IMG/VR virus record: IMGVR_UViG_3300038530_000371
Span: 1-27,977 of that record
DNA length: 27,977 bases
Origin: a virus
Lineage: Duplodnaviria; Caudoviricetes
Strand: one strand, 5' to 3'
The translations under genes and the position numbers were made by a program. Shown one piece after another: positions 1-27,977 of the stretch; position 1 is the stretch's first letter, and the number at the start of each line of letters is the position of its first letter. Below the pieces are notes generated by a model. That model was given only the letters and a program-made list of their open reading frames with translations. It had not been told where the DNA came from and did no database searches.

Positions 1-1
1 A

Positions 2-79
2 AAGATTGAAAAAGGTGAGGAACTTACTTTAAACTATCATTTAGACGGATTAAATTATGGCGAAGAAAGCAAAGAGTAA
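2..79 (+). CDS. 3' end of a probable SET-domain protein (5'-truncated by window)
   Basis: Frame 2 reads KIEKGEELTLNYHLDGLNYGEESKE* (TAA 77-79). I-x-K-G-E-E-L-T-x-x-Y matches the SET C-terminal signature. Only 25 codons are visible and it is not in the ORF track. Confidence 0.6.
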   Translation, partial: KIEKGEELTLNYHLDGLNYGEESKE

Positions 80-281
80 AGGTAAAATATGTCCAGAGGG
101 TAAAGCCTGGGCAAAAAGAACTTTTGATGTTTATCCCAGCGCTTACGCCAATTTAGCTGCCTCCAAATATTGCAAAGATCCAAATTACGCAAAAAAAGCT
201 AAAGGTGGTAAACGAAAAGGTAAAAGGTTTGGTGGTCCTATAAGAGGCCAAGGTATAGTTATGCCGGATAGATTAAGATGA
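57..281 (+). CDS. Small basic phage protein resembling the N-terminal half of DUF5872-like viral proteins
   Basis: Lys-rich, with FDVYPSAYAN motif; overlaps the next gene by 4 nt. Confidence 0.65.
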   Translation: MAKKAKSKGKICPEGKAWAKRTFDVYPSAYANLAASKYCKDPNYAKKAKGGKRKGKRFGGPIRGQGIVMPDRLR

Positions 282-724
282 GCAAAGGGCAGTTACAAAG
301 TTGGCTTGATGAAGATTGGGTAAGATTAGGGGCTGATGGCTCTATAAAAGGCTCATGCGGTGGTAGAAAAAAAGCTGAGGGTAAGCCTAAATGTATACCA
401 AGGAGTAAAGCAAATAAGCTATCTAAGTCAGAACGTGCTAAACTTGTTGCTAGGAAAAGAAAAAAGGATCCAAATCCAAACAGAAAAGGTAAACCAATTA
501 TGGTATCTAACAAATTAAAAAAAGGCGGCACACCATTAGCAAATCCAAAAAAAGCTGATCTTAATAAAGATGGTAAACTTTCTTCTTATGAAAGAACAAG
601 AGGCCTTGCTATAGAGAAAGCTATGAGAAAGCAGAACCGTGCTAAAATGAAACAAGGTGGTTTTATAGCTAAAGGTTGTGGTGCAGTTATGAACAATCGC
701 AGAAAAGTTACCACCATAAGTTAG
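278..724 (+). CDS. Basic phage protein resembling the C-terminal half of DUF5872-like proteins, with an EF-hand-like loop
   Basis: GQLQSWLDEDWV...CGG...PKCIP pattern; DLNKDGKLSSYE loop; K/R-rich. Confidence 0.65.
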   Translation: MSKGQLQSWLDEDWVRLGADGSIKGSCGGRKKAEGKPKCIPRSKANKLSKSERAKLVARKRKKDPNPNRKGKPIMVSNKLKKGGTPLANPKKADLNKDGKLSSYERTRGLAIEKAMRKQNRAKMKQGGFIAKGCGAVMNNRRKVTTIS

Positions 725-732
725 GAGATAAT

Positions 733-912
733 ATGCCAAAGAAAAAAAGTGATGTAGACCCAAAATTACAAGCAAGACTTGACGCAAAAGTTAGACCAGA
801 TGCGCCAGTTTCAGATGATCGGATTATCTTAGATGCAAAAGGTAATGTCGTAAAACCAAAGAAAAAGGCAGCTGCAAAGAAAAAAACTAAGAAAACTACA
901 AAGAAAAAGTGA
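733..912 (+). CDS. Small Lys-rich hypothetical protein (59 aa)
   Basis: AGGAG at 723-727 precedes ATG 733, a better start than 676; C-terminal KKKAAAKKKTKKTTKKK tail. Confidence 0.7.
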   Translation: MPKKKSDVDPKLQARLDAKVRPDAPVSDDRIILDAKGNVVKPKKKAAAKKKTKKTTKKK

Positions 913-920
913 GGAACTAA

Positions 921-1181
921 ATGTTTAAGAGAACTAAAATGTACGCTATGGGCGGCGGAGTGAAAGGAAGAAAATACGCTGCTAAAGGCGGTGGTATGAA
1001 AAAAACTAAATATATGGCTGGTGGCGGAGCTACTAAAGGCTCTAAATATATGGCTAGAGGTGGAGCTATGAAAGGCTCTAAGTACATGGCTGCTGGTGGT
1101 GGTATGAAAAGATCAAAGTATGCATCCGGTATGGGAGCAAATAAAAAGTCTAAATATAGAGCAAAAGGCGGCGTAAAATAA
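921..1181 (+). CDS. Basic Gly/Lys/Met-rich protein made of 12-aa tandem repeats
   Basis: GAGGA RBS upstream; seven K-Y-x-A-x-G-G-type units; no acidic residues. Confidence 0.8.
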   Translation: MFKRTKMYAMGGGVKGRKYAAKGGGMKKTKYMAGGGATKGSKYMARGGAMKGSKYMAAGGGMKRSKYASGMGANKKSKYRAKGGVK

Positions 1182-1201
1182 TTAAGACATAAGGGGGAAC
1201 T

Positions 1202-1888
1202 ATGTCATATTTGATTTCCAACATACCGCAGTTTAAATGTTGGGTTCGAAGAGAATTTACTGCAAATCATCAAAACTATCATGGTGAATACCTGCATGCA
1301 TTAGCATTCGCAGTCAACACTATTCCAGACAGATCATTATCATTTCAAGTTGTGTTCACAGGTTGTGAGACTGATTTTGAGGGCTATCCAGACGAAAACG
1401 TACACGGTGGCGCTATGTGGGCAAGAATGCCGATAGAAGCACTTGTAGCTGACATAAAGCTAGATGAATGGCCAAAAGCTATGGAAGATCATTTAGCCCA
1501 ACCTTGGGATTGTCTTAGTCACCATCATTCAGTTGTCGTTTTAGATAGGGTTAGCTCATCACCTTGGATATGCAAAATTGGTGGTGAATTTTATACCGGT
1601 AGATATATGTTTACGGTAGATTATACAGAGCACAGTATCGCTGATGATCCTGCACAACATAAACAAAGTCATGTGCTATACTTAACGGACGCTGGTGAAT
1701 ATACTGGTAATTTTGTAGCTTTACCTAATAATAGAGTTAGAGCAACGAATCCAGCTTTATGGCGTACTGGAGAGGGTCCACCAGATTTTTCTCCAAGTCA
1801 GTATATACATTCGGCTGAAAAACATGAGAGTTATATGGATCCGGATATAACGTTTGATAATCTATATAACCAGGGAGATAGAGAATAA
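1202..1888 (+). CDS. Phage protein of unknown function
   Basis: 228-aa ORF with GGGGG RBS; rich in Trp, His and Cys; stop overlaps the next start (TAATG). Confidence 0.8.
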   Translation: MSYLISNIPQFKCWVRREFTANHQNYHGEYLHALAFAVNTIPDRSLSFQVVFTGCETDFEGYPDENVHGGAMWARMPIEALVADIKLDEWPKAMEDHLAQPWDCLSHHHSVVVLDRVSSSPWICKIGGEFYTGRYMFTVDYTEHSIADDPAQHKQSHVLYLTDAGEYTGNFVALPNNRVRATNPALWRTGEGPPDFSPSQYIHSAEKHESYMDPDITFDNLYNQGDRE

Positions 1889-2559
1889 TGGCGTTATCAG
1901 GAAGCACAAACTTCGAACCTAATATAACTGAGTTTATTGAAGAAGCTTATGAAAGATGTGGCCTTGAGTTAAGAACAGGGTATGATTTAAAAAGCGGTAT
2001 AAGATCAGCTAATTTAATGTTAGCAGAATGGGCAAACAGAGGCCTTAATCAGTGGACGATAGAACAAGCAACTCAAACGGTTACAGAAGGCACTAGCAGT
2101 TATTCACTTAATTCAAATATTATAGATGTTTTAGACGTTGTTCTACGTAGAACAGTGAATGATGTGCAAACTGATATAAGCATGAATAGGATTAGTAGAT
2201 CAGAGTATATTAATATCCCAAATAAAAACACCAAAGCAAGACCTTCACAATTTTTCTTAGATAAATTAAGCACACCATCTTTAAAAATATGGCCTGCACC
2301 TGAAAACTCTACAGATGTATTAGTATTTAATAAGCTTGTTAGAATGGATGATGCAGATGCGGCAACAAATACTATGGATATGCCATTTAGATTTTTTCCT
2401 TGTTTTGTAGCAGGGTTAGCTTATTACATATCACAAAAAAGAGCACCACAACTTACTCCACAACTTAAATCTTTGTATGAAGAAGAATTTAGGAGAGCAG
2501 CAGACCAAGATGAAGATAGAGCTTCATTTAAAGTAAGGCCAAGACTTAGAGTTCTTTAA
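1888..2559 (+). CDS. Putative head-tail adaptor/neck protein
   Basis: FIEEAYERCG, EWANRGLNQW, LKIWPAP and GLAYYIS motifs resemble podovirus-type adaptor proteins; position precedes tail genes. Confidence 0.6.
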   Translation: MALSGSTNFEPNITEFIEEAYERCGLELRTGYDLKSGIRSANLMLAEWANRGLNQWTIEQATQTVTEGTSSYSLNSNIIDVLDVVLRRTVNDVQTDISMNRISRSEYINIPNKNTKARPSQFFLDKLSTPSLKIWPAPENSTDVLVFNKLVRMDDADAATNTMDMPFRFFPCFVAGLAYYISQKRAPQLTPQLKSLYEEEFRRAADQDEDRASFKVRPRLRVL

Positions 2560-2900
2560 TGGCGTACGCAACTGGCAAATTTGCAAAAGCTTTATGTGAT
2601 AGATGCGGTTTTGAATATAAGTTATTAGATCTAAAAGAAGAATGGAACGGATTAAAAACTTGCAATAGTTGTTATGAGCCAAAACACCCACAATTAGAGC
2701 CATTAACGGCAACCGCTGATCCAGAAGCTCTTTATAAGCCTAGGCCTAATAATGATCATGAAGTTGGAGAAGGTTTTGTTGTAGTAGTCAATAATGATAT
2801 TACTAGATACAATACTATGAACCCAGCAACTTTGGGCACTAACTTTAGTGTAAGTGAAATGACAGGAGGCTTAGGGACGGTTACAATACAAATATCATGA
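2559..2900 (+). CDS. Zn-ribbon-containing virion-associated protein
   Basis: CDRC...CNSC cysteine pairs followed by EPKHPQL; coupled by overlap to both neighbours. Confidence 0.65.
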   Translation: MAYATGKFAKALCDRCGFEYKLLDLKEEWNGLKTCNSCYEPKHPQLEPLTATADPEALYKPRPNNDHEVGEGFVVVVNNDITRYNTMNPATLGTNFSVSEMTGGLGTVTIQIS

Positions 2901-3571
2901 CATTAGCAGAGTTAAAAACATTAATACAAAATTATACGGAAAATACTGAAACTACATTTGTAAACAGTTTAGATGATTTTATTAAAAATGCAGAAAATAG
3001 AATATTTGATTTGGTGCAGTTTGATTATTTTAGAAAAAACGTAACTGGATCACTAACAACTGGTAATACGTATTTAACAACTCCAACAGATTATCAACTA
3101 AGTTTTTCATTAGCTGTTGTAGATGGCAACGGCGACTATCATTACTTAGACAAGAAACATCCATCTTTTATGCGTGAATACAGCGTAGACCCCACAGATT
3201 CAACGCTAAGGGGTCTACCAAAGTATTACGCTGATTTTGATAAAGAGCTCTCTACAGCGTCTAACAATGGATCTACTATTATTGTAAGTCCAGTACCAGA
3301 TGCTAATTACACAGTAGAGTTGCATTATCTTTACAAACCTAATTCACTGGTTACTGATACAACAGGAACCTGGCTATCTAATAATGCTAGGAATGCTTTG
3401 TTGTACGGTAGTTTAATTGAAGCTTATATATTTATGAAGGGGGAACAAGATCTTCTACAAGCTTATGAGCAAAGATTTGCTTCATCTGTTAACAGATTGA
3501 AAAACAGAGCAGAAGCAAGAGGTAGAAGGGATGAATACCGATATGACTCTTTGAGGACTTCGGTATCGTAA
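2897..3571 (+). CDS. Putative phage adaptor/neck protein (second copy of this fold)
   Basis: MTLAELKTLIQNY, FIKNAENRI, GLPKYYA, PVPDANYTVELHY and LLYGSLIEAYIFMKG pattern typical of podovirus adaptor proteins. Confidence 0.65.
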   Translation: MTLAELKTLIQNYTENTETTFVNSLDDFIKNAENRIFDLVQFDYFRKNVTGSLTTGNTYLTTPTDYQLSFSLAVVDGNGDYHYLDKKHPSFMREYSVDPTDSTLRGLPKYYADFDKELSTASNNGSTIIVSPVPDANYTVELHYLYKPNSLVTDTTGTWLSNNARNALLYGSLIEAYIFMKGEQDLLQAYEQRFASSVNRLKNRAEARGRRDEYRYDSLRTSVS

Positions 3572-3577
3572 AACATT

Positions 3578-4309
3578 ATGGAAAAAATCGAAAGCTTAAA
3601 AGGGGCGACTATAGCCATAGTCGGCATGGGAAAAAGTTGGTTTGATTATAATTTAGCTAAATCACACGGTACACATTTTGATGAAGTCTGGGCAATAAAT
3701 GCTGTAGGCAGTGTAATTTATCACGATAGGGTATTTATGATGGATCCTGCGTCTAGATTTTTAGAATCAGATGATGCCGGCGGTCAAACAACCAGTATGG
3801 TTGAAATGTTACTTAATCACGAAGGGCCTATTTACACTTGTCAATTAGACGATAGATGTCCTGGATTAGTTGATTATCCTGTACACGAAATTGTAAGAGA
3901 CACCAACTGTCATTATTTAAATAATACTGTAGCTTACGCCATAGCATTTGCATACTGGAATGAAGTAAAAAATATTAAAATGTTCGGTGTTGATTTTTCT
4001 TATAAAGGAAATTTACATTTTGCAGAGGCAGGAAGAGGGTGTGTAGAGTTCTGGTTATCAAAATGTATTGATGCAGGTATGCAAATAGAGGTTGCAGCAT
4101 CATCAACTTTATTAGATACCGATGTACCTGCCCCACAAAAACTATACGGTTACCACAGATTAGCCGATCCTTTAATTGTTTTTGAGGATGAATCTGGATT
4201 AAATGTAAAAAACTTAAGTGAAATAGAAATTACTAAAAAAGAACAAAAACCTGTTTTAGTTGATAGAAATGACTCACATCTAAAGCCACCGGAGCCAAAT
4301 AAATGGTAA
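3578..4309 (+). CDS. Glycosyltransferase-like protein (sialyltransferase/Maf/MptE-like Rossmann fold)
   Basis: IAIVGMGKS...VWAIN...NTVAYAIAFA...IKMFGVDFSY motif series. Confidence 0.55.
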   Translation: MEKIESLKGATIAIVGMGKSWFDYNLAKSHGTHFDEVWAINAVGSVIYHDRVFMMDPASRFLESDDAGGQTTSMVEMLLNHEGPIYTCQLDDRCPGLVDYPVHEIVRDTNCHYLNNTVAYAIAFAYWNEVKNIKMFGVDFSYKGNLHFAEAGRGCVEFWLSKCIDAGMQIEVAASSTLLDTDVPAPQKLYGYHRLADPLIVFEDESGLNVKNLSEIEITKKEQKPVLVDRNDSHLKPPEPNKW

Positions 4310-4566
4310 AAAAATATATACACGTAAATCAACATAAAATAAGAGCTAATAAAAAAAATGGCACAAATGAGCCTGTAATAACTGTTAAAGAAGGCAGAAC
4401 TAACACTTATTGTCACGAAGTTAAAATTACAGGTGAGGTAATAGTAAAGTATGGCGGTAATGACAAGCCATTATTGCCTTGTGGTGCAAGAGTAGTTATT
4501 GAAACTGATGGATTTGTTGAAATATTAAATCCACGAAAATACTTAGAGGCTTGTGTAAATGAGTGA
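4303..4566 (+). CDS. Hypothetical protein
   Basis: IHVNQHKIRAN...PVITVK...LPCGARVVIET; GGAG upstream; overlaps both neighbours. Confidence 0.7.
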   Translation: MVKKYIHVNQHKIRANKKNGTNEPVITVKEGRTNTYCHEVKITGEVIVKYGGNDKPLLPCGARVVIETDGFVEILNPRKYLEACVNE

Positions 4567-4855
4567 TATAACCCCAGCAGGTATGCCTGAGCTAGGTGTA
4601 ATAGAGGCAAAAACAACAAGTTTTGGTGGTCATCCTCCTGAGTTCTGGGCTGAAAGACTTACAGAAAAGATAGTTAGTTATTCAGAAGATAAAGAACCAC
4701 ATATTAGAGAACAAGCAAGAGCTTACAAAGATGCTATATATCAGGTTTGTTTGATTTATATAAAAAATGCGTTAAAATCTTATAAAGCCTCTCTAATACA
4801 AGATTTAATAGGTGGTGGAGAGGAAGAATTAGCAAAAATTATTAGAGGAATTTGA
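4559..4855 (+). CDS. Hypothetical phage protein
   Basis: 98-aa ORF in operon order; GGHPPEFWAE motif. Confidence 0.7.
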   Translation: MSDITPAGMPELGVIEAKTTSFGGHPPEFWAERLTEKIVSYSEDKEPHIREQARAYKDAIYQVCLIYIKNALKSYKASLIQDLIGGGEEELAKIIRGI

Positions 4856-4856
4856 T

Positions 4857-5285
4857 ATGGCTATAAGCTCTACTTTAACCACAAGTTTCAAAAAAGAACT
4901 TCTTGAAGCTGTGCATAATTTTAAAAACTCTGGTGGTGATACCTTTAAATTAGCGTTATATACAAGTTCAGCTACTTTAGGTGCTACAACTACAGCTTTT
5001 ACCACTACAGGACAAGCTAGTGGCACAAACTACACATCTGGCGGTAACAACCTTACAAGAGTAGATCCAACATCTAGCGGCACTACTGGCTTTACTGATT
5101 TTGCAGATTTAACTTTTGGAACTGCTACTATAACTGCAAGAGGTTGTATGATCTATAACTCTTCTGACAGTAACAAATCTGTTGCTACTATTGATTTTGG
5201 TGGTGACAAAACATCTACAGCTGGTGACTTTACAATAGTATTTCCAGCAGCAGCAGCAAGCACAGCGATTATCAGAATAGCTTAG
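4857..5285 (+). CDS. Virion structural protein (tail/fibre-associated)
   Basis: Thr/Ser/Gly-rich, beta-type; SFKKELL, FKLALYT and IDFGGDKTSTAGDFTIVFP motifs; GAGG RBS. Confidence 0.65.
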   Translation: MAISSTLTTSFKKELLEAVHNFKNSGGDTFKLALYTSSATLGATTTAFTTTGQASGTNYTSGGNNLTRVDPTSSGTTGFTDFADLTFGTATITARGCMIYNSSDSNKSVATIDFGGDKTSTAGDFTIVFPAAAASTAIIRIA

Positions 5286-5289
5286 CCTT

Positions 5290-6117
5290 ATGGCTAATAT
5301 AACTGGTTGGGGTCGAGGCACCTGGGGACAAGGGCCTTGGAGTGAGCCTATACCAGTTACTCTTACAGGCGTAGCAGCTACAAGTGCGCTTGGTACTGTT
5401 TCAGTTGTAGCAAAAGCCAACGTATCCCCATCCTCTCAGGTAACAACCTCTGCATTAGGTACTGTTGCGGTTGACGCAGAGGCAAATGTATCAATAAGCG
5501 GCCTTTCTTCTACTTCAGCGCTTGGCACCATATCAACAATTGCAAAAGCAAATGTCATACCTTCGGGTCAAGCAGGCACAAGTGCATTAGGAACTCTAAG
5601 TATAAATGCAAAAGCAAATGTTAGCGTTACAGGCTTAGCAGGAACTTCAGCTATTGGTGGAGTTGGGGTAAATGGTGATGCTGTTGCCAATGCTACTGGA
5701 GCAGTTGGATCGCTTGGTGGAGTTCTAGTTGACGTAGATGGTGAAGCTAATGTTGTAATTAATGGAGTTGCGGCCACAGGTGCAGTAGGATCTGTAACGA
5801 CACATAATGCCGTTAAGTTTGGTATTGATGGTGTTGCTGTTACTGGGTCAGTAGGTAGCGTAACTATTGGATTAGGGGCTACGGTATTCCCAATAGGTGT
5901 TGAAGCAATAGGTAGCACCTTTGATGTTAACGTATGGGGTCTTGTAGATGAGTCGCAAACAAGAAGTTACTCTAATGTTACAGATACACAAACCTCTAGT
6001 TTTAGTGCAATAAATGAAACACAAACACAAAATTATGCTAATATTGATGATGACCAAAGTTCATCCTTTGCTGAAATTAATGAAACACAAACCCCAGATT
6101 GGGAAGAGGTAGCTTAA
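5290..6117 (+). CDS. Repeat-rich virion fibre protein
   Basis: N-terminal GWG motif, about nine 22-aa repeats (e.g. VTLTGVAATSALGTVSVVAKAN), five C-terminal 11-aa repeats. Confidence 0.7.
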   Translation: MANITGWGRGTWGQGPWSEPIPVTLTGVAATSALGTVSVVAKANVSPSSQVTTSALGTVAVDAEANVSISGLSSTSALGTISTIAKANVIPSGQAGTSALGTLSINAKANVSVTGLAGTSAIGGVGVNGDAVANATGAVGSLGGVLVDVDGEANVVINGVAATGAVGSVTTHNAVKFGIDGVAVTGSVGSVTIGLGATVFPIGVEAIGSTFDVNVWGLVDESQTRSYSNVTDTQTSSFSAINETQTQNYANIDDDQSSSFAEINETQTPDWEEVA

Positions 6118-6120
6118 AAA

Positions 6121-9100
6121 ATGGCAACGTATGTAAATGATTTAAGATTAAAAGAAATAGCAACAGGTGATGAGTCAGGTACTTGGGGGGCTTCGACCAA
6201 CACCAATTTAGAGCTAATTGCTGAGGCGTTTAGTTTTGGCACAGAGGCTATAACAACCAACGCAGATACTCACACAACCACTATTGCAGACGGTTCTACT
6301 GATCCTGGTAGATCTATTTATTTAAAATATACAGGTACGCTTGATTCAGCTTGTACCATAACGATTGGCCCAAATACCGTATCTAAACTATGGTTTATTG
6401 AAAACGGTACATCAGGATCACAAAACATCATCATTTCGCAAGGATCTGGCGCAAATGTAACAATTCCAGCAGGTCATGTAAAAGCTGTATATTCAGATGG
6501 AGCTGGCTCTGGCGCAGCTATGGTTGATGCTTTTACCGATTTAAACTTAGCAGGAACTACAACTGTAGATGTTTTAAGTGGCAGCGGTAATGCAACTATT
6601 GGCGGTACATTAGGAGTTACAGGTATAGTTACGCTTACTGATGATCTAATTATTGGTGATGGTAAAACTATAGGATCTGCCTCAGATGTAGACGCTATGA
6701 CTATAGCCTCTAACGGACAAGTCACTTTTTCACAAACTCTTATTGGTACTGCACTAGACATATCTGGCGATATAGACGTAGATGGCACATCTAACTTAGA
6801 TGTAGTAGATATAGACGGAGCTGTAGATATGGCCTCTACCCTAGCTGTAGGTGGTGTTGTAACTGCAAACGCAGGTGTAGTCGTAGATAACATAACTATA
6901 GATGGAACTGAAATAGATCTATCAAGTGGTGATCTTACGATTGATGTTGCAGGAGATATTATTCTTGATGCAGGTGGTGGAGATTTTGATTTCTTAGTTG
7001 GTGGAACAGAAGTTGGTTCGATAATACGAGATGGCAGTAATTTACAATTAAAATCCTCTATTAGCGATGGTAGTATGATTTTTAGAGGCAACGATGGTGG
7101 CTCAATAATATCTGCTCTCACCCTTGATATGTCTAATGCAGGTGCAGCTACTTTTAACAGCACAATTAATGGTGTAGGTATTCTAGCCGACGCCACTAAC
7201 TTTGTAGACAGTATATTAATCAGCCAAGATGCAGGAACAGGAACTTTATCTTCTGCATCTCATAATGTAGGAATAGGTGATGATGTGTTTAACGTTTTAA
7301 CCTCTGGTATAAATAATACTGCAATAGGTGCTGATGCTTTTTCAAGTCTTACAACTGGACAACAAAACACAGCATTAGGAAAATCTGCTGGAGATGCCTT
7401 AACCACAGGAAGTTTTAATGTATTTATAGGTGATGCAGCTGGAGATGCTGTAACTACAGCAGATAGTAATGTAGCTATTGGACAAAACGCTTTAACTAAT
7501 ACCACTACTGGTGCTACAAACACAGCTTTAGGTAGACAAGCTTTACAAGCTAATACTACAGCTTCAGATAATACAGCTGTTGGTAATCAAGCTCTTTTAA
7601 ACAATACTACAGGAGGATTTAACACAGCAGTAGGAGCTAGGTCTTTGGATGCAAATACCACAGGTGCTGGAAATGTAGCAGTAGGAGAAGATTCCCTTAG
7701 TGGAAATACAGAAGGTGACGACAATGTTGCCATAGGACAAAATGCATTAAAATCAAGCACTACAGGAATAAGACTTACAGCCATAGGACAAAATGCTTTA
7801 ACAGCAAACACCACAGGAGATTCAAACGTAGCGATTGGTAGAAGTGCATTAGGCTCTAATACTACAGCAGATGATAATGTTGCTATAGGTCGAGAAGCAC
7901 TTTTTGCTAATACAACAGGTGCAGATAATGTAGCAATTGGTAATTTTGCTTTAGATGCGAATACCACAGCAAGTAGTAATACTGCTGTTGGTAGGTCAGC
8001 ATTAGGTGCTAACACTACAGGAAACTTTAACGTAGCTTTAGGTGCATTAGCATTAGATGCTAACACAGTAGGCGACAGAAACGTGGCTGTTGGTTATAAT
8101 GCACTTACAACGTATAACCCCTCAAGTAACGAGGATTCTTACCATGTAGCAGTTGGTCATGCTGCTATGGAATCAGTTACAACTGGTAATAAAAACACTG
8201 CTGTAGGTGGATTAGCTTTGCAATCTACTACAACTGGTATAGATAATGTAGGTATAGGTTATGCTGCTTTAAATGCAAATACTACAGCTTCAAATAATAC
8301 AGCAGTGGGAAATAAAGCATTATTATCAAACACAACAGGTACTGCTAATACGGCTGTTGGTAGTTTAGCTTTAGACGCTAATACAACTGGAGATAGAAAT
8401 ACATCAATAGGATATTTGAGTTTAGGTGCTAATACTACAGCAGATAATAATACTGCACTTGGTTATGGAGCACTAAATGTTAATACTACTGGTGACGACA
8501 ATACAGGACTTGGTTCTGGTGCTCTAGTAGCAAATACTACAGGTAATGACAATACAGCTGTGGGTAGAAGTGCTTTAGCTGCTAATACTGTAGGAGAACT
8601 TAATGTAGCAGTAGGAATGAACGCTTTATCTACAAACGTAGATGGTAGTAGAAGTACAGCAGTTGGATATGCTGCACTAGCAGCACAAGAGCCTTCATCT
8701 GCTTCAAATGTAAATAACGTGGCAGTTGGTTTTCATGCACTAAATGCAACTACTACAGGTGTTGAAAATACATCATTAGGTTCTGAATCTTTAGAAGCTA
8801 ATACTACAGGTTCTTTTAACACAGCTGCAGGATATAGGGCATTAGAAGCAAATACTTCAGGAGATGAAAATACAGGTGTAGGTAGAGAGTCCTTATTGAG
8901 TAATACTACAGGTGATAACAACGTAGCTGTCGGTCAAAGTGCATTACAACAAAATACAACAGCATCTAACAACACAGCTGTTGGTTATGATTCACTCAAA
9001 GCAAACACTACGGGCGACCTAAACACAGCAGTTGGTGCTTTGTCTTTAGATGCTTGTACCACAGGAGCAAACAATACTTCTGTAGGACATGATGCTTTAG

Positions 9101-10833
9101 GAGCAACCACTACAGGTAATAGCAATACTGCTGTTGGTGAAGATTGCTTACAAGCTAATACAACCGCAAGTAACAATACTGCCGTTGGTAGAAGAGCTAT
9201 GTTTTCTAATACGACAGGTACTGATAATGTTGCTATGGGACATAATGCTCTTGATGCAAATACTACAGCTAACAATAACACAGCTATAGGACATGACGCT
9301 TTAACAGAAAACACTACAGGTGCTCAAAATACAGCTATTGGTAGTTTAGCTTTAGATGCAAACACAACAGCTGGAAACAATACAGCAGTTGGATATAGTA
9401 CTTTAAGTGCTAACAATACAGGTACTTCTAATGTTGCAATGGGTTCATTTGCTTTATTATCAAATACTACAGGTGACGAAAATACTGCTTTAGGTCAAAA
9501 TTCATTAGATGCGAATACTACAGCTAACGCTAACACAGCTGTAGGCTTTAACGCTTTAACAGAAAACACTACAGGTGCTAACAATACAGGAGTCGGTAGA
9601 ACTGCTTTATCATCATCTACCACAGGTAGTTCTAATACGGCTTTAGGTAAGGATGCTTTAGCCACAAATACTACGGCAGATAATAATACAGCAGTCGGAA
9701 GATCTGCTTTAGTATCAAACAGTACCGGAGCTAACAATACAGCAGTAGGAATGAACGCTTTAGACGCTAATACTTCAGCAGATAACAATACAGCAGTTGG
9801 TAAATCTGCCCTAACAGAAAACACTACAGGCACAAGAAACACATCAGTTGGTGCTTTATGTATGGACGCTAATACAACAGCTAACGACAACACAGCTGTT
9901 GGATATGATGCTATGGGTCAGAATACTACTGGTGAAAAGAATACAGCACTTGGTACTTATGCTTTTGATGCTAATACGACAGGAAGTTCTAATGTTGCTG
10001 TAGGTAGAGCTGCATTAAGTGCTAACACTACAGCAGACCACAATACTGCTATAGGTTTTCAAGCTATGGATGTAAACACTACAGGTGCACAAAATACAGC
10101 AGTTGGTTCAGGTGCTTTAGATGCTTGTACTACAGCAGATGCTAATACAGCTGTAGGGTATTTGGCAGCAACAGCACTTACTACAGGTGCACAAAATACA
10201 GCTATAGGTATGGCTGCAGCAGAAGTTTTAACCGAAGGTAGCGACAATATAGTTATAGGGCATGATGCTGCTGATAATTTAACTACTGGTGGACAAAATA
10301 TTGCTATCGGAGTTGATACATCTTTATCAGCTGCAAGTGGCGATAATCAAATAGTTATGGGTCAGAATGTTACCTGTACAGGAAATGATAATTTTACATT
10401 TGGTAATGGTACTACTGATTCTAATATTGCTTTTGGTGCAACTTCTATTACAGCACCATCAGATGTAAGACTAAAAGAAGATATACAAGACGAAGAAGTA
10501 GGTTTAGATTTTGTAAATGATTTAAGACCTGTAACTTTCCTTTGGAAAAAAGAAAAAGATATACCTTCTGATATGAAAGCTTTTAAAGAGGATTCAGAAG
10601 CAAGAACTATGAATGGTAAATATAATCATGGTTTTATAGCACAAGAAGTTAAAGAAGTGATTGATAATCATAATTTAAAAGAAGGCTTTGATATGTGGTC
10701 AGAAGATGAAGCAGATGGAAGGCAAAGAATTGCACCATCAGCTATGATGTCTATAATGGTCAAAGCAGTACAAGAACTGTCTACCCAGGTAGATGAATTA
10801 AAAGCCGAAATACAAACCTTAAAGGAGGATTAA
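6121..10833 (+). CDS. Long tail fibre/receptor-binding protein with C-terminal intramolecular chaperone (peptidase S74)
   Basis: N-terminal anchor (ATGDESGTWGASTNTNLELI), long N-T-T-G-x-x-N-T-A-V-G-x-x-A-L repeat array, then SDVRLKEDI...LRPVTFLWK...GFIAQEV...VKAVQELS and a coiled coil. Confidence 0.9.
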   Translation: MATYVNDLRLKEIATGDESGTWGASTNTNLELIAEAFSFGTEAITTNADTHTTTIADGSTDPGRSIYLKYTGTLDSACTITIGPNTVSKLWFIENGTSGSQNIIISQGSGANVTIPAGHVKAVYSDGAGSGAAMVDAFTDLNLAGTTTVDVLSGSGNATIGGTLGVTGIVTLTDDLIIGDGKTIGSASDVDAMTIASNGQVTFSQTLIGTALDISGDIDVDGTSNLDVVDIDGAVDMASTLAVGGVVTANAGVVVDNITIDGTEIDLSSGDLTIDVAGDIILDAGGGDFDFLVGGTEVGSIIRDGSNLQLKSSISDGSMIFRGNDGGSIISALTLDMSNAGAATFNSTINGVGILADATNFVDSILISQDAGTGTLSSASHNVGIGDDVFNVLTSGINNTAIGADAFSSLTTGQQNTALGKSAGDALTTGSFNVFIGDAAGDAVTTADSNVAIGQNALTNTTTGATNTALGRQALQANTTASDNTAVGNQALLNNTTGGFNTAVGARSLDANTTGAGNVAVGEDSLSGNTEGDDNVAIGQNALKSSTTGIRLTAIGQNALTANTTGDSNVAIGRSALGSNTTADDNVAIGREALFANTTGADNVAIGNFALDANTTASSNTAVGRSALGANTTGNFNVALGALALDANTVGDRNVAVGYNALTTYNPSSNEDSYHVAVGHAAMESVTTGNKNTAVGGLALQSTTTGIDNVGIGYAALNANTTASNNTAVGNKALLSNTTGTANTAVGSLALDANTTGDRNTSIGYLSLGANTTADNNTALGYGALNVNTTGDDNTGLGSGALVANTTGNDNTAVGRSALAANTVGELNVAVGMNALSTNVDGSRSTAVGYAALAAQEPSSASNVNNVAVGFHALNATTTGVENTSLGSESLEANTTGSFNTAAGYRALEANTSGDENTGVGRESLLSNTTGDNNVAVGQSALQQNTTASNNTAVGYDSLKANTTGDLNTAVGALSLDACTTGANNTSVGHDALGATTTGNSNTAVGEDCLQANTTASNNTAVGRRAMFSNTTGTDNVAMGHNALDANTTANNNTAIGHDALTENTTGAQNTAIGSLALDANTTAGNNTAVGYSTLSANNTGTSNVAMGSFALLSNTTGDENTALGQNSLDANTTANANTAVGFNALTENTTGANNTGVGRTALSSSTTGSSNTALGKDALATNTTADNNTAVGRSALVSNSTGANNTAVGMNALDANTSADNNTAVGKSALTENTTGTRNTSVGALCMDANTTANDNTAVGYDAMGQNTTGEKNTALGTYAFDANTTGSSNVAVGRAALSANTTADHNTAIGFQAMDVNTTGAQNTAVGSGALDACTTADANTAVGYLAATALTTGAQNTAIGMAAAEVLTEGSDNIVIGHDAADNLTTGGQNIAIGVDTSLSAASGDNQIVMGQNVTCTGNDNFTFGNGTTDSNIAFGATSITAPSDVRLKEDIQDEEVGLDFVNDLRPVTFLWKKEKDIPSDMKAFKEDSEARTMNGKYNHGFIAQEVKEVIDNHNLKEGFDMWSEDEADGRQRIAPSAMMSIMVKAVQELSTQVDELKAEIQTLKED
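7261..10320 (+). repeat. About 60 degenerate 51-nt (17-aa) coding tandem repeats in the tail fibre
   Basis: Units such as ANTTASDNTAVGNQALL and NNTTGGFNTAVGARSLD; count estimated as length divided by 51. Confidence 0.9.
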
Positions 10834-10834
10834 T

Positions 10835-11119
10835 ATGGCAACAGTAACAGAAGTATTAGATGCAGCATTAGATAGCGTTGCGTTAATCGACAGTATAGAT
10901 GCAGATGCGTCTAGCGTACCAGCCTGTGAGGGACTATCGCAGTCTGAAATAAACGCTTTAGTACAAAGAAACGTAGATCATTTAGAAATCATTTTATTGT
11001 ATGAACCAGTTGATAGTGATGATGACACACCTAATGTTAAAGGTTCATCTAGTAGTAAAAAAACTAATTGCACTAATGCAATTACTAAAGGAAAAGCGTA
11101 TATTAGTTCAAATAGTTAA
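10835..11119 (+). CDS. Hypothetical protein, possibly fibre-associated
   Basis: AGGAGG RBS; lies directly after the fibre gene. Confidence 0.7.
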   Translation: MATVTEVLDAALDSVALIDSIDADASSVPACEGLSQSEINALVQRNVDHLEIILLYEPVDSDDDTPNVKGSSSSKKTNCTNAITKGKAYISSNS

Positions 11120-11141
11120 TTTTTTTTAAAAGGGGATAAAT

Positions 11142-11411
11142 ATGGTTAAAAAAGAAAAAGAAGTCGATAAAGGCCCAGTAGTTTCTGTAGATGGTACAGA
11201 AATGTATGTTAGGGATCTTAATGAAAATCAAAGATATTTATATCATCAAATGGAAGATTTGAGCCGCAAACAATATACGGCACAAAGCGAACTAGACCAA
11301 ATAAATGCAGCTTTGAGTGTTTTTAAAAATGCTTTTATAAATTCTACAAAAGAGCAGGCAGATGAAGTATTACAGGAGAGCGATAATGAAGTGGATGCGA
11401 AAGTTAGTTAA
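11142..11411 (+). CDS. Hypothetical coiled-coil protein
   Basis: AGGGG RBS; VSVDGTEMYVRDL followed by a helical heptad region. Confidence 0.7.
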   Translation: MVKKEKEVDKGPVVSVDGTEMYVRDLNENQRYLYHQMEDLSRKQYTAQSELDQINAALSVFKNAFINSTKEQADEVLQESDNEVDAKVS

Positions 11412-11544
11412 TTTTGTTACAAATTCAGAAGATGTAGTTGTAAGAACTCGTGATGACAAAGGTAGATACGTTGGTGACGATAAATCTACTCCTGATGTAA
11501 ATGAGGCTTACACAACTAAAAGAGTAAAGAAAAGTAAAAAATAA
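11386..11544 (+). CDS. Small hypothetical protein (52 aa)
   Basis: AGGAG at 11374-11378 supports ATG 11386 over 11362; RDDKGRYVGDDKSTPDVNEAY motif; TAATG coupling to the next gene. Confidence 0.65.
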   Translation: MKWMRKLVNFVTNSEDVVVRTRDDKGRYVGDDKSTPDVNEAYTTKRVKKSKK

Positions 11545-11924
11545 TGGCTGATGCACCAGATGCATTTGTCTATAATGCAACTCTTGAAAGAATAGTAGAT
11601 GGTGATACTTTTGATTGTAGCTTAGATCTTGGTTTTGATGTAAAGCTACACAAACAAAGAGTTCGCCTTGCTCAAATTGACACACCAGAATCACGCACAA
11701 GAGATCTTGCAGAAAAGAAACTTGGTTTAGCTGCAAAAGCTAGGCTTGCAGAGTTATGTGCCGGTAAAATCAAAGTAAAATCTTTAGGTAAAGGTAAGTA
11801 TGGCCGTATTTTAGGTATACCGTATACAGAAGATGGTAAAGACATTTGTCAAATACTTATAGATGAGGGTCACGCAGTTTTTTATGATGGCGGTAAGAAA
11901 ACTAAGATTTGGGGTGATTACTAA
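11544..11924 (+). CDS. Thermonuclease (SNase-like) family protein
   Basis: RIVDGDTF, RVRLAQIDTPES and GKYGRILG motifs; no signal peptide. Confidence 0.9.
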   Translation: MADAPDAFVYNATLERIVDGDTFDCSLDLGFDVKLHKQRVRLAQIDTPESRTRDLAEKKLGLAAKARLAELCAGKIKVKSLGKGKYGRILGIPYTEDGKDICQILIDEGHAVFYDGGKKTKIWGDY

Positions 11925-11927
11925 ACT

Positions 11928-12278
11928 GTGGAATCTGCTGTAACCGTCATCCAAGAAGTTGGTTTTCCTATAGCAGCAGCTTTAGGCCTTGGTTGGTTTA
12001 TTTACAAACTTATTATGCGTATTGTTGATGGTATGGAAACAAAACTTGATACCGTTGATGAAAAAGTAGAAGGTCAAATTGCTGCTATTGAAGAAAGATT
12101 AGGCACAAAACTTGATAGCCAGCACGGTATTTTAGTAGCATTAATAGATAGAATTAGAAGCCTTGATAATGAGATTATTAGACAAGACACACTAATAAAA
12201 ACTATACTAGGAGTGCCACAATTAATTGATAGCAATAAGATTGCTAAGGCTGATAGAGATGACCAAAGGAAAGATTAA
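11928..12278 (+). CDS. Membrane-anchored coiled-coil protein (YvrJ/holin-like N-terminus)
   Basis: GTG start; one TM segment VGFPIAAALGLGWFIY followed by heptads; overlaps csgF. Confidence 0.6.
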   Translation: MESAVTVIQEVGFPIAAALGLGWFIYKLIMRIVDGMETKLDTVDEKVEGQIAAIEERLGTKLDSQHGILVALIDRIRSLDNEIIRQDTLIKTILGVPQLIDSNKIAKADRDDQRKD

Positions 12279-12747
12279 GCTACCATTACACTACAAAATA
12301 ATTTTTATTTGGGCTGTAGTTTTATTTGTTGGTATTCTTTGCGTAAACATCCAAGCAGATACCATAACCTTTAAATTTAAAAATCCAAGTTTTAGTGGGG
12401 TAAATACTAGCTCACATTATCTTACTATAGAAAATCAAGAACACATGCGTAAGATGACTATTAAAGAAGAAATTAAAGCCTTACAAGACGAATTAGAAAG
12501 AGATGCAGAAAACACTACATTAGCAAGATTTTTAAGGAATTTAGAAAGTAGAATATACGCACAAATATCAAGACAGATAGTTGAAAACATGTTTGGGGAA
12601 ACACAATCGACTGAAGGATCGTTTGAGCTTGAGGGCAACATAATATCTTACAAGATTGAAGATGGCATGATAATACTAACAATTTTTAACTCAAATGATG
12701 GAACAACGACTGTTATTGAATTGCCTTTTGGCGATTTCAGTTTCTAG
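12259..12747 (+). CDS. csgF: Curli assembly component CsgF-like
   Basis: Signal peptide ending IQA, then DTITFKFKNPSFSG, matching the CsgF mature N-terminus (E. coli GTMTFQFRNPNFGG); FLRNLESRIYAQISRQI helix; adjacent to csgG. Start is 12259 or 12226. Confidence 0.85.
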   Translation: MTKGKIKLPLHYKIIFIWAVVLFVGILCVNIQADTITFKFKNPSFSGVNTSSHYLTIENQEHMRKMTIKEEIKALQDELERDAENTTLARFLRNLESRIYAQISRQIVENMFGETQSTEGSFELEGNIISYKIEDGMIILTIFNSNDGTTTVIELPFGDFSF

Positions 12748-13516
12748 CTGTAGTCTTTTAGACGTAGTACAAGAAACTAATCCTAAGACATTTAATCTTG
12801 AAGGCAGAGAATCTTTTAGCATTTATCAACTACAATCTTCAGAATTAGCAAACGTAAAACCACCGGTAGTCAAGCCTGTTGTTGCTGTTTATCCAAATTC
12901 TTTCTTAGACCAAACCGGACAAAGAAAAAGTAACAGTGAATTTGCTTTGTTTTCATCTGCTATAACTCAAGCACCCAATACAATATTAATACGATCTTTA
13001 AAACACGCAGCTGGCGGTAATTTTTTTCGTGTAGTAGAAAGAGTTGGTTTAGATAATCTAACAAAAGAAAGACAACTAATAAGATCTACAAGAGAAAAAT
13101 TAGGTGAAGAACAAAGCCTAGGCCCACTCCTATTTGCTGGTGTCTTGCTAGAAGGTGCTGTTGTATCGTATGATAGTAATATAGCTACGGGAGGTATTGG
13201 AGCAAGATACCTTGGTATAGGCTCTAGTATGCAATACCGAGAGGACAGCGTAACCGTTAGTCTCAGAATGGTGTCTGTAGCAACAGGCGAAATACTTATA
13301 GAGGTAATGTCGCAAAAAACTATCTATAGTTATGGCCAATCGCAAGATGTTTTCAAATTTATAGAAATGGGAACAGAATTGGTAGAAATAGAAACGGGAG
13401 CCACCCGCAACGAAAGCACAACCCTAGCTTTAATGAAAGCTATCGAAGGTGCAGTTTTAGAAATAATAAATATAGGAAATACACGAGGGTATTGGAAATA
13501 TGAAGAAACTAATTAA
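12695..13516 (+). CDS. csgG: Curli secretion pore lipoprotein CsgG
   Basis: Lipoprotein signal ending VSS-C19; FLDQTGQRK, FRVVERVGLDNLTKERQLIR, EGAVVSYDSN, GGIGARYLGIG and VTVSLRMVSVATGEIL motifs. Confidence 0.92.
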   Translation: MMEQRLLLNCLLAISVSSCSLLDVVQETNPKTFNLEGRESFSIYQLQSSELANVKPPVVKPVVAVYPNSFLDQTGQRKSNSEFALFSSAITQAPNTILIRSLKHAAGGNFFRVVERVGLDNLTKERQLIRSTREKLGEEQSLGPLLFAGVLLEGAVVSYDSNIATGGIGARYLGIGSSMQYREDSVTVSLRMVSVATGEILIEVMSQKTIYSYGQSQDVFKFIEMGTELVEIETGATRNESTTLALMKAIEGAVLEIINIGNTRGYWKYEETN

Positions 13517-14225
13517 TATTGTTTTATTTATGTCTCTATCTATAGTTGCAGATAATGAAATTTATGTAGACCAAACTGGTAACTCAGCTGCTATAGATTT
13601 AGAGCAGCAAGGCGGTTCTAACCTTATTGGTGGTACATCAGCAGAAACAGGTAGCATGACGGCTCTAGATCTAGATGGTGTGTCAATGATACTTGACATC
13701 AATCAGATTGGTGCATCAAACGTATTTAGATCAGATGCTATAGATGGTGATAACTTTACTGGATTCTTTGAGTTTTCAGGCGATAGTAACGTTTTTGATA
13801 TCTTAATGGATAGCACAGGTCTTATAGACTCTGATTACATTAATATGAATATAAATGTTACAGGATCAAGCAACACGTTTGATTTAGCGGTTGCAGAAGA
13901 TGATGACGCATCATATTTAGATTTAGATTGGATTATTACTGGGGGCAGTAATGAGTTTGATTTTGATATAGATTATGCAAATGCGATAAACTATGTAGAT
14001 GTTAATGGAAGCAGTAACACAATTAATTTCAGCGGTAGTGGATATGGTGGCACAACATCAGCTGATAGTGGATATTTTTACTTGGATTTAGATGGTAGTT
14101 CAAACACACTCGATATTACGCAATCTTCAACGCTTGCAAGGGATTATCTCAAAATTATTAGTAATACTTCTAATTCAAATATCTGTGTGGTCCAAAACGA
14201 CCAAGGTACAAGCACAAGCTGTTGA
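13500..14225 (+). CDS. Secreted acidic curlin-like beta-repeat protein
   Basis: Sec signal; NEIYVDQTG, IDLEQQGGSN and LDINQIGASN curlin-type strands; seven G-x-S-N turns; GAGGG upstream; follows csgG. Confidence 0.7.
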   Translation: MKKLINIVLFMSLSIVADNEIYVDQTGNSAAIDLEQQGGSNLIGGTSAETGSMTALDLDGVSMILDINQIGASNVFRSDAIDGDNFTGFFEFSGDSNVFDILMDSTGLIDSDYINMNINVTGSSNTFDLAVAEDDDASYLDLDWIITGGSNEFDFDIDYANAINYVDVNGSSNTINFSGSGYGGTTSADSGYFYLDLDGSSNTLDITQSSTLARDYLKIISNTSNSNICVVQNDQGTSTSC

Positions 14226-15255
14226 TATAGGGGACATATCTGAGTTATCTGGTTCTGCTAGTGTTGTAAGGGATCAGCTTTATAACGCTACAGTAAATTT
14301 TGGTATACAAACAAATGATGAGGCTATTACCAATAATGGCCGTATGGCTATTAAGTTTTTAGATGATAGTCAAGTAAAGCTTACAGAACACTCCCAGCTT
14401 TTAATAAACGAATACATTTTTGATCCTGATCCAGATAAATCAAAAATGGCCCTTACCTTTGCGTTAGGAACTACTAGATTCATTACCGGTAATCTAAACC
14501 GTATTAACAAACAAAACATATCTTTACAAACTCCAACTGCAAATATAGCTATACGTGGTACTGACTTTACAGCAACCGTTAATGAGTTAGGTGAGTCATT
14601 AATTATATTACTGCCAGATGAATACGGTATATCAAGCGGGGAGATAGAAGTTATTACTGCAACCGGAAGTGTCATACTTAACAAACCGTTTGAAGCTACA
14701 ACAGTAAATGTTTTTGAAAGCGCTCCATCAAAACCAGTAATCCTAGATTTAACCTTAGATTTAATTGATAACATGCTTATAGTTTCACCACCAGAGGAAG
14801 TGGTTGTAGAAGCAGAAGAGGTGATAGTAAAGTCGGATAGTATTTTAGATTTTAATGATTTAGATATTGATTATTTGGATGAGGATTTTTTAGATAACGA
14901 AGCTGAACTAGAGTTTACAGAGTTAGATATAAACTATCTAGATGTAAATTTTTTGGAGGATTTATTAGATGTTTTGGATGCTCTTGAGGTAGCAGAGGAG
15001 GAAGATCAACTATCACAAGATATAGGATCAATTAGTCTTACAGGTACGCAGTTTGGACAAGACCCAGACACACAAATAATATCTTTTATAGATGGTGAAA
15101 AGCTTACCCTTATAAGAGCTGTAAACAACAGCGCAAGAGTAGATTTAGACACTAACGGTAGTTATACTGTAATCTTTATACAAGATGGTGTTTCTAAAAC
15201 TATCAAAGTAAACGGAGGCAGTAGTAGTATTATTACTATTAGACAAAGCCAGTGA
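14092..15255 (+). CDS. Exported FecR-domain protein with acidic linker
   Basis: Hydrophobic leader ending AQA; GRMAIKFLDDSQVKLTEHSQLLI, GTTRFITG and LQTPTANIAIRGTDF FecR motifs. Start uncertain (ATG 14092 or TTG 14134). Confidence 0.85.
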   Translation: MVVQTHSILRNLQRLQGIISKLLVILLIQISVWSKTTKVQAQAVDIGDISELSGSASVVRDQLYNATVNFGIQTNDEAITNNGRMAIKFLDDSQVKLTEHSQLLINEYIFDPDPDKSKMALTFALGTTRFITGNLNRINKQNISLQTPTANIAIRGTDFTATVNELGESLIILLPDEYGISSGEIEVITATGSVILNKPFEATTVNVFESAPSKPVILDLTLDLIDNMLIVSPPEEVVVEAEEVIVKSDSILDFNDLDIDYLDEDFLDNEAELEFTELDINYLDVNFLEDLLDVLDALEVAEEEDQLSQDIGSISLTGTQFGQDPDTQIISFIDGEKLTLIRAVNNSARVDLDTNGSYTVIFIQDGVSKTIKVNGGSSSIITIRQSQ

Positions 15256-16994
15256 AATATAAAATATTTATATGTTTGTTTGCCTTACTATCACTACCAC
15301 TTATATTTCAAAGCCAGCCTACAGAAATATTAAAACTTAAATTTTTTGACGCTTTTGTAGAACAAAAAGAACCATCTAACTTTTTTACCATATTAAACTT
15401 AGATGAAGAGTTTATAGCAGATGAGGGTGGTTGGCCCTTACCCAGACAAAGATTAGCTGAAATACATGTAGATATTTTAAATGCTGAAGCTCTAGGTGTT
15501 GGGTGGGTTATATCTTTTCCACAACCAGACCGTATGGGCGGCGATGCAGTTTTTGCAGAGGTTTTAAATTACGGTGGTTCTGTCCTTGCTATGTTTGAGA
15601 ATCCAAACGGGTCATACCCTGAGACTTCAGGTACAGTTTTACTAGGTCCTGATGTAGGTGGTATGATGAGTCAGGGAGTAGTGCAGAATATTGATGTACT
15701 TAAACTGTCTGCGGATCAAGGTATTGCTACTGCTCCCGTAGACGTTGATCAATTAGTCCGCAGAATACCACTTTTACTTAGAACTCCAGATGGCTTTGTA
15801 TCCGCCTTTGGTACCGAAGTGATGAAAATGCTTGTTGGTAATAATACTTACATTATAAAAACTAATGATAATGGTATAGAAGAAATAACTGTACAAGGTT
15901 TAGCTCCTGTAAAAACAGACAGTCTAGGTCGTAAATGGATAAGCTGGGTTGATACGCCAGAAACAACATTAGAAGAACTAGATGTTGCTAATAAATTTGT
16001 TTTTATCGGTGTAACAGCTAGCGGTATCATGCCGCAAATCGCAACTCCGGTTGGATTATTAGAACCGCATAAGATTCAAGCGGCATTATCTGAGTCAATT
16101 TTGATTCCTGACAGTCCATATATACCAGATTTTGCTTTTGCGTTGGAAATTTTAATTTTTGCAATTTTTGTCACTCTGACGTGGCTCTCAATTAATTATC
16201 TTGGTGTGGTTAAGGGCATAAGTCTCGCTGGTGTTTTACTGCTCACCAACGGCTTCTCAAGCGTTTTTTTAATCAAAAAGGGCATTTTGATAGATTTTAC
16301 CTGGACTTTTGTATCGCAAGTGCTCACAAGCGCAACAGCTTTCTATATAAACTATCGTAAGCAATACAAATTACGTCAACAAATTAAGAAACAATTTGAA
16401 CACTATTTAGATCCTAGACAAATTGCAATTCTGCAAAAAACTCCCGAAGCACTCAAACTTGGTGGTGAAAAAAGATACTGCACTTTTTTATTTACTGATG
16501 TCCGTGGATTTACCGCTTTATCTGAAACTTTAGAGCCAGAAGAGGTTACAAACATTATGAACAGAGCACTAACAATACAATCTAATGCCGTAAAGAAATA
16601 TGGCGGTATGGTAGATAAGTATATTGGTGACGCCATGATGGCCATATTTAACGCACCAATAGATTTAGATCATCATGAAGATATGGCTATAGAAGCAGCA
16701 CTTCAAATTATGCAAGATATGAAAGAAGCAAATATAGGTGTAAATATTGGTATCGGCATCAACAGTGGCGAAGCTTGTGTTGGTAATATGGGTAGTGATA
16801 CTAGATTTGATTATAGTGCTATTGGGGATGCAGTAAATACGGCTGCAAGACTTGAAAGTGCAACTAAAAATGTGGGCGTAGATTTAATAATAGGGCATAA
16901 CACTAAAAAATCTTGCAATTTTAAGTTAGAATTACTAAAACCAATTAAAGTTAAAGGTAAAAAAGAATCTTTAGCAATATATACTATTAAATAA
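15252..16994 (+). CDS. CHASE2-domain membrane class III adenylate cyclase
   Basis: N-terminal TM; CHASE2-like region (GGWPLPRQRLAE, FPQPDRMGGD, DVDQLVRRIPL); three TMs; catalytic FTDVRGFT, DKYIGDAMMA and FDYSAIGDAVNTAARLES. GTG start overlaps the upstream TGA. Confidence 0.92.
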   Translation: MKYKIFICLFALLSLPLIFQSQPTEILKLKFFDAFVEQKEPSNFFTILNLDEEFIADEGGWPLPRQRLAEIHVDILNAEALGVGWVISFPQPDRMGGDAVFAEVLNYGGSVLAMFENPNGSYPETSGTVLLGPDVGGMMSQGVVQNIDVLKLSADQGIATAPVDVDQLVRRIPLLLRTPDGFVSAFGTEVMKMLVGNNTYIIKTNDNGIEEITVQGLAPVKTDSLGRKWISWVDTPETTLEELDVANKFVFIGVTASGIMPQIATPVGLLEPHKIQAALSESILIPDSPYIPDFAFALEILIFAIFVTLTWLSINYLGVVKGISLAGVLLLTNGFSSVFLIKKGILIDFTWTFVSQVLTSATAFYINYRKQYKLRQQIKKQFEHYLDPRQIAILQKTPEALKLGGEKRYCTFLFTDVRGFTALSETLEPEEVTNIMNRALTIQSNAVKKYGGMVDKYIGDAMMAIFNAPIDLDHHEDMAIEAALQIMQDMKEANIGVNIGIGINSGEACVGNMGSDTRFDYSAIGDAVNTAARLESATKNVGVDLIIGHNTKKSCNFKLELLKPIKVKGKKESLAIYTIK

Positions 16995-16995
16995 T

Positions 16996-17211
16996 ATGGT
17001 TAACAAAAGACTTACAGTTCAAGACGTGGCTAAAGATTTAGCTGTATCAAAAAAAGAAAACGCAGAGCGTTGGAAAACTGCTTTCAACGAGTTTGCAGAT
17101 ATTAAGCAAGAAATAGCATCTATAAATACAACTATTAGAATGGCAACATTTGGTGTTTTTAGTTTTGTTGGTGCTTTAGCTATAGCAGTATTTACTACGG
17201 TGATATTATGA
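16996..17211 (+). CDS. Small protein with coiled coil and C-terminal TM (lysis-module membrane protein)
   Basis: Heptad region then FGVFSFVGALAIAVFTTVIL; ATGA overlap with the next gene. Confidence 0.6.
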   Translation: MVNKRLTVQDVAKDLAVSKKENAERWKTAFNEFADIKQEIASINTTIRMATFGVFSFVGALAIAVFTTVIL

Positions 17212-17687
17212 AAAAATTAATCAAAGGTATTCTAGGTCAAGTAGCACCTACTATTGGAACTGCTTTAGGTGGTCCTATGGGCGGTATGGCAGGTAATATG
17301 ATTGCAGATGTGCTTGGTTGTGCAAACAATCCAAAAGATATACAAACAGCAATACAAAACGCTACACCTGAACAAATGATGCAAATAAAACAAGCTGAGC
17401 AAGATTTTAAAGTAAAGATGAAAGAGCTTGAGGTTGATGTATTTAAGCTTGAGACAGAAGATAAACAAAATGCAAGAGGTATGTTCAGTAAAGATTGGAC
17501 AGCAAGAATTATAGGTATTGCTACTATTGGAGGTTTTTTAGGATACATATTCTTGGTAACGCTACAACCACCAGAGCAAAACTCTGAGGCTTTAATAAAT
17601 CTTGTATTGGGATATTTAGGAGGATTAGCAAGTGCTATTATTTCGTTCTATTTTGGAGCGTCTCACTCAGGCGACAAAGGAGAGTAA
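17208..17687 (+). CDS. Putative holin
   Basis: VAPTIGTALGGPMGG N-terminus, two C-terminal TMs ending IISFYFGAS; directly upstream of the endolysin. Confidence 0.65.
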   Translation: MKKLIKGILGQVAPTIGTALGGPMGGMAGNMIADVLGCANNPKDIQTAIQNATPEQMMQIKQAEQDFKVKMKELEVDVFKLETEDKQNARGMFSKDWTARIIGIATIGGFLGYIFLVTLQPPEQNSEALINLVLGYLGGLASAIISFYFGASHSGDKGE

Positions 17688-17688
17688 C

Positions 17689-18144
17689 ATGCAAATTTCA
17701 GAGGAAGGAAAATCACTTATCAAAAAGTTTGAAGGTTGTGAATTAGAAGCGTACAAATGTGCCGCAGGAAAATGGACAATAGGTTTTGGCCGAATAAAAA
17801 ATGTAAAAGAAGGTGATACTTGTTCACAAGAACAAGCAGACAAGTGGCTGGAGGAAGAGCTGCCTGTATATGGAGCATACGTAAGTGACGCAGTGTTAGT
17901 GCCGCTAGAGCAAAATGAATTTGATGCTTTAGTTGCTTGGACATACAACTTAGGTCCATCAAATCTTAACAACTCCACTATGTTAAAAGTTCTTAATGAC
18001 AATAAAAAAGATGAAGTACCACATCAAATGCGTAAATGGAATAAAGCAAGAGTTAATGGAGAAAAAGTTGTTTTACCGGGACTAGAACGCAGAAGATTAG
18101 CAGAATCTTTACTGTTTGAAGGTAAAGAATGGCATGAGGTTTAG
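17689..18144 (+). CDS. Endolysin, GH24 phage lysozyme
   Basis: AGGAG RBS before ATG 17689; E-x8-C-x5-T triad (FEGCELEAYKCAAGKWTIGFG); FDALVAWTYNLG and LPGLERRRLAE. Confidence 0.93.
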   Translation: MQISEEGKSLIKKFEGCELEAYKCAAGKWTIGFGRIKNVKEGDTCSQEQADKWLEEELPVYGAYVSDAVLVPLEQNEFDALVAWTYNLGPSNLNNSTMLKVLNDNKKDEVPHQMRKWNKARVNGEKVVLPGLERRRLAESLLFEGKEWHEV

Positions 18145-18147
18145 CGC

Positions 18148-20016
18148 ATGCCCTTGCAAAAAACAGTTTTCAGACCAGGCATAAATAGAGAAGGTACCGC
18201 ATACGATAACGAAGGCGGGTGGTTTGATTGTAATCTTGTAAGGTTTAGAAAGGGCAGGCCAGAAAAGTTTGGTGGTTGGGAAAAAGTTACAGATAACACT
18301 TATCAAGGAACCGCAAGAGCCTTACACGCTTGGATTGCATTAGAGGGTACAAAGTATTTAGGAGTTGGCACACATCTAAAGTATTATGTGCAAGACGGTA
18401 GTGCATTTAACGATATTACTCCTATTAGATCAACAACGTCAGCGGGTGATGTTACATTTTCTGCAACAAACGGCAGTTCAGAAATAACTGTAGCCGATAC
18501 AGCCCACGGGGCAGTAAAAAATGATTTTGTAACTTTTAGTGGCGCAGCTTCACTTGGCGGTAATGTTACGGCTGCTGTTTTAAATCAAGAATATCAAATA
18601 GATTCTATTGTAAATGCTAATAGCTATAAAATAACTGCAAAGGATAGTTCTGGTACAACAATAACAGCAAATGCATCTGACAGTGGAAATGGTGGTTCCT
18701 CAGTTGTTGGTGCATATCAAGTAAATGTAGGTCTAGATGTTTACGTCCCTGGTACTGGTTGGGGCTTAAACGGTTGGGGTGAAGGTGCATTTGGGCAAGC
18801 AGCAGCTCTATCCAGCACAAACCAACTAAGACTTTGGACGCATGATAACTTTGGCGAAGATTTAATAATTAATCAGCGCAATGACGGTATTTTTAGATGG
18901 TTAGAGTCAGACGGCACATCAACTAGGGCAGTAGAACTATCGCAAGTGTCTGGAGCTAACCTTGTGCCAACTAAAGCTTTACAAGTAATAACATCTGAGG
19001 TTGATAGACATTTAATAGTTTTAGGTGCAGATCCAATTAGCGGTACCTCAAGAACAGGGACGATTGACCCTATGTTAATAGCATTTAGTGATCAAGAAAA
19101 CGCACTAGAGTTTGAACCAAAGTCTACTAATACAGCAGGTTCTTTAAGACTATCATCAGGATCATCAATTATTGGTGCGGTAAAAGCACGACAAGAAGTT
19201 TTAGTTTGGACTGATACCGCTATGTATAGTATGCAGTTCGTTGGGCCTCCTTTCACATTTGCTGTCAACTTAATTAATGAAGGAACTGGATTGGTGGCAC
19301 CAAAAGCAGCTGTAACTGCTCCATCAGCAGTATTTTTTATGAGTTACAATAATTTTTACTTCTATAACGGTTCTGTAAATACCTTACCTTGCTCAGTACA
19401 CAATTATGTATTTAACGACATAAATCTTACACAATCTTTTAAAATACACGCTTTTACTATAAAAGATAAAAATGAAGTCGGATGGTTCTATTGTTCTGCT
19501 AATAGCGAAACTATAGATCGGTATGTTATATATAATTATTCTGAACAATTATGGTTTTATGGGCAACTTACTAGAACTGCTTGGTTAGATTCAGGTATTG
19601 AAAACTTTCCAAGAGCAGCTGCAAATAGCTATCTATATCAGCAAGAACTAGGTTTTGATGATGATGGATCGCCTATGACTGGTGTATTTATAGAAAGCTC
19701 AGACTTTGATTTGGGTGATGGTGAACAGTTTGCTTTTGCCCGTAGGATAATACCGGATTTTAAATTTATTGAAAATCAAAACAATTGTTCTGTAAACGTA
19801 GTTGTTAAAACAAGAAATTTTCCAGGTGATAGTCTATCAACTAATTCTACAAGTGAGATTACGAGCAGCACACAACAATCTTTTATAAGAGCTAGAGCAA
19901 GACAAATGGCTTTACGTGTAGAATCAAATGATGATGCTACCGATAATGGTAACTTAGGAGTAGGTTGGCGCTTAGGGGCTACTAGAATAGACATAAAAGC
20001 AGACGGTAAAAGATGA
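18148..20016 (+). CDS. Tail nozzle/stabilisation protein (P22 gp10 / T7 gp12-like position)
   Basis: 622 aa, beta-rich; PGINREGT, WFDCNLVRFRKGRPEKFGGW, RTAWLD and RARARQMALRVES motifs; precedes the ejection-protein-like genes. Confidence 0.7.
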   Translation: MPLQKTVFRPGINREGTAYDNEGGWFDCNLVRFRKGRPEKFGGWEKVTDNTYQGTARALHAWIALEGTKYLGVGTHLKYYVQDGSAFNDITPIRSTTSAGDVTFSATNGSSEITVADTAHGAVKNDFVTFSGAASLGGNVTAAVLNQEYQIDSIVNANSYKITAKDSSGTTITANASDSGNGGSSVVGAYQVNVGLDVYVPGTGWGLNGWGEGAFGQAAALSSTNQLRLWTHDNFGEDLIINQRNDGIFRWLESDGTSTRAVELSQVSGANLVPTKALQVITSEVDRHLIVLGADPISGTSRTGTIDPMLIAFSDQENALEFEPKSTNTAGSLRLSSGSSIIGAVKARQEVLVWTDTAMYSMQFVGPPFTFAVNLINEGTGLVAPKAAVTAPSAVFFMSYNNFYFYNGSVNTLPCSVHNYVFNDINLTQSFKIHAFTIKDKNEVGWFYCSANSETIDRYVIYNYSEQLWFYGQLTRTAWLDSGIENFPRAAANSYLYQQELGFDDDGSPMTGVFIESSDFDLGDGEQFAFARRIIPDFKFIENQNNCSVNVVVKTRNFPGDSLSTNSTSEITSSTQQSFIRARARQMALRVESNDDATDNGNLGVGWRLGATRIDIKADGKR

Positions 20017-20354
20017 GCAAACTGCTTCCAACGCAGTTACCGTTAGCACAATCAGAGGTAACTCCCGAAGTTTTTAACCGCCTAATAAGATTATTAGAGA
20101 TAAATTTAGGTGCAGTAAACCTTGATAATACTCGTCAAGTAAGCGAAAATGAGTTAGAAACCTTGAATTTCAATCCAGGTAGTATAATCTGGAATACAAC
20201 ACTTGAGGTGTTGCAGGTCTATACTGGCTCAGAATGGGTTAATATAGGCGAACCTTTAGTCAACGAGGGACTAGAGGCAACAAGCGCACTAGGTAAGGTG
20301 ACTGTTACAAATAACGGCGCTGTATCTATCAAACTTGCTAATTTTGGAAAATAA
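20013..20354 (+). CDS. Small tail-associated protein
   Basis: N-terminal helix, GSIIWNTTLEVLQVYTGSEW fibre-type motif, C-terminal GLEATSALGKVTV; ATGA overlap. Confidence 0.6.
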   Translation: MSKLLPTQLPLAQSEVTPEVFNRLIRLLEINLGAVNLDNTRQVSENELETLNFNPGSIIWNTTLEVLQVYTGSEWVNIGEPLVNEGLEATSALGKVTVTNNGAVSIKLANFGK

Positions 20355-20405
20355 ACATACTTTTTAAGTATTTACGCTAAAATAACAAATACTATGGAAG
20401 GAGAT

Positions 20406-21878
20406 ATGCAGGATAAATTAGCACAACCACAATTAGAGGATACACAAATAGTTCACGCCGCACCAGGCGAAATGGTAGTTCCACCAGTTATTAGTAACAC
20501 TACACAACAGTTAATTAATAGAGATATGCAGGCTGTAGGACTAAATCCACAAGAATATGTCGTTGGTAACGGTCAGATAAATCAATTAACTGGACTTCAA
20601 CAGTTTGGCTTCTTATCAAAAGTATTTAAAAAAATAAAAAATGTAGTAAAAAAAGTAGCACCAGTTGCTGTTAGTTTTATACCTGGAGTTGGACCAATAG
20701 CAAAAGGATTGCTTACAGCGGCTGCTGGTAAAGCATCTGGGATGGATACAAAGTCAGCCTTGTTAGGTGGATTAACAGCAGGTATTGGATCAAAGTTTCT
20801 TGGGTCTGGGATTGGATCAAAAGTTGCAGATAAAGGTATATTTGGCGGTACTATTGGGCCAAGAATAAAATCTGGTTTAGGTAGTTTTTTCAAGCCAGGA
20901 GATCAAGCAACCGGTATTTTTGGAGGGCAAATTGGACCTAATCTTAGGAGAGGTATTGGTAATTTATTTAGTCCACAAGATTTTTTTGCTCCTCAACAAC
21001 AAATAGATCCTAATACTGGTGGTTTTGTTCAAACTAGCTATGGAGCTCCAAATTATCAATTAAGCCAAGAGGAAATGAAATACATAACGGAAAACTTTAC
21101 TCCTATGGGAGAGAGTGGATTATTTAAAGGGCCTGATGGTAAAGGATATACTCCAGACCAGATTGTTGCAGGTTTAAGAGCATCCCAACCACAAACTCAA
21201 CAAAGAGGTTTAGGATTTAATTTATTTGGTGGCACACCAGGACAAAGTAGATTGGGTATTATTGAGGATATACTTAAGGGAAGGGGATCAGACCCCGTGC
21301 GATCCGGTGGTAGTTTTTTTGGTATTGATACTCCCGGTCCAATTAAAGGTATTGAAGATGTTATTAAAGGACAACAAACTGGTGATTCGAGAGGCGGACT
21401 AGCAGCTTTAGCGGCTTTATATGGATTAGCTACAAAGAGAGCAGCTGAGGATAGAGTTGGTGGATTAACTGATATAAGAGCTTCAAGACGACCAGATCTA
21501 GCTGCTCAGCCAGTATTTCAAGGATTTGATCTAGGGGTTAGACCAGGAATGGCATACGGCGGTACAGCAGAAGGCAGACCAGGATTTGCAAAAGGAGGTG
21601 CACTAAATCCAGAATTATTTGAATTAGATTACCGTCAAGTAGGTGGGCCAACAATAGGTATTGGTACAGGCACATCTGATGATATACCGGCTATGTTAAG
21701 TGATGGTGAATATGTTTTTACCGCATCAGCTAATAATGGTGCTGGTGCTTTTGATATATCTAAATCTAAGGATTCAATCATGCTAAAACCAGATGGCAAA
21801 CCAAACAGAGAAAAGGGTGCAAAGAATTTAGGCATGCTTATGGATATGTTTGAAGATACTGATAAGAGGCTTTCTTAA
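20406..21878 (+). CDS. Putative internal virion/DNA ejection protein
   Basis: AAGGAG precedes ATG 20406 (alternative 20394); Gly-rich; VHAAPGEMVVP, cationic amphipathic helix and GTGTSDDIPAMLSDGEYVF motifs. Confidence 0.6.
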   Translation: MQDKLAQPQLEDTQIVHAAPGEMVVPPVISNTTQQLINRDMQAVGLNPQEYVVGNGQINQLTGLQQFGFLSKVFKKIKNVVKKVAPVAVSFIPGVGPIAKGLLTAAAGKASGMDTKSALLGGLTAGIGSKFLGSGIGSKVADKGIFGGTIGPRIKSGLGSFFKPGDQATGIFGGQIGPNLRRGIGNLFSPQDFFAPQQQIDPNTGGFVQTSYGAPNYQLSQEEMKYITENFTPMGESGLFKGPDGKGYTPDQIVAGLRASQPQTQQRGLGFNLFGGTPGQSRLGIIEDILKGRGSDPVRSGGSFFGIDTPGPIKGIEDVIKGQQTGDSRGGLAALAALYGLATKRAAEDRVGGLTDIRASRRPDLAAQPVFQGFDLGVRPGMAYGGTAEGRPGFAKGGALNPELFELDYRQVGGPTIGIGTGTSDDIPAMLSDGEYVFTASANNGAGAFDISKSKDSIMLKPDGKPNREKGAKNLGMLMDMFEDTDKRLS

Positions 21879-24175
21879 TGGCTATTATAGGTAAATTAAT
21901 GGGTACAAGACCTAGTATGTCTGCACCAAGAGTAGCACCTAGACCTTCTCCTGTTGTATCCAGACCATCACTTGATTTTTTAACAGGCGGTCAACCCAAA
22001 CAAACAATACCAGCAGACGCATTAGATAGAGATACTTTGATTCAGGATATTTTAAGGAAAATACAAGTGCCAACTGCTCCTGTATTTGATCCTACAAGAC
22101 TAGAAGCAAGACTAGCTGAGTTAGAGGGTAGACAAGCTCCAGTTTTCGATCCGAGCGCTTTACAAGAACAAATAGCTGAATTACAAAATAGAGAAGCCCC
22201 TGCATTTGACCCTAGTGAGTTACAGAAACAAATATCTGATTTAAGACAAAGGCCAAGTAGAGATGATTTTATGTCTATTGAGAGGCAACTACAAGATTTA
22301 CGAAATAGAGATATACCACAGTTTGATGCATCTGGTTTACAATCTCAAATAGGTGGCTTAGAAGATAGGTTGGCTAATTTGCCTCAATTTGACCCATCTG
22401 CTTTACAAAGTAGACTTGCCGAGCTAGAAGGAAGAGAAGTTCCAACAATAGACAGAGAAGCATTAATTAAAGACATAACTGGAAGAATAAAACAACCTAG
22501 ACCTTTTGATCCAACCAGAATTAGAGAAAGGTTAGCAGCTTTAGAAAATAGGAGACCAGCACCAGCAAGACCATTATTTGACCCAAGTAGATTACAGGCT
22601 AGATTGGATGCGCTAGAAAGTAGAGAGCCAGTAGCCCCACCACCTGCTTTTGATCCATCAAGCTTACAAGAGCGCTTATCTGCATTAGAGAATGTAGAAC
22701 CAGTTGCTCCTCCAGCTTTTGATACGTCTGCAATAGATCAAAGGCTTGAAGATATCACTAGACAGTTAGCAGAACTACAAAGTGCACAAGCGCAGCCATC
22801 TCCAACTCCGGTAGTGCCTCCAGTACAACCTTTACCAATACAACCACCAGGCGATTTGAATTTAGATATTAAAGAAGATGCACCAGATATAAGAGATCTT
22901 GCAAAAGAATTACCAGAAGGCGGAACTATTTTTGACAGATTACCAGTGCAAAAACCAACGCCTCCCATGTCAATAGAAAGACTTGGTGAGGACAGATTAG
23001 TAGGCGCACCAGTAGGAAATTTGCAGATGGGTGAGGGTGTTCCATTTACGCCACCAGAGCCTCCACAAGATGACGGGACTATGAATGACAGGCCTAGAAT
23101 TGGTAATTATGGATTAGAAAGAGAACCACAACCAAGTCTAACTATACCAGTATCAGGAGCAGGAACTAATTTTAGACCTAACTTTGGCATACCAACTGAC
23201 ACATCACCTATTATATCTATAGGCGGCCCAGGTGGAGGTCGAACAGATCCTAGAATGTTCCCAGGCGGTTCACGGACTTTTGATGAAAGAGGTGAAACGT
23301 TAGCACCTGTGCCACTCACAGAGGAAGAGAAAGCAGCTTTTGGCCCTCCCCCACCTCCAGGTGCAATAGACACTAGAGGAAGCATAGTAGGTCAGCCAGC
23401 ATACACCACAGGCTCTGTAGTAGAACCTACACCTGATCTTGTAGCAACAGCAACAGTCGACCCAGTTACACCATCACCTACACAAACTATGCCTGTGGCT
23501 CCTAATACGATTGATCCAATAATAATGGGGCAAACAGCTGATGAGGTTGTTACTGACCCACTTATTCGTGCTTTATATTTTGGTACTCCTGATCAACCAG
23601 GGTTCTTTAACCAATTACAACAAGTAGGTGCTAACTTACTAGGTGCACAAGCACCAGGGACTGAATACGATCCAAGTATGACAGAAAAGTTCTTCAACCC
23701 GTTTGAAGATAGAGTTGTCCAACAAACAATAGAGGATGTACTAAAAGCTGGTGAACAAAGAGATATTGCCCAAAGAGCACAAGATATTGGTAGAGGCGGT
23801 TTATCTGCCTTTGGCTCTAGAGCTAGACTAACTGCTGATGAGCGTCAGGAAGCTCTTGGTAGAGGTTTAGGTCAAGCCTTAGCTGGTATCAGACAAAGTG
23901 GGTTTAGTGAAGCTCAGCGAACAGGTCTAAGCGAGTTTGATAGACAGTATGGCAGAGACATAAGCCAGTTATACAGACCGCTAGAAGTATTACGTGGTAT
24001 TGGTGGCTTGTTGCCCGGATATACACAAGCAACTTCCAGAATAGGCACAACTTATGGTATGCCGCAGGATCCAAGCGCTTTAGGTCTAGGGGCTGCTTTA
24101 AGCACATATGCTTCATTAGCACCACAAACAGGGTCTGCATTTGATAATTATGGCCAAACTACGGGGCAAGGGTAA
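21878..24175 (+). CDS. Putative internal virion/ejection protein with Pro-rich and FDPS repeats
   Basis: 765 aa; C-terminal FFNPFEDRVVQQ...SAFGSRARL region of pilot-protein type; TAATG coupling at both ends. Confidence 0.6.
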   Translation: MAIIGKLMGTRPSMSAPRVAPRPSPVVSRPSLDFLTGGQPKQTIPADALDRDTLIQDILRKIQVPTAPVFDPTRLEARLAELEGRQAPVFDPSALQEQIAELQNREAPAFDPSELQKQISDLRQRPSRDDFMSIERQLQDLRNRDIPQFDASGLQSQIGGLEDRLANLPQFDPSALQSRLAELEGREVPTIDREALIKDITGRIKQPRPFDPTRIRERLAALENRRPAPARPLFDPSRLQARLDALESREPVAPPPAFDPSSLQERLSALENVEPVAPPAFDTSAIDQRLEDITRQLAELQSAQAQPSPTPVVPPVQPLPIQPPGDLNLDIKEDAPDIRDLAKELPEGGTIFDRLPVQKPTPPMSIERLGEDRLVGAPVGNLQMGEGVPFTPPEPPQDDGTMNDRPRIGNYGLEREPQPSLTIPVSGAGTNFRPNFGIPTDTSPIISIGGPGGGRTDPRMFPGGSRTFDERGETLAPVPLTEEEKAAFGPPPPPGAIDTRGSIVGQPAYTTGSVVEPTPDLVATATVDPVTPSPTQTMPVAPNTIDPIIMGQTADEVVTDPLIRALYFGTPDQPGFFNQLQQVGANLLGAQAPGTEYDPSMTEKFFNPFEDRVVQQTIEDVLKAGEQRDIAQRAQDIGRGGLSAFGSRARLTADERQEALGRGLGQALAGIRQSGFSEAQRTGLSEFDRQYGRDISQLYRPLEVLRGIGGLLPGYTQATSRIGTTYGMPQDPSALGLGAALSTYASLAPQTGSAFDNYGQTTGQG
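22075..22790 (+). repeat. About 9-11 coding repeats of about 20 aa (P-x-F-D-P-S-x-L-Q-x-R-L-x-x-L-E)
   Basis: APVFDPTRLEARLAELEGRQ, APVFDPSALQEQIAELQNRE, LPQFDPSALQSRLAELEGRE, PPAFDPSSLQERLSALENVE. Confidence 0.85.
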
Positions 24176-25713
24176 TGACTCCAGAAGCTTTTATACCAAC
24201 AGAGCCAATTATTCGAAGTGAAGTAACTGATCCAGCGACAGTTAAAGCACTACAAGATTTTGGTATTAATCCAGTTGGTAAGTCTATAGAGGAAATAGAA
24301 AACGAGATAAATGCAATTTTAGCTAGAGAACAAAGACGATTAGCTTTTGATCCAACTGATCCTTTAGATTATTTATCAGCAGGATTGACAGCTTCGGGTG
24401 TAGGTACTGGAGTCGGACTTGGAATTAAGGGTTTAAGAACAGCTAGAAAAGCAGGAAAACTTGGTGAAACTTTGCGTATGGGAAACATGCTAAAAGGAGC
24501 ATTAGCAGCTCTAAATCCTATTAAAGTTACTACAAAAACTGCATCACAAGGTAGAATTGTACCTAGCGTGGGTCCTCCAGGTCCTTTTAAAACAATAGCA
24601 ACAAGCACGCAAGTAACTCCAAAAATTCCACAAACCTTGTTATATTCTGGTGAGATAGTCCAAGCACAAGATGTGGCTGCGGCAGAAAGACAGGCAGATA
24701 AAATACAAGAATCTTTAGATGAAATAACAGCAAGTAATGCAATAAATGGACAACCTGAAGGTGGTGGTGAGGAGGATGGTGACTCTGTTACACTAACAGA
24801 TCAAACACAAACAGAGAATGGCAAAGAACAAAAACCTGAGCTAGGAGATACAAAAATAGTAGATGGCAAAACTTACATTTATACCGCAGCTGGATATGTA
24901 TTAAAGCCAGATAAATCAAAGCCAAGTGTTTCAGAATTATTTAGAAAAAAAGATATAAATAGGTTTTTAAGAAATGTTGGAGCCGCTTTAGTAGAAACAG
25001 GTGATTTTACTGGCCTAGCAAAAGGTGCCGCTAAAACAGCAGAAGAAAGAGCAGCAGAGGAATTAGCTACTTCTCTTGCAGAAATAGAAGCAGGTAAAAA
25101 AGAACGCCCAACTCAAAATTATATAGAAGATAGAAAAGTAAGTTATCAAGATACATTTAATGAATACAAGAAAGGTGAAAATACTATAAACTTGCTAGGC
25201 AAAGTTATACAGATAGCAAATAATGAAGATTTAGGTGGAGCCAAAGCTGCCATTAAAGAGTTTGGGTATAGGTTTTTTACATTTTTTGACCCAGATACAG
25301 TTCCTGATGTTAAAACTTTAGCTGGTAATATTTTAGAAGAAATAGCTAGATCTCAACCTGGAGATTTTTTAGGACAGTCAACAGGTAGGTTATCAGATAG
25401 AGATATTCAATTGGCACAAGAACTATTAGCAACAATAAAAGGTCCAAGAGGAGCCTTTAAATCAAGAACAGAAATATTGAATGTTTTAAGCAGAAGATTA
25501 GCAACACTCAACACCCAGCAAAATACAAGGCTTACAAGAATTGCTAATGACGAAATATTTTTTAGAGATCTTGGTGTAGAGCTACCTTTATTGATAGATG
25601 ATGAGTTTTTATCAGCCGCTTCCCAACAAGACCAAAATCAAGAAGTTCAAAGAATACCTTTACAAGAACCTGAAGAAGAAACAGCAGCAGATCAATTTGC
25701 TGCCAGTAGGTAA
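24175..25713 (+). CDS. Hypothetical protein, probable internal virion protein
   Basis: 512 aa, helical; Gly-rich hydrophobic segment LSAGLTASGVGTGVGLGI; GRLSDRDIQ motif; operon position. Confidence 0.55.
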   Translation: MTPEAFIPTEPIIRSEVTDPATVKALQDFGINPVGKSIEEIENEINAILAREQRRLAFDPTDPLDYLSAGLTASGVGTGVGLGIKGLRTARKAGKLGETLRMGNMLKGALAALNPIKVTTKTASQGRIVPSVGPPGPFKTIATSTQVTPKIPQTLLYSGEIVQAQDVAAAERQADKIQESLDEITASNAINGQPEGGGEEDGDSVTLTDQTQTENGKEQKPELGDTKIVDGKTYIYTAAGYVLKPDKSKPSVSELFRKKDINRFLRNVGAALVETGDFTGLAKGAAKTAEERAAEELATSLAEIEAGKKERPTQNYIEDRKVSYQDTFNEYKKGENTINLLGKVIQIANNEDLGGAKAAIKEFGYRFFTFFDPDTVPDVKTLAGNILEEIARSQPGDFLGQSTGRLSDRDIQLAQELLATIKGPRGAFKSRTEILNVLSRRLATLNTQQNTRLTRIANDEIFFRDLGVELPLLIDDEFLSAASQQDQNQEVQRIPLQEPEEETAADQFAASR

Positions 25714-25716
25714 AAA

Positions 25717-27977
25717 ATGCCAGTATTTGAAGTAGAAGTCGCACCTGGGTTAATTGAAACCGTCGAAGCTAATAACGCATCTGATGCTCGTAAAATAGTA
25801 AAAGGGCGAATAGCAAAAGGCGTTGTATCTCCCATTTATGATGAATTATATTTTGATTATGAGACTGGTGTAGATGATCTAAAACTAAGGCGTTTGTTAG
25901 CTAGGGCAGAAACTTTAGAAGAAAAAGAGCAAGTCCTTAGAAACTTAGTAGGTTCCTCTGGTTACATAAAAACAACAGATAAAAGTTTGGCCTTAACACC
26001 AAAAGGTCTCAAAGAAAGAGGATTACCTATACAAACAAGAACATTACAAGACGGTAGTGTTTTACAACTTAATACCATTATTGAAGGCCCTATGGGAGAA
26101 AGAGGTGACTTAGCAGATTTTATGGGAGTTGCAGGCCCAATAATAGGAAGTGTTGCTGGAGTTTTGCCACAAAGTAAAATATTTAAAGCTGCTAAAGCTT
26201 TAGCCGGCGGCAGTCAATTAGCTGGCAGGGTACTTGGTGGAACTTTAGGTGGTGGTTTAGGTAAGGGTGGTGAAGAAGTTGCAGATGCCATTCAAGGTTT
26301 TCAACTTGAAGATTCTTATGATTTATTTAATGTAAATCCAAAAGAAGGTCTTGGCACAATTACTAGAGAAGCTGGTTTGAGTGCTGCGGGTGAAGGTTTA
26401 AGTCTTTTAGGGGGTGGGCTTTGGAGAATGTATTTTGGTGCCAAAGCACCTTCAGCAGAATTAAGATTGGCGAGATATGGTGCCGACAAATTAGATCTTG
26501 TCGATTTGCAAAGACTTGACGCAGACTTAGGTAAACAAGCCACAAGAAAACAAATTTTAGATGCAGTAAAAGCAGGAAAGATAAAAAAATTAGATGATGC
26601 ATATAGAACTTCACTTGCAAATTTAGATATGACTGTTGGTGGTAAAACACAAGCAATAGCTGAAGCAGTTATAGGCGTTTCTAGAAGCAAAAGTAATGTG
26701 CCCTATTTATCTGAAACATTTGACAACCTTACAAGTGCTTTTAGAAAAAGAGGATCATCTTTAAATGCCTACGTGGATAATGCAACCGCTGATAAAGTTA
26801 CAGATTCTGTAAACGTAGCAAAAAAAGAGCTTGAAAAAGATACAACTGAAGCTGTCAAAATATCAAAAGAATTAGTAGAAGATTTAACAAATAGTTATAT
26901 AGGAGTTGAAAATTTTAAAGATGCTCCAGCATTTAGAGACTATGGAGAGTTTGTATTAGATACTCTTGGTAATGCAAAAGGTGCAGTAAATAGAGAAGTT
27001 GGGTTAGCTTATGATGCATTAGATAGGCAGTTTTTTGATTTAGGCGCTAATCCTAATTCTATTGTTGCTAGAGCTATTGATGACGTTATAAGACATTACC
27101 AAAGAGAGGGTTTGAATAAAATAAATTACTTTAAAAAAAGGAATGGTTTTGATGAAAAAATGACACTTTCCGATCCAAATATAAATATTAATGTAAGAAA
27201 TGTTTTAGAGGCAGAACAGGACTTTATGCGTTTACTTGATCAAGTACCACCAGATTTTGCAGGTAATCAACCTTTTGGTAAACTGACTAGAGTTTTAGAA
27301 ACTAAAAGAGATTTAGAAAAATTTTTAAAAGTTTCAACAGAGAGTAAAGAAGCAGATTTGTTTTACACTTTATCCAGGTTGCTTGACGATTACGACTTGC
27401 ATGCGGCACGAGGAGAAGTTGCTCTAAGAAAGCTAGATGAAAACGCCGACAGTATTTTTACCATGTTAGGATTGAGGGGCGGTCAAGTAATAAAAAATGT
27501 AGAGGCAAGAACAAAAGCAGATAAATCACTACTACCCGAAACATTTGAGAAAGAGTTATCTAATACACAAAGAATTAAGATTAATAATGCCATAGAGCAA
27601 CTAAGAGAAGCTAATGAATTAGCTTATAGACTTAATAAACCTTTTGATGATGCTACTATTAAAAAGATTACTCGTGCAGCTAGAGGCAGAGGGGCTTATG
27701 ACGCAGACGATATTTTTAAGGATTTGATATACAAAGGATCAGCTAGGCAGTTAGAAGATTTTTTTAAGGCGTTACAAGATTTTGATGATTATTTGCTTGC
27801 TAGAAATGATTTTGATTTAGCCAACAACTTTGAAAGAGCAAAATCACAAACTTTACAAAGGTTGTTTAAGACCGCCTTCGACAATAGTGTAGATCCTGTA
27901 ACTGATACTATTGATTACTCGGTTTTTGCAAAATATATTAAAAAATTTGAAACAGACCAACCAGGCAAACTAGATGT
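25717..27977 (+). CDS. Large probable ejection protein (at least 753 aa, 3'-truncated)
   Basis: ATG 25717 begins MPVFEVEVAPGLIETVEANNASDARKIVKG; I saw no in-frame stop in the parts I translated (first about 180 codons and the end, ...FETDQPGKLD). Gly-rich GxxxG segments near 26120-26270. Absent from the ORF track, presumably because it lacks a stop. Confidence 0.8.
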   Translation, partial: MPVFEVEVAPGLIETVEANNASDARKIVKGRIAKGVVSPIYDELYFDYETGVDDLKLRRLLARAETLEEKEQVLRNLVGSSGYIKTTDKSLALTPKGLKERGLPIQTRTLQDGSVLQLNTIIEGPMGERGDLADFMGVAGPIIGSVAGVLPQSKIFKAAKALAGGSQLAGRVLGGTLGGGLGKGGEEVADAIQGFQLEDSYDLFNVNPKEGLGTITREAGLSAAGEGLSLLGGGLWRMYFGAKAPSAELRLARYGADKLDLVDLQRLDADLGKQATRKQILDAVKAGKIKKLDDAYRTSLANLDMTVGGKTQAIAEAVIGVSRSKSNVPYLSETFDNLTSAFRKRGSSLNAYVDNATADKVTDSVNVAKKELEKDTTEAVKISKELVEDLTNSYIGVENFKDAPAFRDYGEFVLDTLGNAKGAVNREVGLAYDALDRQFFDLGANPNSIVARAIDDVIRHYQREGLNKINYFKKRNGFDEKMTLSDPNININVRNVLEAEQDFMRLLDQVPPDFAGNQPFGKLTRVLETKRDLEKFLKVSTESKEADLFYTLSRLLDDYDLHAARGEVALRKLDENADSIFTMLGLRGGQVIKNVEARTKADKSLLPETFEKELSNTQRIKINNAIEQLREANELAYRLNKPFDDATIKKITRAARGRGAYDADDIFKDLIYKGSARQLEDFFKALQDFDDYLLARNDFDLANNFERAKSQTLQRLFKTAFDNSVDPVTDTIDYSVFAKYIKKFETDQPGKLD

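Follow-up and report, generated by a model that had tools for sequence, protein, structure and literature searches.

The window analysed here is a stretch of 27,977 nucleotides from a virus of the class Caudoviricetes (IMG/VR record IMGVR_UViG_3300038530_000371). It carries a cassette of six plus-strand genes located immediately upstream of lysis genes. The cassette and its neighbours are as follows:

11544 to 11924, plus strand: SNase-like nuclease, context (PF00565, E 1e-12)
11928 to 12278, plus strand: membrane protein of 116 aa, sixth cassette member, with one N-terminal TM helix (residues 11-29) and a coiled coil
12259 to 12747, plus strand: CsgF, surface adaptor binding in the CsgG pore (PF10614, E 3e-19)
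12695 to 13516, plus strand: CsgG, outer-membrane pore lipoprotein (PF03783, E 1.5e-47)
13500 to 14225, plus strand: single curlin-like beta-solenoid of 241 aa (sub-threshold Curlin_rpt match and predicted fold)
14092 to 15255, plus strand: exported FecR-domain protein (PF04773, E 6e-9)
15252 to 16994, plus strand: predicted receptor-type class III (IIIb-like) adenylate cyclase (PF05226 CHASE2, E 2e-24; PF00211 Guanylate_cyc, E 2.5e-21)
16996 to 18144, plus strand: lysis genes, context outside the cassette, comprising membrane proteins of 71 aa and 159 aa and a phage lysozyme (PF00959, E 5e-41; TM helices)

The five ORFs from csgF to the cyclase gene (12259-16994) are all intact, and each overlaps the next: csgF and csgG by 53 nt, csgG and the curlin-like gene by 17 nt, the curlin-like gene and fecR by 134 nt or 92 nt (the start of fecR being uncertain between ATG 14092 and TTG 14134), and fecR and the cyclase gene by 4 nt. 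This series of five overlapping genes had been proposed in an earlier note, and both the ORFs and the Pfam matches confirm it, with a weaker call for the curlin. The five genes named there stand, but the set was incomplete, as it missed the ORF at 11928-12278. That ORF has 20 nt in common with csgF, and it was present in all 34 cyclase-anchored viral loci. The note had also reported that csgC, csgD and csgE are missing from the window; none of their products had a Pfam match among its 30 plus-strand ORFs, a set that leaves out the last, open-ended ORF from 25717. In GC and GC3 content the cassette lies within, or close to, what the flanking genes span, and counts of promoters and terminators were at chance level (23 vs 29.0 and 3 vs 3.6, respectively). 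The at least 120 matches listed by a search for protein homologues were all close relatives, with 74-100% identity. The SNase-like nuclease was found near the cassette or the endolysin, on either side, in 56 of 91 loci.

CsgG aligns to E. coli CsgG (4uv2) across residues 49-270 (E 4.5e-41). Its signal peptide and lipobox cysteine are encoded within the csgF overlap, and a lipobox-like cysteine occurs in 22/22 representative CsgG N-termini. The protein is 51.5% identical to that of HTVC008M and 45.4% to that of Melnitz. CsgF displayed a hydrophobic signal segment followed by a conserved mature N-terminus, which aligns with E. coli CsgF of 6l7a, a match that is weak on its own (E 0.22).

The curlin assignment is weaker than the other four identities, which are supported by Pfam. 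Curlin_rpt matched at E 0.2, under the cut-off, with sub-threshold matches in 19 of 22 relatives, and the NCBIfam CsgB model matched at E 0.004. The structural model is a two-sheet beta-solenoid (pLDDT 79.7) that aligns to Pontibacter CsgA with Z 16.9 (rmsd 8.9, 191 aligned residues, 23% identity), tied with the solenoids of SufB/SufD (Z 16.9-17.2). Foldseek retrieved no curlin at E up to 0.001, and a search of PDB sequences with the curlin profile gave nothing significant. Nine alphaproteobacterial curlins carry 6-39 QX10Q motifs and 7.7-9.5% Gln, whereas the phage protein has a single such motif and 2.9% Gln. By sequence it thus lacks the QX10Q kernel repeats and Asn/Gln ladders of canonical CsgA/CsgB, but its predicted fold is the expected solenoid. 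It is strongly acidic (36 D/E vs 3 K/R) and ends in a cysteine pair (C229-C241) that is found in 135/135 podophage curlins; in myophage loci this pair lies on the second curlin (46/46) and never on the first (0/94). Of 54 myophage loci, 46 encode a second curlin-like protein, in many cases bearing a passenger domain (PA14, for example). Searched in all six frames with two curlin profiles, the window yielded one curlin, as the earlier note had it, and a complete relative likewise one.

The FecR-domain protein consists of a signal peptide, encoded inside the curlin overlap, a FecR-like N-domain, an acidic linker (30 D/E vs 1 K/R across 80 residues) and a C-terminal beta domain. The hydrophobic signal-like segment is the sole element before the FecR domain. 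In FecR/PupR anti-sigma signalling, by contrast, a membrane-anchored FecR carries an anti-sigma part in the cytoplasm and works with an ECF sigma factor and a TonB receptor; the phage protein lacks such a part, and no scanned ORF of the window had a Pfam match to either partner. All 233 complete phage copies end in a curlin-type strand (hydrophobic-x-hydrophobic-x-Q), which was displayed by 1/72 bacterial FecR ORFs and 16/1287 other ORFs, 13 of the latter being second-curlin-like. We also considered that the protein might end in full curlin repeats. This was rejected: the tail had a median z of -0.13, only 1/68 beat all 100 shuffles, it went unrecognised by a repeat profile of 38 segments, and the FecR and curlin profiles, when compared, matched over just 11 terminal columns (probability 1.5%). 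Because these profile matches failed, we speak of a curlin-type strand instead. Judging from sequence, the C-domain is confined to the cassette, its profile matching at 0/71 bacterial loci. Structure prediction for this protein was poor (pLDDT 42) and no fold match exceeded Z 4.5; a PDB sequence search with the FecR profile found nothing significant, and an Atlas search with the C-terminal part no usable match. A complex prediction of the curlin with the C-terminal 85 residues of FecR was uninformative (score 0.10, mark 0.32).

Class III cyclases depend on two metal-binding Asp residues, a substrate-binding Lys with Asp/Thr/Ser, and a transition-state Asn and Arg. The corresponding residues of the phage enzyme (D416, K456, D460, S522, N529 and R533) are all present, as they are in 157 of 164 unique viral relatives. 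Its layout comprises an N-terminal TM segment, a periplasmic CHASE2 domain, a TM bundle and a cytoplasmic catalytic domain, and among solved structures it comes closest to class III cyclases of bacteria. With its ATP-type catalytic site intact, the enzyme is predicted to make cAMP. Meanwhile, a cNMP-binding domain was found in 0/5 related phage contigs and in 5/151 Pelagibacteraceae genomes (not found in 146/151), and a CRP-type HTH exceeded the cut-off in 3/151 of these genomes.

The small membrane protein at 11928-12278 is homologous to small genes upstream of myophage csgF, including a locus identical to that of HTVC008M, and most myophage loci carry two paralogues. By position, it corresponds to the 'histidine kinase' or 'HK' of Wittmers et al. 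(PMC9599517). No kinase domain was found in its 116 aa, however; 19 members had no HisKA/HATPase match at E up to 1. YvrJ matched below threshold in 12 of the 19, and the Atlas clusters of this protein are unnamed viral proteins.

The linkage of these genes is strict in phages. All members occurred in the same order in 66/66 csgG-anchored and 34/34 cyclase-anchored viral loci with enough flank, a redundant set chosen by similarity to the query, and a second curlin in 0/100 anchored podophage loci. FecR and the cyclase are thus retained where the myophage-type second curlin is absent. No anchored phage locus with enough flank held one half of the cassette alone. A different situation was observed in bacteria, so that the linkage of FecR and cyclase genes to csgFG, whose absence was to refute the idea of the earlier note, holds throughout the phage loci and was not seen in the bacteria sampled: csgFG stood beside 0/71 bacterial relatives of the FecR N-domain, and FecR or CHASE2 genes lay within about 8 kb of csgFG in 0/7 alphaproteobacterial loci. 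Since FecR and cyclase are unlinked to csgFG in the bacterial loci sampled, there is no cellular model for the whole cassette. The signalling half does occur by itself, as a CHASE2 enzyme was encoded in the same locus for 22/71 of these FecR relatives, and FecR-CHASE2 clusters are known from Campylobacterota and Burkholderia. Several of the bacterial relatives form the N-terminus of cadherin or RTX-repeat proteins, and one adjoins a TolC-type gene.

The whole cassette has already been published (Wittmers 2022, PMC9599517), and the present copy is no new discovery. That study describes, in podoviruses too, a pelagiphage T8SS/curli region that bears FecR and cyclase, detected at every one of the 65 GOV2.0 stations. 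The region opens with one or two small 'HK' genes, followed by CsgF, CsgG and curlin, then FecR and frequently adenylate cyclase; this order, the podovirus-like marine phage background and the lack of CsgC/D/E are shared with the present cassette, which differs in having no second curlin. The main text of that study makes no mention of CHASE2, endolysin, lysozyme or holin. Its podoviruses were collected by PolA, which also characterises HTVC023P-type podoviruses, whereas relatives of the present podovirus lineage had no PolA match (PF00476; 0/5 related contigs, 0/3 of those at least 90% complete), the window itself being without a replication region. A complete relative encodes Prim-Pol, Sak4-like and exonuclease VIII genes, and the structural proteins are 31-37% identical to those of HTVC023P/027P. 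The earlier note was unaware of this prior description of the block; its mention of csgF/csgG in SAR11 myophages agrees with PMC7029224. The cultured myophages HTVC008M (gp011-gp019, NC_020484) and Melnitz (gp97-gp104, MZ577097) share the order of two small genes, csgF, csgG, curlin, FecR-type gene and cyclase. Both encode an additional curlin that bears a passenger domain and have no annotated lysis genes adjoining the block, unlike the present phage on both counts. Our search of the literature, with most subscription journals outside it, found no experimental test of the phage cassette.

On the sequence evidence, the genes are intact, carry export signals, include an intact ATP-type cyclase site and co-occur in fixed fashion. 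Their products seem to suit sensing at the envelope better than the making of fibres. We propose, tentatively and with slightly less than even confidence, that the phage has joined two modules of bacterial origin into a chimera, one for export (csgF-csgG-curlin) and one for signalling (the FecR protein paired with the CHASE2 enzyme), and that all its parts most likely work together in the infected cell as a single sensor spanning the envelope. CsgG and CsgF would assemble in the outer membrane, and the single acidic, cysteine-ended curlin would be exported and stay on CsgF as a short stalk, not a long amyloid. The C-terminal part of FecR may engage the pore or stalk, leaving the N-domain in the periplasm to act on CHASE2, so that a change outside the cell would alter cAMP output. 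This output might tune a late step of infection, most simply the timing of lysis, via a putative receptor. The preference of the earlier note for a sensor platform over biofilm amyloid gains from the single degenerate curlin, the FecR-CHASE2 pairing in bacteria and the intact catalytic site. The failure to find a cAMP receptor in the related phage contigs and in most Pelagibacteraceae genomes weighs against it. So do the FecR tail, which does not score as a full curlin repeat, the separation of FecR and cyclase from csgFG in the bacterial loci sampled, and the adjacency of lysis genes in only 57/91 podophage loci.

A cellular analogy is the NsrA-CyaK/CyaD1/CyaD2-Clr system of Sinorhizobium meliloti, in which a CHASE2 receptor cyclase is activated across the envelope via an outer-membrane protein (PMC13001267, PMC7529298, PMC5498481); the NsrA-CyaK link named in the earlier note is documented in the first two of these. 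In that system, a basic protein signal has been suggested to dock on exposed acidic surfaces, and the phage parts are likewise acidic. The outer-membrane partner NsrA is a beta-barrel receptor where the phage has CsgG/CsgF, and S. meliloti has a CRP-family receptor whereas none was found in the phage contigs examined. Its FecR-domain gene smc02177 is dispensable for signal perception, a further point against the sensor proposal. It is improbable, if conceivable, that the phage sensor is physically tethered, with FecR threaded through CsgG by its curlin-type C-terminus and the N-domain held at CHASE2. FecR would then resemble an adhesin that is kept in the pore of a type I secretion system, with its acidic linker spanning the envelope. 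The acidic stalk outside would sense phage arriving at the cell or material from lysed neighbours, and lysis timing would be set by cAMP via a non-CRP receptor.

The published interpretation (PMC9599517, PMC7029224) is that curli-like fibres are exported and aggregate cells, for sibling capture or superinfection shielding, with FecR and cyclase regulating in place of CsgD. It agrees with the intact CsgF, CsgG and solenoid curlin and with the second curlin of most myophages, and the phage shares CsgG/CsgF homologues and a solenoid subunit with bacterial type VIII secretion. Bacterial curli loci, however, mostly have two Gln-ladder curlins (PMC10192328), whereas the podophage loci encode one, here with a degenerate ladder, and Melnitz infections showed no clumping (PMC9004378); we regard fibre export as rather unlikely. 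The position of the cassette beside membrane proteins and an endolysin, with a lysozyme gene no more than 2.5 kb downstream of the cyclase gene in those 57 loci, would instead suit a direct role of pore and partners in envelope breakdown or lysis timing, with cAMP secondary, and a pinholin or secretin-like role has been proposed for Melnitz (PMC9004378). This is unlikely in our view: an Rz/Rz1-like spanin pair is encoded in 40 of the 76 loci having lysozyme nearby, so CsgG is not needed there as a spanin substitute, CsgG carries a lipoprotein signal and not a holin layout, and the catalytic residues of the cyclase are strictly retained.

Uptake has also been suggested (PMC9599517), and CsgE, which would gate the pore, is unmatched among the scanned ORFs. 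An ungated CsgG might admit cofactors or iron carriers to the periplasm, with FecR/CHASE2 reporting their arrival. This leaves CsgF, the curlin and the curlin-type end of FecR unexplained, and the missing anti-sigma part, TonB receptor and ECF sigma argue against it, making it very improbable. That two functionally independent modules merely hitchhike in one late operon seems the most doubtful proposal; the bacterial halves are indeed found only apart, but no anchored phage locus with enough flank held one half, signal peptides are encoded within the neighbouring gene and the FecR C-domain is restricted to the cassette.

The present copy is compact, with one curlin and six genes, and is therefore a good construct for a first functional test. 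Phages of the ocean commonly carry this module (PMC9599517). If the cassette is a sensor, a lytic phage would bring a cAMP pathway of its own, leading from the surface to the cytoplasm, into hosts of a group mostly without a known cAMP receptor. Should the tethered arrangement prove true, it would represent a phage-encoded, outside-in second-messenger pathway for the control of lysis.

The window covers 28 kb of the late region of a marine podovirus-like phage, and every large gene in it lies on the plus strand. Its features are:

Window, plus strand: adaptor-like proteins, tail spike, cassette, lysozyme and virion proteins
6121-10833, plus strand: tail spike of 1570 aa, containing long repeats of 14 residues and an S74 chaperone
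11928-12278, plus strand: one-helix membrane protein of 116 aa with a coiled coil, sixth cassette member
12259-16994, plus strand: csgF, csgG, curlin-like gene, fecR and CHASE2 adenylate cyclase gene
17208-17687 (with 16996-17211), plus strand: two-helix membrane protein of 159 aa (phrog_1544), between cyclase and endolysin

The five consecutively overlapping genes described in the earlier note, csgF to cyclase, are present and overlap as claimed. The CsgF, CsgG, FecR, CHASE2 and cyclase domains of these ORFs all scored above Pfam cut-offs. The signal peptide of CsgG is coded within csgF, and that of the FecR protein within the curlin gene. A CsgG-anchored scan of IMG/VR (best 80 of 144 relatives kept) recovered curlin, FecR and cyclase in 66/66 loci with at least 3.6 kb of downstream sequence, none of which had a second curlin. 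In a cyclase-anchored scan (best 80 of at least 583 relatives kept), every other member was found in 34/34 new loci whose upstream flank was 3.8 kb or longer; both scans yielded a redundant set, near the query in similarity. Cyclase residues D416, K456, D460 and R533, which with S522 and N529 we take to be the catalytic positions, were invariant in 164/164 unique relatives, and all six were retained in 157. The fecR-cyclase gap reached at least 200 nt in 18/149 podophage loci, where short unrelated genes are sometimes inserted. Some podophages have an exported-looking protein of 120-160 aa here (L008 5417-5863, L033 6158-6604, L283 5477-5953), and the same site also takes unrelated inserts, including a methyltransferase-like ORF. 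One complete cassette, whose contig was assigned to a MAG, adjoins a phage integrase (L083 6120-7448), and some carriers may be temperate.

The cassette is real, intact, conserved and already published. Wittmers et al. (2022) found CsgF, CsgG, curlin, 'HK', FecR and adenylate cyclase to keep their order across nine podovirus genomes and also in myophages, and reported expression of the block in metatranscriptomes (PMC9599517). The cultured myophages HTVC008M and Melnitz both bear this block, as do myophage loci retrieved with their FecR proteins, 46/54 of which have a second curlin-like gene. These second curlins display exchangeable N-terminal passenger domains (L157 6079-7401, L163 6079-7569, L170 5566-6990), including PA14 in an HTVC008M-identical locus, that are like interchangeable binding heads.

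Two structural proteins of the window phage resemble those of HTVC023P and HTVC027P (31-37% identity) and of phage DSL-LC04 (about 40%). Three near-complete relatives (G003, G004 and G005; 53-55 kb) combine HTVC023P-like structural genes with the cassette but have no PolA match; PolA was not matched in five related contigs, three of them at least 90% complete, and the window phage is a candidate member of the HTVC023P type at most. The complete 54.7-kb relative G003 (L335-L337) has genes for Prim-Pol, Sak4-like, exonuclease VIII, Cro-like, GroES and SET-domain proteins. Tail-spike length differs from relative to relative: G003 has 623 aa, versus 1570 aa at the same position in the window. At 921-1181, the window encodes an 86-aa basic protein of short Y-M-A-x-G-G-type repeats, without match in Pfam and PHROG searches.

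The protein of 11928-12278 has no kinase domain, and the published 'histidine kinase' label for the gene at this position is, judging from sequence, probably a misannotation. It weakly resembles YvrJ, and also the holin BhlA (0.87, a lead only).

The curlin-like protein scored under the Curlin_rpt cut-off. Its model is a beta-solenoid matching Pontibacter CsgA (Z 16.9, 23% identity), tied with SufB/SufD. It has one QX10Q motif, versus 6-39 in the nine alphaproteobacterial curlins compared, all from csgFG loci, and 2.9% Gln versus 7.7-9.5%. The protein is also strongly acidic: across 67 relatives, the median net charge is -28. A C-terminal cysteine pair occurs in 135/135 podophage curlins, on their single curlin, whereas myophages have it on the second (46/46) and never on the first (0/94). 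From the loss of the Gln ladder, the acidity and the terminal cysteine pair, we infer that this curlin would form a stalk that is short and capped, and not an extended amyloid.

The FecR protein comprises an N-domain, an acidic linker and a C-domain confined to the cassette (0/71 bacterial loci carry it). Hydrophobic-x-hydrophobic-x-Q is the C-terminal end of 233/233 complete phage copies (236 examined). It also ends several bacterial curlins and second phage curlins, and was found in 1/72 bacterial FecR ORFs and 16/1287 other ORFs. Since no full curlin repeat was recognised in the tail by a repeat profile, we limit the likeness to the terminal strand.

In 57/91 podophage loci, the cyclase is followed by a lysozyme at a distance of no more than 2.5 kb. 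Among 76 loci with a lysozyme this close, 40 had only an Rz/Rz1-like pair, 35 only the 159-aa protein, one neither and none both, a split that persisted after near-duplicate removal (21, 15, 1 and 0 of 37 loci); no spanin was matched in the window. Between cyclase and endolysin, the 159-aa protein is mutually exclusive with the Rz/Rz1-like spanin pair, and may take the place of spanins or of a holin-spanin set.

We tentatively consider an envelope-spanning sensor with cAMP output the most likely mechanism, ahead of all rivals, while still short of probable. Against it count the absence of a cNMP-binding domain from five related phage contigs, the rarity of this domain (5/151) and of CRP-type HTH (3/151) in Pelagibacteraceae genomes, which are incomplete and whose family may not be the phage's host, and the dispensability for signal perception of the FecR-domain gene beside S. 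meliloti cyaD1 (PMC5498481). Published proposals include aggregation, superinfection shielding or import (PMC9599517), sibling capture (Zaragoza-Solas 2020, PMC7029224) and lysis timing (Buchholz 2022, where clumping was not seen; PMC9004378); we found no functional test of the phage cassette in the literature searched.

Fibre export by the cassette is unlikely, and a direct lysis role ranks below it. The dedicated spanins beside the cassette speak against CsgG as a spanin substitute, and the cassette's position near lysis genes may reflect late expression only. Uptake through the pore appears improbable, and a set of independent modules more improbable again.

The FecR profile matched 74 GTDB loci, namely three full cassettes, on contigs carrying phage-type genes, and 71 bacterial N-domain relatives. 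A CHASE2 enzyme shares the locus in 22 of the latter (21 cyclases), and csgF, csgG or curlin in none. CsgF exceeded the cut-off in 7/401 alphaproteobacterial genomes (one weaker match lay outside the locus set), and neither FecR nor CHASE2 occurred within roughly 8 kb in any of these loci (0/7). The linkage on which the earlier note built holds in phages (66/66, 34/34) and was absent from the bacterial loci sampled (0/71 FecR loci, 0/7 csgF loci). Several bacterial FecR domains form the N-terminal head of cadherin or RTX-repeat proteins, an arrangement reminiscent of the way adhesins are retained in a secretion pore (bioRxiv 10.1101/198937). In one single-cell genome of the Pelagibacteraceae, a 464-aa gene matching no Pfam family is followed by the gene for a 993-aa protein that bears the FecR-type N-domain of the phage protein (L084 7768-10746); this protein is a possible host-side relative. 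As the bacterial FecR loci have no csgF, csgG or curlin, and the CsgF loci no FecR or CHASE2, the cassette appears to have been put together by phages from two bacterial modules.
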